Origin: a virus
Taxonomy: Duplodnaviria; Caudoviricetes
Virus record (IMG/VR): IMGVR_UViG_3300037483_000760
Coordinates: 1,799 to 65,798 of that record
Reading direction: 5' to 3' (one strand)
Length of the DNA stretch: 64,000 bases
The translations under genes and the position numbers were made by a program. This document shows, piece after piece, positions 1 through 64,000 of the stretch. The notes beneath the pieces were generated by a model. The model worked only from the letters and a program-made list of their open reading frames with translations, made no database searches and was not told the origin of the DNA. The stretch's first letter is position 1. The number at the start of each line of letters is the position of its first letter.

Positions 1-1150
1 CCGCGAGCTTGTCGCGCACGGTCTCGCCGACGGCACGCCCCAGGGTATCGCGCTCGCGGCCCGGCGCGTTCGGCGCAAGCTCGCCGCCGACCTTGCGGTA
101 GGCGGCATCCTCGACAGAGGTCGTCACCCGCTTGTCGAATTCGCGCATGATCTCTTGGGCGTCCTTACCCATGAGTCCACGGCGCATTTCTTCTTCGACG
201 CCGAGCTGGTCCGCGAGCTTTGTCCGCGTGCCCTTGGTGGTTGGCAGATCGAACTCGCCGGTGCGGACGCTGGCGCCGACCTCCGCCGGGTCCCGCGCCG
301 TCATGGCCTTATCCGCGAACTCACGGGACATTCGCTTGTCCATGTCGGCCGCATCAAGGCCGGCGTCCATCGCCTCCCGCCGGCCACGCTCCGTAAGCTG
401 ACCGTCTGGCGCGATCACACCACGGCGGCCAAAGAAACGGCGCCATGTCGCGGCCACCGCTGGCGACAACCCCTCAAACACGGCCCCGCCGAGCGTCGAT
501 ACACCAGCCCTGGTTAAGTCGACTGACTGCTCACTGCCCATCTTCTCCGCCGCAACGTCGGCGCCGATACTCGACGCGCCGCCAGCGGCGGCCTGCAAGC
601 CCATCCGGGTGAGAAGCCCTGCGCCACGGGCAAGCCCGCCGGCGACGCCTGCCCCAACCATGAACGGCGCGGAACCAACAACCGCGCGCTCCACATCATC
701 CCAATCGAGGCCCGGCTTGTTGAGATAGGCGCGATGCTCCCCGCCGTCGTCGCCCTTATAGGTCAGCACTTCATATCCGTTGGCGTCGGTATCAACGTTC
801 GTGATCCGGTCGCCAAGCGCCTTTTTGACGATATCGCCATAGGCTTTGTCATCGTAGGTGACCGCCTGGCCGCGTTTGATCTGCCTCATCGTGTCGAGAT
901 CGCTGAGCCCCTGAAAAGAGAAACCCGGAACGTCGGCAAAACGGGGGTCCTGCTTGCCGCGCACCGACTCGGCAACGCCGCTGGCGGCGTCTCCAATGGC
1001 GCCCGTTATGCGCCCCAACATGGACCGGCTGCTGCGTAACTGGTCGGGGGTCATGCCCTCCGCTGAAATATAGGAATCGATCTCTGCTTCGGGCGCGTTC
1101 CGATCGATCATGCGGCCGATATTGCGTTTGACCAGGTCGGTGTCCGCCAT
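1..1150 (-). CDS. Large internal virion / DNA ejection protein, truncated by the window edge
   Basis: ATG at 1150 overlaps the TGA of the upstream ORF (ATGA coupling). The frame stays open toward the left edge (MADTDLVKRNIGRMIDRNAPEAEIDSYI...), is Ala/Gly-rich, and follows the other ejection genes. It is missing from the ORF track, consistent with no stop codon inside the window. Confidence 0.7.
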   Translation of the reverse strand, partial: MADTDLVKRNIGRMIDRNAPEAEIDSYISAEGMTPDQLRSSRSMLGRITGAIGDAASGVAESVRGKQDPRFADVPGFSFQGLSDLDTMRQIKRGQAVTYDDKAYGDIVKKALGDRITNVDTDANGYEVLTYKGDDGGEHRAYLNKPGLDWDDVERAVVGSAPFMVGAGVAGGLARGAGLLTRMGLQAAAGGASSIGADVAAEKMGSEQSVDLTRAGVSTLGGAVFEGLSPAVAATWRRFFGRRGVIAPDGQLTERGRREAMDAGLDAADMDKRMSREFADKAMTARDPAEVGASVRTGEFDLPTTKGTRTKLADQLGVEEEMRRGLMGKDAQEIMREFDKRVTTSVEDAAYRKVGGELAPNAPGRERDTLGRAVGETVRDKLA

Positions 1151-3159
1151 CACTCCAGCCCATATTTCTGTTTGAGTTGTTCCTTGACATTATCGGCGCC
1201 CGCCGTCGGTGACCGCTGTGGGGTATCGCTCGCAATTTTATTGGCCGTTTCGAGGAATTGGCCGAGCGTTTCCCGGCGAGATGCCTCCATCTCGGCAAGC
1301 ACCGAGAACACTTTAGGGTCGATAGCGCCATCCTCGCGGATATGGTCACGCCAGACCTTAGCCTGCTGCTGTTTGTGCCGCAGGTCGGCGACGCGCTGTT
1401 GAACCAGGAGCTTGCGGCCTTGGGCCGAGTCGTTGAGACCAACGGCCATGCGCTCATATATCTGGCGCTCATAGTTCGACGTTGCGCTATCTTGCGATTG
1501 CTTCTTATAGGACAGTGCAAGTTCGTCGGTGATCTTGTTCACAACCTCGGCATTGGCCACGCCTTTGAAGTTGAGACCGAGCAGCGTTGTCCCGAGCTTT
1601 TTCAAGGACGCGATAGATTGGCCCGCGGTGCCCGTATAGACGTTCGGATCGTCAAGCAGATTGTCGACGGTCTCATAGAGACGGATTTGGCCTGCGGCCT
1701 CCGTGGCCGCATCCTGGGCTTTCAGCGCGCGCTCGCTCAAACCCTTGGATAACTCCTTACCACCGGCCATATTGACGCTGGTTGCCCCGGCCTTCTTGAG
1801 CGACAATTCCCAATCATACTGGGATTTCGGCACGCGATTATTCGCCAGCTCTTGTGCGACATAACCGGTGTAATTCTTTTGCGTATTCGTCAGTTGACCG
1901 TTCGATAGAATCAACTTCGACAATTCAAGCGCGGTCGATTGCGTCGCCTTAGGCAGCCCGGGATTCGACGCCGCGCCGATCAGCACCGGCAATGCGTTGC
2001 GAAGATTGTCCAGCGGACCGCTTACGCCGGTGAACTGCTCCGGCGTGACCCCTCCTTGCGTCATGGGCGCGGTCGTCGCGCCCGTGCCGCCGCCACCAAC
2101 TTGATTGGTCAGCAGCGAATAGACCTGGCCCGCGCTACGGGGCGTTCCGTCGCGGTTGAAGAAAACGGACTTGTTGGCGGCAACCGCATTGGGTGTCGCC
2201 AGTTCAAGCGCCGGCGTTTCCGGATTGGCCTGCGTACCCTTGATGAATTGCACCGCGCCATCGGCGCCGAGGAAGTGCGCGACGCGGAGATTTCCGTCGT
2301 TCGGCGCGACGCCGGAGTCCGAAAGCTTGGCGTCGTTTTCCGCCGTGAACACACGGGCGGCTGCGTTCTGCTTGGCGATTGCCTCCGGCGTCGTCCCGAC
2401 ACGGTCCTGCGGCGTGAGCCCGAGATTGGGATGTCGCCGGGCCAAATCGGCCCACGTGCTTTCGAGGAATTGATAAAGCCCGCCGGCGCTTGAAGTCGCC
2501 GCCCGAGCCGCCGGGTTGTTGCCACTTTCGGCGCGACCGAGCCGGTCGTAGTAACCGGGACTGGCGTTTGCGCCAGGGGCCGGGCGCCCGCCGTCGAGCG
2601 CGCCCGAGATCGCCGAGCTGAATTTCTTACCCTCTTCGAGCCCCTGCATTTTCAGATAGGCGTCGAGACTCGACGATGTCGCCAACGCCTGTTGCAGCAC
2701 CAGCGGCGAGGGATTATCCCTCCACTGGTCGTACTGCTGCGGATTGTCGTCGAACACGCCCTCCGATTTCAGGCTGTCCATGGCCTCCTGCCATTTCGAC
2801 TTGAACTGCGGGGTGTTGACGTAAGGCAAAACGCCGCGCGCGGCCGTACCGATCTGCTTGAGATTGAAATCGAAGCGTTGCCGCTTATTGGTATCGAGCG
2901 CGTTACGCGCGGTCGCGACCTGCACCATTACGTCGGGTGCGCCGGAGAGTTTGTCGATGGCGTTCGGATCGCCCGCCGTCATGGCGTCGTTGTAGGAGCG
3001 CAGCGCGTTTGTTCGCACGCCGCGTTCCATCAGATTCATGCGCGCCAATTGGTTTTGCGTGTCGGCATTGCGTAATTGCGACGCGATGAGAAGTGTGCGC
3101 CCGAAGTCGAGTTGCGGAACCTGCACCCCGGCGGCGATCATGTTGTTGATGTCAGCCAT
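1150..3159 (-). CDS. DNA ejection protein with an internal lytic transglycosylase/lysozyme-like domain
   Basis: About 670 aa. Contains AESGNNPAARAATSSAGGLYQFLESTW and AHFLG, typical of SLT/lysozyme-like virion muralytic domains. Start taken at ATG 3159, overlapping the upstream stop. Confidence 0.8.
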   Translation of the reverse strand: MADINNMIAAGVQVPQLDFGRTLLIASQLRNADTQNQLARMNLMERGVRTNALRSYNDAMTAGDPNAIDKLSGAPDVMVQVATARNALDTNKRQRFDFNLKQIGTAARGVLPYVNTPQFKSKWQEAMDSLKSEGVFDDNPQQYDQWRDNPSPLVLQQALATSSSLDAYLKMQGLEEGKKFSSAISGALDGGRPAPGANASPGYYDRLGRAESGNNPAARAATSSAGGLYQFLESTWADLARRHPNLGLTPQDRVGTTPEAIAKQNAAARVFTAENDAKLSDSGVAPNDGNLRVAHFLGADGAVQFIKGTQANPETPALELATPNAVAANKSVFFNRDGTPRSAGQVYSLLTNQVGGGGTGATTAPMTQGGVTPEQFTGVSGPLDNLRNALPVLIGAASNPGLPKATQSTALELSKLILSNGQLTNTQKNYTGYVAQELANNRVPKSQYDWELSLKKAGATSVNMAGGKELSKGLSERALKAQDAATEAAGQIRLYETVDNLLDDPNVYTGTAGQSIASLKKLGTTLLGLNFKGVANAEVVNKITDELALSYKKQSQDSATSNYERQIYERMAVGLNDSAQGRKLLVQQRVADLRHKQQQAKVWRDHIREDGAIDPKVFSVLAEMEASRRETLGQFLETANKIASDTPQRSPTAGADNVKEQLKQKYGLE

Positions 3160-4247
3160 CAGCCGTACCACCCCATGTTGCCTGGATTGCCGTAGGACGA
3201 AGCCGGTACGTTGTCATTGCCGTAAGACATATTGAGCAGATTGAGAGGCGTGCCGGCGCCGTATGAGGCCGGCGCGGCGTAGGCGCTTCCGCTCGGGCGG
3301 TTCAGCAGGTTTTGCAGCATGGCGAAATTCGTCAGATTGTTGATGCCGCCCGTGAGCGAGTTGGTCATGCCGACGGTGCCGGCCGCGTTGGCCTGGCCCG
3401 CGCCGAGGGTGCCGCCCGCCTGCGCCGAGCCCATTTGCGCCGCCAGACTGGCGAGCACGTTACCTTGGTTGCTGTAGATGTTGGCCTCGCTTGTGCCGAG
3501 CCCGGTGATGAGGCGCGCAAGATCGCTGCCCTGACCGGTGACGAGTCCGGCAAGCGCGTTGCCTTTGTTGGTATAGATATTCGCTCTTTGCGCGCCCTCG
3601 TTGCTGAAGAGGTTGGCAATGTTGGTGCCGGCGGACTGCCCCATGCCGGCGAGCGAGGCGAGCCGGTTGGCGTAGTTGCCGAAGTTCTGTGTCGCCAGCC
3701 CTTGGCCGAACGAGGTCAGGTCGCGCAGGTAGTTGCCGGAATTGAGCAGCCCGCGCGCGGCGGCCTGATTGGTGACCGCGTTGCCGCCTTCCTCCAACGC
3801 AAAGGCGTAGTCGGGCGAGCGGCGGAAGGCGTCGAGCGCGTTGTCGTTGAAAGCCTGCTGCCCATTCAGGCCGTACAGTTGCGCCAGCGACGTGAGCGCG
3901 CTAGTGCCGGTGCGGTAATACGGATTGAGCGTATCGACGGCGTTCTGCCGACCGCTGCTGATAGCGGCGTCGGCCTTGTGGGCATAGAGATCGATATAAT
4001 CGCCAGCCTGACCGGTCGCACCACGGATATAATCCATGGCAGGGCCATAGGCCGCGCGCAAAGCCTCAAGTGCGTTGCCGGAACTGCCGCGTTGGAATTC
4101 TTCGGCGCGCCCGAGCCCCGCCAACTGACTTTCGGCGGCCGAACGCGCGGCGGCGGCTTGGGTTTTTGCCGCGCTGTTGGCGCCGAGCGCGCCGATACCG
4201 GCAGCGGCAATCGAACCGACAACCGGCAGGATGGCTCCTATTGGCAT
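3159..4247 (-). CDS. DNA ejection/pilot protein (P22 gp7-like)
   Basis: 362 aa, Ala/Gly/Asn-rich with an N-terminal hydrophobic GxxxG-type segment. Lies between the gp14-like gene and the large ejection proteins. Confidence 0.7.
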   Translation of the reverse strand: MPIGAILPVVGSIAAAGIGALGANSAAKTQAAAARSAAESQLAGLGRAEEFQRGSSGNALEALRAAYGPAMDYIRGATGQAGDYIDLYAHKADAAISSGRQNAVDTLNPYYRTGTSALTSLAQLYGLNGQQAFNDNALDAFRRSPDYAFALEEGGNAVTNQAAARGLLNSGNYLRDLTSFGQGLATQNFGNYANRLASLAGMGQSAGTNIANLFSNEGAQRANIYTNKGNALAGLVTGQGSDLARLITGLGTSEANIYSNQGNVLASLAAQMGSAQAGGTLGAGQANAAGTVGMTNSLTGGINNLTNFAMLQNLLNRPSGSAYAAPASYGAGTPLNLLNMSYGNDNVPASSYGNPGNMGWYG

Positions 4248-5029
4248 GACATCACCCAGAAGTCGTCGTTGCGGATGCAGAGCATGGCGGGACCGGCGGA
4301 TACAACGAGCGGCGACCGCGACACGATTTGGAGACGCGAACAGCCGGTAAAGGCCGCGTAGCGGTCGAAGAACACGACGGCTTTTTCGGGCTGCCCGCCA
4401 AGCAGCATTTCCATGGCGAGCCCCATGGCGCGTTCATCGTCTTCCGATGCCGAAAGATCGATGTCGCCTTTGCCGAGCCGCTTGAGTTCCTGCGCCAACC
4501 GATCGCGCATCCATCGGCCGCGCAACGGCAATTCCGGGGCGGTTCGCATCCAGTCCTGGATGCGCAGGCCATAGACATCGGCCGGCACGGGATCGAGATC
4601 GACGATCCATCCGCGCGGCAGGTGAAAGTCCTTGACGCCTTTGAGGGCGCGGATCAGCGTGAGCGCCGCCAGATTGCCGCGCGGTATGCGGGCCATCATC
4701 TCTACCGCGTCGGTTCTGGCGAACATCCACGCCAGCGCAGCGCGCATCATGCGCAGCGTCCATCGTCCGCGGCCCGCCGGCAAGACCTGCGCGTGAAATT
4801 CGTAAAGTCCAGGTTGCAGCTTCACAAAGAATACACCGCCAAATTCGCCGATCAGCGCGACGTTGTTGCGGTCGGCGACCGCCGCGGTAATATCAATCGG
4901 ACCGAGAGCCCATCCACGCACCCAACGGGTGACGTCCGGATGATTGGCGACGGCATTGATCCACGCGGCGTCGAATGTGCGCGTAATGATCGGCTTGTCC
5001 ATGACGATGCCGGCGGCGCTTGCGTTCAT
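4238..5029 (-). CDS. P22 gp14-like (GNAT-like) virion assembly protein
   Basis: Motif YEFHAQVLPAGRGRW...AWMFARTDAVEMMARIPRGNLAA resembles gp14/DUF2824. Syntenic after gp10. ATG 5029 is coupled to the upstream TGA. Confidence 0.6.
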   Translation of the reverse strand: MNASAAGIVMDKPIITRTFDAAWINAVANHPDVTRWVRGWALGPIDITAAVADRNNVALIGEFGGVFFVKLQPGLYEFHAQVLPAGRGRWTLRMMRAALAWMFARTDAVEMMARIPRGNLAALTLIRALKGVKDFHLPRGWIVDLDPVPADVYGLRIQDWMRTAPELPLRGRWMRDRLAQELKRLGKGDIDLSASEDDERAMGLAMEMLLGGQPEKAVVFFDRYAAFTGCSRLQIVSRSPLVVSAGPAMLCIRNDDFWVMSCQ

Positions 5030-5466
5030 TTGAGCACGATACCCCCTGCCCCGCCGTCGAGATGATCGGCGAATATACCGATGTAAAGACGATCCGCCGA
5101 GAGCGAGTCGCTTCCGGCCTGCGTTGCCCCACCGCTGATATAGAACTTGACGGTCGCAAGCGTGCCCTTTTTTGGAACGACGGTGCCGGTGACTGCGCCC
5201 GTCGAATTTGCCGCCGCGGCGAACACGAAGAAATCGTAGTTGTTGTATTTGTCGATCAGTGGTGCGGCGTCGTTGGGCGTAAGGGTAATTATGTTCGTGC
5301 CGGAAGCGGAGCACGGGATGATACGGTTCGCACCCTGCATGTTCGCGACCATGCGCTGCATGAATTGCACGAAGTAGGGCGTCGACATGCCGTGCTGATC
5401 GGCGATAGCTGCCTGTGCCAGCAGGTCGGCGAGCGGCGCCGGGCGCGATGCGGCGGCGTTGCTCAC
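5026..5466 (-). CDS. Virion structural protein, unknown function
   Basis: 146-aa ORF coupled at both ends within the tail operon. Confidence 0.6.
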   Translation of the reverse strand: MSNAAASRPAPLADLLAQAAIADQHGMSTPYFVQFMQRMVANMQGANRIIPCSASGTNIITLTPNDAAPLIDKYNNYDFFVFAAAANSTGAVTGTVVPKKGTLATVKFYISGGATQAGSDSLSADRLYIGIFADHLDGGAGGIVLK

Positions 5467-6878
5467 AGCCCCACGCTCAATTCAGGCGCGCGCGCCGCGA
5501 TGATGCATCGCCGCACGGGGTCCGATACGGTCACCTTGATCGCCCGCTGATAGAAGCTGCCGAGGCGGTCCCATCGCAATTGAAACGCATCGCCGTATTC
5601 GCCGATCTTGCCCATGGACCGCCATGGTTCTTGGCTGGAAAACGTGCGGGCGCCGTCGTCCGAGATGGAGAGCATGATTTGCGGGTCGGAGCCCTGGCCG
5701 GAGGTCAGACCGACACCATTTTCCACGTCAAGTTCGAACCACGGCATGAACATGCGCTTGCCGGCGGCATGAAGAGGCGGCGATACAAGCTCGCCGACAA
5801 TCTGGTTTCCGAACTCGGTGTAGATACGATCGTCGATATACCCTATTTTTCCGGAGAACTGACTGCCGATGAATGTCTTGCCATAGGCGTTCGCTGAACA
5901 ATTTCCGCACCATCGCCCGAGCGCGTGCAGGTTTTCATCGCGCGATGACCGCTCGTGCCACAAACGCGTGGCGATATCGTAGACCCACGTTTCGTTGGCT
6001 GCGACGAAATTGAAAACGATGAACTTATGGCCGCCGAACGTATATGAAAAGCAATTCAAATCCGCCACGGTCGAAAAACGTTCCCAGTGCTTTTCAAGCG
6101 CGTGCGTCGAGATGCGCGCGAGCGTCGTGCCGCTCACGCGGTAGGCGATGCGGTCGTTACCCAGAATATAGATCGCCTGATCTTCCGCCGTTTTGGCGTG
6201 CGGGCCGGCGATGCCGCGGTCGATCGTTCCGCCGGGTATTCGTTGAAATGGAAAATTCGCGGCGCCCGTGTTGCCAAACAGCTCGGTTGTTTCGGTTCCA
6301 AAGACGTAAACGATTTGCAGATGATTGCCGACCGCGAGTACGTCGTCGGAACGCGTTTCCGCCGACCCGAAAGCCAGCGCGTTATAAGATGCCGCATCGC
6401 TCGCACCGGAAATAAACCATTTGTTGGTTCCGGCCTGATCGAAAGCGAGGAAGCTGTCGATAAAACTGACCGTATTGGCGGCCTGAAAATCAGGATCGGT
6501 GATCAGCCTGAAGCCCAGCGTCGCGTTGTAAAGGAACCCGTTGCTGCCGTTGACAATGGCAATGTCTGTGCCGTTATCGTCGATGGACACGATGTCGGTT
6601 CCGGCGATCGTTCCGCCGAGCGCGGTAACCGTTTTATCCTCATCGACACGATAGAACGTCCCGCCGGAAAGGACGTGCAGGACATTGTCGAAGACGCGCA
6701 TCCCCCGCACGGGACCGGTGCCGAGTGTCGCGAACGTCTCGATGCCGGGACACCCGAACACCGCGACCGGAGATTTTGCGCCGCGCGGTTGCGCCTCCGC
6801 ATAGAAATTAACGCAGCGTTGCGCCGACAGCGGTAGCGTGTCGGAAATGTAGCTTTGCGTCGCGAACTGAATGTCCAT
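5463..6878 (-). CDS. Tail nozzle / packaged DNA stabilization protein (P22 gp10-like)
   Basis: 471 aa, beta-rich. N-terminal LSAQRCVNFYAE...VFGCPG and C-terminal WRSMGKIGEY...WDRLG match gp10-type proteins. Confidence 0.85.
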   Translation of the reverse strand: MDIQFATQSYISDTLPLSAQRCVNFYAEAQPRGAKSPVAVFGCPGIETFATLGTGPVRGMRVFDNVLHVLSGGTFYRVDEDKTVTALGGTIAGTDIVSIDDNGTDIAIVNGSNGFLYNATLGFRLITDPDFQAANTVSFIDSFLAFDQAGTNKWFISGASDAASYNALAFGSAETRSDDVLAVGNHLQIVYVFGTETTELFGNTGAANFPFQRIPGGTIDRGIAGPHAKTAEDQAIYILGNDRIAYRVSGTTLARISTHALEKHWERFSTVADLNCFSYTFGGHKFIVFNFVAANETWVYDIATRLWHERSSRDENLHALGRWCGNCSANAYGKTFIGSQFSGKIGYIDDRIYTEFGNQIVGELVSPPLHAAGKRMFMPWFELDVENGVGLTSGQGSDPQIMLSISDDGARTFSSQEPWRSMGKIGEYGDAFQLRWDRLGSFYQRAIKVTVSDPVRRCIIAARAPELSVGL

Positions 6879-6884
6879 GACGCG

Positions 6885-7832
6885 TCAGGAGTTGAAGTCG
6901 ACGCCGAACTGGATCGACTCGGCTTCACGGCCGAAGCCGCTGACCTGTTCGAGAGTCGAAGCCGCCATCGCCTGCACTTGCATGTATTTCTGCACCGGCA
7001 CGTCAAATTCCGGGGCCATCTCAAGCGCGAGATTCCAGGTGAGTGTCCTGATCCATTCCTGCGGCAGGTCCGGGTTGTCGCCGGCGGCGTTGAAATCCTC
7101 GATCGGGCGCCACCATACGAACTTGATCAGATCGGTGACCGTCGACGGCGGCTGCCATAACTTGAACACGCCGAGCGTCAATTGCGGATCGTAGAAAATG
7201 AGATTGACGATTCCGGTCTGTGCCTTGTTCGGGATGGCGTCGTATTCGAGCCGCGACACCGGATCGGCGAGCGCGGTATCTTGTCCGTTCGCAACGTTGT
7301 AGCGCCGTGCCGCGGTAACCCGGAGCGGTCGCACGATCTTGCTGGTGTAGGCGAAGACCGCGTTGCCGGCTGCCGCTGCGTCGGTCAATGCATCGTCCAG
7401 CGCAATCGTAGAGCCGGCCGGCACACCGTTCGCCGTGGTCCATTGCAGGCTTCCGCTGTCGAGCATCACCCCGACGTAATTCGCATCCGAAATTCCGGCG
7501 ATGCTGTCGACGCTGAGGGACGTCGCGCCGGATGCCGCCGCGCTCGCCAGCGCCGTTGCGACGTAAGACTGCGTGATATGGTCGGTCGCGCCGGCTCCAG
7601 CCGAATAACTGACTTGGCTTGACTGCGGAAATAACACCCCTTCCGCGACCGTCCAGACATGCAGGCCGTCGGCGCTCCAAGCCTTCACCATGGAATTAAG
7701 CGCGCGTGCGAAGTCCGTCAGCATGGCGCTTGACATCGTCGCGCCGGCGCGCATGGCACCTATCTTGCGCGCGGCGTCCTGGCAAATCTCGTTGCGCGTC
7801 ACATTAAACGCGCTTGTGCCGCTCGTTGCCAT
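6885..7832 (-). CDS. Head-tail adaptor (P22 gp4-like) with an inserted beta domain
   Basis: N-terminal RNEICQDAARKIG...ALNSMVKAW and C-terminal DLPQEWIRTLTWNLALEMAPEF. Sits directly upstream of the gp10-like gene. Confidence 0.75.
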   Translation of the reverse strand: MATSGTSAFNVTRNEICQDAARKIGAMRAGATMSSAMLTDFARALNSMVKAWSADGLHVWTVAEGVLFPQSSQVSYSAGAGATDHITQSYVATALASAAASGATSLSVDSIAGISDANYVGVMLDSGSLQWTTANGVPAGSTIALDDALTDAAAAGNAVFAYTSKIVRPLRVTAARRYNVANGQDTALADPVSRLEYDAIPNKAQTGIVNLIFYDPQLTLGVFKLWQPPSTVTDLIKFVWWRPIEDFNAAGDNPDLPQEWIRTLTWNLALEMAPEFDVPVQKYMQVQAMAASTLEQVSGFGREAESIQFGVDFNS

Positions 7833-8302
7833 CAGCCGATATCCGCCGGAGAGGTCGCCGTTTCGTTGGTGAGTACGAGCCCGGCCGACGCCGCCCAGGT
7901 CAACGGACGGCTGATTTCGATGCTTTCACTGTCGGGCAGGCTTTGCACGATGGCGCGGAAACAATCGCCGTTGTCGAGCAACAACTTCACACGATCGCCG
8001 GCCAGAAAGCGTTCCGACGTTACAACCGAAACGACCGTATCGCCGGCCGCAGCGTCGGACGTGAGCGAGGTATTGAGAGGCCCGATGAACTGATCGATAC
8101 GCTCGGGCCTTGTAACCGCGACGGTCTGCTTGTCACGCCGGCTGCGCACGAAATCCTGCGGATGACGCGGCTCCCAGTCGTTGCGGTGCACGAGGCCGCC
8201 GTTCCATTCAAGCCGCGCGTCCGTCGCCCTGATTTTCAGGCCGGTGCGGTCGTCGATGACGTAGTGTCCGCCGGGACGATAGTGATGTCCAGCCATTGTC
8301 AA
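7832..8302 (-). CDS. Conserved phage virion-region protein
   Basis: 156 aa, with IDDRTGLKIRATDARLEWNG...WEPRHPQ. Coupled to the gp4-like gene. Confidence 0.6.
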   Translation of the reverse strand: MTMAGHHYRPGGHYVIDDRTGLKIRATDARLEWNGGLVHRNDWEPRHPQDFVRSRRDKQTVAVTRPERIDQFIGPLNTSLTSDAAAGDTVVSVVTSERFLAGDRVKLLLDNGDCFRAIVQSLPDSESIEISRPLTWAASAGLVLTNETATSPADIG

Positions 8303-8309
8303 CCCCGTG

Positions 8310-8933
8310 CTACCGTGCCGGAATGCCGCGCCAGTAAGTTGCCGGCGTGTTGCCGCTTTGCGCGATCAAGAGCGGCGCGCGGCTGCCGGTGTATTGCGTC
8401 AATTCGGTCAACGTCAGGGCGGAGCCGGTCAGTACATAAGCGCCGGTGGCTGGATCGAGGCCAGTCAGAAACGCAGCGTCCTGACCGGTAAGCACATAGT
8501 CGCCGGCATTGGCCGGCATGATCCTGGTAAGATCGGCATCCTGCCCGGTTAACACATAAGCGCCGGTGGCTGGATCGAGGCCAGTCAGAAACGCAGCGTC
8601 CTGACCGGTAAGCACATACTCGCCACGCGCGAGAACGTTGTTCAGTGCGAAAGCGACCGCGACGCCGGTCAGTACATAGCCGCCGACATTCGCCGTAAAA
8701 CCGAACGCCGTGACGATCGGCTGCCCGTTCAGGACGTAGGCGGCAGCACCCATGACATGGGCAAGATTGAAGGCCGCTGTCTGGCCCGACAGCACATACG
8801 ATCCGGCATCGAGCGGAGCCGAAACGCTCGCCAACATCGGCTGGCCGGTCAGCACGTAAGCGCCGGTACCTAGAAACAGGCCCGGGGTGGTGAGCGCGCT
8901 GCCGATCGCGCGCCCGATGGGACCGCCAATCAT
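8310..8933 (-). CDS. Repeat-containing fibre-like virion protein (GxYVLxGQ repeats)
   Basis: 207 aa with eight roughly 20-aa repeats of GxYVL(T/S/N)G(Q). Confidence 0.65.
   Translation of the reverse strand: MIGGPIGRAIGSALTTPGLFLGTGAYVLTGQPMLASVSAPLDAGSYVLSGQTAAFNLAHVMGAAAYVLNGQPIVTAFGFTANVGGYVLTGVAVAFALNNVLARGEYVLTGQDAAFLTGLDPATGAYVLTGQDADLTRIMPANAGDYVLTGQDAAFLTGLDPATGAYVLTGSALTLTELTQYTGSRAPLLIAQSGNTPATYWRGIPAR
8434..8618. repeat. Exact 65-bp direct repeat (8434-8498 and 8554-8618), period 120 bp
   Basis: ACATAAGCGCCGGTGGCTGGATCGAGGCCAGTCAGAAACGCAGCGTCCTGACCGGTAAGCACATA occurs twice inside the repeat gene. Confidence 0.95.
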
Positions 8934-8945
8934 GGGTTAGGCCCG

Positions 8946-9374
8946 TCAGGCGAGAGTCAATACGCCGTTGACCGCGCTGAAGTCGGTCGTAAAACTGTTG
9001 CCGTCGGTGATGCTGATCTCGACGCCGTAGTCCCAAGAGGCAATCAGCGGCTTAAGCGGAGATGACGGCGTATCGTTGTAGAGGATCACGTAGCGGAATG
9101 GGCCGATGGTGCCCGCCGCCGCCGTGAACGTGACGTCGCCGATCACAAGCTTATATGTTCCGGCAGCTTGTGCCGACGACGATTGCGATGCCTGTGCGCC
9201 GCCGGCGGAATACCCGGCCCCAGCGGCGATTTCGGTGATGTCGCCGAACACCGTGTCGGTCCCGACCGTCGGTGCCGTGTTCGACAGCGCGACTTTGAGC
9301 GTGTCCGACGACAGGTCGTGCACCTGCTCCGCCAGGTTTTCGACGAAGCATTCGTATTTGACATAGGCCGCCAT
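8946..9374 (-). CDS. Conserved phage structural protein
   Basis: 142 aa, beta-rich (DTLKVALSNTAP...GPFRYVILYNDT). Adjacent to the repeat protein. Confidence 0.7.
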   Translation of the reverse strand: MAAYVKYECFVENLAEQVHDLSSDTLKVALSNTAPTVGTDTVFGDITEIAAGAGYSAGGAQASQSSSAQAAGTYKLVIGDVTFTAAAGTIGPFRYVILYNDTPSSPLKPLIASWDYGVEISITDGNSFTTDFSAVNGVLTLA

Positions 9375-9386
9375 GGCAAAATCTCC

Positions 9387-9647
9387 TTACCGGCCGACCG
9401 GGCCGGTGTGGCCCTTCAGCGCCCGTGAAATAGCGGCTATATCGTTTTGGAGATCGAACATCGGTTTTTCGATTTCCTTGATCTCCACACCGAGAGCCCG
9501 TTTTTCGTCCATGAGCGGCGAGAGCTTCGCCACGACAGCGTCGCGCTTGTCGCGCAACGGCTTCGAACGCGCCTGGATTTCGGCACACATTTTGGTGGCT
9601 TCCTGAAAGCGCGTCTTCATACCGGCGACAAAATCGGAATCGGCCAT
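9387..9647 (-). CDS. Small coiled-coil protein
   Basis: 86 aa with a heptad pattern, in the operon. Confidence 0.6.
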   Translation of the reverse strand: MADSDFVAGMKTRFQEATKMCAEIQARSKPLRDKRDAVVAKLSPLMDEKRALGVEIKEIEKPMFDLQNDIAAISRALKGHTGPVGR

Positions 9648-9651
9648 GGCG

Positions 9652-10032
9652 CTATTCCTTTTTTATGAGGTGAAGGGTCACGGCATAGCTGTCACCGGAC
9701 GTTTGCCCGACCGTGGTGAATTTGATGTCGCCGGTCTTTCCAGTGCCTGCGTTGTTCACGAGCGGCGGATCGAACACGATCTCACCGGCGTCGTCGGCGG
9801 GCACGGTAAAGGCAAGCACGTCCGTGGTCGCGCCCCACAGGATTTTCAGCCCCATGCCTTGCGTGGCGTAGGTGATCTTGCGGATTTTGACTTCCGACGG
9901 AGCGTCGCCCAGCTCGGAAACATCGACCTTGGTAACCGCGCTTTCGCCGGTACCGTCGGATTGATTGGTGAAATGCATGACGGCGATCCGCGCGCCGTCG
10001 AGCAACGTTTGACTGGTGACAGTGTCGGGCAT
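9652..10032 (-). CDS. Conserved phage virion protein
   Basis: 126 aa, FTNQSDGTGESAVTKVDVS motif. Upstream minus-strand AAAAGGAATC RBS-like sequence. Confidence 0.7.
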   Translation of the reverse strand: MPDTVTSQTLLDGARIAVMHFTNQSDGTGESAVTKVDVSELGDAPSEVKIRKITYATQGMGLKILWGATTDVLAFTVPADDAGEIVFDPPLVNNAGTGKTGDIKFTTVGQTSGDSYAVTLHLIKKE

Positions 10033-10050
10033 CGCCGTGGATTCCTTTTG

Positions 10051-10079
10051 AAAAGGCGGGGCGCGTGAAGCGCCCCGCC
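10051..10079 (-). terminator. Rho-independent terminator
   Basis: Minus strand reads GGCGGGGCGC-TTCAC-GCGCCCCGCC followed by TTTT. Confidence 0.75.
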
Positions 10080-10096
10080 ATGATCGCCGTAGGTTG

Positions 10097-11020
10097 TTAC
10101 CCCGCCGGAGCGTCCGCGGTCACACCGCCGGTCAGGCTGTTGAAGTTGCCGCCCCATTCGTCGTTGGTTCCGGCAAAATAACCGCCGGCTTCCGAGTAGG
10201 TGCCGTAGAGCGCGTTCTTGGTCACGATATTCTCGGAACCGGTGCGCAGATCGATACCGGCGGTCGTGAACTTGCCGGCGATGTTGTCGACGATCGATGC
10301 GTAGTTCATGCCCACGTCGATGTGGGTCGCGTTGTTATGGAAATGATTGCGCAGGATGCGGTGATAATTGTTGGTGCCGATTCCGGCACCGACCGTTTCG
10401 AGCAGGCTGGCGGCCGTGGCGCCGAACAGCATGTTGTCCTCGATCACGCATTGCGACAATCCGCCCTTGAACTCGATGTGGTTTTGTCCGGCGACAAACT
10501 TGCAGCCGGCGATATGCGCGTGCGAGCCGTCGCGCTCGCTGTCGTCCGCCCCACCATCGCGGAACAGTTGCACGGCCGCGGCGTCGGCCGGACCGTCGAA
10601 CAGAATATTGATAAGTCGCCATCCCTGTTGGCGGATGGTGAGAAGCGGCGTGGCGGCGGTCGCAGAGGCCGGCACGGTCCATGTCGCGGACGATGAGCCG
10701 CGGCCAGGGCTTAATGCCTCACTGTGATCGTCCGCATGACGCGGCTGATTGCCCGCGCCGATGATCGTCACGTCGAACACGCCGGCCGGTGTGCTGAGCT
10801 GTTCCTTGATTTTGCCGCGTGTAAAGATGACGTCGCCGGAATCGATGACGTCGAAGACGCGCTCCATGGTGGCGAACGGACGATTTCGCGTTTTGCCGGA
10901 GTTGCCGTCGCCGCCGATTTTCGCGTCGAGGAACCAGTATCGGCCGTACACGGACGGCGGCAAGCTGCCGAGCACCGGAATGCCGAAGCTCGCGATGCCG
11001 TGCGGATAATTGGAAGGCAT
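10097..11020 (-). CDS. Right-handed beta-helix (pectin-lyase-like) protein, probable head fibre
   Basis: 307 aa. N-terminal GDGNSGKTRNRPFATM motif is followed by repeated (I/V)xDN/xxN beta-helix turns. Directly after the capsid gene. Confidence 0.7.
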   Translation of the reverse strand: MPSNYPHGIASFGIPVLGSLPPSVYGRYWFLDAKIGGDGNSGKTRNRPFATMERVFDVIDSGDVIFTRGKIKEQLSTPAGVFDVTIIGAGNQPRHADDHSEALSPGRGSSSATWTVPASATAATPLLTIRQQGWRLINILFDGPADAAAVQLFRDGGADDSERDGSHAHIAGCKFVAGQNHIEFKGGLSQCVIEDNMLFGATAASLLETVGAGIGTNNYHRILRNHFHNNATHIDVGMNYASIVDNIAGKFTTAGIDLRTGSENIVTKNALYGTYSEAGGYFAGTNDEWGGNFNSLTGGVTADAPAG

Positions 11021-11167
11021 GGTATTCTCCTTTCGAAGCCGTTCCGCAGCCGGAGGGCGCCACGGTCATACAAGACCGCACGGAACGACGATTGGGTGAT
11101 GACGATGAGAGGGGAGTGCGGCCCGGGCCGCTAACGGCCCGGGCCTTTGTCGGATACGCGCACCGGC

Positions 11168-12082
11168 TTAGACGCCGGGGGTGCCGTACCAGCCGCGCCA
11201 GTCGGAGGTGCCAACCGAGAAACGGCACCTCACCTTGGTCTTGGCGTTGGAGGTGTCGAAGTCATTATCCTGCGACAGCACAACGGGCGCACGCATGAAC
11301 ATCTTGTTGCCGAGCCGCACGTTGGTGCGGATGAACCACGCGGTCGACGAGGTGAAATACGTGTTCACCTTGATGCCGCCGGGCAGCGCCTTGGTCGAGC
11401 GCAGCACGTTGGCGTTGTTTTCCGCGCTGTTGGATTGCAGCACCGAATCGAGAATGCGGTGAGCTTCCCATTCGAGCGCGGTCGGCACGTGCAGGCTCAC
11501 GGGCTGAATTTTCTTTTTCAGTCCGCGAGAGTTGGTGGCGTTGCGGATTTGGGTGATCATGTCCTCGATTGCCGGTTCGGACAGATCGGCCGCGTTCGTC
11601 AGAATGTTCGACTGACTGCCCACCACGGAAGGATGGGCCGGCGAGCACAGCACCTGCCCGTCGCCGATGGTGTAGCCGGCCGTGAACGCGCGGTTGGCGA
11701 TTTTGTTCGCCACCACGTTTTCCATCGTCTGGTTCATGGAGTCGGCAAGCTCGGGCGCGCGGCGCCGCGAGACGTCGGGGTAAAGGTTGTCTTCGAGTTC
11801 TTCTTCGGTCACGATGAACCCGATGCCGTAGGCCACGTGCGTGTAACGCGCCACGTAACCTTGGCTGTCGGTATCGTAGGAGACGCTGTCGCCATGCGGC
11901 TTGACGGTCGCAAGGCCGAACCCGGTGCTCTCGACTTCCTCTTCGTAAGCCTTGTCGGAAGTTTCGACGGTGACCAGGTCGGTGTATTGCGGCTCCCACG
12001 ACTCGTAGGCGCGGCCGAACCAGTTCTTGACACCCGGCCATAAAGCTTTGGGGTGGGCGCCAGTGGTGATGATACCAGCCAT
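11168..12082 (-). CDS. Major capsid protein (Mu gpT/BPP-1-like HK97 fold)
   Basis: 304 aa, with TSDKAYEEEV...GFG, YTHVAYGIGFIVTEE, DGQVLCSPAHP and C-terminal RFSVGTSDWRGWYGTPG. Confidence 0.9.
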   Translation of the reverse strand: MAGIITTGAHPKALWPGVKNWFGRAYESWEPQYTDLVTVETSDKAYEEEVESTGFGLATVKPHGDSVSYDTDSQGYVARYTHVAYGIGFIVTEEELEDNLYPDVSRRRAPELADSMNQTMENVVANKIANRAFTAGYTIGDGQVLCSPAHPSVVGSQSNILTNAADLSEPAIEDMITQIRNATNSRGLKKKIQPVSLHVPTALEWEAHRILDSVLQSNSAENNANVLRSTKALPGGIKVNTYFTSSTAWFIRTNVRLGNKMFMRAPVVLSQDNDFDTSNAKTKVRCRFSVGTSDWRGWYGTPGV

Positions 12083-12094
12083 TGTCCGGGCTCC

Positions 12095-12709
12095 TTATGC
12101 GATGCCCAGCGCAGGCTGAACCTGCGTGTGCTTGTTGATGAGAACATCCCAAATGGCGTAGTCGGAACCGAGCTCGTTGTTGGCGAGCCGGCGGGACAGG
12201 CCGAGAATGAGAAGCTGGTTGGTGGCGGTAGCGTCAGGGCCGTCGGAAGTGCCACCGTCGAGCGCCCAGCCGGACAGCCCGGTTGCCGTCGAGCCGGAAC
12301 CGGTGATCAGGTTGGCATTGAGCCCCACGGTATCGCCGTCAAGCTCGCCGCCGCCATCGTCCTGGACTTCGAAGACGATGTTGGGGTCGTCCGCCACCAG
12401 GGCGAGTGCCTCGGTGGAAGCCGGTTTATAGATCGGCGAGGTTGCCTGCACCGGCAGGAAACCGACGATGACGCCGCTGATGGCGTTGGCATCGCCGCCG
12501 GTGGCGATCTCGATGGTGTTCAGTGACCCCGCCGGCATGCCGAAATATTCGGCCGCGTTGGAGTTACCGACCACCACGACGGGATCGCCGATGTAGAGCG
12601 CCGTGGCATAGCCGGCCGCGACGTAGTACGGGGTCACTTTCCCGTTCCATGGAGAGCCGTTGCGGTATCGCACAGGGCGAAGACCGAACGGCGCATTGGT
12701 ATTCGCCAT
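12095..12709 (-). CDS. Capsid decoration/cement protein
   Basis: 204 aa starting MANTNAPFGLRPV. Lies immediately upstream of the capsid gene. Confidence 0.7.
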   Translation of the reverse strand: MANTNAPFGLRPVRYRNGSPWNGKVTPYYVAAGYATALYIGDPVVVVGNSNAAEYFGMPAGSLNTIEIATGGDANAISGVIVGFLPVQATSPIYKPASTEALALVADDPNIVFEVQDDGGGELDGDTVGLNANLITGSGSTATGLSGWALDGGTSDGPDATATNQLLILGLSRRLANNELGSDYAIWDVLINKHTQVQPALGIA

Positions 12710-12794
12710 TGCTCGTCTCCTAATGGCGACGGATCAGCGATCCGCGCCGTTGGAATTTTTTGAAAAGAGGGTGAATGGCGACAGGCAGTCCGCT

Positions 12795-13283
12795 TCAGTC
12801 GTCCTGGAATTTGATTCCGTCTTTGGGGACGTAGCGGTTGTCGCCGGGTTTTCGTCCGATCTGCCCGCCCCGCAGGGCGGCGTCGATTTCGTCGGCATCG
12901 CGCTCGTTGCGCTTCATGTCTTCGTCGAACCATTCCTGCGGGATTTCCATCAAGAACAGTTGCATGCCGCCGCGCCCTGCAATGCAGGTCACCGGCTGGC
13001 CGTTTTCCATCACATGTGAATAGCCGGCTTCCTGAGCTTCGGTGACCTTGCTGCGGCGGCCTTTTTCGATCATCTCGGGGTCGTCGAGGAACCAGTACCG
13101 GTAATAGCCGGGACGCTGCGCATAGGCGAGCTTGTAGCGGTCGCCGCCGAACGGCTTGCGCACGAATGGCTTGCCGCCGTCCTCGCGCTCGATGCCACCG
13201 GCGTTTTTGTTCGTCTCGGGTTGCGGCCGTGCCGGCTGCGGTTTGGCGTTCTGTTTTTCGTCGAGAAGATTGGTCTGTGCCAT
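12795..13283 (-). CDS. Conserved head-module protein
   Basis: About 162 aa between the scaffold and decoration genes (RPGYYRYWFLD...AQEAGYSHV). Confidence 0.65.
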   Translation of the reverse strand: MAQTNLLDEKQNAKPQPARPQPETNKNAGGIEREDGGKPFVRKPFGGDRYKLAYAQRPGYYRYWFLDDPEMIEKGRRSKVTEAQEAGYSHVMENGQPVTCIAGRGGMQLFLMEIPQEWFDEDMKRNERDADEIDAALRGGQIGRKPGDNRYVPKDGIKFQDD

Positions 13284-13288
13284 GTCGG

Positions 13289-14251
13289 TCAATCCCATTG
13301 ATAGTCGGTGACGTATTGTTCCTTGGTGAACTTCGGGTCGAGCTTCGCAAACCGGTGATAGGCGTCCTTGGCCTCTCTCGGCAGGTCTTCGAAGGTGCGG
13401 CCTTTCTTGGGCGGCGGCCGATGACTGCCGTTGGGCAGCGCCACCGAAGCCGCGCCGTTGCGCCGCTCGTTCTGGAATTTGTCCGGGAAGCGGCGTTTCA
13501 CCTCGGCCGTCACCTCTTTCAGGTTGTCGGCGAGCGACAGCTCCGGTTTTTCTTGCAGCAACTGCCCGTGATAGACGGTCGCATAATTATTGAGGAGCGG
13601 ATCGGTCTTGAACCAAGAATTATCATCGCCCCATTTGGTGACGATGGGATCGACCTGCGGCGTGATCGGCGCCGGCTCCGGTTCGGGTTTCGGCGGAGGC
13701 TCGGGCTCGACTGCGGGCTTGCGATTGCGCAACTCGGTCAGTTCGGCATCGGCGCGGTTGAATGCGTCCGGGTCCGCGCTGCGCACGGCTTCGTCGCGCA
13801 CGCTCATCAGTTCGCGTTCGCGCTCTTCGTAGCCGCGCTTGTAGGCGTTTTCGTTGAACTTGCGGAATTCCTGAAACGCCTGTGTCGCTTCGCTCACCCG
13901 CTTGGTGGCTTCCTTGGCCTGTACCTCAAGCTCCTTGATGCGCGCCTGCGCTTCGGTAAGCTGGGAATCGAGATTGCGGTTGCGCGCGGCCATGACCGGC
14001 AGAATCTGCTCGCCGCGCTTGATATATTCGTCCGCCGACATGAACCCGTGCTTGGGCGGCTCGCCCCGCCATTCGCTTTCCGGCACATAGCCGATGCGGC
14101 GGGCGCGGGCTTCCGTCTCGGCTTGCGCGGCGGCAAGCTGTTCGGCGGCTTCGTTGTCCTCTTGATTCGGCTCCGGTGCGTCTGCTGCGGAATCGAGGGC
14201 GTCGAGATCGGGATCGAGTTCGGTATCCACGTCGGTGTTATCGGTCGTCAT
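13289..14251 (-). CDS. Scaffolding protein
   Basis: 320 aa with an acidic N-terminus, a long coiled coil and a Pro-rich linker. Located between portal and capsid. Confidence 0.75.
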   Translation of the reverse strand: MTTDNTDVDTELDPDLDALDSAADAPEPNQEDNEAAEQLAAAQAETEARARRIGYVPESEWRGEPPKHGFMSADEYIKRGEQILPVMAARNRNLDSQLTEAQARIKELEVQAKEATKRVSEATQAFQEFRKFNENAYKRGYEERERELMSVRDEAVRSADPDAFNRADAELTELRNRKPAVEPEPPPKPEPEPAPITPQVDPIVTKWGDDNSWFKTDPLLNNYATVYHGQLLQEKPELSLADNLKEVTAEVKRRFPDKFQNERRNGAASVALPNGSHRPPPKKGRTFEDLPREAKDAYHRFAKLDPKFTKEQYVTDYQWD

Positions 14252-14263
14252 TGTCGTTCCTCG

Positions 14264-14653
14264 TCAGTTGTCGCGCATGACCGCGCCGACCGCGCGGTCT
14301 TCCATGACGCGATAGAGTTTTTCGTCGTTGCCGTAGAGGATTTCTCCGGCGTACTTGGTGAACATCACGCGCTCGCCGGGTTTCGGTTTTTGCCCTTCGT
14401 ACTTGCGGGTGCGGTCGCCGTTCCAGGTAAAGGCATCGTCGCCCATGGCGATCAGCACGCCCGTGATCGCGGCGGCGTCGTGGGTTTCCTTGCTTTCGTC
14501 GGTGAATTGAATCCCGCCCGCGCTCTTGGTCGGTGCGCGGTCTGTCAACACGATAATGCGGTCACCCGTCGCCACCCATCCGGATTCGTTTTTTCCGTTC
14601 CATTCCGCCGGCTCGTATTGCGCATAGAAGGTCTTGATCAGTCGCGGTTTCAT
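14264..14653 (-). CDS. GroES/Cpn10-like co-chaperonin
   Basis: GDRIIV...KSAGGI...TGVLIAMG...KPGERVMFTKYAGE...YRVMEDRAVGAV follows the Cpn10 pattern. Confidence 0.8.
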   Translation of the reverse strand: MKPRLIKTFYAQYEPAEWNGKNESGWVATGDRIIVLTDRAPTKSAGGIQFTDESKETHDAAAITGVLIAMGDDAFTWNGDRTRKYEGQKPKPGERVMFTKYAGEILYGNDEKLYRVMEDRAVGAVMRDN

Positions 14654-14952
14654 TCGTTCTCCGTTTCGGTTTGCTGCCGGTCTTCGCCGATTTCGTAAAA
14701 GGCCGCGATGTGATCGAACTGCAAGGTCGCTATTTCTTCGGTGACCTTGATCCGCCATCGCGCCTCGTGTTCGCGTTCCGGCGCCAAGGGCCCGGCTTGC
14801 CACTCTCGTTGAATCTCGTCGAGAACGCGCGCGCGGTAGTCCTTCAGGTATTGCAGGAAAACCGCGCTGACCGGGTTATGCCGCCAGGACTGGAAGTCCC
14901 GCTGCGTTATTCCCTTCACCTTGGGGTCCTGCTTGTTGCTGTTGTTCTCCAC
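14650..14952 (-). CDS. Hypothetical protein
   Basis: About 100 aa. Overlaps the portal 3' end and is coupled to the GroES-like gene; start uncertain. Confidence 0.5.
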   Translation of the reverse strand: MENNSNKQDPKVKGITQRDFQSWRHNPVSAVFLQYLKDYRARVLDEIQREWQAGPLAPEREHEARWRIKVTEEIATLQFDHIAAFYEIGEDRQQTETENE

Positions 14953-17017
14953 GCGGCAATCCTTCGATGTCCTGTTTGAGTATTTCGAACTGCTGATCGA
15001 CGAAGGCCATGGCGCGTTCGCCCGCTTCCTTGTTGGCCTTGGCGATGTTGAGCAATGCCGACGCCAGGTCTTTCACGGCCGCCGCCCGCGTCTTGATGGA
15101 TTCGTTGACGAGTTGCGCTTGCATCACGACGAGCTGTGGTGACGGCCCCGACTGTGGCGGTGCGAACAGCTTGTCGATGTCGTCGACATTGGCGGCGGCA
15201 AACACCCGCTTGCGGATTTCCATGCCGTCGCATGCCGGATCGTTCTGGTAGCCTTGCAGGAACTGCGCGCGCGCGAGTTTCTGCATGTCCGACACCATGG
15301 CGGGATCGGAGATGGGAGCGACGCCGGAGCCCAACTCATAATCGCGCTGCGTGATGACGCGCCATTCCCCGTTGGCGCGGTATTCCATCGTCCTTTCGCC
15401 GTAGACGCGATTGAGCCGATAGAGCTTGTCGTATTCGCTCTTGAGCGCGCGATGGATGCGCTTGTAGATCGCGGTGAAAACTTTCAAGCCCTGCTCGATC
15501 AGCGCAAGCAGCGTCGTGGGCTGGATGGTCTGGGCGGCGGCCTCGCCCATCAGAACGTCCTTGACCGATGCGATTTCCTTGCCGGCGTCGATCAACATGC
15601 CGAGCAATTGGAACAACACAACGGAGGGCCCCGGCTGTGGCAGGTCGACAATGGCGTCGCGGATGGCGGCGCCCGGGGCATTCACCACCTTGTACTCGCC
15701 CGGCTTAAAGCGGACGGCGCCGGAATGCATCGACAGCCCGCGCCCGATGAACCCGCCACCGACCACCTGCCGATGACCGGCGTCGATCAGCATGTTGATC
15801 GTGGTGTTGGCGGCGGCATTGATCGGCCGCAGCAACTGGCCGAAGCCGATGCCATAAATGCCGCCGTCCGGATTCGGCAGAAAATCGAACTTGGTGTAGT
15901 AGTGAACCGGCTTTATTTTGGCGATTTTGCCTTGCGGGTCGACCATGACGCCTTCGGCGTCAAAACGCGCGACGATACGAACGACTTTCGCTGTCGCCTT
16001 GTGCACGGTGACAACATACGGCTCGGCATAGCCGTCGTCGTCCAAATCCCAGCGGCGGTGCTGTTCGAGAAATTCATGTGGGGCGTCGTCATCGCCTTGT
16101 CCGTCCGGCGAGGTGCCGTAGCCTGCCTCGTTTTCGAGGAAGCAGCCGGCGTTTTCCATTTCTTGAATTTCGATGGGATAGAAGCGGACGATTTCAGTGA
16201 TGCGTGGCGCGCGTTCAATCGACTTGGCGTGGTAATTAATCGCGACGCTTTGCGCCGGGGCCATGACCGAGACATTACGCTGGTCGCTCGGGTCGAAATA
16301 GGTTTTACGGAACACGCACCCGACGACCGGCAGGATGTGCAGCAGCGTATCGGTCTCGCATTCCCACTCACTCATTTCTTCGAGCAACTGGTAGGACATA
16401 TGCGAGCCGATGGCGTCGGCGCGGCGCTGTTTGGCGAACGGCGGCGCGCGCCAGACCGGTTGTGGACCTTGCGGAGTGAGATTGATCGCGGGCGACCCGT
16501 CCGGCGCCATGACCGGTTCGCCGTCGTCTTTCCCGACCACGACGCCCTTGACCACGTTGCGCCCGGCGATGATCGCCGGATAGGCGCGCGCCGCGAATTG
16601 CATCGCCGCCGTGGTCATCAGCGGATAGACGACGTTGGAGGCGTTCGGCCACGGATAGGATTTCTGTTCCGTGATCTGCATTGCGAGCTTGATGGCCTCC
16701 TCGCTTTGCGTCATCCAATCCGAACGGCTGGTTTCGTCGATCTCGTATTCCTTGACGACGCGCTGGCCGATCTGGCCCAAAGTCTCTTCGTCCAGGTCTT
16801 CGGCAATATTGGTTTTGTCGATCCAGGCGAGTAGCTTCTTATGGCGCTCGCTGTTCTTGTCCTGCTCCCTTTGATCGTCGCCGGGCTCTATCGACGCGGC
16901 CGCTTCTTCGCCCATCTCCATAGGCACACCGTCCGACATCGTGTCGGGTCCGGCATCCATCGGCGGCAATGGTGCCGCTGTCAGGTCGGAAGCCTGTGCG
17001 CTATCGATAAAGGACAT
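14876..17017 (-). CDS. Portal protein
   Basis: 713 aa with KSYPWPNASNV, RKTYFD, DGGIYGIGFG and a helical C-terminal barrel. Expected position. Confidence 0.9.
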   Translation of the reverse strand: MSFIDSAQASDLTAAPLPPMDAGPDTMSDGVPMEMGEEAAASIEPGDDQREQDKNSERHKKLLAWIDKTNIAEDLDEETLGQIGQRVVKEYEIDETSRSDWMTQSEEAIKLAMQITEQKSYPWPNASNVVYPLMTTAAMQFAARAYPAIIAGRNVVKGVVVGKDDGEPVMAPDGSPAINLTPQGPQPVWRAPPFAKQRRADAIGSHMSYQLLEEMSEWECETDTLLHILPVVGCVFRKTYFDPSDQRNVSVMAPAQSVAINYHAKSIERAPRITEIVRFYPIEIQEMENAGCFLENEAGYGTSPDGQGDDDAPHEFLEQHRRWDLDDDGYAEPYVVTVHKATAKVVRIVARFDAEGVMVDPQGKIAKIKPVHYYTKFDFLPNPDGGIYGIGFGQLLRPINAAANTTINMLIDAGHRQVVGGGFIGRGLSMHSGAVRFKPGEYKVVNAPGAAIRDAIVDLPQPGPSVVLFQLLGMLIDAGKEIASVKDVLMGEAAAQTIQPTTLLALIEQGLKVFTAIYKRIHRALKSEYDKLYRLNRVYGERTMEYRANGEWRVITQRDYELGSGVAPISDPAMVSDMQKLARAQFLQGYQNDPACDGMEIRKRVFAAANVDDIDKLFAPPQSGPSPQLVVMQAQLVNESIKTRAAAVKDLASALLNIAKANKEAGERAMAFVDQQFEILKQDIEGLPRGEQQQQAGPQGEGNNAAGLPVLAA

Positions 17018-17028
17018 GCGGAATCCAA

Positions 17029-17367
17029 TCAGCCGAGCTTCAACCCGATCAACGTGCTCACCGCGTATCTATCGTTCGCGATGCGATGCGTTTGCATGGA
17101 ATCGGCCATGGTGATGCGCCACAAGTCGACGTCGGGTTTTCCACCCATGAATTTGATGGCCGCCGGTTTTTTCTTCTCGATCAAGGCGAGCACCTGATCG
17201 CACCAAGACTCGACCGCGGCTGAGGACCTGAGAAACAGGGCGGGCGGAGCATCGTCGGCCTCGTTCTTTGTGCCGCCCGAGCACACCCAAGCTTCCTCAT
17301 CGGACTTCATCGCATCATCGACCGGACACGCGTCCGCGATCTTGGCAAGGGCTTCCTTGAGGGTCAT
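17029..17367 (-). CDS. Hypothetical protein
   Basis: 112-aa ORF coupled in the operon between TerL and portal. Confidence 0.55.
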   Translation of the reverse strand: MTLKEALAKIADACPVDDAMKSDEEAWVCSGGTKNEADDAPPALFLRSSAAVESWCDQVLALIEKKKPAAIKFMGGKPDVDLWRITMADSMQTHRIANDRYAVSTLIGLKLG

Positions 17368-17606
17368 GTCTGCTTCTGCCGCGACGGCGTGATATGCACC
17401 ATCGGTTTGGTCGGCGTGAATGTCTCGCGATAGAACTGCTTGCCGTTTTTCTCGCCGCTATGAGAAACCACGTAGCCGTTCGCGATCTTTCGGATGCTCA
17501 TGCTCACACGCTCATCCATGGTGCCCGCCGTGGCCAGCATCGGCGGTCTCGTCATCCCGCGATGCTTGCCGTTCGATTTGCCGGCGCTGCGTTTTTCCAT
17601 GGTCAA
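17364..17606 (-). CDS. Hypothetical protein
   Basis: 80-aa basic ORF coupled by ATGA overlap. Confidence 0.55.
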   Translation of the reverse strand: MTMEKRSAGKSNGKHRGMTRPPMLATAGTMDERVSMSIRKIANGYVVSHSGEKNGKQFYRETFTPTKPMVHITPSRQKQT

Positions 17607-17803
17607 TACATCCTGGCGGTGTAGTTCATCGCCATCTTGCGTTTGGCGCCGGACTGACCGTTTCCCGCCGAGCCGGGCTTGGTGCGAGTGTCGCTCGCAG
17701 CCGCGCCGGATAACTCAGGCATGTCCTCGCCCATGGCGATGCGCTTGTGCAACGGGATCATATCGCGGTCGGCCTTGGGCATAGTGTCGGAATTCATTTT
17801 CAT
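17603..17803 (-). CDS. Hypothetical protein
   Basis: ATG 17803 preceded by GGGGA; coupled to the downstream ORF. Confidence 0.45.
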   Translation of the reverse strand: MKMNSDTMPKADRDMIPLHKRIAMGEDMPELSGAAASDTRTKPGSAGNGQSGAKRKMAMNYTARMY

Positions 17804-17840
17804 GGCGTCGTCCCCGTCTTCTGCGGTGCGTTTCTGCCGC

Positions 17841-18134
17841 TCAACTCGGTTCCGCTTTGGTGTTGTCGTCTGAAAGCTTTTCTTTGACAATTTCGTAATG
17901 CAAAAACGTCACGGCTGAAACAAGCCCGTGACCGGTTGGTTCATCCGGTGCTGACACCCATGCGGTGAATGTCGCGTTCCCCCGATCAACGAACGCATAC
18001 GCGAATGCCCTGATCTTTCCCTCTCGCGCCAGCGCTACAAGTTCTTCCAACCTGCCGACAACAGTTTCGTCCGCGCCTTTGTTTGTCACATTGGCGGCGA
18101 CAAGGGCTCCTGGCATTGCCAATACGTCAGCCAT
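17841..18134 (-). CDS. Hypothetical protein
   Basis: 97 aa; GGAG RBS upstream. Confidence 0.55.
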   Translation of the reverse strand: MADVLAMPGALVAANVTNKGADETVVGRLEELVALAREGKIRAFAYAFVDRGNATFTAWVSAPDEPTGHGLVSAVTFLHYEIVKEKLSDDNTKAEPS

Positions 18135-18184
18135 TGATTTCTACGGCTCCGCCGTTGGTGTTGTCGTCGGGTGGCCAATGGTCA

Positions 18185-18469
18185 TCAGCGCCTCTGCTTT
18201 ACCCGATATGCTGCGAGGCGCTTCGCGCGGCCCTTGACTAAGAAAAACGCTAGAAAAATCTCGTTAAGAGCAAAATCACAATCTAAGCAGACCGCCACCT
18301 TGCGATGGTCATTCGCACAACACGACCATTGATGCACCGCGCGGGCGCCACACCCGGCACACGCCACACCGTGCTTCATCTCATCGATAGTGTATGGCCG
18401 CTTTCTGCCAAGCGTCTTCGCCAATTTTTTTGCCTTCGCCGCGCAGGACCTTAGCGCGTTACCCGACAA
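18185..18469 (-). CDS. Small Cys-rich (CxxC..C..CxxC) putative zinc-binding protein
   Basis: CAGC...WSCCAND...CLDC motifs. Confidence 0.5.
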   Translation of the reverse strand: MSGNALRSCAAKAKKLAKTLGRKRPYTIDEMKHGVACAGCGARAVHQWSCCANDHRKVAVCLDCDFALNEIFLAFFLVKGRAKRLAAYRVKQRR

Positions 18470-18665
18470 GCCTCAGGTGACTTTCACCAAGCCGTTCTTT
18501 TTCGAGCTTGGCGCGTTTCACGTCCAGCGCCGCGAGTTCTTCGGTCAATGCGGCAGCCCGGCGCAGCTCTTTGGCCGCGCATTCACGTGCGATTTGAAGC
18601 AATTGCCCAACGATCATTTGCTTGCGCCACGGTTCGGCGCCTTCTTCAAGGCGTGTGTCGTGCAT
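18459..18665 (-). CDS. Hypothetical coiled-coil protein
   Basis: 68 aa, right after the TerL stop. Confidence 0.45.
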   Translation of the reverse strand: MHDTRLEEGAEPWRKQMIVGQLLQIARECAAKELRRAAALTEELAALDVKRAKLEKERLGESHLRLVG

Positions 18666-18669
18666 TAGA

Positions 18670-20580
18670 TCAATACCCCGTCGTTCCGTCGCGCGTCGTA
18701 TCGTTGTCCCATCGGTCTTCCGGCTCTTGCATGGCGACCGAGCGCGTCACGGCGATCTGCGAACCGGAAAGTGCGATCTGCCCAAGCGCGCGCACGAGAT
18801 GATCGTTCTCGCCTTCGACCAGCCGCATGTTCTCGTCGCGGCAGAACTGGTGATATTCCGAGACCAGCGTTTTCAGGTTGTTGAAAATCTTGACCTGACT
18901 ACCTTCGACGCGCTGCTTGATGGCCGCGACCGCCGGCTCGATCTCGTTTTCGATCAGGAACAGATTGAGGTTCAAGTCGCATAGCTTGTCGACCAGCGCC
19001 TGACCATCCGCCTTCGAGCGCCCGCGCGCCTGCCGCGCGATCAAACCCGGAATCCAACTGCCGCGCTCGCGCACCGCGTCGGCATGAATTGCCGGTGCTC
19101 CCATCGGGGCCGCATATTCGGCGAAGATCACCAGGTCGTTTGTCTCGGGATCGAACGCGCCCCACAGTCCGGCGAACCGCCGGGTGTCACAATCGATGGC
19201 ATAGACCCTGTTCCAATGCCGGGGGATATCGAAGGGCTCGACGAACAGGGTGTCGGGTGCGGGCAATTCAGCCATTCCTTGATTGAGCGCCAATTCGGTC
19301 ACCGCCCACACCATGGCGTCGAGGCGGTTCGGGCTCCTGCCGTCCGCCGTGCCGTCCGGCCCGAACGAACACAATTCATCCTCAAGATCGGGAAACCCGC
19401 CGACGTGCTTGACGCGGCCCTGCTCGTACAGCGCCGCCACCGGTTCGGCGCGCAGCCACTTACCCCGGGATGCGGTTACTTCCTTGTAGGCGATCTTCGG
19501 GTCCACGGTGCGGATGACATGCTCGACCATCGCCCCGCCGAAATTGCGTTCTCCTACCATGCGGTCGGCTTCGATGTCGCGATAGACATCGACCGCCATT
19601 TGTCCCCATTGCGCCGGCGAAGCGCGCAGCGTCGCGTCGCGCAGGATATACACCGTGCCGTCGTAGCCGCGACCGGCCGCCACGATACCGACCGGGCACG
19701 CCTCATCGTTGCCCGCCGTGCCGGATGGATCGATCGCCACCACGACCCGCGCCAGTGGCGGACATTCCTTAACGAGCGCGGTTTCGAGCATGGCGCGCGT
19801 CCACAACGCACCCTCGACTTCCTCCAGCAACTCTCCTTCGAGTTCCTGCCGTCCGAGCCGAGTGCCCTTATATTTGTTGACGATGGTGCGCAGAAAAGCC
19901 GGTGCTAGGTTGACCGCGTTTTCCGTCGTCGTGCCGCGCGTGATCACGGTATCGGGCCGCGCGATGATTTCCTTGAGCAGGCTGATCGGCTTCGGGGTCG
20001 TGGTGATAACCTGCCTCGGGCGCATCCCGAGCCGCAAGCCAAACTGCAACATATCGAAGGCTTCGCGCGCGAACTTCCAGGCCGCCAGTTCGTCACACCA
20101 TGCCGCGTCGTGCTGCGGCCCGCGCAGGCGTTCCGGTTCCTCCGCTGAATAAAGCGTGGCGATGGCGCCGTTCGGCCAGGTCAGTTGCCGTTGCGAGGGC
20201 TGATACAACGGCCGGAACCAGCGCGGGGCAATCGCCATGATCCCGCTTTCACCCTCGACCATGACCTTGCGGGCGTCCGCCGCCGTCGGCGCCACCAATG
20301 CGACGCGCAGGGCGCCGCAGTTCTCCACCTGGTCCCGCACCCATTCCGCACCGGTGCGGGTCTTGCCGAAGCCGCGGCCGGCGAGAATCAGCCACGTCGT
20401 CCAATCGCCTTCCGGGGCGCGCTGATTGGGTCGCGCCCAAAACAGCCACTCGTATTCGAGTTCTTCCGCTTCTCGTTCCGACAGGTCGCGCAGGACTTGC
20501 GCGCGCTCAGGCGCCGGCAGGCTCGCGAGTCGCTCGGCTAGCGATTTGTTCGATGCGTCCGGCAATGCGGGTGTAAGCAT
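18670..20580 (-). CDS. terL: Terminase large subunit with an extra C-terminal nuclease-like domain
   Basis: Walker A GRGFGKT, Walker B AAWCDE, and nuclease motifs VAIDPS, GERNFGG and RLDAMVWA, followed by about 200 additional residues. Confidence 0.95.
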   Translation of the reverse strand: MLTPALPDASNKSLAERLASLPAPERAQVLRDLSEREAEELEYEWLFWARPNQRAPEGDWTTWLILAGRGFGKTRTGAEWVRDQVENCGALRVALVAPTAADARKVMVEGESGIMAIAPRWFRPLYQPSQRQLTWPNGAIATLYSAEEPERLRGPQHDAAWCDELAAWKFAREAFDMLQFGLRLGMRPRQVITTTPKPISLLKEIIARPDTVITRGTTTENAVNLAPAFLRTIVNKYKGTRLGRQELEGELLEEVEGALWTRAMLETALVKECPPLARVVVAIDPSGTAGNDEACPVGIVAAGRGYDGTVYILRDATLRASPAQWGQMAVDVYRDIEADRMVGERNFGGAMVEHVIRTVDPKIAYKEVTASRGKWLRAEPVAALYEQGRVKHVGGFPDLEDELCSFGPDGTADGRSPNRLDAMVWAVTELALNQGMAELPAPDTLFVEPFDIPRHWNRVYAIDCDTRRFAGLWGAFDPETNDLVIFAEYAAPMGAPAIHADAVRERGSWIPGLIARQARGRSKADGQALVDKLCDLNLNLFLIENEIEPAVAAIKQRVEGSQVKIFNNLKTLVSEYHQFCRDENMRLVEGENDHLVRALGQIALSGSQIAVTRSVAMQEPEDRWDNDTTRDGTTGY

Positions 20581-21103
20581 TCTTCACGCTTGCGATCTCT
20601 TCGCCGTCGCCGCTGCCTTGACCGACATTGATCTGATTGAACATGGCGATGGTGTCCGGCTCGATCAGACCGTCCAGCTTGCAGAGGAGTTCGATGGCGC
20701 TCGTTTTCGAATGCAGCTTGACGCGGTCGTTGCCGTCTTTGTCGGTGTAGAGTTCGGCGACTGCGGCGCGGTCGTCATCCGTCCATTGCGACAGCGGCTT
20801 CAACTGCCGGCCGATCTCCTTGCCGTCATCGTCCTTCACGATCTCGAACAGATCGGGCAGCCGTGCCATGGCGAGCGCCATGAGTTCTTGTCTCAGCACG
20901 CGGCGCTGCCAGCCGATGTCGACTTCGTCGTGGTGGCGAAGTTCGCGAATGCGCTGGAGCACCCGGGGCCGTTTCTCGATCCGCGCCGCATTATGGGCAT
21001 TCGGATAGCCGGCATGCACGCAAGCCGCCCGTGACGGCACCAGCTTGGCGCGGGCCTGTGCGTAAAGCTCCTCACGAGTATCGGTGAGTGGGGTTCCGGT
21101 CAT
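20507..21103 (-). CDS. terS: Terminase small subunit
   Basis: N-terminal HTH (EELYAQ...AACVHAGY...AARIEKRPRV) and KLHSKTSAIELL. Overlaps the terL start. Confidence 0.85.
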   Translation of the reverse strand: MTGTPLTDTREELYAQARAKLVPSRAACVHAGYPNAHNAARIEKRPRVLQRIRELRHHDEVDIGWQRRVLRQELMALAMARLPDLFEIVKDDDGKEIGRQLKPLSQWTDDDRAAVAELYTDKDGNDRVKLHSKTSAIELLCKLDGLIEPDTIAMFNQINVGQGSGDGEEIASVKNAYTRIAGRIEQIASRATREPAGA

Positions 21104-21151
21104 GGCTTATTGGGGTGACTCAGTTCGACTCAGGCGCGCCGCAATTGGGAC

Positions 21152-21424
21152 TCAATCGCGGGCCGGTGCATGACGTGCCTCATCGGTGCCTGTGAGTAGG
21201 TCCGTCTCCCGAGGCCGTGGCAACCGCGCCCAAAGCGTTAGATCGCACGGCTCCGGATCGTATTCAGTGGCCTCGTTCGGGTCGACCTGCCAGACATCAT
21301 AGGTTGGATTCCATTTGACGGTCGCGACGCCTATCTCATCCTCACAACCATGCTTGCCATACCCAAGAATCCGTTCGTTTTTTGGAGCGGTTTCAATCGG
21401 GTGCCACTCTACGAAATCCGCCAT
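21152..21424 (-). CDS. DUF551-like small phage protein
   Basis: WHPIETAPK...WARLPRP signature. Confidence 0.55.
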   Translation of the reverse strand: MADFVEWHPIETAPKNERILGYGKHGCEDEIGVATVKWNPTYDVWQVDPNEATEYDPEPCDLTLWARLPRPRETDLLTGTDEARHAPARD

Positions 21425-21464
21425 GACTCGCCTTGGCTCACCGTGGTTAGGGCGCATCGGCCGG

Positions 21465-21635
21465 TCACGCATCACGCAGCACCCTATCGAGCAAGCGCCG
21501 GATGGCTTCCGGGCGCCCCGGCAGGTCGGCCTCTTTACGGCGGAAACTTTCCAGCTTTTGCAGTAGATCGGGCTGTAACCGCACCATGACGGGCGTTCCC
21601 GTCTCTTTTGGGCGGCCCTTTTTTTGTGATTTCAT
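21465..21635 (-). CDS. Ribbon-helix-helix (CopG/Arc-like) DNA-binding protein
   Basis: GRPKETGTPVMVRLQPDLLQKLESFR...RPEAIRRLL. Confidence 0.75.
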   Translation of the reverse strand: MKSQKKGRPKETGTPVMVRLQPDLLQKLESFRRKEADLPGRPEAIRRLLDRVLRDA

Positions 21636-21649
21636 GGGTGCATGATTGC

Positions 21650-21712
21650 TTGACAGCATCTTGCGACCCGTGCTATCACGAAATTACAGGGCAGGCAAGA
21701 GGTACGAGCTCT
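21650..21712 (+). promoter_or_regulatory. Candidate promoter plus leader hairpin for the plus-strand recombination operon
   Basis: TTGACA at 21650-21655, GC-poor downstream segment, hairpin GGCAAGAG-N7-CTCTTGCC, and AAGGAG RBS before ATG 21747. Confidence 0.45.
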
Positions 21713-21746
21713 TGCCTACCCCTAACCCAAGGCAAGGAGTTGACCC

Positions 21747-22124
21747 ATGCCCCAGGCTGATTCCGTCTCTACCACACTTGCGGCCGTTACGGTCGGCCCT
21801 TTATCCCCGGCCCCGTGGTATCTCCCGATCATCCACAGCGCCAAGGCCGGTGCGTTCTTTTCCGACCTGTCGCTCGATCAGGCTTTGTCCAAGGCCGAAC
21901 TGGTCCAGGACATCGCCGACGGTCAGCACGAGAACGTCGACCGCGTGATCGGCATCAATGTCGAGGCCGGCGCTTCGTGGGATGCGTCCCGGGAGATCGC
22001 CCAAGCCGTTCTCGACACCCTCCCCTATAACGAACCAATCCCGGCTTATGTCTTCGATTTTCTCGAAGACCATCTCGGCTGTCAGGTCATGGCCCGGGTC
22101 GAACGTGAGCGGATGGCGGCGTGA
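21747..22124 (+). CDS. Hypothetical protein
   Basis: 125 aa with a strong RBS (AAGGAG). Confidence 0.65.
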   Translation: MPQADSVSTTLAAVTVGPLSPAPWYLPIIHSAKAGAFFSDLSLDQALSKAELVQDIADGQHENVDRVIGINVEAGASWDASREIAQAVLDTLPYNEPIPAYVFDFLEDHLGCQVMARVERERMAA

Positions 22125-22351
22125 TGAAACGACAGCCCGTCATTTCCTCGAACATCAACGAGGTCGGCTACGACCCTGTCAAGCAGGTGCTCGAAGTCCA
22201 ATTCCGTTCCGGCGCCGTCTATCGCTATGCGCGGGTGCCGCCGGATGCCTTCCATGAGTTCATGCGGGCCGGCTCTATCGGCTCGCACTTCGCCAAGTTC
22301 ATCAAACCCAACTTCGAATGCAGCCGCATCGAAGAACAGGAGGCCGCGTGA
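22121..22351 (+). CDS. KTSC domain protein
   Basis: SSNINEVGYD...LEVQFRSGAVYRYARVP...SIGSHF is the KTSC signature. Confidence 0.9.
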   Translation: MMKRQPVISSNINEVGYDPVKQVLEVQFRSGAVYRYARVPPDAFHEFMRAGSIGSHFAKFIKPNFECSRIEEQEAA

Positions 22352-23175
22352 TGAATATCGCCGTCAACCAACAGTGCCTCTCCGACACAACGGCTATCCC
22401 TGCCGTCGACCGCGTGGTGACGCGTTCGGACAACCATCCCCCGGCGATCACCTTAGCCGAGCGCTTCATGTCGCCCGCGATCGACAGCGCCCGCATGGCC
22501 TATACCAATACGGCGGCGTTCCTGCGGGAAACACCGGTCATCGAAAACCACGTTCAAGCCAAGACCGCAGCCAACTTCTTCGAACAGGCGCGCAAGACGA
22601 TCCAAGACCTGGAAGCCGAACGGCGTCGTAACGTTGATCCCCTCAATGAGGAAGTGAAGCGGATCAACGACTGCTACCGCACACCACGCTCGACTCTCGA
22701 AAACATCCGTGACGAAGTTGGGCGGCGGATGAAGGTGTTTGCCGATGCCGAGGAGGCCAAGCGGGCGGCCGAAGCCGAAGCTGCGGTGCGGGCCGCTCAA
22801 GAAGCCGAGCGCATTGCCCGCGAAGCCGAAGACCGCGAGCGCGAGGCCAGGGACGATGCCGATAACGGCGCCGTTGTCGATGTGGTGCGCGCATCGGCCG
22901 AAGCCGACATCGCCTTCACCTCCTTCCAGCAGAAGGCCCGCGAAGCGGTGCGCGCCGACAAGGCGGTGAACGTGCGCCTTGATGGGGGCTTCGACCGCGC
23001 GGTCTCGATGCGCAAGAACGAGACCCTGGTGCTCGACGATGCCTTTGCCGCCCTCAAAGCCATGGGCGTCAACGACAAGGTGCGCGAAGCGATCCTCTCT
23101 GCCGCCCGCGCCTACCGGAAACTGAACGGCTCACTGCCGGAAGGCGTGCGTGCCGAAACCGAACGCAAGTTCTGA
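22351..23175 (+). CDS. Coiled-coil phage protein of the recombination module
   Basis: About 274 aa with a long Ala/Glu/Arg coiled coil, next to the SSB-like gene. Confidence 0.6.
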   Translation: MNIAVNQQCLSDTTAIPAVDRVVTRSDNHPPAITLAERFMSPAIDSARMAYTNTAAFLRETPVIENHVQAKTAANFFEQARKTIQDLEAERRRNVDPLNEEVKRINDCYRTPRSTLENIRDEVGRRMKVFADAEEAKRAAEAEAAVRAAQEAERIAREAEDREREARDDADNGAVVDVVRASAEADIAFTSFQQKAREAVRADKAVNVRLDGGFDRAVSMRKNETLVLDDAFAALKAMGVNDKVREAILSAARAYRKLNGSLPEGVRAETERKF

Positions 23176-23192
23176 CTTCCCAATTTCACTCA

Positions 23193-23732
23193 ATGGAGAA
23201 ACCCATGTTGATCTCTCAAGCCTTCCCCAGCAAATTCCTCAAGGCCGCCGACCTGCAGGGTAAGACCGTGCGGGCCGTCATGCAGCACGTCGAAATGCAG
23301 GATGTCGGCGACGACGAATTCAAACCGGTGCTGTTCTTCCAAGGCAAGGCGAAAGGCCTCGTGCTGAACAAGACCAACGCCAACAATATCGCCTTGATCT
23401 ACGGCGACGAAACGTCCGACTGGTTCGGCCACGAGCTGCTGCTCTATCCGACCATGGTGGACTATCAGGGGCGGTCTGTCGACGCCATCCGTGTCCGTGC
23501 GCCGCGTCCCAACGAGCGGCGGTATGAGACGGCCCGCGCGCCCGAGGCTGTCGTTCGTCATGTCACGTCGGCGATGGCGCCACATCCGGCTGAGGCGGAT
23601 TTTGAGGTGGTCGAAGACCAGGGATTTGGGGCGAGCCCAAACCAGGTCTCGTCGATGCCGAGACCAGTTCCCGCCAGCAACGGCGTGCTCCACGGTTCTC
23701 AGCCGATCATCGACGACGAAATTCCCTTCTGA
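23193..23732 (+). CDS. Phage single-stranded DNA-binding-like protein
   Basis: FPSKFLKAADL...LVLNKTN...WFG core and an acidic DDEIPF C-terminus typical of SSB tails. Confidence 0.7.
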   Translation: MEKPMLISQAFPSKFLKAADLQGKTVRAVMQHVEMQDVGDDEFKPVLFFQGKAKGLVLNKTNANNIALIYGDETSDWFGHELLLYPTMVDYQGRSVDAIRVRAPRPNERRYETARAPEAVVRHVTSAMAPHPAEADFEVVEDQGFGASPNQVSSMPRPVPASNGVLHGSQPIIDDEIPF

Positions 23733-23763
23733 CTTCGTAGCGTTGCGTGTCGCGTCGCGTAAA

Positions 23764-23798
23764 GCCTGCCCGGTGCGTTGTTGCCGGGCAGGTTTTTT
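23764..23798 (+). terminator. Rho-independent terminator
   Basis: CCTGCCCGG...CCGGGCAGG stem followed by TTTTTT after the SSB-like gene. Confidence 0.75.
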
Positions 23799-23904
23799 AT
23801 TCCCTACAAAAAGGGCCGCAGCCGGAATTCCGACCACGGCCCAAGTTGGTTTGGAGGGAGGGTCAGGCTCGCCGACGTGCAAGCCTGATACCCTATGGAG
23901 TCAG

Positions 23905-24062
23905 AAAACCCGGGCGCGTGGCCCGGGCTTTCCGCTTCAAAATCGGACGATTGCATCGCCCTTATTCGGTTTTCACCATCTTCATCGTGAACCTCCAAGG
24001 TTCTGCGCTTTGCAAGTGTCTACACCCTATGAACGACAAAGCCCGGCGCGGGGCCGGGCTTG
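23905..24062 (-). terminator. Two related hairpin+U-tract elements (tandem terminator candidates)
   Basis: Minus strand reads AGCCCGGGCCACGCGCCCGGGTTTT and AGCCCGGCCCCGCGCCGGGCTTTG, each with CATAGGG a short distance downstream. Confidence 0.5.
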
Positions 24063-24263
24063 CAAGGTGCTTTGGTTTGCCTTTCCGTGCGCCGCAGTCC
24101 CAAAACCCCGGACTCACCGGAGTTAGTGGGACTTGTCGGGCCTTTCGAGCCCGGCCGGGCCGTCGTCGGCTCTCGCTTTAGCCTAGTCCGGCTCCGATCT
24201 CGATCAAGCGCAGCGGCGCGCGCGACCTAACCCTATCGCTTAGAATCCAGTTGGCCGATTCGG

Positions 24264-24464
24264 TCAAGGGGCATTTCGGTGTTCGTCGATGGCCTTAATG
24301 GCTACCTGCGCGTTCTTCACATAAATCGCCGCCACGTCCGGTTTCTTGGCGCAGAATGCGGCCCACGGGCCGTTGCTGATCTCGTAGCGATGCGCGTAGA
24401 GCGCGGCGGCGACGGCATCAATTTCATCGGCATCTGTCTTGCGCTTGGGGGGGGTCTTGGCCAT
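24264..24464 (-). CDS. Hypothetical protein
   Basis: 66 aa; CAGGAG RBS. Confidence 0.55.
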   Translation of the reverse strand: MAKTPPKRKTDADEIDAVAAALYAHRYEISNGPWAAFCAKKPDVAAIYVKNAQVAIKAIDEHRNAP

Positions 24465-24477
24465 GAGGTTTCTCCTG

Positions 24478-25083
24478 TTAAGCCGGCCGTAGTTGCGACA
24501 ATTCGACGTTGAGTTCCATCAGCTTGCCGAGCATTTCTGCGGTCGCTTTCACCTGTCCATGCTTGCGCAGGCGGGATATGTCGCGCACCTTGCCGCGCAC
24601 CCAATCGACAATCTGATGACGGCTGTCACAAATGGCGATGTCGACTGCGTCACCTTCTTTGTAGGGGCTGGTGAACGGTGCCGGACCTTCGATCTCAAGC
24701 CGCATTGCTTCTTTCAGAATTGAGATTTCCTTGTCGCGGATGGGGCGATAGCCGCCAAGCACCGGGTCTCGGGGCATGACGCCGGGCGTTGTTCGGATGC
24801 GCCCCCAGTCGTCGAAACCCGGCGGCAGCAGTGCGATCAGATAGCCCGGCAGCATCGGTATCCACACCTGTCGCATCTTACGGCCGCAAAGGCGGCGTGA
24901 GGGAATCTCCGGCAGCCATATTTTAATGCGATGACCGATGAGCCCGCCGGCGGCTTGGCGTTCCTTGCGAGGCTCGGCTCGAATAACATATCCGCGCAAA
25001 TCTGGGGCGATCACAGTCTCCGGGTCACCCTCCATATCCCAGACTTGGTTCATGCGTTCGACTGCCGGCATTGTTCTTCTCAC
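24478..25083 (-). CDS. NusG-like (NGN-KOW) antitermination factor
   Basis: YVIRAEPRKE...PMLPGYL...IRTTPGV NGN domain and a C-terminal KOW-like region (YKEGDAVDI...VRGKV...EMLGKLMELNVELSQLRP). Confidence 0.75.
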   Translation of the reverse strand: MRRTMPAVERMNQVWDMEGDPETVIAPDLRGYVIRAEPRKERQAAGGLIGHRIKIWLPEIPSRRLCGRKMRQVWIPMLPGYLIALLPPGFDDWGRIRTTPGVMPRDPVLGGYRPIRDKEISILKEAMRLEIEGPAPFTSPYKEGDAVDIAICDSRHQIVDWVRGKVRDISRLRKHGQVKATAEMLGKLMELNVELSQLRPA

Positions 25084-26402
25084 CCTGTTTTTGCGAATGG
25101 TTCATCGGCTTCCGGCCATGTGCCGTTCACTCTCGGCGGCCAATAGCGCGGCACGATCAGCCGTTCACGTTTACGATAGAGCGGCATGCCGCTGGGCGAA
25201 TGGGCGAAGACTTCGTCGGTCGACACCCGCTCGGCTTCGAGTTCACCCAAACCCCATTCCTTGAAACGGCGCCGCCAGGCGCCGATGGCCTCGCCGTCGC
25301 TCTTCACGTCAAGTTCCTGCCATCGCGACAAATCGAACGATTTTTCATCGGCCAGCGCGAGAAAATCGGCCCTTGGCGGTAAACGCCGCGTGAGATATCC
25401 CTCGCCGTGGCCGTCGCAGAATTTCGGTTCGCGCATCTCGGCGCGGGCGATCAGGTCGGCGATTTGCAGGGCCCGGAATTCGTCGCTCTCGCCGGCGATG
25501 AAGCGGATATCGGGCGCCGGTTGAGGATCATCCGGCGCAAGCCGGGCAAAGGCCTCCCATGCGCCGGTTTCCCGAATAAACGTTTGCGCGCTCGGTTTCG
25601 CACCCGGTTTTTTCAGTTTTTCGCGCTGCGCGATCAGCCCTTTGGCCGCCGCCATCAACGTAGGCCGTTGGTCGGGCGGCACGGCGGCAAACAGCGTGCG
25701 GGCAATCGATACCCGCATGATCGGCAGGCCGTCACTTTCGAAGATCGATTTAAACCCGGGCCAGCCTTCGGGTTCCCGTGTTTCGTTTTCTCGATTCTCA
25801 TCGGCCTCGTTGCCCGTCCCCCCTTTGGGGGGTAGGGGGGAATCTTCTTCTGGTTCAGGTTCAAGAGATTCAGGTCTACCGCGCAGTTGAAGGGTCGCTG
25901 AAGGGTCAGCGGAGTCCAGGGGCAAATTTTTGGGGTCTGTTGCCCCTTCAGCGTGTGGGGGGTCAAATGCGGGCTCGGGCTCGTCTGACCCTTCACCGTG
26001 TGAAGGGTCAACCGCCTGCCCGTCCGCTACCTTGCGCCCCAGAGCACGGGCCTCGATCTCGTCGGGGTCGGCGTCGAGCATCAGGCGGATTTCGTCGCTG
26101 GTGCGCCGCCCGCGGCCTTCCGCGTTGCGCCGGCCGGCTTCGTCCACCCATTGCGGGAAGCGCGCGATCGCGCCGATTTCCTCAAGATAGGCGAGCCGCG
26201 AGCGCACGGTGTTGGCCGCGAGTTCGGTGTCTTCCGCCAATGAAGGTACCGCGACGAAGCAAGCGCCGTCGCCGTTGACGTAGAGCGTGGTCATGGAGAG
26301 CACCAGCTTCGCCAACGAATTATGCAGACGAAGATTGCGGGCCCAGGCATGGGCCTCATCGGCGGCAATGCGGCGCGGGCGGGGTTTGCGGGTTGCGGTC
26401 AT
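25080..26402 (-). CDS. Replication initiation protein (N-terminal winged HTH)
   Basis: AWARNL...KLVL...CFVAVPSLAEDTELAANTVRSRLAYLEEIGAIAR is an HTH_36-type domain, followed by an acidic/Pro linker. Confidence 0.7.
   Translation of the reverse strand: MTATRKPRPRRIAADEAHAWARNLRLHNSLAKLVLSMTTLYVNGDGACFVAVPSLAEDTELAANTVRSRLAYLEEIGAIARFPQWVDEAGRRNAEGRGRRTSDEIRLMLDADPDEIEARALGRKVADGQAVDPSHGEGSDEPEPAFDPPHAEGATDPKNLPLDSADPSATLQLRGRPESLEPEPEEDSPLPPKGGTGNEADENRENETREPEGWPGFKSIFESDGLPIMRVSIARTLFAAVPPDQRPTLMAAAKGLIAQREKLKKPGAKPSAQTFIRETGAWEAFARLAPDDPQPAPDIRFIAGESDEFRALQIADLIARAEMREPKFCDGHGEGYLTRRLPPRADFLALADEKSFDLSRWQELDVKSDGEAIGAWRRRFKEWGLGELEAERVSTDEVFAHSPSGMPLYRKRERLIVPRYWPPRVNGTWPEADEPFAKTG
25888..26010. 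repeat. Iteron-like TGAAGGGTC repeats, candidate replication origin
   Basis: TGAAGGGTC at 25888, 25899 and 26001, an inverted copy at 25987-25995 forming TGACCCTTCA-CCGTG-TGAAGGGTCA, and a degenerate inverted copy at 25942. Confidence 0.6.
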
Positions 26403-26587
26403 TACACTCGCCCTATCGCTTTGAGCCAATCGGCGAGATCGCCCTGGAAGTATTTGAACGGGTTATCGGCGCGGCTCCAGCAGTGCCAGCACACGACTAT
26501 GTAGGGCTCTTTTTTGGTGTTGCCGCCGCCGAGACATATCGGGTTGTCGCGCTCGCGCGCCTCGAATTCTGTGTATCCGTCCGTCAT
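26402..26587 (-). CDS. Hypothetical protein (CxxC)
   Basis: Coupled to neighbours at both ends. Confidence 0.45.
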   Translation of the reverse strand: MTDGYTEFEARERDNPICLGGGNTKKEPYIVVCWHCWSRADNPFKYFQGDLADWLKAIGRV

Positions 26588-26856
26588 TCGCGCCACCTCT
26601 TGGCGGCTTCGATCAGCGCATGACCGATCGCGTCGGCCTGATCCGGCGTTATGCGGATTGGGCATTCGATATAAGTGTGGCGAATTTCGACCGTCGGCGT
26701 GCCGATATCCTTCGGGGCCATAATCCGGAAGTTCGCCACGGGGCCGTCAGTAATCCTGGCCACAAGTGCCTCTTGGTCGCGCGCACAACGCTCAAGCACC
26801 GCGCGCGCTGCTTCGTTTTCTTTGCGGCGAAATTTAATGATGTCGCTCATATGCAC
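26584..26856 (-). CDS. Hypothetical protein
   Basis: 90-aa coupled ORF. Confidence 0.5.
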
Positions 26857-27071
26857 CCCGGCGTCTTGTCGGTCGCGATCTTCTCACCCTCGCGCCAGAA
26901 TTCGATCCAATGCTCGCCGCCCTCATGCCGCGTCACCTTGACAATGCCGCAGCCGTTCACGCAGGAGCGTTCGGTTTTGTATTCGAAGCGCACGGGCTCG
27001 CCCCAAGAATGACGCAATGAATGGCGTTTGAGTTTTGGCGGCAGCAAGGGTGCGGGCGCGAGGATGGTCAT
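26847..27071 (-). CDS. Hypothetical protein
   Basis: 74 aa with RHSW...CVNGCG; ATG overlaps the MTase stop. Confidence 0.55.
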
Positions 27072-27757
27072 AGATCAAGCGCCTCCTGCTTCACCGGCTT
27101 GGGAGGTTCGACGAACATGTCTGGCTGCTTCAAGGCTTCGGATATGCGCCGGCAGGCGATGTCGAAATACTTGGGCTCGATTTCTATACCGATGAACTTG
27201 CGGCCGAGCTTCACACAGGCAACGCCCGTGGTGCCGGAGCCCATGAAGGGGTCGAGGATCAGAGTCGCAGGGGGGGGTATTTGCTGAATTGACCAGCACA
27301 TAACCTCGACAGGCTTTTGCGTCGGGTGCTCCGCGCCGTCCGTTAAAATGGCTACGCGGTTAAGTTCAAAGATTCGAAGTGCCCCTTGCGCCGATGTCCA
27401 TGCGAGCTCACCGTCCGATTGATTGATGCGTTGCCCCTTATCCCACACCAGCCACTTGCCGGTTGGCGGGAATAGGTCCGCAAAATAGTTTCCGCCCCAG
27501 ATGATGTGCTGATGCCCAGCGGCGAGCAGTAGTGCAAAAATCTCAGGGTCAGGCCTCTCCGCATCCCATCCGAGAAACTCGTAAGCCTTGCGACCTCCGT
27601 GGCCGCCCGTGGTGCGCTTCTGCCCGTCTTTGCCAATCCCATAAGGCGGATCAGTCACCACAGCATCGACCTTCCCCAGCGTCGGCAATATCTCCCGGCA
27701 ATCGCCCAGGTAGAGCGTCACGCCTTCGGACAAGCGTTCGATGCGGGGAGCGCTCAC
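27068..27757 (-). CDS. DNA amino-methyltransferase (N6-A/N4-C, beta class), copy 1
   Basis: DPPY catalytic motif, HPTQKP, and [12 protein letters not shown]-binding motif. Confidence 0.92.
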
Positions 27758-28026
27758 CGTCCCATCCCCTTCCCGTTATCCACCACCAGCAAGGGCCGTG
27801 TGCGGTAGGGGTGCTCATTACATTCGCGGATTGAGCGTTCGTCCTCTCGGCAAAGCTCTATCAAGAGCTGCACATGGCTCAATACGTCTATGGGCCAGTT
27901 GCGTTTGTCGCGGCCGTGGCGGGCGCGGGCCTGTCTGCGCAGTCGCGCGATGGCGCGCTTGCGTTCATCGAGGCTGACCTGGATGTCGGAAAGATCGTTC
28001 CATTCAATTTTTGATTTGTCAGCCAT
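27754..28026 (-). CDS. Hypothetical protein whose first residues resemble the DUF5131 N-terminus
   Basis: Starts MADKSKIEW; the remainder is unrelated to that family. Confidence 0.5.
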   Translation of the reverse strand: MADKSKIEWNDLSDIQVSLDERKRAIARLRRQARARHGRDKRNWPIDVLSHVQLLIELCREDERSIRECNEHPYRTRPLLVVDNGKGMGR

Positions 28027-28300
28027 GCGCGCGCCTCTTCGCTTGCCGCCGGCGAGACACCGACTCGCGTTTCATCCGCACCAGCGCGTCTTCAACGCGC
28101 CCGGCGGCCATGGCATCGGCAAGTGCCCGCAAGCCGGCAGGCGTGATCCGCGAGAATGAAATCTCGCCACGCTTGGTTATCGTTGCCTTGAGCAGTCCGC
28201 GATTAATCAGCGCGCGTTCGACCGTGCCAGGCACCACCATCATGCATGCGGGAGAAGCGTGCATGATGAGCGATTCAAGCTGGCGGTTGCCGAGTCTCAT
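28019..28300 (-). CDS. Hypothetical winged-helix-like protein
   Basis: 93-aa coupled ORF. Confidence 0.5.
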   Translation of the reverse strand: MRLGNRQLESLIMHASPACMMVVPGTVERALINRGLLKATITKRGEISFSRITPAGLRALADAMAAGRVEDALVRMKRESVSRRRQAKRRAHG

Positions 28301-28674
28301 GCTCGTGCCTCCTCGTCGACATACTCGAATTCGATACGGGTGATGATGGAGTCTGCCGTTGTTTTCTTGTGGCTTCGACAGAACATGGCAACGAATTCAT
28401 TCGGTCCAACGTCCGGAAAACCTTCGCGTTCGCATTCCTCAAAACCATAATCAAGGTCATCAATCATCGACCGCAGCGGTTCACACTTCACATTTTTGAC
28501 GCGGATCAAGCAGAGCCGCTTGATCTTGCCGCCCTTGCCGAGGCCCTGACTTTTTTCGACGGCGCACAACACGTCACCGGCTTTCAGGAACGTCCAGCCG
28601 TTGCGCCGCGTCACCGTCTTGGTGCGCTCGCGGATTTGCTGCGTGGTCAGCATGAAGGAGATGTTGCGGGGCAT
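28297..28674 (-). CDS. ASCH domain protein
   Basis: ISF...IRERTKTVTRR.GW..LKAGD...EREGF...F...F..SH...RIEFEY pattern. Confidence 0.8.
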   Translation of the reverse strand: MPRNISFMLTTQQIRERTKTVTRRNGWTFLKAGDVLCAVEKSQGLGKGGKIKRLCLIRVKNVKCEPLRSMIDDLDYGFEECEREGFPDVGPNEFVAMFCRSHKKTTADSIITRIEFEYVDEEARA

Positions 28675-28683
28675 CGGCTTGCT

Positions 28684-29376
28684 CTACTCGCCTTCCCCGA
28701 ATTCCCAATCTTGATCCGGCGCGCGACGAAACGCTTCCGATGCGATGGCAGCGCCCCAGTCCGCCGCCGCCGGCATCTCGCCGATGGTCAGCCCATAAAT
28801 TGACGAATCGGCGAGGGCCTCGATAGCGGCAAACAATCGCGCCATCCGCGCGCCCTTCTTCTCGTCGTCACCCTTGATCCAGTCGCATAATTCTTTGGGT
28901 TCGCCGCCCTCAGGGTCCGCTACCACGAGCCGACAGCCGGGCGGCAGTTCGCCGCGCTTGCGATACGCGAGTTCAAACGCTTTTTGTGCAAGATCAAACG
29001 CGAGCGATTGCGTAGTGGTCAGCGGCTCGGCACCACTGACCGTCGGGGTGCTTGGCGGTTCGATGCTCGCCAATTCCATGGAGCGGAGTAGCGCGAAATT
29101 AAAAACTTCCTTTCCGCCCTTGTCGGTCAGAATCAGATGCTCTCGCTCCATGAGTTTTTCCGGCGCGACAACAACCCATCCGTCTTCCAGCAAGCGCTCG
29201 ACGCGCTTGTGTGACAGCACGAGATTCCCGCGCGCGGTGTTCATCGACCAGCGCAGATCGTCGATGCGCAGACAAGGGCCGGCGATGATGTCGAGCAACA
29301 TGGCGCCGACAGGCCCCACACCGATCATGAAGGTGCGGCCAGGTTCGTCCGATTTTGCGGTTTGAATGTCAGCCAT
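28684..29376 (-). CDS. Hypothetical protein
   Basis: 230-aa coupled ORF. Confidence 0.55.
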   Translation of the reverse strand: MADIQTAKSDEPGRTFMIGVGPVGAMLLDIIAGPCLRIDDLRWSMNTARGNLVLSHKRVERLLEDGWVVVAPEKLMEREHLILTDKGGKEVFNFALLRSMELASIEPPSTPTVSGAEPLTTTQSLAFDLAQKAFELAYRKRGELPPGCRLVVADPEGGEPKELCDWIKGDDEKKGARMARLFAAIEALADSSIYGLTIGEMPAAADWGAAIASEAFRRAPDQDWEFGEGE

Positions 29377-30745
29377 GGATAGACTCCGGTTGCGGTCTCA
29401 GTAAAAACTTCGGAATATCCGAATGCCCGTCGACACCAGACGAGCCCGCAGCCGCAGAGCAGAGTTCGTTCACGGCTGTGGGCTCTGGTTCTCCGGCGCT
29501 CGTTGGGGGCCTGTCCGCGCCGGTTTCCGGGGTGTCTATTTCGCCGGTTGTGGGGTCGAAGGATTCCGGGGCTTCGTTGCCCCAGGCGTCCCAGCCCGGG
29601 CGGGCGCGACGTGCGTTCAATTCGATCTTTGGCAGGTTCGGGAAATACTCTTCGATCAGTTCGTAAAAGCGTTCCGGCTTGGCGGAGTGCTTGCCGACGG
29701 TGGCCTCGATCGTGCTCGGCCATTGCGTGCCCATGGCCGGCGCGGGAATGTTTCCGCGCGTTCCGACCAGCAGCAGTTCGTGCGCGTTGCGAAACCAGTA
29801 GCCGGTGCCGACGCGTTCCTTGGTCCAGCAGCAGTGCGATTTGTACGTGAAGCCCCATGCGGCCATGACCTGAAGCGCGTCCGGCAGCATCGGCACCGTG
29901 GCCCACAGGAACAGCACGCAATCGTCGGCGGCGATGTCTTTGATGGGACGTTGGCAGATCGCCTCCGTGGCGGAGGTCGGGTAATGGTTGTCCGCCGCGC
30001 GGTCCATGCCGCTGTCGCGGCTGTAGGGCTCGAAACGCCATTCCGGGTCGGCGTAGATGACGCCGTAGCGCTTGTTCGGAAGGGCGGTTTGTTCATTTGC
30101 GAGTTCAATTTCCCGCGTATTTCTGGCCTCTTTTTTGATTTCTGATCGCGCAGCATTTGCATTGCCCGCTTCGGCTTCCGCCGCGATGCGGCGCTGTACG
30201 TCCACCGAAAGTCTTGACGCCTTTTCAGCGGCCGACACCGATAGCCGCCCGCGATCGACCGCGCGAATCAATTCAGGCGCGCCGTGATCCTGCACATGGT
30301 GCGCGTGGCGCAGGGCCCGTTCGGAGATACTCAAAGTTCTTGCCGCGTCAGATTGGTTAACCTTCGGCAAATTTGCCGAAGGTTCCGGCTGCAAATCCGT
30401 GCGCTCCCCCTGGCGCATCGTGGCTAGCCGCGCGGCGATCATTGCCCGCTGGCTTTCATCCAGATGCCTGCGCTTCAGGTTTTTCGAGACGACGAACGCC
30501 AGCGGGTCGCCATCGATCTCGGGCAGGAACCGTTCGAAATATTTAGTTCGATCGGGCCCGTCCTCCTCCTCGATCAGGCCGGCGGCCAAGGCGGCCCGGT
30601 AGCGGTTCCGCCCGTCGAGGATGACCCCGCCCAGCACCACGATCTTTTCGCGCACGTCGTTGGCTTTGACATCGGCGACGAGCGCGTCAAACTCTTCCCC
30701 CTCGATGAGGGGGAAGAGATCGGCGTATGGGTGGAACGGCAGCAT
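29369..30745 (-). CDS. ParB-like N-terminal domain fused to an MT-A70 family adenine methyltransferase
   Basis: HPYADLFP...ILDGRNRYRA...NLKRRHL N-terminus, and YADPEW...LFLWAT...WGF.YK...W.K...G.GYWFRN.HE.LL...HSAKPE...IELNAR C-terminus. Confidence 0.9.
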   Translation of the reverse strand: MLPFHPYADLFPLIEGEEFDALVADVKANDVREKIVVLGGVILDGRNRYRAALAAGLIEEEDGPDRTKYFERFLPEIDGDPLAFVVSKNLKRRHLDESQRAMIAARLATMRQGERTDLQPEPSANLPKVNQSDAARTLSISERALRHAHHVQDHGAPELIRAVDRGRLSVSAAEKASRLSVDVQRRIAAEAEAGNANAARSEIKKEARNTREIELANEQTALPNKRYGVIYADPEWRFEPYSRDSGMDRAADNHYPTSATEAICQRPIKDIAADDCVLFLWATVPMLPDALQVMAAWGFTYKSHCCWTKERVGTGYWFRNAHELLLVGTRGNIPAPAMGTQWPSTIEATVGKHSAKPERFYELIEEYFPNLPKIELNARRARPGWDAWGNEAPESFDPTTGEIDTPETGADRPPTSAGEPEPTAVNELCSAAAGSSGVDGHSDIPKFLLRPQPESIHG

Positions 30746-31563
30746 CAGTTTTCAGACTTGCCGAACACGGCGGGGCAGTGCGTGCGCCCGGCCACGTCCA
30801 GCACAATCTTCTTGAAGATCGCCTGGCGCACATGCTCGACGCGATGCAGTTGGATGCCGAGCGTGAGCGCGCCTTCATCCACCCGCCAGCGCAGGAAAGC
30901 GAACACTTCCGTTTCGGGATCGCCGAAATAGACCGGCAGGCCGAGCTTGAATTTTGTCGGCAATTCAAGATCGCCCTTTTTCGTGGTCGCGCTCGTCTCG
31001 TCGCTGTATTCGAAGTTCTCGTTGTCGCTCGCCGTGCGCACCGCCTTGATGAAGTTCACCTTGCGGCGCACCTGTAGGTCGCGGCAGGCGTCGAGCAGTT
31101 CGCCGGCCTCCGGTGCGCGGATGTCGGCGGCGTTTTCTTCGAGGAACCGGGCGAATTCCAGTTGTGCGACAAGCTTGCCGCTCACCTTGTTCCAAAGTTG
31201 CCATTCCTCGGAGAACGGCAATTCGAGCTTGGCGCGATGGGCGACATGCGATGCCTCTGCCGCCGCGTGATAGTCGAGCAGTGCAACGATCCGGTTCGCA
31301 GAAATCTCGGCAAAGAGCACCGTGTCGGGGCCCTTAAACCGATTCACGTAGTCGACCAGCGAGTCCGCCGTCTCGATCGTCACCGTCTGTTTGATGTATT
31401 TCGGCTTGGCGAGTTTCAGCCCATAGGCATCACTCACCTCCTTTTCGGAAAAGCCTGACGGTACGACTAGAAACTCGCGGTCGTCGTTGGTCTTGACGAC
31501 GTGCGCGCCGGATGCCTTGGCCGCCAGGGCGGCGATAGCGCCGGCTTCGGTGTTTTCGGTCAT
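30745..31563 (-). CDS. DUF2303 (YfdQ-like) protein
   Basis: DSLVDYVNRF, LDYH, FARFLEEN and LPVYFG motifs. Confidence 0.85.
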   Translation of the reverse strand: MTENTEAGAIAALAAKASGAHVVKTNDDREFLVVPSGFSEKEVSDAYGLKLAKPKYIKQTVTIETADSLVDYVNRFKGPDTVLFAEISANRIVALLDYHAAAEASHVAHRAKLELPFSEEWQLWNKVSGKLVAQLEFARFLEENAADIRAPEAGELLDACRDLQVRRKVNFIKAVRTASDNENFEYSDETSATTKKGDLELPTKFKLGLPVYFGDPETEVFAFLRWRVDEGALTLGIQLHRVEHVRQAIFKKIVLDVAGRTHCPAVFGKSEN

Positions 31564-31603
31564 GGTTTGGTATCTCTATGTTCGGGTTACGCGATGAAAT
31601 CCG

Positions 31604-31945
31604 TCACGCGCGGAATGCGGTGGCGTCCATCACGGGCTTATCGGTGCTGGCTTCACCCAACGGCATTTCCTCTTGCCGCGGGTCGTAGCGATGCAGATCG
31701 CCTTCTTCGTTCGAGAAAAAGACGGCCGGCGCGATCTCGGCAATCGGCTTCTTCGCCTTGACTTCGCAGATAAGTGTTTTCTCCGGGCCGCCGTGCTTGG
31801 CCGGTTTGACTTTGAGCACGATGGTCACGGAACCTTCCTTCCCAGTCTCGTCGACCGCGCGCACCACATCGGATAGTGCGATCGTCGCCTCTTCCACGGG
31901 GCGGCCCTTGCGGATGTCCCGTAGTACGTCAGTGATCAGTCTCAT
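31604..31945 (-). CDS. Conserved partner of DUF2303 (YfdP-like)
   Basis: AVDETGKEGSVTIVLKVKP...FFSNEEGDL...DPRQEEM. Confidence 0.7.
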   Translation of the reverse strand: MRLITDVLRDIRKGRPVEEATIALSDVVRAVDETGKEGSVTIVLKVKPAKHGGPEKTLICEVKAKKPIAEIAPAVFFSNEEGDLHRYDPRQEEMPLGEASTDKPVMDATAFRA

Positions 31946-31984
31946 GGTGTTTCTCCGTTCAAGAACTTTAGTGTCATGCCACTC

Positions 31985-32191
31985 TCATTGCGCCGACATC
32001 GCCATGGGCCGGTCCTCCGGCGGATAAAGCTCGTCGAGATCGAAACCGGCTTCGGCGATCAGGTCTTTTGCGGTGTCGACTTCCTTGCGAAAATCGGACG
32101 TATCGCCATCCATGAATTGCAGTGTCAGTTCGGACTCGACCATATGAAAGGCCAAGCTGCTGCATAGGCGCTGGATAAGGTCGTCTCTCAC
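31985..32191 (-). CDS. Hypothetical protein
   Basis: GTG start overlaps the upstream TGA. Confidence 0.4.
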   Translation of the reverse strand: MRDDLIQRLCSSLAFHMVESELTLQFMDGDTSDFRKEVDTAKDLIAEAGFDLDELYPPEDRPMAMSAQ

Positions 32192-32508
32192 GCCGCGTCC
32201 CTCCCCTTGGTCAGGTGCTTCCAGAACGCGATGATCTCGCGCTGGTCTTGCGTGAAGTCGCCATCGTTGGGGCGGACGACTTCCGGCGGTGGCAATCGCC
32301 CTTCCTGTTGCGCCTTGGCCCACGTCTCTCGAATGCGCCGGATCGGAATCCACTTCCGCCGTCCGCTTTGCATGTAGAGCATCGTGCGGATATCGTAGAT
32401 CGTGCCTTGCTCGTACCAGAGGGCTTCGATGCGGGCGGGGTTCATGCGGTTTTCCTCCGCGATGCGGCGAACATGCCTTTCTGACATTCCTCGCAAGTGT
32501 GTTCCCAT
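32188..32508 (-). CDS. Hypothetical protein, possibly HTH
   Basis: About 100-aa coupled ORF. Confidence 0.45.
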   Translation of the reverse strand: MGTHLRGMSERHVRRIAEENRMNPARIEALWYEQGTIYDIRTMLYMQSGRRKWIPIRRIRETWAKAQQEGRLPPPEVVRPNDGDFTQDQREIIAFWKHLTKGRDAA

Positions 32509-32678
32509 TCGGCTTCGCTGGCGCCCTTGCCGGGCTTGTGCGTGCCGCGTGTCGGTTTCCAGCGGCTGCGGCGCAGGATGTTCATGGCGGAGTCGAAGTT
32601 CGATGTCTCGGTTTTAAGCGTGGCGTGACAGCCGCCGCATTCGAAAACGAAATCGCCATGGTCGCGGGTGAGGCTCAT
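32442..32678 (-). CDS. Small zinc-finger-like protein
   Basis: FECGGC...HTCEEC. Confidence 0.55.
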   Translation of the reverse strand: MSLTRDHGDFVFECGGCHATLKTETSNFDSAMNILRRSRWKPTRGTHKPGKGASEAEWEHTCEECQKGMFAASRRKTA

Positions 32679-33517
32679 GCGGCAACCCCCTTGAAGCTTT
32701 CTGAAAGAGCATCGAGCAAGGCCGCCTCGTATGCGTTCAGTGTGCTCACGCCCTTGCGCCGCGCGGATTGTTCGAATGCCTCCATCAACATCGACGGAAT
32801 ATCGAGATCAAAAAAGGCTTCGCGCAGGCGCCTCGTGTCGGTCATCCACTCGCGGTGGTCGGCCAATACTTCCGCCGTCCCAATGATCGATTGCTGTTTC
32901 AATGACCCGGGCTGCGCGCCGCCGGCGGTCGATAACAGCGACAGCGTCAGCACCGCATGGTCTTCACCGAACCGGTCGATTATTTTTTGTATCGATGTCA
33001 CGGCGATGGTCTCGCCCGCCGCCATGACGTTTACGGGCCGGCGATAACGTAGAATTTTTATGCCTGCGCGATCCGCGACCATGGCAAGCCGCAAGGCTGC
33101 GGGCTCACCGGCGGCGATTGAAGCGTGTAGGAGTGACGTCGTGTGCATCCGCGTCACGTTGCCATTGATCGCCTTGAACGCCGCCGCCTGTTCCCCGCGC
33201 TTGGCTTCGATGATGCAGCAAGGGACTTTTTCGATGCCGCACAGTGCCGCCGCGGTCGTGCGGTGCTGGCCGTCGACGATGGCAAAACGTTTGGAACCGA
33301 CCGGCGAGACGACGACCGGCGTGAACATCGCCCAATTGAACTGGCGCGCGATGCGCTCGACATTGCGTCGCCCGACGTTCGTGATATCGCGCTGATATTC
33401 AGGATCGACCACCAGCCGGTTGATCGGCAGCCACTCGAGACGCGCGGGTTTCCCGAACGTTGTCGCGACGACGCACGCCCGGTAGCCAACGGTGCCGATG
33501 GGCCGCATGCCTTCCAT
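32675..33517 (-). CDS. ParB/Srx-like N-terminal domain protein (DUF6551-like)
   Basis: LVVDPEYQR...FNW..F.PVVVS...AIVDGQHR..AA. Confidence 0.8.
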   Translation of the reverse strand: MEGMRPIGTVGYRACVVATTFGKPARLEWLPINRLVVDPEYQRDITNVGRRNVERIARQFNWAMFTPVVVSPVGSKRFAIVDGQHRTTAAALCGIEKVPCCIIEAKRGEQAAAFKAINGNVTRMHTTSLLHASIAAGEPAALRLAMVADRAGIKILRYRRPVNVMAAGETIAVTSIQKIIDRFGEDHAVLTLSLLSTAGGAQPGSLKQQSIIGTAEVLADHREWMTDTRRLREAFFDLDIPSMLMEAFEQSARRKGVSTLNAYEAALLDALSESFKGVAA

Positions 33518-33520
33518 CGC

Positions 33521-33856
33521 TCAAACCCCCATCGGCTCGCGCGGATAAACCGCCCGCGTCACCTCCCCGTGCGCGTCGGGGTGGGGATCGGGTACTTCCA
33601 GCGTGTTGCGGATTCTGGTTTGCGCCGGGCCCGTGGCGCGAAAGAGCGTCTTGACGCGCTTGAGGTCTTGGTTGCTGTCGAGTTTTGGTTTGTCGATGTC
33701 GATCAGCACGGCGACGGTGAGATCGACCGCGATCACCAATAGCGCGATTGCAGCGGCCCATTTTCCATCACGCAAAATAAACCAGCATGTACCAACAGCG
33801 CATATGCCGGTGAAGTTGAATAGTACAACGGCGAGGATGATGAGGATGCGCGTCAT
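33521..33856 (-). CDS. Two-TM membrane protein
   Basis: Two hydrophobic N-terminal helices. Confidence 0.55.
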   Translation of the reverse strand: MTRILIILAVVLFNFTGICAVGTCWFILRDGKWAAAIALLVIAVDLTVAVLIDIDKPKLDSNQDLKRVKTLFRATGPAQTRIRNTLEVPDPHPDAHGEVTRAVYPREPMGV

Positions 33857-34461
33857 GGGGTGGTTCTCTTGGTGAGTTGCATGCTTTCCGGATCAAGATC
33901 AAAGATCGGTTTGTGTGCGTCGCTGAAAATCTTGATCTCGTGTTGCACACCGAAAGATTCGGCCCATCCTTCCATGTGCGCGACGCAAAGCGCGTCGGCG
34001 GCTTCCATCATGGCCTCGTCGAAGGGCAGCCAAATCGTATGATCGAGCGGATCGAGCCCGGAATATTCGGTCAGCGGGTGCGTATGCGCGATGGGCGAAT
34101 AGACCTTCACGCCCTGCTCGATCAGCCGCGCGGCCAGTGCCGCGGCATGGCGGAACGCGAGTTGCCGCCCCTGCGGATATTTCGAGTATGGCGTCGCCAA
34201 ATAGACCAAGCTGTAGTGAGCCAGATCGTCGGTGCCATAGCCCCCGCCCGCCGCAGACAGCCCCGCAATCTTTCGGTCGAGATACCAGCGGGCCTTGCGC
34301 AAGTCCTGCAGCACGTCGTCCTTGCGGCCGGCGCGGAGTACGTATTTGACCACGTTGCCGAGATGGAAGCTTTCGCCAAGGCCGAAGGACTCGATCACGT
34401 CGATCACTTCCATGCCTTGGCTCTTGTAGTGGGCGGGATGATTCACGGCGTCGGCAGTCAT
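33853..34461 (-). CDS. DUF3310 fused to a DUF1937 (nucleoside deoxyribosyltransferase-like) domain
   Basis: DAVNHPAHY...IDVIE..GLG..F.LGNVVKY..RAG.K...DLRKA.WYL, then YLATPYS...VYSPIAHTH...W...D..MM.AAD.L.V...GW.ES.GV..EI. Confidence 0.8.
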   Translation of the reverse strand: MTADAVNHPAHYKSQGMEVIDVIESFGLGESFHLGNVVKYVLRAGRKDDVLQDLRKARWYLDRKIAGLSAAGGGYGTDDLAHYSLVYLATPYSKYPQGRQLAFRHAAALAARLIEQGVKVYSPIAHTHPLTEYSGLDPLDHTIWLPFDEAMMEAADALCVAHMEGWAESFGVQHEIKIFSDAHKPIFDLDPESMQLTKRTTP

Positions 34462-34507
34462 GTCTCAGCCCCCTTGCCGTTGGCCATGGTGAGGATGGTG
34501 GCGGCGG

Positions 34508-35194
34508 TCATAGATCAAGCGCCTCCTGCTCCACCGGCTTGGGAGGTTCGACGAACATATCGGGTTGCTTCAAGGCTTCGGATATGCGGCGGCAGGCGAT
34601 GTCGAAATACTTGGGCTTGATCTCGATGCCGATGAACTTGCGGCCGAGCTTCACACAGGCAACGCCCGTGGTGCCGGAGCCCATGAAGGGGTCGAGGATA
34701 ATTTCAGCGTCCGGCGGGAGATCGCGCACACACTGGGTCATCAACTCGATTGGCTTTTGCGATGGGTGACAGAATTCGCGGTTAGCGGCCTCACCTTCCC
34801 GCATCCCTCCATCCCAGACGTGTTTAAAAAACCGCGCCTTCCCATAATCTGACCATGCAAGTTCCGTAGTAGAGTGCACCTGCGCTTTTACGATTCCATC
34901 AAGCGGCCTTTTCACCCAGGTCATCCACGCATCGGACATCGGAAGCGTTGGAGCAAAATACTGACCGCCCCAGAAAAGGTGATAGCGACCGACCGCTAGG
35001 AACGGGCCCAATTCAGGTCGTGAATGGTCCCAATCTTGAACGTCCTGAAACGACACGCGAGTATGAATACCAATCCCATAAGGTGGATCAGTCACCACGG
35101 CATCGACCTTCCCCAGCCCCGGCAATATCTCCCGGCAATCGCCCAGGTAGAGCGTCACGCCTTCGGCTAAGTGTTCGATGCGTTCGCTCGTCAT
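34508..35194 (-). CDS. DNA amino-methyltransferase (N6-A/N4-C, beta class), copy 2
   Basis: DPPY, HPSQKP and DPFMGSGTT motifs. Confidence 0.92.
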   Translation of the reverse strand: MTSERIEHLAEGVTLYLGDCREILPGLGKVDAVVTDPPYGIGIHTRVSFQDVQDWDHSRPELGPFLAVGRYHLFWGGQYFAPTLPMSDAWMTWVKRPLDGIVKAQVHSTTELAWSDYGKARFFKHVWDGGMREGEAANREFCHPSQKPIELMTQCVRDLPPDAEIILDPFMGSGTTGVACVKLGRKFIGIEIKPKYFDIACRRISEALKQPDMFVEPPKPVEQEALDL

Positions 35195-35682
35195 GCGGCA
35201 CCGGACCTTTCCTGCCGCACGTCATGTTTTCCGTGAAACATCGTGCAGCGCATGAACTCGAAGGGATGGCGGTTCATCGCCCGGCAGAGCGTGAGCAGCG
35301 GCCCGACCGAGATCGGTGCCGCCTTTTCCGCCCGGTAGGGCACGGTCTTTTCAACGCCCCAGGCTTTGGCGGCTTCGCGCTGGGTCAGCTTGCCGGCCAT
35401 GCGGGCGAGCCGCACGGCAAGCGCGAAATGCTCGGGCACGAAGGCCCCATTCGCCGATACATCGATATCCTCGCCGGTCATGGGATCGAGACCGCAAGCG
35501 GCGCAAAGCTGGACGAAGGCGGCGGCCTCGAACACCTTGACGTTGTCGCGGCCGGCGATTTCCGCGCCGCGATGGGCGATCTGCGGACGTACCCCCGCGC
35601 GCTTGGCCAATGCCACCCGCTCCGCCGCAGTCATGGCGGCAAGGCGTTCGGCAAGGCGGGTGAGTTCGGAGGGGGTGGGCAT
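35191..35682 (-). CDS. Protein with one or two HTH-like domains
   Basis: C-terminal LARMAGKLTQREAAKAWGVEKTVPYRAE is XRE-like. Confidence 0.55.
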   Translation of the reverse strand: MPTPSELTRLAERLAAMTAAERVALAKRAGVRPQIAHRGAEIAGRDNVKVFEAAAFVQLCAACGLDPMTGEDIDVSANGAFVPEHFALAVRLARMAGKLTQREAAKAWGVEKTVPYRAEKAAPISVGPLLTLCRAMNRHPFEFMRCTMFHGKHDVRQERSGAA

Positions 35683-35695
35683 GGGTCAGGTTTCC

Positions 35696-36082
35696 CTAGC
35701 GATAGACCAACCAGTCGAGCGTCAGCGCGAGGGTCCATGCGTGGATTAGTTGGTCCGCTCCGATGCCGACGAAGAAACCGTGAATGCGCTTGGTGGCGTA
35801 GAGCTTGGCGTTGATCCGGCTGGTGACAAAATCGGTCGCAAAATGAAGTGCACCGTTAAGCGCAACCCATGCGACGTACATCTCGAAATTCATGAGATCG
35901 AGACGGCCGATAACCAGAAACCCGGCGACGGCCATGACGACCGTATAGACGCCGACGTGCGCGCCAAGGGCGTAATTGGATTTGCTCTTGTTCTGCGCCA
36001 TCCAATTTGACTGCAACACGAAGTCGGCAACGAAATGCGCGGCAAGTAGCCATAGCAGTGCATACATCAGCGTCATGTTCAC
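35696..36082 (-). CDS. DUF3307 membrane protein
   Basis: AHFVADFVLQSNWMA.NK...HF.TDF...IGADQLIH. Confidence 0.85.
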   Translation of the reverse strand: MNMTLMYALLWLLAAHFVADFVLQSNWMAQNKSKSNYALGAHVGVYTVVMAVAGFLVIGRLDLMNFEMYVAWVALNGALHFATDFVTSRINAKLYATKRIHGFFVGIGADQLIHAWTLALTLDWLVYR

Positions 36083-36633
36083 CTCCCTGCCATCGCCACC
36101 CTTCCACCATCCGGACTCACGAACGAATAGCCGGCGACGGGGCGGTTATGGATGCGAGAGAGTCCGCGTCCTGAATTGTAGTCGCGCACCCGCCAGACGT
36201 TCCCGCGCACATGCGCGATCAGATAGACGACATGGCCGTAGCCGCGGACTCTGCGGTTGCGCACGGCAACGGCACCGGCGCGCGCGTGCGTGCGCGGAAA
36301 CATGCGGCGCCAGTTGTCGGCGAGGTTTAGGCGCTTGTCTGACAAGCCCAGGTACTTGCGCAGTCCGCAGCCGCAATAAGCGCGCGGGCAACCGGCGGGG
36401 CGTCCGCCGATGATGACGGTGTTCGTCGATGCACGCACGGGATGTCGGCGCGCGGAGAAATTCTGCGGCTGGCCTTTAATGCCGGGACGATCCGAACACC
36501 CGAGTTGATTGCAGACCACGAGCGGACGTGCGGGCGCCTGACCGATCAAGACAATCAAAGTGGCGATAATGGTGCCGAGTGTGAGTCCGGTCAGAATCGT
36601 CTTGCGGGTTTGTTCGGCCGAGAAAATAGACAT
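36079..36633 (-). CDS. Secreted/anchored protein with CHAP-like Cys/His residues
   Basis: Hydrophobic signal segment, YCGCG...LNLADNW...GHVV...DYNSG. Confidence 0.55.
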   Translation of the reverse strand: MSIFSAEQTRKTILTGLTLGTIIATLIVLIGQAPARPLVVCNQLGCSDRPGIKGQPQNFSARRHPVRASTNTVIIGGRPAGCPRAYCGCGLRKYLGLSDKRLNLADNWRRMFPRTHARAGAVAVRNRRVRGYGHVVYLIAHVRGNVWRVRDYNSGRGLSRIHNRPVAGYSFVSPDGGRVAMAGR

Positions 36634-36732
36634 GCGGGCGCTCCGTATTCGGTTTCGGGAGATACGCACGCAAGTACAAAACTATTTTGAGACAACGGCC
36701 GCCCGGATGGGCGGAGGAATCACGACTGGTGA

Positions 36733-37131
36733 TCAGAGGGTGAACACTGTTTCGCTGCTTTCATCGGAAGGCGTTCGGAAATAGTCCCATCGCCCGTCTT
36801 TTCCCTTACGGACGTAAAACATGCCGGAACCACTCGATGTGCATTCGCGCACGAGCTTGTGGCAGGCGTCGCGGTCACGCTCGTAAAGATCAAGTAGTTG
36901 TTGCCAATGATCCGCAAGCCGCTTCCACGGTCCCGAAACGGAGGCCAAGAGTGCCAACCCGTTTTTCGTTTCCGGCTCCGTATTCCAGAGAAAGACACAT
37001 CGGCTAAAATCATCGACGTCGTGGGGAAAATGTGGCGATTGATCGCCCACAACTCCCAACGTCGCAGCTGCCAGCGCCGAACTCGATAAGCCGACGTGTC
37101 GCGAGGCAAGCCAGATGCCGATCCCTCTCAC
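36733..37131 (-). CDS. Hypothetical protein
   Basis: 132 aa; GGAGG-like RBS. Confidence 0.6.
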   Translation of the reverse strand: MRGIGIWLASRHVGLSSSALAAATLGVVGDQSPHFPHDVDDFSRCVFLWNTEPETKNGLALLASVSGPWKRLADHWQQLLDLYERDRDACHKLVRECTSSGSGMFYVRKGKDGRWDYFRTPSDESSETVFTL

Positions 37132-37611
37132 CCCACCCTCCCCTCTTGTGCATCGGCGCGCCGGCGGATCGAGAGTCCAAACGATCCATGCGGTGTCGCT
37201 CGCATCGGCTTTCCGGCGCGCCGCGCAATCAAAGTCTGCTCAATGCAGACGTGCCGGGGCTTTTCTCCGGCTACGCCGTAAGCTGCTTCCAGGTCATGGG
37301 ACGGACTCGCGTTGACGTTGGAGGTGAAGGCTCCGGCGCGGCTGGAAGCCCTTGCAGGCTCACCCCCTCCACTGCGGAAGGGAGCGTGCAATCGCCGCGC
37401 CGAACTCTGGATGGTTTCTCGCGGGCCGGGCTCGAAACCGGCTCCCCTCGCGCACCTTCGCTTGGGGTCGCTCGCCGCTCCGCTCAAGCAGGTGCCGCCG
37501 CCATGCGGTTGGAGCGCGTTTCCTTCAACGTCGCCGCGAGAACTGTGTTCACACCCCCACGGACACCCGTAATGAAAGCAGTAGTCGGGATGGGTGCAGA
37601 GGGTGGGGGAA

Positions 37612-37947
37612 TTATCTAGCGCGCGCGAGCAACCGTTCGCATGCGCGGTGTGTCCGTTTCCAGATACGCCGTTCCATCCAGATGATGAGAATGTCGATGG
37701 AAACAAACTTCGGTTTGCTTCGGCCGATAAGCCGGTAAAATTCGACGTCGGACATTTCGCCTTTGACGCGGTTGCAGCGTCGACATGCGGCCCCGATGTT
37801 ATATCGGTCGCATGAGCCGCCACGCGAGACCGGCCAACGATGATCGGCTGTTGCCTTTCGATAAGTGAGCGGAGCGTGGCAGTAGGCACATTGGAAGCCT
37901 TGTTCGACCAATGCCTGATTCCGATGAACAACGATTGCGTGAACCAT
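37612..37947 (-). CDS. HNH endonuclease
   Basis: CAYC...ATADHRWPVSRGG...NIGAACRRCNRVKG. Confidence 0.85.
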   Translation of the reverse strand: MVHAIVVHRNQALVEQGFQCAYCHAPLTYRKATADHRWPVSRGGSCDRYNIGAACRRCNRVKGEMSDVEFYRLIGRSKPKFVSIDILIIWMERRIWKRTHRACERLLARAR

Positions 37948-37950
37948 GTG

Positions 37951-38175
37951 CTATTCGAGGGCCTCGTTGACGATGGCGGCAATGCATCGCGCCGAAGGCT
38001 TGCGCTCGCCGTCGATGTAGAGCCGCGCGGCGCGCTCGGTGCAGCCGATGCGCTGCGAAAGATTGAGTGCCGGTTTGATCGGCCATAGCGCCTGAACAAT
38101 TGTTCCGAATTTGCACGGCTGTTCAGATTGAACGCTTGCGGGCGCAAGCGCCGTCGACTCTGATTCGCACAACAT
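37951..38175 (-). CDS. Small HTH protein (cII-position)
   Basis: KPALNLSQRIGCTERAARLYIDGERKPS. Lies downstream of the Cro-like gene. Confidence 0.55.
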   Translation of the reverse strand: MLCESESTALAPASVQSEQPCKFGTIVQALWPIKPALNLSQRIGCTERAARLYIDGERKPSARCIAAIVNEALE

Positions 38176-38486
38176 GATTGATCTCCATACGCACAACAAA
38201 GAACTGGAGCTTCGCCGCGCTCACCCTTCCCCCGGGTGGTGCTGGCGACACGCGGGCCGGCGGCGGCAGCAACGGCGTTGGCGTAACCGGCCGCCGGCCC
38301 GCACAGGAATTCCATCTTGCAAGGGGAAAATGTACCCGGAACACACCACTGCACCGCATTGGTGGAACTTTCCCCGGAATGCACCGCAGGCGTGTTCAAC
38401 AGAACGTGAACAAACGATTTATGCTTTTTCGCCGGTAGAAAAAGCGCAAGATGTTCCCCTTGTGATTGTATCAAGGGGTAATTGTC

Positions 38487-38819
38487 ATGGGTCAGCAGTG
38501 GATCGTCCCGCCGGACGCCAACACCATCGAGCCCGCCATCGCACCCGTTGTCTATTCCAACGGCAGGAGCGCCGTCGAATGGCTGGGCAACGGGGATGTC
38601 TGCTTCTACCTGACCCAAACGCAGTTGCCGCTGGAGTACGGTCCCGGCCCGCCGCAGTCGGTCGTCGTCGCGCGGATCATCAAACCGCTCGCGGACCTGC
38701 CGCTGGTCATGGTCTCGATCTCGCGTTGTCTCGAATGGCACCTGTGCCGGCATGGGCCGGTGTGCCCCGCCCGCCCGCCGCCGCTCGGGAGCCGTCCCTT
38801 TCGCGTGGTGTCGAGTTAG
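38487..38819 (+). CDS. Hypothetical protein convergent with the Cro-like gene
   Basis: About 110 aa; AAGGGG RBS-like sequence upstream. Confidence 0.5.
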   Translation: MGQQWIVPPDANTIEPAIAPVVYSNGRSAVEWLGNGDVCFYLTQTQLPLEYGPGPPQSVVVARIIKPLADLPLVMVSISRCLEWHLCRHGPVCPARPPPLGSRPFRVVSS

Positions 38820-38824
38820 GGCGG

Positions 38825-39043
38825 TCATTCGGCGGGCTCCGCAGGCGCGGTGGCACCCTCTGATGCAGCCGTTATCGCTGCTACCTCTCGCTCGATCATC
38901 TTCCGCGCCGGGCCGCGCTCGGGCGGTCCATCCGTTTCCCATCGGTGCACGGTGCTTTGATCGACGCCGAATCGCGCGCCGAACGCCGCCTGGCTTTCGC
39001 GCACGGCCTCACGGGCCTTTTTGATGTCGGCAGCGCAAAACAT
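38825..39043 (-). CDS. cro: Cro-like HTH regulator
   Basis: IKKAREAVRESQAAFGARFGVDQSTVHRWE. Divergent from the CI-like gene. Confidence 0.75.
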   Translation of the reverse strand: MFCAADIKKAREAVRESQAAFGARFGVDQSTVHRWETDGPPERGPARKMIEREVAAITAASEGATAPAEPAE

Positions 39044-39045
39044 GG

Positions 39046-39111
39046 ATGCATTATGCATAACGCATAAACCCGGTCAATGCCTTTTGCATATGTCCACAAT
39101 GCAGAATGCAT
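39046..39111. promoter_or_regulatory. Operator cluster (4 x ATGC-N5-GCAT) over the Cro promoter
   Basis: Sites at 39046-58, 39053-65, 39077-89 and 39099-111. The minus-strand promoter reads TTGACC-N16-CATAAT (39077 to 39050). Confidence 0.8.
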
Positions 39112-39113
39112 TC

Positions 39114-39431
39114 ATGAACACGGACGAAGAACTCGGCCTCCGGCTGCGGAGGGCCAGAGAGGCTAAGGGCCTAGAGCCCAAGGAAGCCGCTGGGCGGCTC
39201 CGGCTGGCGTATTCGACGCTGATGAACCACGAGGCCGGGCATCGCGGCGCACGGCGACGGCTGACCGATTATGCCCGCATTTATGGGGTAAACCTCATGT
39301 GGCTGGCCTCTGGGACGGGGCCAATGAAGGGAAATGACCCCCTTTTGGCTGATATCCAAGCCCTTGAGCCCAGGGACCGCGAGACGGTCCATATACTCGT
39401 CGAATCCCTCAAAACCAGAAAAACACCCTGA
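39114..39431 (+). CDS. cI: CI-like repressor (XRE HTH, no peptidase domain)
   Basis: RLRRAREAKGL...AAGRL...YSTLMNHEAG.R...YARIYGVNLMWLASG.G. Start may be 39090-39114. Confidence 0.75.
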   Translation: MNTDEELGLRLRRAREAKGLEPKEAAGRLRLAYSTLMNHEAGHRGARRRLTDYARIYGVNLMWLASGTGPMKGNDPLLADIQALEPRDRETVHILVESLKTRKTP

Positions 39432-39479
39432 TCTAAAACCCGCCGATTATGCCCGCCAAAGACGGTGTGGGCAGCATTT

Positions 39480-39519
39480 ATGCATTTTGCATTGACACGT
39501 TCTATGCGATATGCATAAT
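39480..39519 (+). promoter_or_regulatory. Early rightward promoter with two operators
   Basis: TTGACA (39492-97)-N16-CATAAT (39514-19), overlapped by ATGCATTTTGCAT (39480-92) and ATGCGATATGCAT (39504-16). Confidence 0.8.
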
Positions 39520-39544
39520 CCCTCCATCGAACAGCCGAGAGGCA

Positions 39545-40102
39545 ATGGAGGGGAAGATGCACTTGTTCACTCCTGTTTATGACGAGCGGAGCGGTCGGTA
39601 CTGCGGCCCGACGGCGATGTGCGCCGTTACCGGGCTTCAGCTATCGGAAGTCAAAGCCGCGATCCGCCAAGCCTCGGGAAAAATCACCGACGCAGCAGGC
39701 CGCGCGCATCGCATATCCGGTGTTGCCAATAAAGACTTGCTCGCCGCCATGTCACTATGCGGCTGGCATGTCTGTGAGACGCAGGAATATCCGCGCGGTC
39801 GCATGGAGATCGATCGGAGTACCGAACGACCGGATGGCAGTTTCGGCAAGTTCAAGCGCCCGGATGGATGGAAGCCATACACTTTTGATGTTTTCCTTCG
39901 GGAACGCGGAGATGATGGGCCGTTCATTGTCAATGTGACCGGCCACTATCTGGCAGCCGGTTGGGGCGAAGTCATTGACCCGTTCAATCCGATCGGGGTC
40001 GATATCGAGAAGTACCTTGCGCGGAAATGGGGCAAAGGCAAGCGCGGCCGATATCAGCACGCGCACGTTCAATGTTGGTGGAAATTCGAACAAGCCGCCT
40101 GA
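39545..40102 (+). CDS. Hypothetical protein with papain/C39-like Cys...His residues
   Basis: YCGPTAM near the N-terminus and IVNVTGHYLA near the C-terminus. Confidence 0.55.
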   Translation: MEGKMHLFTPVYDERSGRYCGPTAMCAVTGLQLSEVKAAIRQASGKITDAAGRAHRISGVANKDLLAAMSLCGWHVCETQEYPRGRMEIDRSTERPDGSFGKFKRPDGWKPYTFDVFLRERGDDGPFIVNVTGHYLAAGWGEVIDPFNPIGVDIEKYLARKWGKGKRGRYQHAHVQCWWKFEQAA

Positions 40103-40373
40103 CCATCGCAGCGCCGCTCCCGGGCGGCACAGACGTTTAGATTTGAGGGAGAGGGAGATGGGCAAAAGCACCCGATTGGCTTCAAAAACTTTACCCAACG
40201 CCATGGCGCGTTGAGCCACGAGGCAGTCGATCCATGATCGTTGCCAAGGACGGAACGATGTTCGCCAACGGTATGAACAATGAGAAGGCAGCCCTCATCG
40301 TGCTCGCCGTGAATGCTCTTGCAAGGCAATCCGCCGCCTAACCCATCCACGGCATTCGGGGGAGAGAGAAACG

Positions 40374-40598
40374 ATGGTGCTCAAGGACGAACACATCGGT
40401 AAGGCGGCGAGAGACGGGTTTATAGCTGCTCAAGATCAAGACGAGCGATCTCGCTTCGAGCCTTGGGATTCTCTCGGCACCTACATGAAGAAGGCATGGA
40501 TAAGGGCAGGGAGCGCAGCCATCGCCAAGGCCGCATCTTTATCGCCCGGATCACCAGTGGTGAACCAGCCGAGCAACGCGGAGAGCGTTGTCCCATGA
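40374..40598 (+). CDS. Hypothetical protein
   Basis: 74 aa; GAGAG RBS. Confidence 0.5.
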   Translation: MVLKDEHIGKAARDGFIAAQDQDERSRFEPWDSLGTYMKKAWIRAGSAAIAKAASLSPGSPVVNQPSNAESVVP

Positions 40599-40798
40599 AT
40601 CATCTTCCCGCCGCCACCCGTCCCTCCTCCCCGTGCCCAGGCGGCGGCAACGCGCCGTGCCCATCCTTTCGTTTGCCTCAACGCAAGGACAGTGCCACGG
40701 CGCGAACTGTTTATCTGTTGATCGATGGTGTGCTGTTGCTCGCGATCGGTTCGGTCATCGGTGCGAGCCTGCATACGCTTCTAGCGATGGTGGGGTGA
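40595..40798 (+). CDS. Small membrane protein
   Basis: C-terminal TM helix; coupled. Confidence 0.4.
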   Translation: MNHLPAATRPSSPCPGGGNAPCPSFRLPQRKDSATARTVYLLIDGVLLLAIGSVIGASLHTLLAMVG

Positions 40799-40799
40799 G

Positions 40800-41222
40800 A
40801 TGGTCGATCTCGTCGGCACCTGCCCGAAAGATTTCTGGCTCGAATGGATCGCGGAAGGCGACGCCGCCGGCGAGCCCGAAACGGGCGAGGAATGGGGCTG
40901 GTATAGCCGACATTCCTATAAATCGCTGATCCGGCCCGCCGACCGCTTCTATGTCGTCGCGCACGGGCGGCTACGCGGTTACGCAATAGTCACGGTCGCG
41001 CCCGGCCATAGTGGTGGACCCATCTGCCGCAAGGGCGGCGCGGTCGCGTGCACGATCGACGAGCCGATTCCCGGTTTCCGTGGGCTGCGCAAACGATGGT
41101 GGCAGCGACATGATGAACGGCCCTTCCCCGAGTGGAAGACGTCCGGCGTTCAAATGGGTCGACCTAAAATCATCAAGGCCAAGTCAGCCGATCTTTTGTC
41201 CGGTGTGGAGCGGCGATCATGA
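40800..41222 (+). CDS. Hypothetical protein
   Basis: 140 aa, Trp-rich, coupled. Confidence 0.6.
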   Translation: MVDLVGTCPKDFWLEWIAEGDAAGEPETGEEWGWYSRHSYKSLIRPADRFYVVAHGRLRGYAIVTVAPGHSGGPICRKGGAVACTIDEPIPGFRGLRKRWWQRHDERPFPEWKTSGVQMGRPKIIKAKSADLLSGVERRS

Positions 41223-41818
41223 TCGATGCCGCCGCGCACGCCATCATGTTTCAGTCAGTGAGTGAGGGAGTCCACGTCATGAGTATCTATTCGGAATGGC
41301 ACAGCGCTTGTCGATCGATGGATTCAATCGAAGAGCAGCGCACCAAACGCGACAGCAACACGCCTTTCATGCGCCGGATCGAGCCGGCGAAAGCCGAGCC
41401 CGAGGAACTACCCTTGATGCAGCAACTCGCCGTCCTGCAGATGATGAACTCGACACTGGCGCGCGGCGTCGCCAAGCGCCTTGCATCCGTCAACGATTGC
41501 CAGGACCGGCCCTCGCATTTCGATTATTGCGCCCTGGTCGCACACGGGCTCGCCTACAAGGCCGAGGACGATCGCTGGCACACACTGACGGTCGAGGGTT
41601 GGGCCTACGCCCGCGCCATGCTCACGCGCCTGTGCCAAATCAACGACATCCACATCATGCAGAACACAACCGGCAAGGGCTGCACCTATTTCAAATGCAG
41701 TTGCGGGCAATGGTCGACGATCCTCTATGGATCGCCCGGGATGCATCAGTTTCGTCGCGCGCATAACGGGTGGATGAAGCATGTGCCGGTTGAATGCAAA
41801 AGGGCGGAGCGGGCGTGA
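41219..41818 (+). CDS. Hypothetical protein
   Basis: Up to 199 aa, with C-terminal CSCG...H..H. Confidence 0.5.
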   Translation: MIDAAAHAIMFQSVSEGVHVMSIYSEWHSACRSMDSIEEQRTKRDSNTPFMRRIEPAKAEPEELPLMQQLAVLQMMNSTLARGVAKRLASVNDCQDRPSHFDYCALVAHGLAYKAEDDRWHTLTVEGWAYARAMLTRLCQINDIHIMQNTTGKGCTYFKCSCGQWSTILYGSPGMHQFRRAHNGWMKHVPVECKRAERA

Positions 41819-41853
41819 TATAGTCTCAATGCACAACAGCCGGAGAGTTTCAA

Positions 41854-42093
41854 ATGCTTTGGGATCACGAGGTCAAAGAAGCGCGCAAGAACCGCAGGCT
41901 GCTAACTCTGCGGGGCGATAATGGCTATCGCGAGGATGCACACTTCATTCTGAAGCCGAATGGGTCGCTCTATATCTGGATTGATGGTGGAGAAGGCGGA
42001 GATACCGAGTGTGGATTTTACGGAATTGAGGCTGACCGAACCTTTGCCCCTGAAGAGGTCGAGCAGCTTCGCAAATTTCTGAAAGCAAAATAG
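41854..42093 (+). CDS. Hypothetical protein
   Basis: 79 aa; GGAGAG RBS. Confidence 0.55.
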   Translation: MLWDHEVKEARKNRRLLTLRGDNGYREDAHFILKPNGSLYIWIDGGEGGDTECGFYGIEADRTFAPEEVEQLRKFLKAK

Positions 42094-42097
42094 CGCC

Positions 42098-42283
42098 ATG
42101 CCCAACCCCACACCCACAGACGACATCGACGACTGCACCGAAGCTTACGGCGACACACTGACTTTCGATCTTTCAGAAATGGAAGCCGAGCTTTGCGACA
42201 AGAGCCCGAGTGGTCAATGCGAGTACAGCATGGCCAGTGAATTCAAACGCTGCATTCACTGCGGCAGGGAGAGTGAACTTTAG
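42098..42283 (+). CDS. Small acidic Cys-containing protein
   Basis: 61 aa, C..C..CIHC. Confidence 0.45.
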   Translation: MPNPTPTDDIDDCTEAYGDTLTFDLSEMEAELCDKSPSGQCEYSMASEFKRCIHCGRESEL

Positions 42284-42294
42284 AGGGAGGCACG

Positions 42295-42585
42295 ATGTAT
42301 AGCCTTGTCAATGTCCCGACAGCAGCGAGCGGCGTCGAAATCAAAGGCGTCGTCGAAGGCGATCACATTCTCATTATCGCCGCCGAAAAAGGATCGAAGT
42401 GGAGAGACGGTCATTCCGTCATGATGGCCGACACGTGGCTTGGCGAGCATGTGCTTTCGGCCCCTGAATTCCTTCGCCAGAAATATGCGGACGATCTCGC
42501 GACCGCGATCAGAATGGGGCGCGACGCCGGCTACGCACAGGCGCTCGCTGATATCCGCCATCTTCTCGGGATCAAGAACCAATGA
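42295..42585 (+). CDS. Hypothetical protein
   Basis: 96 aa; GGAGG RBS. Confidence 0.6.
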   Translation: MYSLVNVPTAASGVEIKGVVEGDHILIIAAEKGSKWRDGHSVMMADTWLGEHVLSAPEFLRQKYADDLATAIRMGRDAGYAQALADIRHLLGIKNQ

Positions 42586-43037
42586 CCGATACCGCCGGCA
42601 GCAAACTCCGACCACATGGCCCTGCCGGCGCACTTGAGCCGCAGCCCTTCTTCCTTGCGGAGATGGCTGCGGCTCTTTTGCCTCATCCAATTTCCCGCAA
42701 GGCTTTGAATGCCAGGATTCATCGCGAACGCAGGTCGCAGCGTAAGACGGAATTCTTGCGTCGGCACCGAGCCGGCCGCACGGGTCTACAGAAGATCAAG
42801 CCGACGTTGCGCGCGGGTCTTCTCGTCCTCCTTGAGGAAGGCACGCTGCAATTTGGTTTGCACAAATGGACCAGTCCGGCCGGACGCGCGGTTGATTTCC
42901 GCGTTGTCATGGCGATGCATGATCGAATCTTCATTCGATTCCGCAGCACCAAGGGACGCCGCAAGCATTACTTTGCGGTACTCACCGAAGCCGGCGAGCG
43001 CTTTGCTCGGGATTTGAAACGTGAGGCGGCGTCATGA
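42582..43037 (+). CDS. Hypothetical basic protein
   Basis: 151-aa coupled ORF. Confidence 0.5.
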   Translation: MTDTAGSKLRPHGPAGALEPQPFFLAEMAAALLPHPISRKALNARIHRERRSQRKTEFLRRHRAGRTGLQKIKPTLRAGLLVLLEEGTLQFGLHKWTSPAGRAVDFRVVMAMHDRIFIRFRSTKGRRKHYFAVLTEAGERFARDLKREAAS

Positions 43038-43444
43038 AACACACCCGCCACAACTTCACCCTCGACACCAAGCGCCAAGCCTACGAGCGCGCGAAGGTGG
43101 ACGGCGTGGCGATATGCGAATGCCATCTCATCCCGCATGTTTTTTCAAATCCCTGCGGACTACCGCTCACCGAAGGAAACATCTTCTACGAGCACGTCAT
43201 TCCCGACCGCGTAAGCAAGCGCAACGATCTCGACAATTGTGCCGCGCTGACCAAGACATGCTGGAAGATCAAGACCGCGACCTACGATCAACGCACCGTC
43301 GCCCGCGTGCGCAAGCGCGAAGATCGCTCCCGCGGAATTCGTCCGGCGCCGACGCTGCCGGGATCACGCCGCGACCCGTTCAAGAAAACCATGGCCGGAA
43401 AGGTAGTAGACCGCCGGACCGGCGAGCCCTGGCGTGGTTGGTGA
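43034..43444 (+). CDS. HNH-like endonuclease
   Basis: CECH...EHVIP...NDLDNC..L...C.KIKT...D...ARVRKR pattern of phage HNH proteins. Confidence 0.65.
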   Translation: MKHTRHNFTLDTKRQAYERAKVDGVAICECHLIPHVFSNPCGLPLTEGNIFYEHVIPDRVSKRNDLDNCAALTKTCWKIKTATYDQRTVARVRKREDRSRGIRPAPTLPGSRRDPFKKTMAGKVVDRRTGEPWRGW

Positions 43445-43468
43445 TGACGACTGATTAGCATAAGCCGA

Positions 43469-43711
43469 ATGGAGGCGCGCATGATTGACCTTATGACCTT
43501 CAAAGCTGGGCAGACTCTTAGGCCTCTCCCGAGCCGAAAGGGCAGTTGGATGCCTGATGAAATTGAGATTGTAGAAGTAAAAGATCACGGTCGCGTCATT
43601 CCCGGCGTTAGCCATCGTTACAGCGTCAAGGCAGCAAATGGTCACTGGTATTCCGGATGGTGGTTCGATCCCGACGCTGAAGCGGTGTGGGACGATTGTG
43701 ATCCCTACTAA
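43469..43711 (+). CDS. Hypothetical protein
   Basis: About 80 aa. Confidence 0.5.
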   Translation: MEARMIDLMTFKAGQTLRPLPSRKGSWMPDEIEIVEVKDHGRVIPGVSHRYSVKAANGHWYSGWWFDPDAEAVWDDCDPY

Positions 43712-43748
43712 CGCCCGATGACCATCATACTCTGAGAGGAGCAACCAA

Positions 43749-44150
43749 ATGTCCAACCGAACCCTAAAACAATCCTCCGCGCTCGCAGAGTTGCGCATAG
43801 CGCACGAGGCACAAATCGAAGCCCTGACCGCGCCGGGGCTTACGGACGAGGAGCGCGTGCGCCGGTTCGGGGAGGCGGCGGGCTTTCGCGAATACGACAT
43901 GACGGATGCCTTGACGTGGCTTGGCTTGGACAAAAGCCCACCCAGTTCCGTGTGGTCCTACGGACAATACGAACGCAGCCTGTTCGCTGACCTTCCAGGC
44001 TGTGCTTGCCCTGTCATTGAGAACAGAGCGGGCCGCGCCTCCTATCCCGGCATTCCATCTCACATTCCCCGTGACTGGCAGCCTGACCGCGCGACGCTTG
44101 AATGCTTCGCCCGTGTGCAGCAAGAGGCGAGATTTCCGAACGCACGATGA
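43749..44150 (+). CDS. Hypothetical protein
   Basis: 133 aa; GAGGAG RBS. Confidence 0.55.
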   Translation: MSNRTLKQSSALAELRIAHEAQIEALTAPGLTDEERVRRFGEAAGFREYDMTDALTWLGLDKSPPSSVWSYGQYERSLFADLPGCACPVIENRAGRASYPGIPSHIPRDWQPDRATLECFARVQQEARFPNAR

Positions 44151-44184
44151 TGACAGCCCATTAGGAAACACGACGAGGACCGTA

Positions 44185-44694
44185 ATGCAGCAGACCATGA
44201 TCGAGCGGTACGTCGTCCGAAAGGACCATGAGTGGGCCATTTTCTATATCGACGAGGAAATGGGCTCATTCGTGTGCCAATCGTCCTACGGAACCTATGC
44301 CAACATCTGGAGACACATTGGCGACCGGACGCTCAAGCAATTCCTGGCCGGGCTAAACTTCGACTACTTCATGGGCAAGGCGCGACCGGACTATCAGCGC
44401 TTTGATCGAGACAAGTCGGTTGAGAACGTCAAGGATGCGATCATCCAGTGCCGCCGCCGTGGCGACTGCGACCGCGAAACAGCCCGCCACGCTTGGGACG
44501 ACATCGAGGTCAACGACAATGATAACGGAGTCCGGTTTTGCGACGAAGTTGCCCGCTCGGATGACCTGCTGAAAATTCTCGGCAGCGAATATTACGAATA
44601 CGCGAGGGAGAGCGCCGATGGCGATAGTCGGCACTTTTGGAAGGTGATCTGGCCCGAGTTCGTCAAGAAGATTGACGTACGGCAGGCCGCCTAA
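44185..44694 (+). CDS. Conserved phage hypothetical protein
   Basis: SSYGTYANIW.HIG...KQFLA..N.DY.M.K; GAGGA RBS. Confidence 0.65.
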   Translation: MQQTMIERYVVRKDHEWAIFYIDEEMGSFVCQSSYGTYANIWRHIGDRTLKQFLAGLNFDYFMGKARPDYQRFDRDKSVENVKDAIIQCRRRGDCDRETARHAWDDIEVNDNDNGVRFCDEVARSDDLLKILGSEYYEYARESADGDSRHFWKVIWPEFVKKIDVRQAA

Positions 44695-44750
44695 TCGAAC
44701 GGCACTAACCAGCCCTAACCAAACACCAAAGTGACAATCGAACAACATCA

Positions 44751-45131
44751 ATGACCAGTTTTTGCCCAGCAACTATGTGCCCTCTTTTCGCGAAAGACGG
44801 CTCGCCGTGGACCGACGACAAAGATTCAAAGTGCCCGAGAGCCAGACCGCTTCCTGGCATCCCCGGCGGGGGTTGCGGATGGTGGAAAGGCTTCGGCGGT
44901 TGCGGCTGCGATGGCATGACGGCGGCACGGCATCAAGTCAAAGAAGTTGCCCGCACAGGGCACACTTTACAGATTGGGCCAGTTCGGCAAAAGCGTGAAC
45001 GCGCAGCCCCGCGTCATTTCGATTGCGATCGTGCGCATGAATGTCAGTGGCAGATCGAATCTGGTGACGGGTTATGCCCACCTCGACTTGCTCTATCAAA
45101 GGGCCTTGATCCTAAAGTATGCGCGTATTGA
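44751..45131 (+). CDS. Cys-rich hypothetical protein
   Basis: Ten or more Cys in 126 aa. Confidence 0.55.
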   Translation: MTSFCPATMCPLFAKDGSPWTDDKDSKCPRARPLPGIPGGGCGWWKGFGGCGCDGMTAARHQVKEVARTGHTLQIGPVRQKRERAAPRHFDCDRAHECQWQIESGDGLCPPRLALSKGLDPKVCAY

Positions 45132-45178
45132 ATGGCACTAACAGTTGATGACCATCTAACTCTTGGAGGCTAGCAGCA

Positions 45179-45391
45179 ATGGAGCATAACAAAGATTGGA
45201 TGATGGCTAAACCAGCCGCCGTGAACGATGCGTGGTACGTTACTATTCACGGTGCGCAGGTGTCAGAGATAGCAGATGTGGTCAAACTATTTTGGCCCGA
45301 AGGCCGAGCCATCGCCGTGCCGAGTAAAATGGTTCTCATGACAGTAGCCGCGTTTGCCGACTTGCACCACCGCGCCAGCCGAGCGATCTAG
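45179..45391 (+). CDS. Hypothetical protein
   Basis: 70 aa; GGAGG RBS. Confidence 0.5.
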   Translation: MEHNKDWMMAKPAAVNDAWYVTIHGAQVSEIADVVKLFWPEGRAIAVPSKMVLMTVAAFADLHHRASRAI

Positions 45392-45441
45392 CCCGCAAAA
45401 ACACACGATGATGATGAGACATTAACAAGGACCAAAATCGA

Positions 45442-46398
45442 ATGAACGATTTTGCAAGTAGAGTGGGAACGAAAGTCCATAAACTTAGCGAGACCGGCAT
45501 GCCGGCGTCGGCCCCTCCCAGCGATGGCGGGGATTGGGCGCAAACCGTAGCCAGTGCCAGATGCTGGGCACAGGCTGGCGACGCATATTTCCCGGTTAGC
45601 GAGGTGGTCCCGGCCCTCCCCGCCGGGGCCTATAGGTGCCGCAATTCAAATCGGGGACCCTACCTCGAAAAGATGCCTATCGACATTGACCTATTACTCG
45701 ATCTGCCAGACAGCGCTGTTGAACGGCTGTTGGCCGAGTTCAAACAGTTCTGGACGCTGCGCGCAAATTTCGAGGAGCGTGGATTCACGTTCAAGCGGGG
45801 GATGTTGCTTTGGGGGCCGCCGGGCAGTGGCAAGACATCCGGCATTTGGCAAATGACACAGGAGCTAGTGCGCTCGCACAACGGCATCGTGATCTTTGTC
45901 GAAGAACCAGAGCTGGCGACGGTCTGCATTTCCCTTGCGCGCCGAATTGAGCCTGGGCGGCCGATGATATGCGTCATGGAAGATTTGGATGCACTGGTGC
46001 TGCGGTATGGGGAGCATGGATATCTGGCCTTGCTGGACGGCGAGACGCAGATTTCCAATGTGGTGCATATAGCAACCACAAATTACCCCGAATACCTTGA
46101 CCGTCGCTTTGTAGACCGGCCGTCGCGGTTCGATACGATTATGTACGTCGGAATGCCGAGCGAGGCGGCGCGGAGGTCATATTTTCATGCCAAAGAGCCA
46201 AGCCTCGACGACCTAACGCTGGAAAGGTGGGTGCGACGCACGGAAGATTATAGCATAGCCCATCTTCGCGAAGTCATCATTGCCATACGTTGTTTTGAGG
46301 CGTCGGAAAACGAAGTATTTGAGCGCCTCGACGCTATGCGCGGAAACAATCTTGCATCCGATGGGCGCGGCGGCAGCCGCCGCAGTGTCGGGTTCTAA
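45442..46398 (+). CDS. AAA+ ATPase (BCS1/FtsH-like, no protease domain)
   Basis: RGMLLWGPPGSGKT, VMEDLD, ATTNYPE.LD, DRPSRFD. Confidence 0.9.
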   Translation: MNDFASRVGTKVHKLSETGMPASAPPSDGGDWAQTVASARCWAQAGDAYFPVSEVVPALPAGAYRCRNSNRGPYLEKMPIDIDLLLDLPDSAVERLLAEFKQFWTLRANFEERGFTFKRGMLLWGPPGSGKTSGIWQMTQELVRSHNGIVIFVEEPELATVCISLARRIEPGRPMICVMEDLDALVLRYGEHGYLALLDGETQISNVVHIATTNYPEYLDRRFVDRPSRFDTIMYVGMPSEAARRSYFHAKEPSLDDLTLERWVRRTEDYSIAHLREVIIAIRCFEASENEVFERLDAMRGNNLASDGRGGSRRSVGF

Positions 46399-46667
46399 TG
46401 ATAACGAGACGTAAGCATAAGGGGTCGAGACCGTGACACCAGCACAACGAGCATATGGATGCCTGTGGCGTGATCTTTCGCCGCCATCAAGGTTTGTCAC
46501 GCGCGCACGCAACGAGCTTCGCGCTATCCTAACAAACGATGAGCGGAAGGAAGCAATCGAATGGGCAGTGCGAGAATACGACGAACCTAGTGATCATGAA
46601 ATTTTCTCTAACGAAATATCACCATAAAGAAACGGCAAGAGAGTGTTCAGCTAAAGAGGAGAACCTA

Positions 46668-46760
46668 ATGCTATTCGAAAGCTTGTTGGGTTTTCTCGCA
46701 CCCATGATCTTCGCTGCGGCGGCGCTCGTGCCGTTCTGGCTGCCGGGCGTTTGCAACTGA
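46668..46760 (+). CDS. 30-aa hydrophobic peptide
   Basis: AGAGGAG RBS; MLFESLLGFLAPMIFAAAALVPFWLPGVCN. Confidence 0.5.
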   Translation: MLFESLLGFLAPMIFAAAALVPFWLPGVCN

Positions 46761-46770
46761 GGAGATTATT

Positions 46771-47139
46771 ATGACCAAGCGCGTCGGTGGATATAGTGCA
46801 TCGTTGCGTCACCGCATCCATCCAAATGGATGGATCGTCGGAGGGCTTCACGACAAAGGAATGAAGTATGCGGACGCATCGCGCCGCGCTGGGTTGCATT
46901 ACTTTTCAAATCAAGAGGCCGCCGGTAATTTAGCTGTTGAACGAAAGAAGGGGAAAATCAGATACCGCGTGAAACGCCTTCCCTTCATCCCATTCGGGAG
47001 CCCGAACGAACTTGGGTTGCTTAGGGCACAACATTTTATCAAGGAAAATGAAAACACGTGGATACAAGAAACAAAATTCAAAAGAGAGTTCGCGGCTATC
47101 TACGATAATCTTGTCGATCATTTTAAGTTTGGAGCCTGA
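46771..47139 (+). CDS. Hypothetical protein (AT-rich)
   Basis: 122 aa; AGGAG RBS. Confidence 0.55.
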   Translation: MTKRVGGYSASLRHRIHPNGWIVGGLHDKGMKYADASRRAGLHYFSNQEAAGNLAVERKKGKIRYRVKRLPFIPFGSPNELGLLRAQHFIKENENTWIQETKFKREFAAIYDNLVDHFKFGA

Positions 47140-47161
47140 CTCTCAAATTAGGAGCGCCACC

Positions 47162-47485
47162 ATGGCAACGGATGTAGAGATTGAACTGGCGGCAAAGGCC
47201 ATGAGAGGCAGCAAGGCATGGCCCGTAGTGTTTGGTGCCGGAGCGGCAGAGACACTCGCTCGCGCCGCCCTTGAAGCCATCGATCTAATGCGCGCGCAAT
47301 CGGAGCCCGTGAGTGACGCCGCGCGTGAGATGCTGGCGGCTGCGCAGGCAGTGATTAATCGATGGGACACGCCCGCATGGAAAGATGCGGAGCCGACTGC
47401 CAAAGCCATAAACAAACTCCGCGCCGCCATCGCCAAGGCAACGGGTCAGTCCAGACCCTATGATGCTAAAGAGCCGTTAGCATAA
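47162..47485 (+). CDS. Hypothetical protein
   Basis: AGGAG RBS; INRWDTPAWKD. Confidence 0.55.
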   Translation: MATDVEIELAAKAMRGSKAWPVVFGAGAAETLARAALEAIDLMRAQSEPVSDAAREMLAAAQAVINRWDTPAWKDAEPTAKAINKLRAAIAKATGQSRPYDAKEPLA

Positions 47486-47497
47486 GGGGAGAACGCT

Positions 47498-47677
47498 ATG
47501 TGCCATCTGGAAGATTATAAGGTCGATTGGGACACGCCACTTGATTCAGAGTTGCAAAAGGCTGTCGATGAAACAGTAGCGGAAATGAACAAAGCGTTCC
47601 GCGAGCGGCTGCATGGAGACAGGCCGGTTGTTCGCAAAGGTCCCTGTAGAAAGACGAGGCACCCACATGAGCATTGA
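47498..47677 (+). CDS. Hypothetical protein
   Basis: 59 aa with GGGGAG RBS; not in the ORF track. Confidence 0.4.
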   Translation: MCHLEDYKVDWDTPLDSELQKAVDETVAEMNKAFRERLHGDRPVVRKGPCRKTRHPHEH

Positions 47678-48038
47678 GAAGCAGGCGGTCATCGCCGTTC
47701 GCAACGCTCTTTTTGAGGTCGCGGATGGCAAGCCGTTCGCCGCCGTCATGCAGGGCATCATCATGGCGCAGGCGAAGCTCGCGGCGGCAACCTGTGGCGG
47801 CGATCCTAATGCCACGGCTGAGCAACTCCGCTACTATCATAGCTTGATGATGGATGCCGTGCCGATCTATTGCGCGAGATTGAGATCGGTCACCCGAACC
47901 CTCAAAAGAATTAGGAGCACCACCATGGACCCGTTCTGGCTAGGAGTTCTCGTAACCCTCGCAATCGAGGGCGGTCTGTTTGTCGGGGGTGGTTTGTTCT
48001 GCTTCGGATTTTTCCCTGTGATGGTCAGGCTCGGGTGA
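47667..48038 (+). CDS. Hypothetical protein with a C-terminal TM helix
   Basis: About 123 aa. Confidence 0.45.
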   Translation: MSIEKQAVIAVRNALFEVADGKPFAAVMQGIIMAQAKLAAATCGGDPNATAEQLRYYHSLMMDAVPIYCARLRSVTRTLKRIRSTTMDPFWLGVLVTLAIEGGLFVGGGLFCFGFFPVMVRLG

Positions 48039-48051
48039 GCGGCGGAGACCG

Positions 48052-48306
48052 ATGAAAACCGTCCTTCCATACCCCCCGCCATGGCAAGACGCCGAGACAC
48101 TGTGCGCGCATGTGTGCATCGGCGAGCGCACGCTGGACGCTTGGGTTAGGCAGGGAATCCTTCCGCCGGCCAAGATGCGGGGCGGCAAGCGCATGTGGAA
48201 ATGGTCGGAAGTGGAACGTTACATGGAAGGCAATACCGCTATAGTCCCGGAACAGGACTTAGCCCAAAAGGTGCATCATGCAACCCGCCAAGCCGCGCAT
48301 CGGTAG
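48052..48306 (+). CDS. xis: Excisionase / AlpA-like HTH protein
   Basis: TLCAHVCIGERTLDAWVRQGILPPA...GKRMWKWSEV. Overlaps the integrase start. Confidence 0.8.
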   Translation: MKTVLPYPPPWQDAETLCAHVCIGERTLDAWVRQGILPPAKMRGGKRMWKWSEVERYMEGNTAIVPEQDLAQKVHHATRQAAHR

Positions 48307-49249
48307 GGTCACTCCCGGCACGTTCGCCGCCGTGATCCGGCAATTCATGGCCTCGCCTGCCTACACCACCAAAGCGGAATCGACACGCCAGAGCTGGGGG
48401 CGGGCCTTAAGGCTGGCCGAGGAGGAAGGCGGTCTTGGTGGATGCTCGGTGCAAGTGGTCCGGCCTGCCATCATCCAAAGCTTTCTTGACGCCCTGGCCG
48501 ACATGCCGGGAAAGCAGTCGGTAGCGCGCACGGCCCTAAAGGCGCTGGAGGCTTACGCCGTGGTGCGGGATTTAGTCCCTATGCCGTTCATGACCGGGAC
48601 AACCGTGGTCGGTTCGGACGGCGGTCATGAGCCGTGGCCTGACGATTGTGTGGCCATGGCGGAGCAGCACGCCCGCCCGGACCTCGCCCGCGCCGTGATA
48701 CTGGCCCTCAATTTGGGGCAGCGCGGGTCCGACGTGGTTCGGATGAGGCCGACCGATATCGAGGAAAAGATTGACTCGACGACGGGCGTTCAAATGCGCG
48801 GGATCAACGTCACACAGCAAAAGACGGGGCGGCGCCTTTGGGTTCCGTTCATCTATCCCGAGTTCGAGCCCGTCCTGAATTCATGGGAGCGCCGCCCTGG
48901 CCCGTTCGTCCTGACGCCGGACGGCAGGCCGTTTACCCGCCCCCTGCTTTCGACGCATTGGAACCGGGAGCGGGACAGCAACCCCGAGCTAAAGCCGCTG
49001 GCGGAGGCCGGGCTGGTCCTGCATGGGCTCCGGGCCACGGCGGTTGTGCGGGCCAGAAAGCGCGGCCTGACCGATCTGCAAATCTCGAACGTGTTCGGAA
49101 TGAGCGAGGCAATGGTGGCCCGTTATTCGCGGCTGGCAGACCAGGGCGACATGGCGATGGCGGCTGTGCATTTCCTGTGCAGAACGGGTGGGGAACAGGA
49201 CAAGCGTAACGTTCAAAACGTTACAACCGGCAAAATAGGCATTCCGTAG
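48278..49249 (+). CDS. int: Tyrosine integrase
   Basis: LGQRGSDV (R), QQKTG (K), LHGLRAT (HxxR) and VARYS (Y). Confidence 0.92.
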   Translation: MQPAKPRIGRVTPGTFAAVIRQFMASPAYTTKAESTRQSWGRALRLAEEEGGLGGCSVQVVRPAIIQSFLDALADMPGKQSVARTALKALEAYAVVRDLVPMPFMTGTTVVGSDGGHEPWPDDCVAMAEQHARPDLARAVILALNLGQRGSDVVRMRPTDIEEKIDSTTGVQMRGINVTQQKTGRRLWVPFIYPEFEPVLNSWERRPGPFVLTPDGRPFTRPLLSTHWNRERDSNPELKPLAEAGLVLHGLRATAVVRARKRGLTDLQISNVFGMSEAMVARYSRLADQGDMAMAAVHFLCRTGGEQDKRNVQNVTTGKIGIP

Positions 49250-49411
49250 TCAAATCAGTAGCTTAGCAAAGTCGCTACGTTTTGATTCATTGTGTGACAA
49301 CAAGGGAAATCAATGAGTTAGGCGGACCATTGGGGTGCGAGGAAGGGCAAAAGACCGCGGCATTCGGTAGCAAACTCACCTAGTCGAGCCCGCATATATT
49401 AAGACTCGACT
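49208..49411. other. Candidate attP region
   Basis: AT-rich gap after int with repeats AACGTTCAAA/AACGTTACAA, AAATCA-N5-TTAG (49252 and 49307), and an AGTCGAG...CTCGACT inverted repeat. Confidence 0.4.
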
Positions 49412-49458
49412 CCTGGCGGTTGTGGCGCGAGACTTTGCCCCTCAAAAGGGAGGGATAC

Positions 49459-49755
49459 ATGCTGAGGATTCTACTTTCTGCTGCCCTCATGCTCGCCACG
49501 GTCGGCGGCGCGTGGGCGCAAGTCTCTGTGCGCGGGTACTACCGAAGCAACGGCACATATGTTGCGCCGCATTATCGCTCGGCACCGGATAGTAGCTACA
49601 ACAACAACTGGTCGGTCCAGCCAAACGTGAACCCCTACACGGGGCAGATGGGCACCCGGTCACCGACCTATAACGACCGTCCGCCATCCAGCGGTTACGG
49701 GCTCGGTAGTGGGGGCGGCCTATATGGCGGCTCGGGCAGCGGGCTTTATCGTTAA
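49459..49755 (+). CDS. Small exported protein (moron-like)
   Basis: Signal peptide, then VRGYYRSNGTYVAPHYRSAPD...NVNPYTG; GGGAGG RBS. Confidence 0.75.
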   Translation: MLRILLSAALMLATVGGAWAQVSVRGYYRSNGTYVAPHYRSAPDSSYNNNWSVQPNVNPYTGQMGTRSPTYNDRPPSSGYGLGSGGGLYGGSGSGLYR

Positions 49756-50306
49756 AGCCAACGTTCAAAGTTGATTGCACCTGCAATCAACTTAGCTTGA
49801 GAAGCGTCAATACTGTTGACCGATTCTCGCGCAGATCGGCGTCGCGCACAAGTGACCTACAATAGGTAGGTCAGTGATTGATTTTTGCGCTTCATGTTGT
49901 GCGCGCGTGACACCCAGAATTTCATATGCTACAAAATGTTGCGGCACCGGGGGCGAAGCCGGTGCCGCTGAAAAGATTGTGCGAAGCCTGTTTCTGTTGC
50001 GTCCCGGGGTAGCCTTGGCGAGGCCAGAATCAGTGCCGAGTCGCTTTGACTTTCTAACACTCCAGTCCCGCCAGGTCCAATTTTAGTTTGTCCCCTTGGG
50101 GACATCCGAACGCCTTTTCGGCGTTGGCTGGGGCTTTCAACCTACAACCAACGCCGGAACGAAAACCGGGGCCGCAAGGCCCCGGCTGTCTCGAACCAAG
50201 TGTGGGTCCGCCTCTGCCAAGGCGGCATCGAAAGGTAGGTGGTACATGACAATATAGTCACGTCGCGGGGCTACCAGCGGTGCTTCGCATCGCTGGTAGC
50301 TTCCGT

Positions 50307-50380
50307 GGGCCGGGGCTGGTGCCGCCTGCTTGGCTATCCACCCGTGCGGGCTTGGGTCCGATCCCCAACCGGTCCACCCA
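50307..50380 (+). ncRNA. tRNA-like / tmRNA-TLD-like element with alanine identity elements
   Basis: 7-bp acceptor GGGCCGG/CCGGTCC with G3:U70, A discriminator, T-arm TTGGG-TCCGATC-CCCAA, mini D-hairpin GGC-TGGT-GCC, and 6-bp stem GCCTGC/GCGGGC. Confidence 0.45.
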
Positions 50381-50421
50381 GATTTTCATAGCAGAATCAA
50401 TAGGATTCGTCCAGCGCGATT

Positions 50422-50649
50422 TCACGCCGACTTATCGCGGGCAATTCCGTATGCCTTCTCATCGTCGAAAAAGCGAACGCCAGCACCCTCCAGGGCAGTT
50501 CTCATTGCCGTTAGATTGTTCCGGGTCGGCTCCCGCCGGCCGGCCTCAAAATCCCTCACGGTCGAGACGCCAACATTGGACGCCTTGGCAAGGGCTTCCT
50601 GAGACCATTCCATCCACGCCCGGGCAGCCCGGCATTGTTCCCGTGTCAT
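50422..50649 (-). CDS. XRE-family HTH regulator
   Basis: MTREQCRAARAWMEWSQEALAKASNVGVSTVRDFEAGRREP. Confidence 0.88.
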   Translation of the reverse strand: MTREQCRAARAWMEWSQEALAKASNVGVSTVRDFEAGRREPTRNNLTAMRTALEGAGVRFFDDEKAYGIARDKSA

Positions 50650-50699
50650 ACACTGAAACTAGCGAGGCCAACTTTTTTCGTCAAGGCCAACGTTTTCTA

Positions 50700-50728
50700 T
50701 TGACGTCACTGATTTCAGTGATTATCAA
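50700..50728. promoter_or_regulatory. Divergent promoter with a palindromic operator
   Basis: TTGACG at 50700 followed by TCACTGA-TT-TCAGTGA (50706-50721), between XRE and transposase. Confidence 0.55.
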
Positions 50729-50754
50729 TGAGGTCAACGGAAAACGTTGGTCTC

Positions 50755-51720
50755 ATGTCACAGCACTTCCTCCTCTCCTCAGCCGCCCGGTCGCTCTCGT
50801 TAGCGACCGTGGCGCGCATGTCGGATGAGGAGGCTTGGGAGGCGTTCAAGCTTATCCGCTGGTCCGACACCAAGGGCGAGCCCGTTTGCCCCCGCTGCGG
50901 CTGTCTTGACCACTACACCTACAAGACCCGCAAGGTTTTCCGCTGCAAGGCCTGCTCGCATCAGTTCACGGTCACGTCGGGGACCATTTTCGCCAGCCGC
51001 AAGCTTCCGATCCGCGACTACCTCCTAGCCATCGCGATCTTCGTGAACGGCGCAAAGGGCCATAGCGCGCTCCAGCTGAGCCGCGACCTGAACGTCCAAT
51101 GGAAGACCGCTTACGTGCTTTCCATGAAGCTCCGGGAGGCCGTAGCGGCTGAGACAAAGGATCACGTTGCCTCCGGTGAGGTCGAAATCGACGGCATGTA
51201 CACCGGCGGCCACATTCGCCCGGCCAACTATAAAGAGAACCGCAAGGACCGCCGCCTGGCCGTCCATCAAACCGGCAAGCGCCGCGTTGTGGTCGTCATG
51301 CGCGAGCGCAATGGTCGCACGCTTCCATTCGTCACCAAGTCTGAAGATGAGGCGGTCCCGACCATCAACGCCCGCGTGGCAGTCGGCAGTATCATCCATG
51401 CCGACGAAGCCGCGCATTGGGATGAATTGCACGCGCGCTACCTAACCAAGCGCATCAATCACTCGCAGGCCTATTCGGATGGCGAGGCCTGCACCAATCA
51501 GGCAGAGAGCTTCTTTAGCAGGCTCCGCCGCGCGGAAATCGGTACACACCACCATATCGCCGGGCCGTATCTTACCTACTACGCGAACGAAATGGCGTGG
51601 CGAGAAGACAACCGCCGCGCCAGCAACGGCGTCTTGTACCTAATGGCGGCAGACGCGGCCTTGAAACATCCGGTTTCTAATGAATGGCGCGGCTACTGGC
51701 AGCGGAGTGAAAAGCGATGA
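50755..51720 (+). mobile_element. IS1595-family (ISXO2-like) DDE transposase
   Basis: Zn ribbon CPRC...CKAC, VEIDGMY, IHADE, INHS, TNQAESFFSRLRR, YANEMAWRE. Element ends not identified. Confidence 0.9.
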
Positions 51721-52160
51721 GACAAAGTACCGAGACCTATCAGCACACCATCAACGGCCTTTTGCAAAAACGGGCTGAAATGATGGAAGATGTCGCGGTT
51801 ACGCGCGAACGGCTTGCCGTACTGTCCAACGATATTGAGGCACTAGATCGTGTGCTTGAACGTCTTGGTTATGACGGGGACGTGAACCTTACGCCGCGCG
51901 TGCCGCGGATTACCCTGTTTTATCGCGGTGAGCTTCGGCAGTTCTTGCTCAATCAGCTTCGCGAACATGGCGAAATGACCTCGCGCAAACTGGCAGAAAA
52001 CCTTGTGAAGATCGAAGGCAAGGATGCCCGCGATAGGCGCATGATGGCTGATATAGTGCGCCGGATTGGAAAGGCGCTTCGTCAGATGCAGATGTCGAAA
52101 ATGGTTTCGTCAGTGCGAAGCAAGAACATGGGGGAATACACCTGGAGTATTGCCAAATAG
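51717..52160 (+). CDS. Hypothetical protein (coiled coil plus winged-helix-like), coupled to the transposase
   Basis: 147 aa; ATGA overlap with the transposase stop. Confidence 0.65.
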   Translation: MRQSTETYQHTINGLLQKRAEMMEDVAVTRERLAVLSNDIEALDRVLERLGYDGDVNLTPRVPRITLFYRGELRQFLLNQLREHGEMTSRKLAENLVKIEGKDARDRRMMADIVRRIGKALRQMQMSKMVSSVRSKNMGEYTWSIAK

Positions 52161-52165
52161 CAGTT

Positions 52166-52663
52166 TTACTTTGCTGCAGGAGTCCCCTTTTTGTTGGCCT
52201 CAGCGAGAATTTCGGCCTGCTTCACAAATTCCGAAGATTCTCGTTCGGTACCTAGAACTGTGTTTCTAATCAACCCAAGCCGTACGGCGATCCATACGAG
52301 GATTAATGTGTACGCCGCGGTCTCAATAATGAGCAGCCAAACTACAAAATGGCTCCATTCCTGCGATGCGGCATGGAGCGATATGTCGAGCAACTCCACG
52401 ACTTTAGTGATTCCAAGAAGAACTAGAATTATGAACAATCCGCAGATCTGCAATGAAGCTGTTTTGATTTTCTTCGCACGTATAGAATCGTAGTTCTGAC
52501 GCATACTTTCTGGAATTAGTTCGCCATGCTCGCGAAACGCCTCTTTCATGTTGTCTTGTGCTGCGGCAAACCTATCGCTCAGATGATTGTGGAAATATTG
52601 AGTTATGGCGAGCGAAGCGCTCGCCAATATTATCAGGCCGTTCGTTTGGCCCGAGAGCTCCAT
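52166..52663 (-). CDS. AT-rich membrane protein (2-3 TM)
   Basis: Hydrophobic helices flanking a coiled-coil segment; visibly lower GC than the flanks. Confidence 0.65.
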   Translation of the reverse strand: MELSGQTNGLIILASASLAITQYFHNHLSDRFAAAQDNMKEAFREHGELIPESMRQNYDSIRAKKIKTASLQICGLFIILVLLGITKVVELLDISLHAASQEWSHFVVWLLIIETAAYTLILVWIAVRLGLIRNTVLGTERESSEFVKQAEILAEANKKGTPAAK

Positions 52664-53250
52664 CCTTCCCCCTCTACCCCTAGAGACTTCTTCCACCGAG
52701 CAAAAATGTCGCTCAGGTATGCCGGTAAGATACCGTCCTGGTCGTTAAATGACGCGTATGCTTTTTTTGTTCCGTCATCAACCTCTAGTCGATAGGCGTT
52801 CCCAGACAACAAAAAATGAGTATATTCTTTCTGTTGCTTTCCGGCAACATAAGCTCTGGCGTTTGGATGGTGCATAAGCGTGGAATAAAACTCGTTACCC
52901 TCCAAGTCCTCCTCTGGACAAAGAGTAACTACTTCTACTTTGCACCCGTTATCCAAAGCGTCCTGTAGAGTAGGCACCAATAATTCAAATACTCCTGGAA
53001 AAAGTTTTCCAGAAACTATTTGCACATTGGTTTTTTCTGCTGCGGCATGCTTGAGCAAACCGCGCATCAAGATAGTTGCGTGCTGAACAGAAGTATTTTC
53101 GATGATATCTGCTAGTTTATGGGTTCTGCATCTTTCCACGAGCTTTGCAAAATCATCCGTTTCCACCGGTGGAGTGGAGGGCTGGCGCGCCGGCGTGCGT
53201 TCAGACTGCACCTCGGTTGACTTAGGTAGCTCTGTCAAAACGTCGCTCAT
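52633..53250 (-). CDS. AT-rich protein with PLD-fold-like motifs
   Basis: NTSVQHATILM...VQIVSGKL...HFLLSGNAYRLEVD...AYASFND. Confidence 0.55.
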   Translation of the reverse strand: MSDVLTELPKSTEVQSERTPARQPSTPPVETDDFAKLVERCRTHKLADIIENTSVQHATILMRGLLKHAAAEKTNVQIVSGKLFPGVFELLVPTLQDALDNGCKVEVVTLCPEEDLEGNEFYSTLMHHPNARAYVAGKQQKEYTHFLLSGNAYRLEVDDGTKKAYASFNDQDGILPAYLSDIFARWKKSLGVEGEGWSSRAKRTA

Positions 53251-53648
53251 GTCCGGCTCCCAAATCAGGAATCCAAAACCGACCCGCCACCGCTCATGCG
53301 ATGTAGAGTATCTCCCCCGCAAACGTTTATGTGTTCAATGGACTCGACCAACGCGCTCGCGGCGTGCACAACCGCGCGCATGGTCACGCGCCTACAGTCA
53401 CAACGAGGGCGCAGCAAAGCGAGTCCTCCCTTGCCGTCACCAAGCTCGTTAACCTGGCTCAGCGTACAGCAACGCAAAGCGTATTCGCCGAGTTCAGGCC
53501 AGACAAGCGATTTTGATGAGGTTCCAACAGGCGATCACGTCCATTTCGCCACAACACCTAATATATGCTGCATCGCAGCATAAACAAGAGCTTCTTTACT
53601 CTATAGGTTGAGCTTTAATAAAGCTTTGATCTGCCTCAACAAAATAAA

Positions 53649-53918
53649 ATGAAATTGGAGGTGAGTTTGCTACCGAATGCCGCCAAGATGCGCGCAGCAG
53701 ATGGTGAAAATCGCGATCCAATCTACGCGCCAGATGGTCGCACTTGGTACGACATGCTACTGGCCGAGGCCGAGAGACGCGGCAAGTATCAAGACGCGCT
53801 ATGCCAAATTGCAAGACAAAAACTGAGTGTCGAAATGGATGAAGAAGAGCGAGAGTTGGCGGATTGGGAAGGCGGCTACGAGGCCATCGTCGGCATCGCC
53901 CGCGATGCCATCGCATGA
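53649..53918 (+). CDS. Hypothetical protein
   Basis: 89 aa; GGAGG upstream. Confidence 0.45.
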   Translation: MKLEVSLLPNAAKMRAADGENRDPIYAPDGRTWYDMLLAEAERRGKYQDALCQIARQKLSVEMDEEERELADWEGGYEAIVGIARDAIA

Positions 53919-53952
53919 TGTTGATGAGCAGAGAATATAATAGGAGACTGAC

Positions 53953-54144
53953 ATGCTGATCCATCGCGATTTAATTTCTTGCGTCGATCATGGCGTCTAT
54001 GGCGTTGATCCAGGTGATATCCCCTGTTGTCCAATTTGCGACCAGCCGATGCAAAAAGGCGAGCCTATTAATCTCCAAACCTGTGACGCGGGGCCAGGTA
54101 ACCCGGATTTACTCCGGCTCGTTCACGCAGCATGTGCCGAATAA
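53953..54144 (+). CDS. Small zinc-finger protein
   Basis: CPIC...HAAC; AGGAG RBS. Confidence 0.55.
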   Translation: MLIHRDLISCVDHGVYGVDPGDIPCCPICDQPMQKGEPINLQTCDAGPGNPDLLRLVHAACAE

Positions 54145-54153
54145 GGAGCAACC

Positions 54154-54687
54154 GTGAGCGCCGTCATTTCGTCATGCGGGCTTTATCGCTATCGCCTTGA
54201 GCGAGACTTGGGCCAGATCGGCCCGACGATGGCCTTTGTAATGGTCAACCCATCCACGGCAGACGCCGAGCAGGACGATCCGACCATCCGCAAGTGCATG
54301 GGCTTCGCCCGCAAACACGGCTGCGGCGAGATCGTGGTGGGCAACCTGTTCGCGTTCCGCGCGACCGACGTCAACGCGCTGCGGCGCTGCGCCGATCCGG
54401 TGGGGCCGGACAACGACTGCCACCTCGCGGACATCATGTGGAGCGACGAAATCGTCGTCGCATGGGGCGCGGCGAACAAGCTGCCCGAGATCTTGCGCGG
54501 CCGATGGAAAGAGGTGGTGCGGATCTTCGATGGCCGCCACCCGGAGAGCGGCGAGCGGCGCACAACCCCGCTGCGCTGCCTCGGCACGTGCGATGACGGC
54601 CATCCGAGACACCCGCTGATGCTGGGCTACGACACGCCGCTGGTCGACTGGCCGGTGCCATGGTTTGCCGGACGCAACGCGGCCTAA
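54154..54687 (+). CDS. DUF1643 protein
   Basis: YRYRLER...VMVNPSTADA..DDPTIR.C..FA...NLFA.RATD...AWG...G.PRHPL. Confidence 0.92.
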   Translation: MSAVISSCGLYRYRLERDLGQIGPTMAFVMVNPSTADAEQDDPTIRKCMGFARKHGCGEIVVGNLFAFRATDVNALRRCADPVGPDNDCHLADIMWSDEIVVAWGAANKLPEILRGRWKEVVRIFDGRHPESGERRTTPLRCLGTCDDGHPRHPLMLGYDTPLVDWPVPWFAGRNAA

Positions 54688-54730
54688 CAGAAGACAAGAT
54701 ACAAATTTAACCGACGAATATTCATAAGCG

Positions 54731-55045
54731 ATGACCACCATGCGAGCGATAGATAAGACGGTTAAGTTGTTTGTGACCTCGGTGAAGGAAGCCGTGCCTT
54801 GCGCTAACATTCGAGTGCAGCGTTCGGTAGCAAAACATGGCCGATCAACTTACGTCTACATTGATCTTGATGGTGGATGGCGCCCTTTGAAAGTACGCAT
54901 TTCGGATCACCCTGTCGGGATGCGCCGCGCACTCTCGGGGGATGAGAACTTGTTCGTTCATCATCTAGCAAAGCCTGCAAGCTGGGCCGTATGGGTAAGC
55001 AAGTTGCCGACCCGCGCGGCCCCCGGTCATGGGCAATCAACATAG
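54731..55045 (+). CDS. Hypothetical protein
   Basis: STYVYI...KVRISDH motif. Confidence 0.5.
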   Translation: MTTMRAIDKTVKLFVTSVKEAVPCANIRVQRSVAKHGRSTYVYIDLDGGWRPLKVRISDHPVGMRRALSGDENLFVHHLAKPASWAVWVSKLPTRAAPGHGQST

Positions 55046-55056
55046 TAGGAGCGATC

Positions 55057-55260
55057 ATGGGACGTAAGCGCGCGCTCGGTAAACTGCCTGATCTGAATGA
55101 TGTGCGCTCTGCCATGACAAACGCTCTTTCTCATTTTAGTTTTGAAACAGAAGACATTGATAAGATGGCGAAGGCGGTCAAGCGTATGTATGAGGGGCGC
55201 ATCGCAGAGTGCGCACCGGACTATTACGAGGCGCTGCGCCGTGTAGCGCGGAAAGAATAG
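55057..55260 (+). CDS. Hypothetical protein
   Basis: AGGAG RBS; 67 aa. Confidence 0.5.
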   Translation: MGRKRALGKLPDLNDVRSAMTNALSHFSFETEDIDKMAKAVKRMYEGRIAECAPDYYEALRRVARKE

Positions 55261-55367
55261 GAGGGTGGCAAGATTGGATTGCCCGACACATCTCAAATTC
55301 GGTTATGCCCGCATGCCCCAGCAACGGGGGCGGCGCTTTACGGCATTCACAAGAGATTAACATCAAC

Positions 55368-55745
55368 CTAAGTCAACGTCCCCGGCGCAAAGCAAAAGTC
55401 GGTGCGGTTACCTCCAGTTTCGAGATAGAACCACACGGCATGACCGTTCGGATTGGGCTTTGTCAGCACCATGTAGGCCGGCAACGTGTGGTCGCCTTCT
55501 TTCAGGTGCAGCGTGACCGATCCGTCGCCGTTGAGGGTGTAGCCGCCATCGTAGCGATGCCCGTCGCTTTCGTCACAGCACCATTGCCCTTGCGCATTGC
55601 GCTGTGATTTGTACCAAGCCTGAATTTTCGGATCGGACTTGGCGTATTCAGGCTTCCACTTGGCCTGCGCACCACCCGCCGCGATCCAGACCGCCAACGC
55701 AAGCCCGATGATCACCAGCACGATATAGAGCGGCCATCGCGTCAT
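55368..55745 (-). CDS. Secreted Cys-containing protein
   Basis: Signal/TM segment, then WY...WCCDESD...PNPNGHAVW...CFAPG. Confidence 0.65.
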   Translation of the reverse strand: MTRWPLYIVLVIIGLALAVWIAAGGAQAKWKPEYAKSDPKIQAWYKSQRNAQGQWCCDESDGHRYDGGYTLNGDGSVTLHLKEGDHTLPAYMVLTKPNPNGHAVWFYLETGGNRTDFCFAPGTLT

Positions 55746-56062
55746 GGCCGCTCCTCCGAATAACCCATCACCGCAGGCGGCAGCAGCACCAGACAAATGC
55801 CGGTGTTGACGGCCGCCGCGCTGAGCAGCACCAGCGGATTATACGCACCCATCTCCGGCATGCGCAGGCCGGAACAGAACAACGCGATTGCCATGAGCCC
55901 GAGGACGACGCGTTGGAAACGCTGCGTATGGCGCAGGGCGGTCAGTTCGGCACCGACCACTTGCATCATCATGACCGCGCCGGCCGCCGCCATAAACGAC
56001 ACGGTGGCGTGGTAGACTTGAAGCTGCGGCAGCATGGGGGCGACGAGATCACTTATTGTCAT
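55742..56062 (-). CDS. Membrane protein (3 TM)
   Basis: Hydrophobic profile; coupled. Confidence 0.55.
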   Translation of the reverse strand: MTISDLVAPMLPQLQVYHATVSFMAAAGAVMMMQVVGAELTALRHTQRFQRVVLGLMAIALFCSGLRMPEMGAYNPLVLLSAAAVNTGICLVLLPPAVMGYSEERP

Positions 56063-56372
56063 CGCGCCCCTCCCTGCCGAGGACGGGCAGTTTTCCTTCC
56101 CGCACAAATCTGATGGCGCGTCCTATTCCGGCGAAGGTGAACATCCCAAACAGGCACCCGGCAACGCCGCGAACGCCGTTGCCGGCCGGCAGAAAACCGA
56201 CCAGATATTCCGTGCCGAAATAAGCAGCGATCAGCCCCGTCGTTACAATGCCGAGCGCCTGCCAGCGCCCGACCTTCGGATGTCCAAACAAGGCCAGAAT
56301 CGAACCGGCGAAAGCGGCCACAAGATCGAGGGCGCGCTGCGGATCGAAAATGCCGTCGCCGGGCGGGGTCAT
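56049..56372 (-). CDS. Holin-like membrane protein
   Basis: 107 aa with three TM helices and a charged C-terminus. Confidence 0.55.
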   Translation of the reverse strand: MTPPGDGIFDPQRALDLVAAFAGSILALFGHPKVGRWQALGIVTTGLIAAYFGTEYLVGFLPAGNGVRGVAGCLFGMFTFAGIGRAIRFVREGKLPVLGREGRDDNK

Positions 56373-56569
56373 GACAGCCCCCCTGCCGGCACCGCACCAT
56401 ACTCTACTACCGAAGATATGTGTTCAATTGTGAACACACGCCAGACGGAACTATGGTTAGAATATGGTGCCGCCATCATGCTTACCTCATGGTGGTGAGG
56501 GCGTTAGGCCCTCGGGTCCTTCGTCCTGCCTCGGCCGGGCGCTGTAACCGTCCGGTCGGGGTGCGTGTT

Positions 56570-56839
56570 TCAACGATTTACTTTTGTTTTCAGCCTACCC
56601 TTACAGTCAAAACACGATAATTCGGCGCATACACATTTGGCTTTAAGCCAGTTGCACTCGGGGCACGTGCCGCGCCGCCAGCAAGAAAACCGCCATAGAG
56701 GGCCGTTGAGCTTTCGACGAACTGACTCGCAGATAATGCAAATGAATAAGACGGGGAGAAGCGGCCAAAATATCGGGAACAGAAGGCACGTAAAAATCGC
56801 CTTCTCGTTCTCTGACATTGAACCTCTATGCATCGTCAT
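56570..56839 (-). CDS. Small membrane protein with a Cys-rich tail
   Basis: TM helix, then CPEC...CVC...CFDC. Confidence 0.45.
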   Translation of the reverse strand: MTMHRGSMSENEKAIFTCLLFPIFWPLLPVLFICIICESVRRKLNGPLWRFSCWRRGTCPECNWLKAKCVCAELSCFDCKGRLKTKVNR

Positions 56840-56892
56840 GGCCGCTACCCTCTATTGTCATTCATGCTTGTGTGGTTAAGACACGCACAGCC

Positions 56893-57252
56893 CTACAGCT
56901 TGTGTGTGCCTTCAACACCACGAGCCATGCGCGCCTTGGTGCGCAATTTCAGCGCATCCAATGCCTCGATGGAATGTGTGAGCGCGGCGGCGTTCTCCGG
57001 GCAAGCAAACGGCCCGGCCTGGAAACAGCGCAGGCGATCTATCACAATCGCCAGCAGAACCTCTTGCGTGACGCCGTTGACACCGGCCTCTGCAATCGGG
57101 CCGTTTTGGAAACGCACATCCAGACCGTTCTCAGTGCCATCTACGTCCACTGCATAATGATGGTGCGCGCCGCCCGCGCCTGGTTCATCCATGACGCTGA
57201 TTTCAATTCGGTCGTTTGTCGGGTTGGCGATGTGGTCGGTAATTTTTCGCAT
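56893..57252 (-). CDS. tad1: Tad1-family anti-defence (cyclic nucleotide sponge) homologue
   Basis: GAGGAHHHY, RFQNGP, LLAIVIDRLRCFQAGPFACPENAAALTH..EAL, R..RGVEGT match the Tad1 pattern ([46 protein letters not shown]) as recalled. Confidence 0.75.
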   Translation of the reverse strand: MRKITDHIANPTNDRIEISVMDEPGAGGAHHHYAVDVDGTENGLDVRFQNGPIAEAGVNGVTQEVLLAIVIDRLRCFQAGPFACPENAAALTHSIEALDALKLRTKARMARGVEGTHKL

Positions 57253-57339
57253 TTTCGTGTCCTCCTAGATGTAGTGGGTTTCAGGGATTGTGTGTCTTAA
57301 CCGAACAAGCGTGTTGTCATTCAAGGTTACGATTGTTCC

Positions 57340-57492
57340 CTACAGTCTACCGAGCAGCACCAAGATCACGACGATGACCAGCACAAGGCCAAGGCCACCA
57401 TTGAGTCCGTGACCGTAACCAAATCCGCCCGTGCCGAAGCCGCCGAGCAAAACGACAATCAGAAGAATGACGAGGATGAGTCCTAGCGACAT
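57340..57492 (-). CDS. DUF3309 family small membrane protein
   Basis: MSLGLILVILLIVVLLGGF...GGLGLVLVIVVILVLLGRL; GGAG RBS. Not in the ORF track. Confidence 0.8.
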   Translation of the reverse strand: MSLGLILVILLIVVLLGGFGTGGFGYGHGLNGGLGLVLVIVVILVLLGRL

Positions 57493-57505
57493 GGTTGATC
57501 TCCAG

Positions 57506-57976
57506 TTAGGTGCCTTGTATTTCCGTGTGAAGAGTGCCGCGCTCGATTAGCGTCGATTGCAGTTCAGCAATTTTTGCCCTCGTGGCCTCGACCGCCGCCA
57601 GCGTTTCTACACTTGGTTCCTTTCCCGTCGCTCGCTTTAATTCGATCACTTCAAGCATCATCGCCAGTTCGCGCGTCGTAGCATCAAATTCCGACTGTAT
57701 CGCCGCCGTCATGTTGCTGTTCACGAGCGTGTGTATTTCGTCGAGCTTCTCATTTGCCCGCTCTGCTGTGTCTGCAACTTTTTTGTTTGCTTCAAGCAGC
57801 AACTTCGCCGCCTCGCGCGCTTGCCGGGCTACCTCCGCCCGTTCCGCCTGGTCCTGGAGCCGCTCCGCCAGTTTGTTCCGGTTTGCCTGCCACAGCAGAA
57901 GCCACGGCGAGAGCGCGCCAGTCACCACACCGCCAACGGCGGCGATCATAGCAATCCAGATTGCTTCGTTTACCAT
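57506..57976 (-). CDS. N-terminal TM plus coiled-coil protein (lysis region)
   Basis: TM helix, then heptads; IHTLVNS motif. Confidence 0.6.
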   Translation of the reverse strand: MVNEAIWIAMIAAVGGVVTGALSPWLLLWQANRNKLAERLQDQAERAEVARQAREAAKLLLEANKKVADTAERANEKLDEIHTLVNSNMTAAIQSEFDATTRELAMMLEVIELKRATGKEPSVETLAAVEATRAKIAELQSTLIERGTLHTEIQGT

Positions 57977-58004
57977 CCGCGCGGCCTCTTGCGATGCCCG
58001 TGCT

Positions 58005-58442
58005 TTAACTTTTCGGAGGGGGTGGCTGTTTAGGCCGCCTGATCGCCACGGCACCGCCGCCGACCAGCAAGACGAGCAATCCATAGCACCACTCAAGCAG
58101 TACATCGCTAGCCGGCGGAAAGCTGCCGCCGTATTTCCAGACGATGAACGGCACGGCCCATTGATACCAGAACAGAACGAACGCCTGCGACAGTGTCACC
58201 ACGGCATAGACAACGCGCACGAGCGGCGAGAACTTCAAAACCTCCGAAAACGCCGCGTAGGTCTTGGCCACCATCTCGGCATTGGCCTGTTCGACCTTGG
58301 TTGCTTCCTGCATGGCGATGACGGACAACTGGTTGGCCAGTTCGGCAAGCGTGATCTGCTTCTGCTGGTAACGCTCGAACAGGCCCGCGCCTTCCTTGAA
58401 GATCGCGCCGATCACGGCCGGGGCGAAAAGGGCTGCCAACAT
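58005..58442 (-). CDS. Holin-like protein (3TM gene-transfer-release type)
   Basis: Amphipathic N-terminus, coiled coil and two C-terminal TM helices. Confidence 0.55.
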   Translation of the reverse strand: MLAALFAPAVIGAIFKEGAGLFERYQQKQITLAELANQLSVIAMQEATKVEQANAEMVAKTYAAFSEVLKFSPLVRVVYAVVTLSQAFVLFWYQWAVPFIVWKYGGSFPPASDVLLEWCYGLLVLLVGGGAVAIRRPKQPPPPKS

Positions 58443-58443
58443 C

Positions 58444-58785
58444 TCAGGCGCTCCGGTTGCGGGCGAATTCGGTCACGATCATGACCCCAATCATGACAAC
58501 GGTTACGGTCTGCGGATCGAAGTTGGCCCTGATGAATTCGGCCACTTCCGGCGCTCCCAACATGGGCGCAAGACCGATGATGGCGGCAATGACCGATCCG
58601 ACGATGCCGACGACGCGCGCCCAGAGCTTCGTTGCCGAGCCGGAGCCGGCCGCCCATAGCCGTTCCCACGGTTTCCACTCGCCGGGTTCCGCCGCAATCT
58701 CGCGATAGCTCGCATAGAACAGATAGCCGTAGTAGAGAACGGCCGCCGCCGCGATCAGCGAAATGACAAGATGCACGATGCTCAT
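58444..58785 (-). CDS. Membrane protein (lysis region)
   Basis: Three hydrophobic segments; AGGAGA RBS. Confidence 0.6.
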   Translation of the reverse strand: MSIVHLVISLIAAAAVLYYGYLFYASYREIAAEPGEWKPWERLWAAGSGSATKLWARVVGIVGSVIAAIIGLAPMLGAPEVAEFIRANFDPQTVTVVMIGVMIVTEFARNRSA

Positions 58786-58804
58786 GGTGGTGCTTTCTCC
58801 TCTT

Positions 58805-59122
58805 TTATTCGGTGTAACCACGCGGCCAGCGGAATCCATAACCCCATCGCCAGGATGTGGGGCTCAGCGGGTAACCGCCGATGCGAACCGCGCACCACAT
58901 CAGAAATGCGAAGATCGGATGGCCGTTTTCGACGACGCCGGCCATCAGTTTTCGATCTGCACGGCGACGATCATTCGCTGAACCGCCGGCCCAATAGGCG
59001 CGGTCATGTTCGACACAGAGATCGTTCCAAGGCGGATCGCGTCGGAAAACTTGACGCCACGCCCATGTCATCCCACCCGAACATCCGTCCGTGGTGAATG
59101 GGTAGTCATTCATAGAGATCAA
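58805..59122 (-). CDS. Phospholipase A2-like small protein
   Basis: FTTDGCS...CVEHDRAYW.GG...RR.AD..L...V...AVRIGG contains a PLA2-type C-x-x-H-D motif. Confidence 0.55.
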   Translation of the reverse strand: MISMNDYPFTTDGCSGGMTWAWRQVFRRDPPWNDLCVEHDRAYWAGGSANDRRRADRKLMAGVVENGHPIFAFLMWCAVRIGGYPLSPTSWRWGYGFRWPRGYTE

Positions 59123-59860
59123 TCAATCCCTCTTGCTGATCTTGTGAAAGGCGACAAAGGCCACGACGGCGACGGCCACGACAATCAACGCGATGCCCCA
59201 CCACGGCAGCCCGGCTTGGTAGGTGGCGCCGCCGGCAACAAGAGCCGCCGCGCCGGACGCGCCGCCGTTGGTGGTTGCCGGTATGGCATCCTTTTGGGCC
59301 TTGCCTGTGCTTACGTTCTTGCTCGCTTCCGGGATGGCCTGCGGCTTTTCCGCCATCGCCAGCGAGATCGACCGGCATTCGGAAACCCGCCGCCCCCAGC
59401 CCTTGCCGAACACCGGCCATGTCTTGAGCCGCTTGAGGAAGGCGATACGCTCATCGCAAATGCCGTTGATGATATCCGTAGGCTTTTTGGCTTCGACCGC
59501 GCGCATGGTCTGAGGTCCTAGCGCGCCATCGGCTTTAACGCCGACGACCCGTTGCAACACCTTCTTTGAGCGCCCGATGCCGGAATTCACGCCGTAGTCG
59601 AACACGGCGTAATCGACGCCAGCCGGCAACTCGTCGCAAGCTTGCGCGTCCCAATACTTGGCGCGGTAGATGCGCTTGGCCTCACTGACTTTCATGGCCT
59701 TGACGTCGGCAGCCGTCGCATTCGGATTTACGAACTGCCGGTAGACATGGATGGTGATGCCGAAATTGGTCGGCCCGCCGGGATCGGAGGGGTGATTGGA
59801 ATAGCCGCCCTCGTGCGAAAGCAGCCGCGTGAGCGCGGATTCGTAGGTCCACGTTGCCAT
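59123..59860 (-). CDS. Endolysin, glycoside hydrolase family 108 plus PG-binding domain, with C-terminal TM
   Basis: HEGGYSNHPSDPGGPTNFGIT, IYRAKYW, FDYGVNSG, FGKGWGRR, and hydrophobic C-terminal helices. Confidence 0.92.
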   Translation of the reverse strand: MATWTYESALTRLLSHEGGYSNHPSDPGGPTNFGITIHVYRQFVNPNATAADVKAMKVSEAKRIYRAKYWDAQACDELPAGVDYAVFDYGVNSGIGRSKKVLQRVVGVKADGALGPQTMRAVEAKKPTDIINGICDERIAFLKRLKTWPVFGKGWGRRVSECRSISLAMAEKPQAIPEASKNVSTGKAQKDAIPATTNGGASGAAALVAGGATYQAGLPWWGIALIVVAVAVVAFVAFHKISKRD

Positions 59861-59957
59861 GATGGCTCCAAGATTGGTTCTGATTTAGGAACATAGTCAG
59901 TAGCGGGTTCACTCAAGGCGTGCTAAGGTTCTCGGCTGCACGTATGTGAGTTTAGCC

Positions 59958-60989
59958 ATGACGACCGTCATCCCCGGCCTACAGAAAGTATTGAGCGAAC
60001 CTGAATTAAGTGTGCTTATTGAAAAGAGCATCACCGCCAAGGGAGACAAGAGCGACAGAAAACAAGTGCGCGCGCAGCGGCGCGAACGTCAGGTACATTA
60101 TCAATCCACCCTTGCCGAGCGATTTGCAGACCCGCGATGGGCCGACTTGTTTGCCGGCGACAGGTTTCTTTTAATCGACGGCGGTGCTACCGGCGGGCTC
60201 GAAAAAGAGTGGCTGCCGGCGGGGCCGCTTTTGAAGGTGGCCGCGATTGAGCCGCGCGCTGACAAGTTCGGCCCGCGCTATCTTGACGCTGAATTTGAGA
60301 CGATCTTGATCGAGGCTGCGCTAGATCGGACGGCCGGCGAGCGCGGCTTTTATCTCAACGGATCAATGTCGTCATTTCTCTTGCCCGATGGTGCGGCGTG
60401 GCGGAACCTGGGATTTACAGACCGGCTCGATTGGGTCCAGAGCACCACAGTCAAAACAACCACACTTGACAATATAGTGCGCGACAACGGTTTGAAGTTC
60501 GTCGATTTTATAAAACTGGATACGCAAGGGACCGAACTGGACATTCTCAAGGGAGGTCCACGCACGGTCGCCAGCATGGCAGCCGGAATGCGAATCGAAA
60601 TGCTGTTCACACCCCTTTATGAAGGGCAGCCGCTTTTCGCAGACGTGGACTCCTATACCCGCGCGCAAGGGTTTGAGTTAATCGACCTTGTGCATGTGCT
60701 TCGATATCCGCAATGCGACACGGGCGGGCTTGATGTGTCGGCATCGGCGGACAGAGTTGTTGTTGCCGATGGTCTCTATTTCAGAACACCGGCTTGGGTT
60801 GCCGAGCATATCAAGCCGCTTCCCATGCCCGACCGCATCCGATATATGGCCGGCGCCGTTGTCGGGTGCATGGTCTATCAGCACCTCGGGCAGGCCGCGC
60901 GATATCTACATGCCTCAGGCGAATTGCTACCGCGCGATAGCCGGTTACTGGTGACGGAACTTGTTTTTGCGCCAGCCGATCGGCGCTAG
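59958..60989 (+). CDS. FkbM-family SAM-dependent methyltransferase (moron)
   Basis: IDGGATGG, AAIEP, SSFLLP, TTLD, FIKLDTQGTELDILKGG, EMLF.PLYEGQPLFADVD. Confidence 0.88.
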   Translation: MTTVIPGLQKVLSEPELSVLIEKSITAKGDKSDRKQVRAQRRERQVHYQSTLAERFADPRWADLFAGDRFLLIDGGATGGLEKEWLPAGPLLKVAAIEPRADKFGPRYLDAEFETILIEAALDRTAGERGFYLNGSMSSFLLPDGAAWRNLGFTDRLDWVQSTTVKTTTLDNIVRDNGLKFVDFIKLDTQGTELDILKGGPRTVASMAAGMRIEMLFTPLYEGQPLFADVDSYTRAQGFELIDLVHVLRYPQCDTGGLDVSASADRVVVADGLYFRTPAWVAEHIKPLPMPDRIRYMAGAVVGCMVYQHLGQAARYLHASGELLPRDSRLLVTELVFAPADRR

Positions 60990-61483
60990 ACAGGCCAGCC
61001 GCCATTGCCGTCAATCGTTCCAGCATCAAGATCAATCGAATGTCCGCCGTCTAGAAAAGCCGCCTTCATTTGAGCGAGCCGCGTTGTAACGGCGGTCTTG
61101 TAGGTGGTCCAATCGCCGTTGTTCTTCTCGACTATTTTTTCCCAGATGAGAGATTGTGATTTTTCCTTGGCCATCTGCGCAAGCGTGGCGTTGTCCGGCA
61201 ACTCGAATTGTCGCGTGGCGACCATCCAATCGTTTTCCGAATCATATGTTGCTACCGGCTCTCCAGCCTGCCTATGCAACGGCGTCGGTGGATCGCCATC
61301 CAGCTTGCGCGGCAGCACCTTGAATACACGTTCGGCGGCGGAGTCCGTGGTGAGCCCCGCTTTGTCAAAATCAACGGTGCCGCCTGTCGGCAAGGTAATG
61401 CGCGACGGCAAGTCAATCCGCTCGATTTCGACAGGCGTTGTGTCGCCTGTTATTTCCACCAAACTATAAGCGTCATCTATCAT
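60986..61483 (-). CDS. Tail-fibre-associated protein (DUF4376-like C-terminus possible)
   Basis: 165 aa, downstream of the fibre cluster. Confidence 0.5.
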   Translation of the reverse strand: MIDDAYSLVEITGDTTPVEIERIDLPSRITLPTGGTVDFDKAGLTTDSAAERVFKVLPRKLDGDPPTPLHRQAGEPVATYDSENDWMVATRQFELPDNATLAQMAKEKSQSLIWEKIVEKNNGDWTTYKTAVTTRLAQMKAAFLDGGHSIDLDAGTIDGNGGWPV

Positions 61484-61496
61484 CGCCGGTCATCCA

Positions 61497-62024
61497 TCAA
61501 AAGGTTAGCGGAGTTTCGTAGAATTCCAATTCTGCCACTTGCATGCCGTTTGACGCGCCGGCCGCGAGGTAAATCCACACATACCGATAGGCGGATGCGT
61601 TGACGATATCGAGCTTCGATATCAAAAGGCTGTTGGCATCGGTGCCGCCGTTGATCGAGGCGAGTTGTGTGCCGTCGCCAGACGCCTCGGTGGTGTTGGT
61701 CGGAGCCGCCGTGTTGCTTGCTCGCACAATGAGCGGGACAGTGGGATTATTGTTCTGATAGAAACCTTGATCGTTCGAGCCCCACGCCTTGACGCCCGTG
61801 ATGATCTTCGCGTTGCCGGCGCCGTAGTCTTTACCGAGGAAGAATGGCGTTGTGTCGGCCTCACATATAGCCGAAGCAGCGCGCGCTTGATCGTTATTGC
61901 CATCGAAGGCAGCCGACACCGTCGTTCCGACATCGTTCGCAAACGCGGTCCCCGCGCCCTGACTGATAAGCGCCTGCGAACCAATCCGCCGTATGGGATG
62001 AACAAATGGGAATGGAAATGTCAT
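61497..62024 (-). CDS. Discoidin/F5-8-like beta-sandwich fibre-tip or receptor-binding protein
   Basis: AAFDGN...LGKDYG...ITGVK...YRYVWI...VAELEFY. Confidence 0.6.
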   Translation of the reverse strand: MTFPFPFVHPIRRIGSQALISQGAGTAFANDVGTTVSAAFDGNNDQARAASAICEADTTPFFLGKDYGAGNAKIITGVKAWGSNDQGFYQNNNPTVPLIVRASNTAAPTNTTEASGDGTQLASINGGTDANSLLISKLDIVNASAYRYVWIYLAAGASNGMQVAELEFYETPLTF

Positions 62025-62650
62025 TGCAACTTCACCACCGTAAGCAACGAAAATCCATTTATTTTTGTGATGTAAAAAAGAAAGTCGTGCCCATCCGTTG
62101 TGGTGATGGTGTCACCCGCCACCCTCGTAAAGCCTGACGTGGTGATTGCGCCCGCGCTGGCGTTGTTCGTGTACTGAATGACAATGCTGCAATCGTTCGT
62201 CGGCGGGGCGAGCGTATGCGCGCCGCCATTGACCGCCTTTTGCAAATTGCCATCAGCTTCATCCGGGGTAAACGTCCCACTTGATTTGGTGCCAGCGTCG
62301 TGCGTGGTTGCCGCAAAGCCGCCGGTCAGGGTTTTGTTGCCCTCCGTTGTAACTTGCTTGCTGGCCGGCACATCGTTCGTCACATCAATCGTGCCGGGGG
62401 ACCACGCCACCTCGCTGGTGCCGTTCGATCCCTCGATCACGGTGTCAACGACAAGCACCGCCGCAGCGCTCAGGTGACACGTCGCATGCATATACTCCCC
62501 GGGCGCATCCTGGTTGATAAAATGCGCATCGAATAAATCGGTGCCGCCCGTGCCGAAGGCGGTATTGAATGATTTGGCAACCGCTGTCAGCGTATAGGGC
62601 GACGCCGTGTCGGTCGTTGTCTCCCATACCATGGATGCGGGTTCTGGCAT
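62021..62650 (-). CDS. Tail fibre-like protein
   Basis: 209 aa, Thr/Gly-rich and beta-rich. Confidence 0.6.
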   Translation of the reverse strand: MPEPASMVWETTTDTASPYTLTAVAKSFNTAFGTGGTDLFDAHFINQDAPGEYMHATCHLSAAAVLVVDTVIEGSNGTSEVAWSPGTIDVTNDVPASKQVTTEGNKTLTGGFAATTHDAGTKSSGTFTPDEADGNLQKAVNGGAHTLAPPTNDCSIVIQYTNNASAGAITTSGFTRVAGDTITTTDGHDFLFYITKINGFSLLTVVKLQ

Positions 62651-62672
62651 TTCAGTTTTTCCCGATGTTCAC

Positions 62673-64000
62673 TTAGCCGAAATACTCGACGACAAAGCGC
62701 ATGGACGCGCCGCCGAAGAACGTCATCGCGGTCGACGTCGACGTGGTAGGGGTGTTTTCGAGGGCGTTGAAGTTATTCAATCCCAATGAAGGCGCGGCCA
62801 CATATTCGGCCACTATGTCGGACGACGACGACAAAACAAGTGATCCAAAGTTCGAACCACTCCTCGCATATTCACCTGTTTTTCCGGAAAACGCGGTCGT
62901 GGAATTGAGCCCGATGCCGATCAACAAGCCGGCGCTCGTCTGAAAAGAAACGCCGTTATCCTGAGAGATTTTGCATGTTTGGTTAAATCTTGCCTTGACG
63001 CGCTCTTCGGCAAGCCCACAGAAAGCCGCGACCGTGTTGTTGGCGCTGCCGCGCGACTGACGGATCGTCGCCGTGTTGTAATTCCACGACGCCGTGGCGT
63101 CCGTCAGGGTCAAAATGACAGGACGCTTGTTGTAGGCGTTCCACACACCCCATTTGCGCGTTTGGCCGACCGAGGTGTGGCAGGTGACCGTCCCGCCGCC
63201 GGAATCGATCAAGAGCGAGCCAACGTAAGTCGCGCGTTGCGCGGCGATGGTGTATGTCGTCGATCCGTTACGCCCGGTGATCTGCACCGTGTTGATGTAA
63301 AGACCGTTCAGCCGGGTCAATTGCGTGGTGCCCGAGCCCGTGCCGCGCGCACCCGAGCCAGCGGTCGGCGTCGACCACGCCGGCCCCGTCACCAGCGTCA
63401 GCACCCCGGAATTGTTGAACACGAACACGTCATAGATCGCGCTGCCGGCGTGCGATGCGACCAGACTCAGACTCAGCTCGGTGAATTGCAATGGGACAAA
63501 GGCCGAGCCGTTATGGATCGGGATGAGATCGCCGACGTCCGGGGTATAATAGACGGTCGCCTTGCTGGCCTGATCGCTGACAATGACCGGCGTGCCGGTG
63601 ACCAGTGTGAGATAGCCCTGCGGCGGCGGAATGACGGATGCGGCCGAAGAGGCGTTGACCGCCGTCCACTCCGCCGTCAGGACGGTCCCGGTTGCGGTGC
63701 AGACATAGAGGATTTGATTCGTATAATCCCAATAGACGTCGGCCGGCACGCCGGCCGAACCGGCGGTGCCTGCCACGGTGCCGCTGGGGGAGCCGTCCCC
63801 CGACAAAAACCTGGCCTGGGCCGAATAGTCGCTCGAATAGACCGGGTCGGCCGTCCATACCTCGGTTTCCGTGTCGTCGGCGGCGACCGCCTTGAGAACG
63901 ACCTTATAGGGCAGGTTTTGCAGGAAAATCGCTGTAGCAGGCTCCCCACGCGAATTGAGCACCACGGGGTTGGCGTTGGCCGTCGCCAGACTCGAATCGC
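62673..64000 (-). CDS. Tail fibre/spike protein, 5' end outside the window
   Basis: The frame is open to the window edge (..DSSLATANANPVVLNSRG...YKVVL...WTADPV resembles the P22 tailspike head-binding domain). The distal region is Thr/Gly/Ser-rich. Confidence 0.8.
   Translation of the reverse strand, partial: DSSLATANANPVVLNSRGEPATAIFLQNLPYKVVLKAVAADDTETEVWTADPVYSSDYSAQARFLSGDGSPSGTVAGTAGSAGVPADVYWDYTNQILYVCTATGTVLTAEWTAVNASSAASVIPPPQGYLTLVTGTPVIVSDQASKATVYYTPDVGDLIPIHNGSAFVPLQFTELSLSLVASHAGSAIYDVFVFNNSGVLTLVTGPAWSTPTAGSGARGTGSGTTQLTRLNGLYINTVQITGRNGSTTYTIAAQRATYVGSLLIDSGGGTVTCHTSVGQTRKWGVWNAYNKRPVILTLTDATASWNYNTATIRQSRGSANNTVAAFCGLAEERVKARFNQTCKISQDNGVSFQTSAGLLIGIGLNSTTAFSGKTGEYARSGSNFGSLVLSSSSDIVAEYVAAPSLGLNNFNALENTPTTSTSTAMTFFGGASMRFVVEYFG

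What the first reader, a model, noticed from the sequence alone, without database searches (positions are those of the whole stretch)
18670..19275. Terminase large subunit carries a second, apparently degenerate nuclease domain from another terminase lineage
Seen in sequence: TerL has a complete ATPase and a complete RNase H-like nuclease (VAIDPS, GERNFGG, RLDAMVWA) ending near nt 19300. It then continues in frame for about 200 aa with VEPFDIPRHWNRVYAIDC...GLWGAFD...LVIFAEY...WIPG...AVAAIKQRVEGSQVKIFNNL...EYHQFCRD...ENDHLVRAL. Established knowledge: this follows the order of motifs in P22-type terminase nuclease domains (VEPF.IP..W, IDFG, W.A.D, WIP, GI..M..R, LKVF..L, EF..Y.R, DH..DA.RY). Inference: the final catalytic Asp is replaced by Arg and the middle acidic motif is missing, so the extra domain is probably inactive. 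It may be a relic of module exchange or serve as a portal-docking or regulatory domain. I know of no described TerL with tandem nuclease domains.
Basis: partly seen in the sequence, partly recalled or inferred. Interest (0 to 1): 0.78.

Follow-up and report, generated by a model that had tools for sequence, protein, structure and literature searches.

The report
Terminase with a dead, portal-matched second nuclease
This phage's DNA-packaging enzyme is complete but carries an extra, catalytically dead copy of the nuclease domain from a different terminase lineage, and this domain probably attaches a borrowed packaging motor to the phage's own capsid entrance (portal).

Summary
The 636-aa TerL (18670..20580, minus strand) has an intact ATPase and an intact nuclease. 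It then carries a second RNase H-like terminase nuclease fold whose best structural match is the phage P22 TerL nuclease (TM about 0.8). This domain has lost two of its three catalytic acids (D463 kept, A515, R597). It is not an internal duplication, an intein or an assembly artefact.

The dead domain belongs to an old, well-supported family. Members are fused to at least three unrelated TerL types or encoded as a separate roughly 195-aa gene just downstream of TerL. It is under strong purifying selection, and its last 25 residues are the most conserved part of the protein.

Its C-terminal tail motif, R-x-x-(V/T/I)-T-G-Y, is shared with active TerLs of the donor lineage. In the loci sampled, this tail goes almost exclusively with one subfamily of SU10-like portal, whichever ATPase is present. 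A second, unrelated dead-nuclease extension ("type B") repeats the pattern with its own tail and portal subfamily.

Best reading (about 0.6): a pseudo-nuclease adaptor that docks a foreign TerL onto the native portal. Binding was not tested. I found no description in the literature. Unchecked notes from this scan report similar extra TerL domains in other genomes.

The parts
19783..20391 (-). TerL ATPase domain (residues 64-266), Walker A GRGFGKT
   Evidence: Pfam Terminase_6N, E 1.5e-29. G68 and K73 are nearly invariant in alignment A2.
19297..19737 (-). TerL nuclease domain 1 (residues 282-428), catalytically intact: D284, E344, D421
   Evidence: Pfam Terminase_6C, E 8e-17. D284 and D421 are invariant and E344 nearly invariant in A2.
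19246..19296 (-). Linker (residues 429-445), including the conserved 'DTLFVEP' lead-in that active donor-lineage TerLs carry between ATPase and nuclease
   Evidence: Alignments. pLDDT dips at residues about 431-440 of the full-length model.
18745..19245 (-). Second nuclease fold, catalytically dead (residues 446-612): D463 kept, A515 and R597 replace the other two catalytic Asp
   Evidence: No similarity to nuclease 1 (E 0.55).
18673..18744 (-). Disordered C-terminal tail (residues 613-636) ending in TRDGTTGY, an instance of the family motif R-x-x-(V/T/I)-T-G-Y-COOH
   Evidence: pLDDT <50 for residues 613-636. Tail residue profile. Lowest dN of the whole protein in a relative pair.
14876..17017 (-). 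Portal protein, 713 aa, SU10-like subfamily: the proposed docking partner
   Evidence: PHROG 1216, E 4e-18. Pfam SU10_portal 27.8 bits, just under the cut-off. 36-58% identical to the portals next to TGY-tailed TerLs and dead domains.
20507..21103 (-). Small terminase candidate, 198 aa
   Evidence: PHROG 51 and 11494, and Pfam Terminase_2 (weak).
17029..18665 (-). Six small ORFs of unknown function between TerL and portal
   Evidence: Only two of them are shared with the nearest relatives.

Best explanation
The C-terminal 200 residues are a pseudo-nuclease. The domain descends from the nuclease domain of the TerL that originally served this phage's SU10-like portal. It has lost catalysis but kept its fold and its flexible C-terminal tail, R-x-x-(V/T/I)-T-G-Y. 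The catalytic part of the enzyme (ATPase plus nuclease 1) comes from an unrelated TerL clade whose other members serve other portal types, mostly in siphoviruses. The dead domain most likely acts as an adaptor. Its tail, and perhaps its body, dock on the portal, while the imported ATPase and nuclease translocate and cut the DNA. Shown here: homology, fold, loss of catalytic residues, purifying selection, family-wide conservation, fused and split forms, and co-variation of tail and portal. Inferred, not shown: physical binding to the portal, and how stand-alone forms hold on to their TerL.
For: (1) Fold and homology are established.
(2) Two of the three catalytic acids are lost, while nuclease 1 is intact.
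(3) In a tree of 148 domains, 44 dead domains form one side of a branch with SH-aLRT 98. Their partners are the window's Terminase_6 clade, Terminase_3 TerLs (P0159, L013) and others, and some are stand-alone genes of about 195 aa.
(4) In the closest relative (72% identity) the domain is a separate overlapping ORF with its own Shine-Dalgarno sequence.
(5) For the L127/L128 pair, dN is 0.083 in the ATPase, 0.094 in nuclease 1, 0.119 in the dead domain and 0.018 in the last 25 aa. dS is saturated, so dN/dS in the dead domain is <=0.08.
(6) The tail motif is identical in 37 dead domains and 23 active TerLs.
(7) Among deduplicated loci with at least 3 kb of downstream DNA, 15 of 16 TGY-tailed genes sit beside a window-type portal, against 1 of 45 with other tails (Fisher p 4e-12, not corrected for phylogeny). 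The one exception has an IS21 element inserted downstream.
(8) Short TerLs of the same ATPase clade that sit beside HK97-type or Phage_portal_3 portals have no dead domain. They carry short, variable tails instead.
(9) There is an independent replicate. The 'type B' extension has lost all three catalytic residues but keeps the (K/R)PLY tail of its active relatives. Its portal (L007) is 46-52% identical to the portal of those relatives (L064) and only about 22% identical to the window's.
[quoted passage not shown] 2013 on T4).
Against: TerL and portal genes are neighbours and are inherited together, so part of the tail-portal association is shared descent. The informative cases are the roughly eight independent loci with a foreign ATPase. 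Stand-alone forms need an unexplained non-covalent link to TerLs of different families. The domain arrangement in the full-length model is uncertain (pTM 0.52). A conserved Arg or Lys at the former third-Asp position hints at a constraint beyond simple scaffolding.
Confidence: 0.6

Rival explanations
1. The dead domain is a regulatory or DNA-handling module. It could grip DNA, pair with nuclease 1 to restrain or time the headful or terminal cut, or stabilise the pentamer, with no specific role in portal docking.
For: The fold and many surface motifs are conserved. An Arg or Lys regularly replaces the third Asp, and the first two Asp are often kept (triads DDR and DDK are the commonest), which suggests a remodelled but still constrained former active site. 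Stand-alone forms fit an accessory subunit.
Against: This does not explain why the tail is the most conserved part and is shared with active TerLs. It also does not explain why the domain lineage follows the portal lineage rather than the ATPase/nuclease lineage, in two independent origins.
Confidence: 0.2
2. The domain is a functionless in-frame relic of the recombination that replaced the original TerL.
For: The architecture is what illegitimate recombination inside a TerL gene would leave. The catalytic residues are gone. Variable small ORFs lie between TerL and portal only in these loci.
Against: dN/dS is <=0.08 and dN is close to that of the catalytic domains. Dead domains form an old clade with about 30-45% pairwise identity and open frames throughout. 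The domain also exists as a separate gene. The fold is predicted with confidence.
Confidence: 0.05
3. The domain is a decoy or shield against bacterial sensors that recognise terminase folds, such as Avs-type STAND proteins.
For: Such sensors bind TerL; the Avs3-terminase complex 8dgc appears among the fold matches. An extra terminase-like domain could mask or mimic the recognised surface.
Against: There is no specific evidence for this. It explains neither the conserved C-terminal tail nor the link to portal type.
Confidence: 0.05
4. The apparent fusion is an assembly or frameshift artefact joining two genes.
For: The closest relative encodes the two parts as separate overlapping ORFs. Reads for this record could not be inspected.
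Against: Fused forms occur in at least ten independent assemblies from different sources and with different sequences. The frame here is open with no ambiguity. The record is a complete genome with direct terminal repeats.
Confidence: 0.03

Closest known systems
Phage P22 gp2 large terminase nuclease domain (PDB 4dkw)
   Same: RNase H-like terminase nuclease fold. It is the best structural match (Foldseek E 5e-12, TM about 0.8) and the only sequence hit among solved structures (E 0.017).
   Different: P22 gp2 is the only nuclease domain of its TerL and is catalytically active. The domain here is a second domain, lacks two of the three catalytic acids, and is only 17% identical over the structural alignment.
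Active TerLs of podophages with SU10-like portals (for example P0188/L005 and P0147/L004; more distantly Stenotrophomonas phage StenR_269 and EBPR podovirus 1)
   Same: The nuclease domain is 30-43% identical to the dead domain. The metagenomic TGY-tailed members share the R-x-x-(V/T/I)-T-G-Y tail and sit beside the same head module: portal, GroES-like gene and capsid.
   Different: They are ordinary two-domain enzymes of 480-530 aa with an intact D/D/D triad, and the portal gene follows them directly. I did not check the tail of StenR_269 or EBPR podovirus 1.
Short TerLs of the same ATPase clade (for example Xanthobacter prophage P0043, Agrobacterium P0070, Brevundimonas vB_BpoS and Dinoroseobacter vB_DshS phages)
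   Same: 45-62% identical to residues 1-435 of this protein (Caulobacter phage Sansa 41%), with the same Terminase_6N/6C domains.
   Different: They end 8-16 residues after nuclease 1 with variable short tails. The two whose neighbourhoods I read (P0043, P0070) sit beside HK97-type or Phage_portal_3 portals and have no dead domain.
C-terminal portal-docking segments of TerL (T4 gp17 C-terminal domain; D6E 'C-terminal arm')
   Same: [quoted passage not shown] 2013 as cited there).
   Different: In those enzymes the docking element belongs to the active nuclease domain. Here it sits on a separate, inactive copy, which in relatives can even be a separate polypeptide.

Membership tests
Terminase large-subunit nuclease domain (RNase H-like; Pfam Terminase_6C, P22 gp2-like) | RNase H-like fold with the terminase-specific topology | tested here: met
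   AF2 model with pLDDT 88. The top 30 or so Foldseek matches are all terminase nucleases, with 4dkw first.
Terminase large-subunit nuclease domain (RNase H-like; Pfam Terminase_6C, P22 gp2-like) | Three catalytic acidic residues for two-metal catalysis (D on strand 1; D/E in the middle motif; D in the DHxxDAxRY motif) | tested here: not met
   D463, A515, R597. 87 of 148 aligned relatives have D/D/D.
Terminase large-subunit nuclease domain (RNase H-like; Pfam Terminase_6C, P22 gp2-like) | Significant match to the curated Pfam model | tested here: not met
   The C-terminal 206 aa alone give no Terminase_6C or Terminase_3C hit at E<=1. Homology is shown by direct HMMER and BLAST to TerLs instead.
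Canonical two-domain TerL (residues 1-430) | ASCE ATPase with Walker A/B, plus a nuclease with an intact triad | tested here: met
   Terminase_6N and Terminase_6C are above their cut-offs. K73, D284, E344 and D421 are conserved.
Intein-containing TerL | Hint or LAGLIDADG domains interrupting the host protein | tested here: not met
   No such Pfam hits in this protein. Relatives with inteins are clearly distinct.
Internal tandem duplication of the protein's own nuclease domain | The second domain is most similar to the first | tested here: not met
   Nuclease 1 against the dead domain gives BLASTP E 0.55. The dead domain matches foreign TerLs at E down to 5e-36.
Dead TGY-tailed TerL nuclease family (defined here) | Placement in the dead clade, loss of the third Asp (usually to R/K), and a C-terminal x-T-G-Y | tested here: met
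   The window's domain lies inside the 44-member clade (SH-aLRT 98). It has R597 and the tail ...TTGY.
Portal-docking element of TerL | Physical binding to the portal clip or procapsid | not testable with these tools
Only comparative evidence is available.

The most novel reading that the evidence does not exclude
Catalytically dead terminase nuclease domains are mobile portal adaptors. They stay with a head module and let it recruit unrelated packaging ATPase-nucleases, either fused or in trans, and this solution has evolved at least two or three times. If so, portal specificity lies in the nuclease-domain body plus a short C-terminal tail motif. That would also be natural evidence on which end of TerL faces the portal.
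Probability: 0.5. Interest if true: 0.85.

Novelty: new variant of a known kind. Interest (0 to 1): 0.74.

Why it matters
Two questions in phage assembly remain open: how TerL recognises its portal, and which TerL domain faces the portal. Phage mosaicism also raises the question of how a packaging motor can be exchanged between unrelated head types. These natural chimeras suggest an answer: keep a dead copy of the old nuclease domain, with its tail, as the interface. They also provide a ready set of constructs for testing this (fused, split, tail motif, and two independent lineages). For annotation, stand-alone "hypothetical" genes of about 195 aa next to TerL, and TerLs of 620-670 aa, can now be recognised for what they are.

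Tried and rejected
- **Locus searches that failed:** The search for related loci with the broad alignment A1 failed for lack of a conserved stretch. A5 on genome contigs found no relative among one genome per species. That scan used two narrow patterns, so it says little about prophages.
- **First homologue search:** the word-based search restricted to the C-terminal region found only 6 proteins and missed the fused relatives. The exhaustive HMMER search corrected this.
- **Pfam and PHROGs on the isolated domain:** nothing meaningful.
- **Literature:** searches for tandem, second or pseudo-nuclease terminases found nothing.
- **Readings rejected:** internal duplication, intein and assembly chimera (independent assemblies).
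- **Proteins with the domain at the N-terminus:** these turned out to be N-terminally truncated TerL fragments carrying inteins.
- **A conserved partner among the small ORFs between TerL and portal:** none found.

Full report
**What is there**

The window is almost all of a complete 65,798-bp uncultured virus genome with direct terminal repeats. On the minus strand, 18670..20580 is one uninterrupted 636-aa ORF.

Pfam places Terminase_6N at residues 64-266 and Terminase_6C at 282-428, both above their cut-offs. The Walker A lysine and the nuclease triad D284/E344/D421 are invariant or nearly so among relatives. The enzyme is therefore complete by residue about 430.

The ORF then runs on for 206 more residues. 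This stretch has no Pfam or PHROG match on its own.

**The extra part is a second terminase nuclease fold from another lineage**

- A sequence search of solved structures returns one hit, the P22 TerL nuclease domain 4dkw (E 0.017, aligned over about 155 residues).
- Ordinary 477-532-aa TerLs align their own nuclease domains to residues 440-605 at 29-42% identity, with pairwise E from 3e-23 to 5e-36.
- An exhaustive HMMER search of 1.84 billion representative proteins gives 762 hits at E<=1e-3 and 380 at E<=1e-10.
- An AlphaFold2 model built on 23 sequences is confident (pLDDT 88, pTM 0.83). Its best Foldseek match is 4dkw (E 5e-12, TM 0.78/0.83, rmsd 2.4 A), followed by the G20c, D6E, SPP1, RB49/T4 and HK97 terminase nucleases.
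- The domain shows no similarity to nuclease 1 of the same protein (E 0.55), so it is not an internal duplication. There are no intein signatures.

**It is catalytically dead**

I aligned the domain with about 170 relatives. The active enzymes carry G-x-D-V-G, I-D-P-A and D-H-L-M-D-A-x-R-Y. The window has A-I-D-C-D (D463 kept), L-I-A-R-Q (A515) and D-H-L-V-R-A-L (R597).

**It is a conserved family, not a one-off**

- *Length classes.* Relatives of residues 1-435 number in the thousands. Most are 420-460 aa, but 18 of the best 120 are 625-668 aa without inteins.
- *Type A.* Ten of those 18 carry the same kind of dead domain, ending in ...TGY.
- *Type B.* Eight of the 18 carry a different extension, discussed below.
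- *Split form.* In the closest relative (72% identity, seen in two samples) the TerL stops in the linker. The domain is then a separate 194-aa ORF in the +1 frame, overlapping the TerL stop codon. A GAGGA sequence lies 8 nt upstream of its TTG start.
- *Other architectures.* The HMMER hits include many stand-alone proteins of about 190-210 aa and fusions to other TerL families. P0159 and L013 are Terminase_3 + Terminase_3C + dead domain. L037 has a different Terminase_6 enzyme in front of its dead domain.
- *Domain tree.* In a maximum-likelihood tree of 148 domains, 44 dead domains form one side of a branch with SH-aLRT 98. They include the window's domain and all of these architectures except L037, which was not among the rows. 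One further dead domain (P0115) nests among active ones, which points to a separate, younger origin.
- *ATPase-clade tree.* On the tree of the ATPase clade, type A fusions are scattered. At least 5 changes are forced by well-supported branches, so joining and splitting have recurred.
- *Deposited phage genomes.* None of 50,697 deposited phage genomes matches 80% or more of the protein. There, relatives of the catalytic part match only residues 1-438 and are mostly siphoviruses.

**It is under selection, most of all at the tail**

For two type A genes that are 86% identical (L127 and L128), Nei-Gojobori dN values are:

| Region | dN |
|---|---|
| ATPase | 0.083 |
| Nuclease 1 | 0.094 |
| Dead domain | 0.119 |
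| Last 25 residues | 0.018 |

Synonymous sites are saturated (dS > 1.5), so dN/dS in the dead domain is at most about 0.08. In the full-length model the tail (residues 613-636) is disordered.

The last seven positions read R-(S/N/D)-x-(V/T/I)-T-G-Y. T, G and Y are essentially invariant in 37 dead domains, and equally so in 23 active TerLs of the donor lineage.

**The domain follows the portal, not the motor**

The window's portal (14876..17017) is SU10-like. Its identity to other portals is as follows:

| Portal beside | Identity to the window's portal |
|---|---|
| Fused type A TerLs | 58% |
| A Terminase_3 TerL plus a stand-alone dead domain (L009) | 50% |
| The split form | about 50% |
| Active TGY-tailed TerLs (L004, L005) | 36-39% |
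| Short TerLs of the window's ATPase clade (HK97-type or Phage_portal_3 portals) | no match |

I classified about 120 loci from IMG/VR and metagenomes, then deduplicated them and kept those with at least 3 kb of downstream DNA. Of 16 genes ending in TGY, 15 have a window-type portal. Of 45 with other tails (GWMG, DFA, AGY and others), 1 does (Fisher p 4e-12, not corrected for phylogeny). The single TGY exception has an IS21 transposon inserted downstream.

The rest of the head module travels with the portal as well: a GroES-like gene, a 320-aa protein, a 204-aa protein and the capsid protein. Short TerLs of the ATPase clade instead end in short, variable tails.

**An independent replicate**

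The type B extension is homologous to the nuclease domain of yet another TerL group. Relative to those active enzymes it has lost all three catalytic residues, but it keeps their (K/R)-P-L-Y tail.

The portal beside a type B TerL (L007) is 46-52% identical to the portal beside an active PLY-tailed TerL (L064). It is only about 22% identical to the window-type portals.

**Interpretation**

[quoted passage not shown] 2013 for T4). Taken together with that, the simplest reading has three steps:

1. A podophage head module kept the interface part of its original TerL.
2. The catalytic parts were replaced by a foreign TerL.
3. The kept part survives as a pseudo-nuclease adaptor, either fused or as a separate subunit.

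What remains inferred is the physical contact with the portal and, for stand-alone forms, the contact with TerL. In split forms the conserved 'ExDIL' lead-in stays on the TerL, which suggests a possible trans interaction, but I did not test this.

A regulatory or DNA-holding role cannot be excluded and could coexist with docking. The regular Arg/Lys at the former third-Asp position, often with the first two Asp retained, suggests that the old metal site has been remodelled rather than simply decayed.

**Comparison with what is known**

I found no paper describing a TerL with tandem nuclease domains or a stand-alone dead terminase nuclease. Unchecked notes from this scan report extra degenerate nuclease-like or ATPase domains on TerLs in other genomes. 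I did not test those. They suggest the phenomenon is wider than this family.

Noticed in passing
window 17029-18665; also L001, L002, L007, L009, L013, L127, L128: Every locus read with a dead domain has 0.7-4 kb of small, poorly conserved ORFs between the terminase region and the portal. In loci with an active TGY-tailed TerL the portal gene follows within a few bases. This may be a recombination scar or a hot spot for inserted genes.
   Followed up: partly
window 14264-14803 (-): A GroES/Cpn10-like gene (Pfam E 3e-8) lies directly after the portal. It is conserved in the related head modules (L001, L003, L009, L013, L011 and others).
   Followed up: partly
L002:9260-9400 and L003: In the closest relative the TerL and the dead domain are separate ORFs overlapping by 8 nt in the +1 frame, with a Shine-Dalgarno-like GAGGA upstream. 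It could be a true split, or a frameshift site that yields a fused product.
   Followed up: partly
L018, L021, L028, L030, L031, L033, L034, L035, L053 (IMG/VR loci): Many active TerLs of the donor lineage are interrupted between the ATPase and nuclease parts by 0.3-5.5 kb of DNA, perhaps introns or homing-endonuclease cassettes. Others carry inteins inserted exactly at the D-H-L-M-D motif (P0004, P0143, P0169).
   Followed up: no
L040:820-3887 and L008:3935-5035: Transposable elements lie directly downstream of dead-domain genes: an IS21 istA/istB pair plus a resolvase in L040, and an IS605 OrfB/TnpB-like gene in L008.
   Followed up: partly
Proteins P0009-P0127 (short TerLs of the window's ATPase clade): Their 8-16-residue C-terminal tails fall into a few recurring types, for example ...GSTYTLANV, ...QFDPNKWxxAFS and ...ASPDIF. 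These may each match a portal type.
   Followed up: no
L003:4916-8304: The portal gene of this relative appears to be broken into two or more overlapping frames (called as 389 aa plus 635 aa). This could be a frameshift or an assembly error.
   Followed up: no

Follow-up and report, generated by a model that had tools for sequence, protein, structure and literature searches.

We describe here a short element in a phage genome that probably encodes a transposon-borne tRNA mimic which is processed by RNase P and likely chargeable with alanine. The DNA that we analysed, referred to as the window, comprises 64 kb of a 65.8-kb IMG/VR virus record that has direct terminal repeats and a GC content of about 60%. 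The tRNA-like RNA, which is delimited by its sequence, fold, conservation and covariation, and its parts are located as follows.

50307-50378, plus strand: tRNA-like RNA of 72 nt, from G1 to A73-C74-C75
50307-50313/50369-50375, plus strand: acceptor stem of 7 bp, GGGCCGG/CCGGTCC, with G3.U70 at 50309/50373
50314-50323, plus strand: D-like hairpin, GGC-UGGU-GCC
50324-50351, plus strand: long arm, with the loop CUAUCCA(C) at about 50334-50341
50324-50329/50346-50351, plus strand: base stem of the long arm, 6 bp, GCCTGC/GCGGGC
50352-50368, plus strand: T arm, stem TTGGG/CCCAA and loop TCCGATC
50376 (A) and 50377-50378 (CC), plus strand: A73 and tail; the genomic tail reads CCCA after A73

A preliminary description, made from the window sequence alone, had reported an acceptor stem with a G:U at its third pair, an A followed by CCCA, a T arm, a D-like hairpin and a 6-bp stem. 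All of these are present in the sequence, and the minimum free energy (MFE) fold of the window copy is a cloverleaf that contains every one of them. The 6-bp stem, described as closing 16 nt, stands, but it is the base of an irregular arm of about 9-10 bp. The statement that there is no normal anticodon arm also holds, but the position is occupied by a conserved long arm with an anticodon-loop-like loop that includes a U33-like U. Comparison with shuffled sequences, which had been proposed as a check, gave a divided answer: the fold is weak on its own (MFE z = -1.23, with 24 of 200 shuffles equally stable), whereas a strict scan for the acceptor (G3.U70, A73) with an adjacent 5-bp/7-nt T arm found a single site over both strands of the window, with about 0.05 sites expected per dinucleotide-shuffled window. 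For the single window sequence without homologues, the case for a tRNA mimic is suggestive, not compelling.

Annotation pipelines miss the element, because ARAGORN and Rfam call nothing. ARAGORN reported no tRNA or tmRNA genes in the window and none in the homologous loci. Rfam at gathering scores gave no match at this place in the window, and the Rfam tRNA, tmRNA and C4 models, run over positions 49700-50700 at E ≤ 10, gave no match for the window copy. Under the tRNA model the highest-scoring relative is L042, with 22.9 bits across the whole model, where the gathering score is 29; under the tmRNA model (RF00023) two relatives score 29.7 bits (L089, E = 1e-8) and 13.3 bits (L090), with a gathering score of 47. 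The check by these programs that had been suggested earlier was thus negative, with the window copy uncalled and sister copies sub-threshold only. No sigma-70-like site and no plus-strand terminator consensus was found at the element. Open reading frames (ORFs) cross it, but a protein-coding reading is excluded because frame-shifting indels separate the copies.

In order to find homologues we used several searches. The first ones came from an exact 22-mer of the T arm and 3' strand, which matched four Bradyrhizobiaceae/alphaproteobacterial MAG contigs, each of which carries the whole element. Further copies were obtained by BLAST against 401 genomes of Bradyrhizobiaceae, by a covariance model (R1, under which the window copy scores 88.8 bits) against 151 genomes of the order, and by one degenerate pattern over metagenome contigs, which yielded 38 loci. 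Altogether there are about 60 homologues in Bradyrhizobiaceae, other alphaproteobacterial genomes, and soil and sludge metagenomes. There was no DNA match among 50,697 phage records, and two pattern scans of viral contigs returned nothing. The aligned set comprises 50 copies, of which 44 are distinct, and its conservation is bounded exactly: it begins at G1 and ends at A73-C-C, the flanks diverge immediately, and nucleotide -1 is variable. The full CCA is encoded in about 45% of the copies.

We counted pairing for the cloverleaf given in the preliminary description; the middle of the alignment had been fitted to no structure beforehand. Divergent sister copies, whose 5' strands were misaligned by MAFFT, were left out of the counts. 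Among the 44 distinct copies 93.7% of the paired cells are able to pair, compared to 87.0% in shuffles, and 13 of the 24 pairs show changes on both sides; none of 500 shuffles reaches the observed values, and slid controls drop to 29-56%. The proposed covariation check was therefore positive, in homologues that are bacterial or metagenomic and not phage. Covariation is seen in the D-like hairpin, the long arm and the T stem. In the D-like hairpin all three pairs covary (GGC/GCC, GUC/GAC, AAGC/GCUU, AGU/ACU, UGC/GCA and GAGC/GCUC) and the loop UGGN is kept. In the T stem, the 5' side of which had been left free by the degenerate search pattern, pairs 49-65 and 50-64 show seven and ten double changes, respectively. 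The long arm carries a loop of 7-8 nt with the pattern N-U-N-N-N-C-A(C); a variant (L006/L075) lacks the arm through a deletion between GCTGG repeats. G.U pairs are frequent in the alignment, and on the opposite strand they would be C.A mismatches; the RNA is therefore read from the plus strand. By its pattern of conservation and compensatory change the element is a real structured RNA, and the earlier suggestion of a decayed tRNA-Ala is rejected because it is conserved and covarying.

The element had been taken for a phage feature with counterparts in related phages. Instead, judging by its ends and its neighbouring genes, it is part of an IS1595-family transposon that is inserted in the phage. 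The relevant features are listed below.

48278-49249: phage tyrosine integrase gene (phrog_1)
49357-49381, plus strand: left terminal inverted repeat, GCGGCATTCGGTAGCAAACTCACCT, a perfect inverse match to 53659-53683
49420-49755: left cargo gene, 111 aa, phrog_29674, secreted-looking, with a signal peptide and a Gly/Ser/Tyr-rich tail
50422-50649, minus strand: 75-aa XRE/HTH_3 regulator (Pfam HTH_3 3.2e-9; PADLOC Control_protein 1.2e-10)
50674-50753, no strand assigned: operator-like inverted repeats with the core CCAACGTT, from a repeat search, with a related copy at 49745-49775
50728-51720, plus strand: IS1595-family (ISXO2-like) DDE transposase with an N-terminal zinc ribbon (Pfam, NCBIfam)
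52166-52696, 52633-53322 and 53102-53452: ORFs in the right part, without Pfam, PHROG or PADLOC match
53659-53683, minus strand: right terminal inverted repeat, a perfect 25-nt match to the left end

The transposon spans about 4.33 kb (49357-53683), and the same terminal repeat (23-25 nt) lies 650-2080 nt upstream of G1 in about 25 other loci. Its transposase matches DDE_Tnp_IS1595 (5e-44) and Zn_ribbon_IS1595 (7e-15) in Pfam and transpos_IS1595 in NCBIfam, and transposase homologues are found at the same distance from the tRNA-like RNA in at least 16 loci. The regulator gene, which is convergent to the tRNA-like RNA and head to head with the transposase gene, lies downstream of this RNA in about 30 of 45 loci, and its product resembles the controllers known as C-proteins or 'control proteins'. 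Inverted repeats of 21-30 nt centred on CCAACGTT lie between the regulator and transposase genes and recur just after the 111-aa ORF; we infer that these repeats, which flank the RNA region, are candidate operators of the XRE controller. The cargo gene to the left of the RNA varies among copies of the insertion sequence (IS), with unrelated genes at the same place. The right part of the transposon (window 52000-54000) drops to 49% GC; its ORFs are probably foreign cargo, and the other cargo ORFs gave no matches to PADLOC, Pfam or PHROGs.

No target duplication was seen around the window copy. One genome (G168) contains a 3.9-kb IS copy that ends in the terminal repeats described above and is flanked by an 8-bp duplication of its target, CACTTCCG. 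The second copy in this genome (L082, G168:C1:2666520-2668539) is a 2-kb deletion derivative that is cut inside the tRNA-like gene: its two inverted repeats, cargo gene and leader are still present, but of the tRNA-like gene only the first 38 nt remain, and the T arm is gone along with the genes for the regulator and the transposase. The ends of the window element begin CGGnnTT, which presumably matches the ISfinder entry for ISNha5. By its sequence features, the host element is an ISNha5-like IS1595 'transporter IS'. ISNha5-type 'transporter IS' passengers are said to include transcription regulators (Siguier, Gagnevin & Chandler 2009, via PMC11891212), and these elements share with the transposons described here a DDE_Tnp_IS1595 transposase, a length of about 3.9-4.3 kb, a regulator passenger and an 8-bp target duplication. 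The full-text literature that was searched contained no mention of an RNA gene in ISNha5/IS1595 elements and no description that combined IS1595 with a tRNA-like RNA.

On the phage side, the transposon starts 110 nt downstream of the integrase gene and occupies the place where attP might be expected. The only relative found for this integrase, 71% identical, is in one other viral contig (L002, 4001-4957); similarity between the two sequences extends for about 230 nt on the upstream side of the integrase gene and is absent on its downstream side.

In order to examine the alanine signature beyond the main clade, in which the fixity of the acceptor is partly forced by a degenerate pattern that fixed its 3' strand, we searched for sister copies anchored on the neighbouring transposase, using the covariance model without filters and a scan that required neither the G.U nor A73. 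Sister elements were found 376-519 nt upstream of the transposase start in nine of the 12 closest transposase loci; the unfiltered model and the scan found none in the clade with 55-65% transposase identity. The sister acceptor stems are GGGGCUA/UAGCUCC, GGGGGUG with CACCUCC, UACCUCC or UAUCUCC, and GGGCCAG/CUGGUCC, with GGGCCGA/UCGGUCC in L042 and GGGGACG/CGUCUCC in L089, so that pairs 4-7 change by compensation across at least seven stem types. G1-C72, G2-C71, G3.U70 and A73 are invariant in all copies, sisters included, and C74-C75 is retained in all but one (L086, ACA). These data agree with the preliminary description of a tRNA mimic of alanine identity. A wobble pair that survives the turnover of the stem around it is not explained by helix stability. 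All copies thus carry what identifies a substrate of alanyl-tRNA synthetase (AlaRS), namely G3.U70 and A73 in a 7-bp acceptor helix, and the constancy of G1-C72, G2-C71, G3.U70 and A73 makes alanine charging by AlaRS likely. In place of U55 there is a C or, in sister copies, a G. That G3:U70 is a major AlaRS determinant is established knowledge (PMC5389517).

Upstream of G1 lies a structured leader with the following parts.

50159-50306, plus strand: structured leader, conserved in about 20 copies, with homology from -148 to -1 relative to G1
50166-50185, plus strand: P1 hairpin
about 50203-50229, plus strand: P2 hairpin
50234-50245, plus strand: SD-like sequence, GGTAGGTGGTAC
50246-50257, plus strand: mini-ORF, ATG-ACA-ATA-TAG
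50270-50300, plus strand: P3 hairpin, ending 6 nt before G1

An alignment of 22 leaders (MAFFT) shows compensatory changes in P1, P2 and P3, and some hairpin is found directly 5' of G1 in every copy of the tRNA-like RNA. A conserved mini-ORF, 3-6 codons long, follows the strong SD-like GGTAGGTGGTAC at a distance of 0-1 nt, also in the leaders of L010, L005 and L058. The two sense codons of the mini-ORF covary between copies (ACA-ACA, ATA-ATA, AGA-AGA) and are rare A-ending codons in the GC-rich host; this mini-ORF may be compared to the bar minigenes of lambda or to an attenuator leader peptide. Between the 111-aa cargo ORF and the leader are about 400 nt (49756-50158) that are hairpin-dense and ORF-poor and have no counterpart in other IS copies; they contain a minus-strand terminator-like hairpin (49941-49968) and a 16-nt repeat, CACCCAGAATTTCATA, at 49911.

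The region is present in RNA libraries. RNA-seq contigs of a cultured relative match the G168 copy at 100% and cover the leader and the tRNA-like RNA at a depth of about 28-37. In two runs these contigs terminate 2 nt past ACC, in two other runs leader contigs terminate 3-5 nt 5' of G1, and beyond ACC into the regulator gene there is only a contig with a depth of about 3.9. This evidence consists of assembled contigs from one study, which are strandless and whose ends need not be true RNA ends, and the breaks are therefore hints of RNA ends at both borders. The break at G1 is not due to the second G168 copy, because the two copies are identical up to position 38 of the tRNA-like RNA and diverge only there. 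At locus L010 (741-1428) RNA contigs from runs X3-X6 with a depth of 109-336 and 90-95% identity cover the transposase/regulator region and diverge from the locus at 1428, within the regulator gene. A further paralogous IS copy, expressed at a higher level and differing in the 3' end of its regulator gene, is therefore present in the organism from which the RNA came.

We propose that a plus-strand transcript would run from the cargo gene through the structured leader to the mimic, which would form the 3' end of the left-hand transcript of the transposon. The stack of acceptor and T arm, an elbow between D loop and T loop (UGG facing UCC) and A73-C-C would together make a substrate for tRNA maturation enzymes. 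Bacterial RNase P and CCA recognition need the CC after A73. RNase P would cut at G1, leaving the upstream RNA with an end in the P3 hairpin, tRNA 3'-end enzymes and the CCA-adding enzyme would complete the ACC(A) end, and a stable RNA of about 73 nt would be freed. Ending the transcript at the mimic would also avert antisense read-through into the convergent regulator gene. The preliminary description had raised the possibility of an RNase P or 3'-processing signal for the upstream structured RNA; the constant presence of a hairpin 5' of G1 and the contig breaks near G1 and ACC fit this idea. The freed RNA would most likely be charged with alanine by AlaRS, and any effect of it on the regulator and transposase genes is likewise inferred.

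We can only tentatively go further and suggest that the alanine-charged, non-decoding RNA is a working part of the IS1595 element, one that might couple the regulator/transposase switch to the state of tRNA charging or ribosome rescue, either through charge-sensitive regulation or by entering stalled ribosomes in the manner of a tag-less mini-tmRNA.

It is unlikely, in our opinion, that the RNA is instead a regulator of the kind of C4 and P4 CI, in which the tRNA-like fold would serve only for excision of a stable small RNA by RNase P, and the loops of this RNA would control transposition by base pairing with an mRNA (that of the transposase, of the regulator or of a host gene) or by attaching to the regulator protein. 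Carriage by a mobile element, a position adjoining a small repressor-like HTH gene and operator repeats, the apparent cutting from a longer transcript (as judged by the breaks of the RNA contigs) and the conserved loop motif U-N-N-N-C-A-C(C) of the long arm all fit such a role. The loop sequence CCACC is moreover complementary to GGTGG in the leader, but its pairing with the leader SD is not borne out by leaderless copies that retain CCACC and by L042, which has the leader GGTGG together with a GCAC loop. Searches with the C4 model (RF01695) at E ≤ 10 gave no match in the window or in the homologous copies, no recurrent complementary site of at least 7 nt was found at a fixed place from -1.5 to +2.5 kb in 50 loci, and G3.U70 would be superfluous for a pure excision handle.

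A role on the ribosome, which we regard as improbable, would require that the alanine-charged RNA act as an irregular working tRNA that reads codons of the Glu/Asp/Gln type, or as a tag-less, tmRNA-like rescue RNA with SmpB. The loop of the long arm does follow an anticodon-loop-like pattern, with a U33-like U, a conserved C-A at 37-38 and a variable middle triplet (UUC, AUC, UUG, CUG, GUC, UCC or UAC), and the D-like hairpin stacked on the long arm would have approximately the length of a D stem plus an anticodon stem. However, a pyrimidine occupies position 37, the arm is both irregular and two to three layers too long and is missing in the L006/L075 variant, and alanine at Glu, Asp or Gln codons would be harmful. 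We also considered self-decoding, in which the loop triplet would be matched by codons of the transposase; none of the columns in the codon alignment of the transposase follows the triplet, and an equally good fit was obtained in 83 of 300 permutations. The sole basis for a mini-tmRNA is the sub-threshold tmRNA-model score of one sister copy (L089), whereas a tag reading frame is absent and the hosts have their own two-piece tmRNA. Mukai et al. [quoted passage not shown]

A purely DNA-level site, whether the core of an attP, a target for integration that stems from a tRNA gene or an inverted repeat to which a protein binds, is highly improbable. In its favour, the integrase gene lies 1.06 kb upstream of the element, one copy (L041) stands at a junction with low-GC foreign DNA, and a 16-nt direct repeat, CACCCAGA(A/T)TTTCATA, occurs at 49911 and 50375. 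Against it, this repeat was not found in other loci, the integrase relative in L002 has no such element, the element is transcribed and sits inside a transposon with its own ends, covariation preserves RNA pairing with G.U pairs included, and all 37 uncut copies that the T arm and 3' strand retrieved from metagenomes are complete, with no 3'-only fragments of the sort that att duplication would give.

To our knowledge, tRNA mimics of alanine identity are known mainly from tmRNA, and for tRNA-like RNAs that RNase P excises from transcripts of mobile elements the main examples are C4 of P1/P7 and CI of P4. The RNA described here forms a separate covarying family that is absent from Rfam, has the full AlaRS identity set and keeps a fixed position in an IS1595-family transposon beside the regulator and transposase genes. 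Should this RNA be charged, or have a part in shaping the transcripts of the element, these insertion sequences would carry an overlooked RNA component; if it is an alanine-charged working part of IS1595, it would constitute a new class of transposon-encoded RNA beside the omega RNAs of IS200/IS605 and the bridge RNAs of IS110. Cultured strains of the Nitrobacter/Bradyrhizobium type carry and express the family, which makes these ideas easy to test. A practical warning also follows, as an apparent phage RNA was here brought in by an element that had inserted into the phage genome.

Several known systems resemble the mimic. The mimic shares with tRNA-Ala (RF00005, clan CL00001) the 7-bp acceptor with G1-C72, G2-C71, G3.U70, A73 and CC(A), a T arm (5-bp stem, 7-nt loop) that directly adjoins the acceptor, and the GG in the D-like loop; some sister copies even carry the textbook tRNA-Ala stem GGGGCUA/UAGCUCC. 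Unlike tRNA-Ala, it lacks nucleotides 8-9 and 26 and the variable loop, a hairpin of 3-4 bp that closes a 4-nt loop stands in for the D arm, C or G is found in place of U55, and the irregular 9-10-bp arm replaces the anticodon arm: where a tRNA has a 5-bp anticodon stem and a 7-nt loop with U33 and a purine at 37, the loop of this arm has the U33-like U, yet a conserved C at '37'. The tRNA-like domain (TLD) of tmRNA (RF00023, alpha_tmRNA RF01849) and the TLD-only relatives of tmRNA resemble the mimic in their alanine identity, in having a reduced D arm and in the helix that substitutes for an anticodon stem. Unlike tmRNA, the mimic is a continuous unit of about 72 nt without tag frame or pseudoknots, and an origin as a piece of the host tmRNA gene is rejected, since the hosts keep a separate two-piece tmRNA with a different sequence and another acceptor/T arm.

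Among RNAs of mobile elements, C4 of P1/P7 and CI of P4 (RF01695) are excised by RNase P from a longer transcript in a repressor/immunity region. The mimic is, like these immunity RNAs, a small RNA of a mobile element; unlike them, it shows no Rfam sequence or structure match and no cis target complementarity was found for it, and its alanine identity set has no counterpart in C4/CI. The allo-tRNAs and other irregular tRNAs are likewise odd tRNA-shaped genes of soil bacteria, some of them with G3:U70, and allo-tRNAs have an 8/4 or 9/3 acceptor/T geometry and long variable arms (PMC5389517), in contrast to the mimic with its 7/5 geometry, no variable arm and a fixed place in an IS1595 element. 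The mascRNA of MALAT1 and GUT15 are eukaryotic and unrelated to the mimic in sequence, and the analogy is functional only: a tRNA-like fold that ends a longer transcript attracts RNase P, whose cut forms the upstream RNA's 3' end and frees a small tRNA-like RNA (PMC8457004, PMC6152437).
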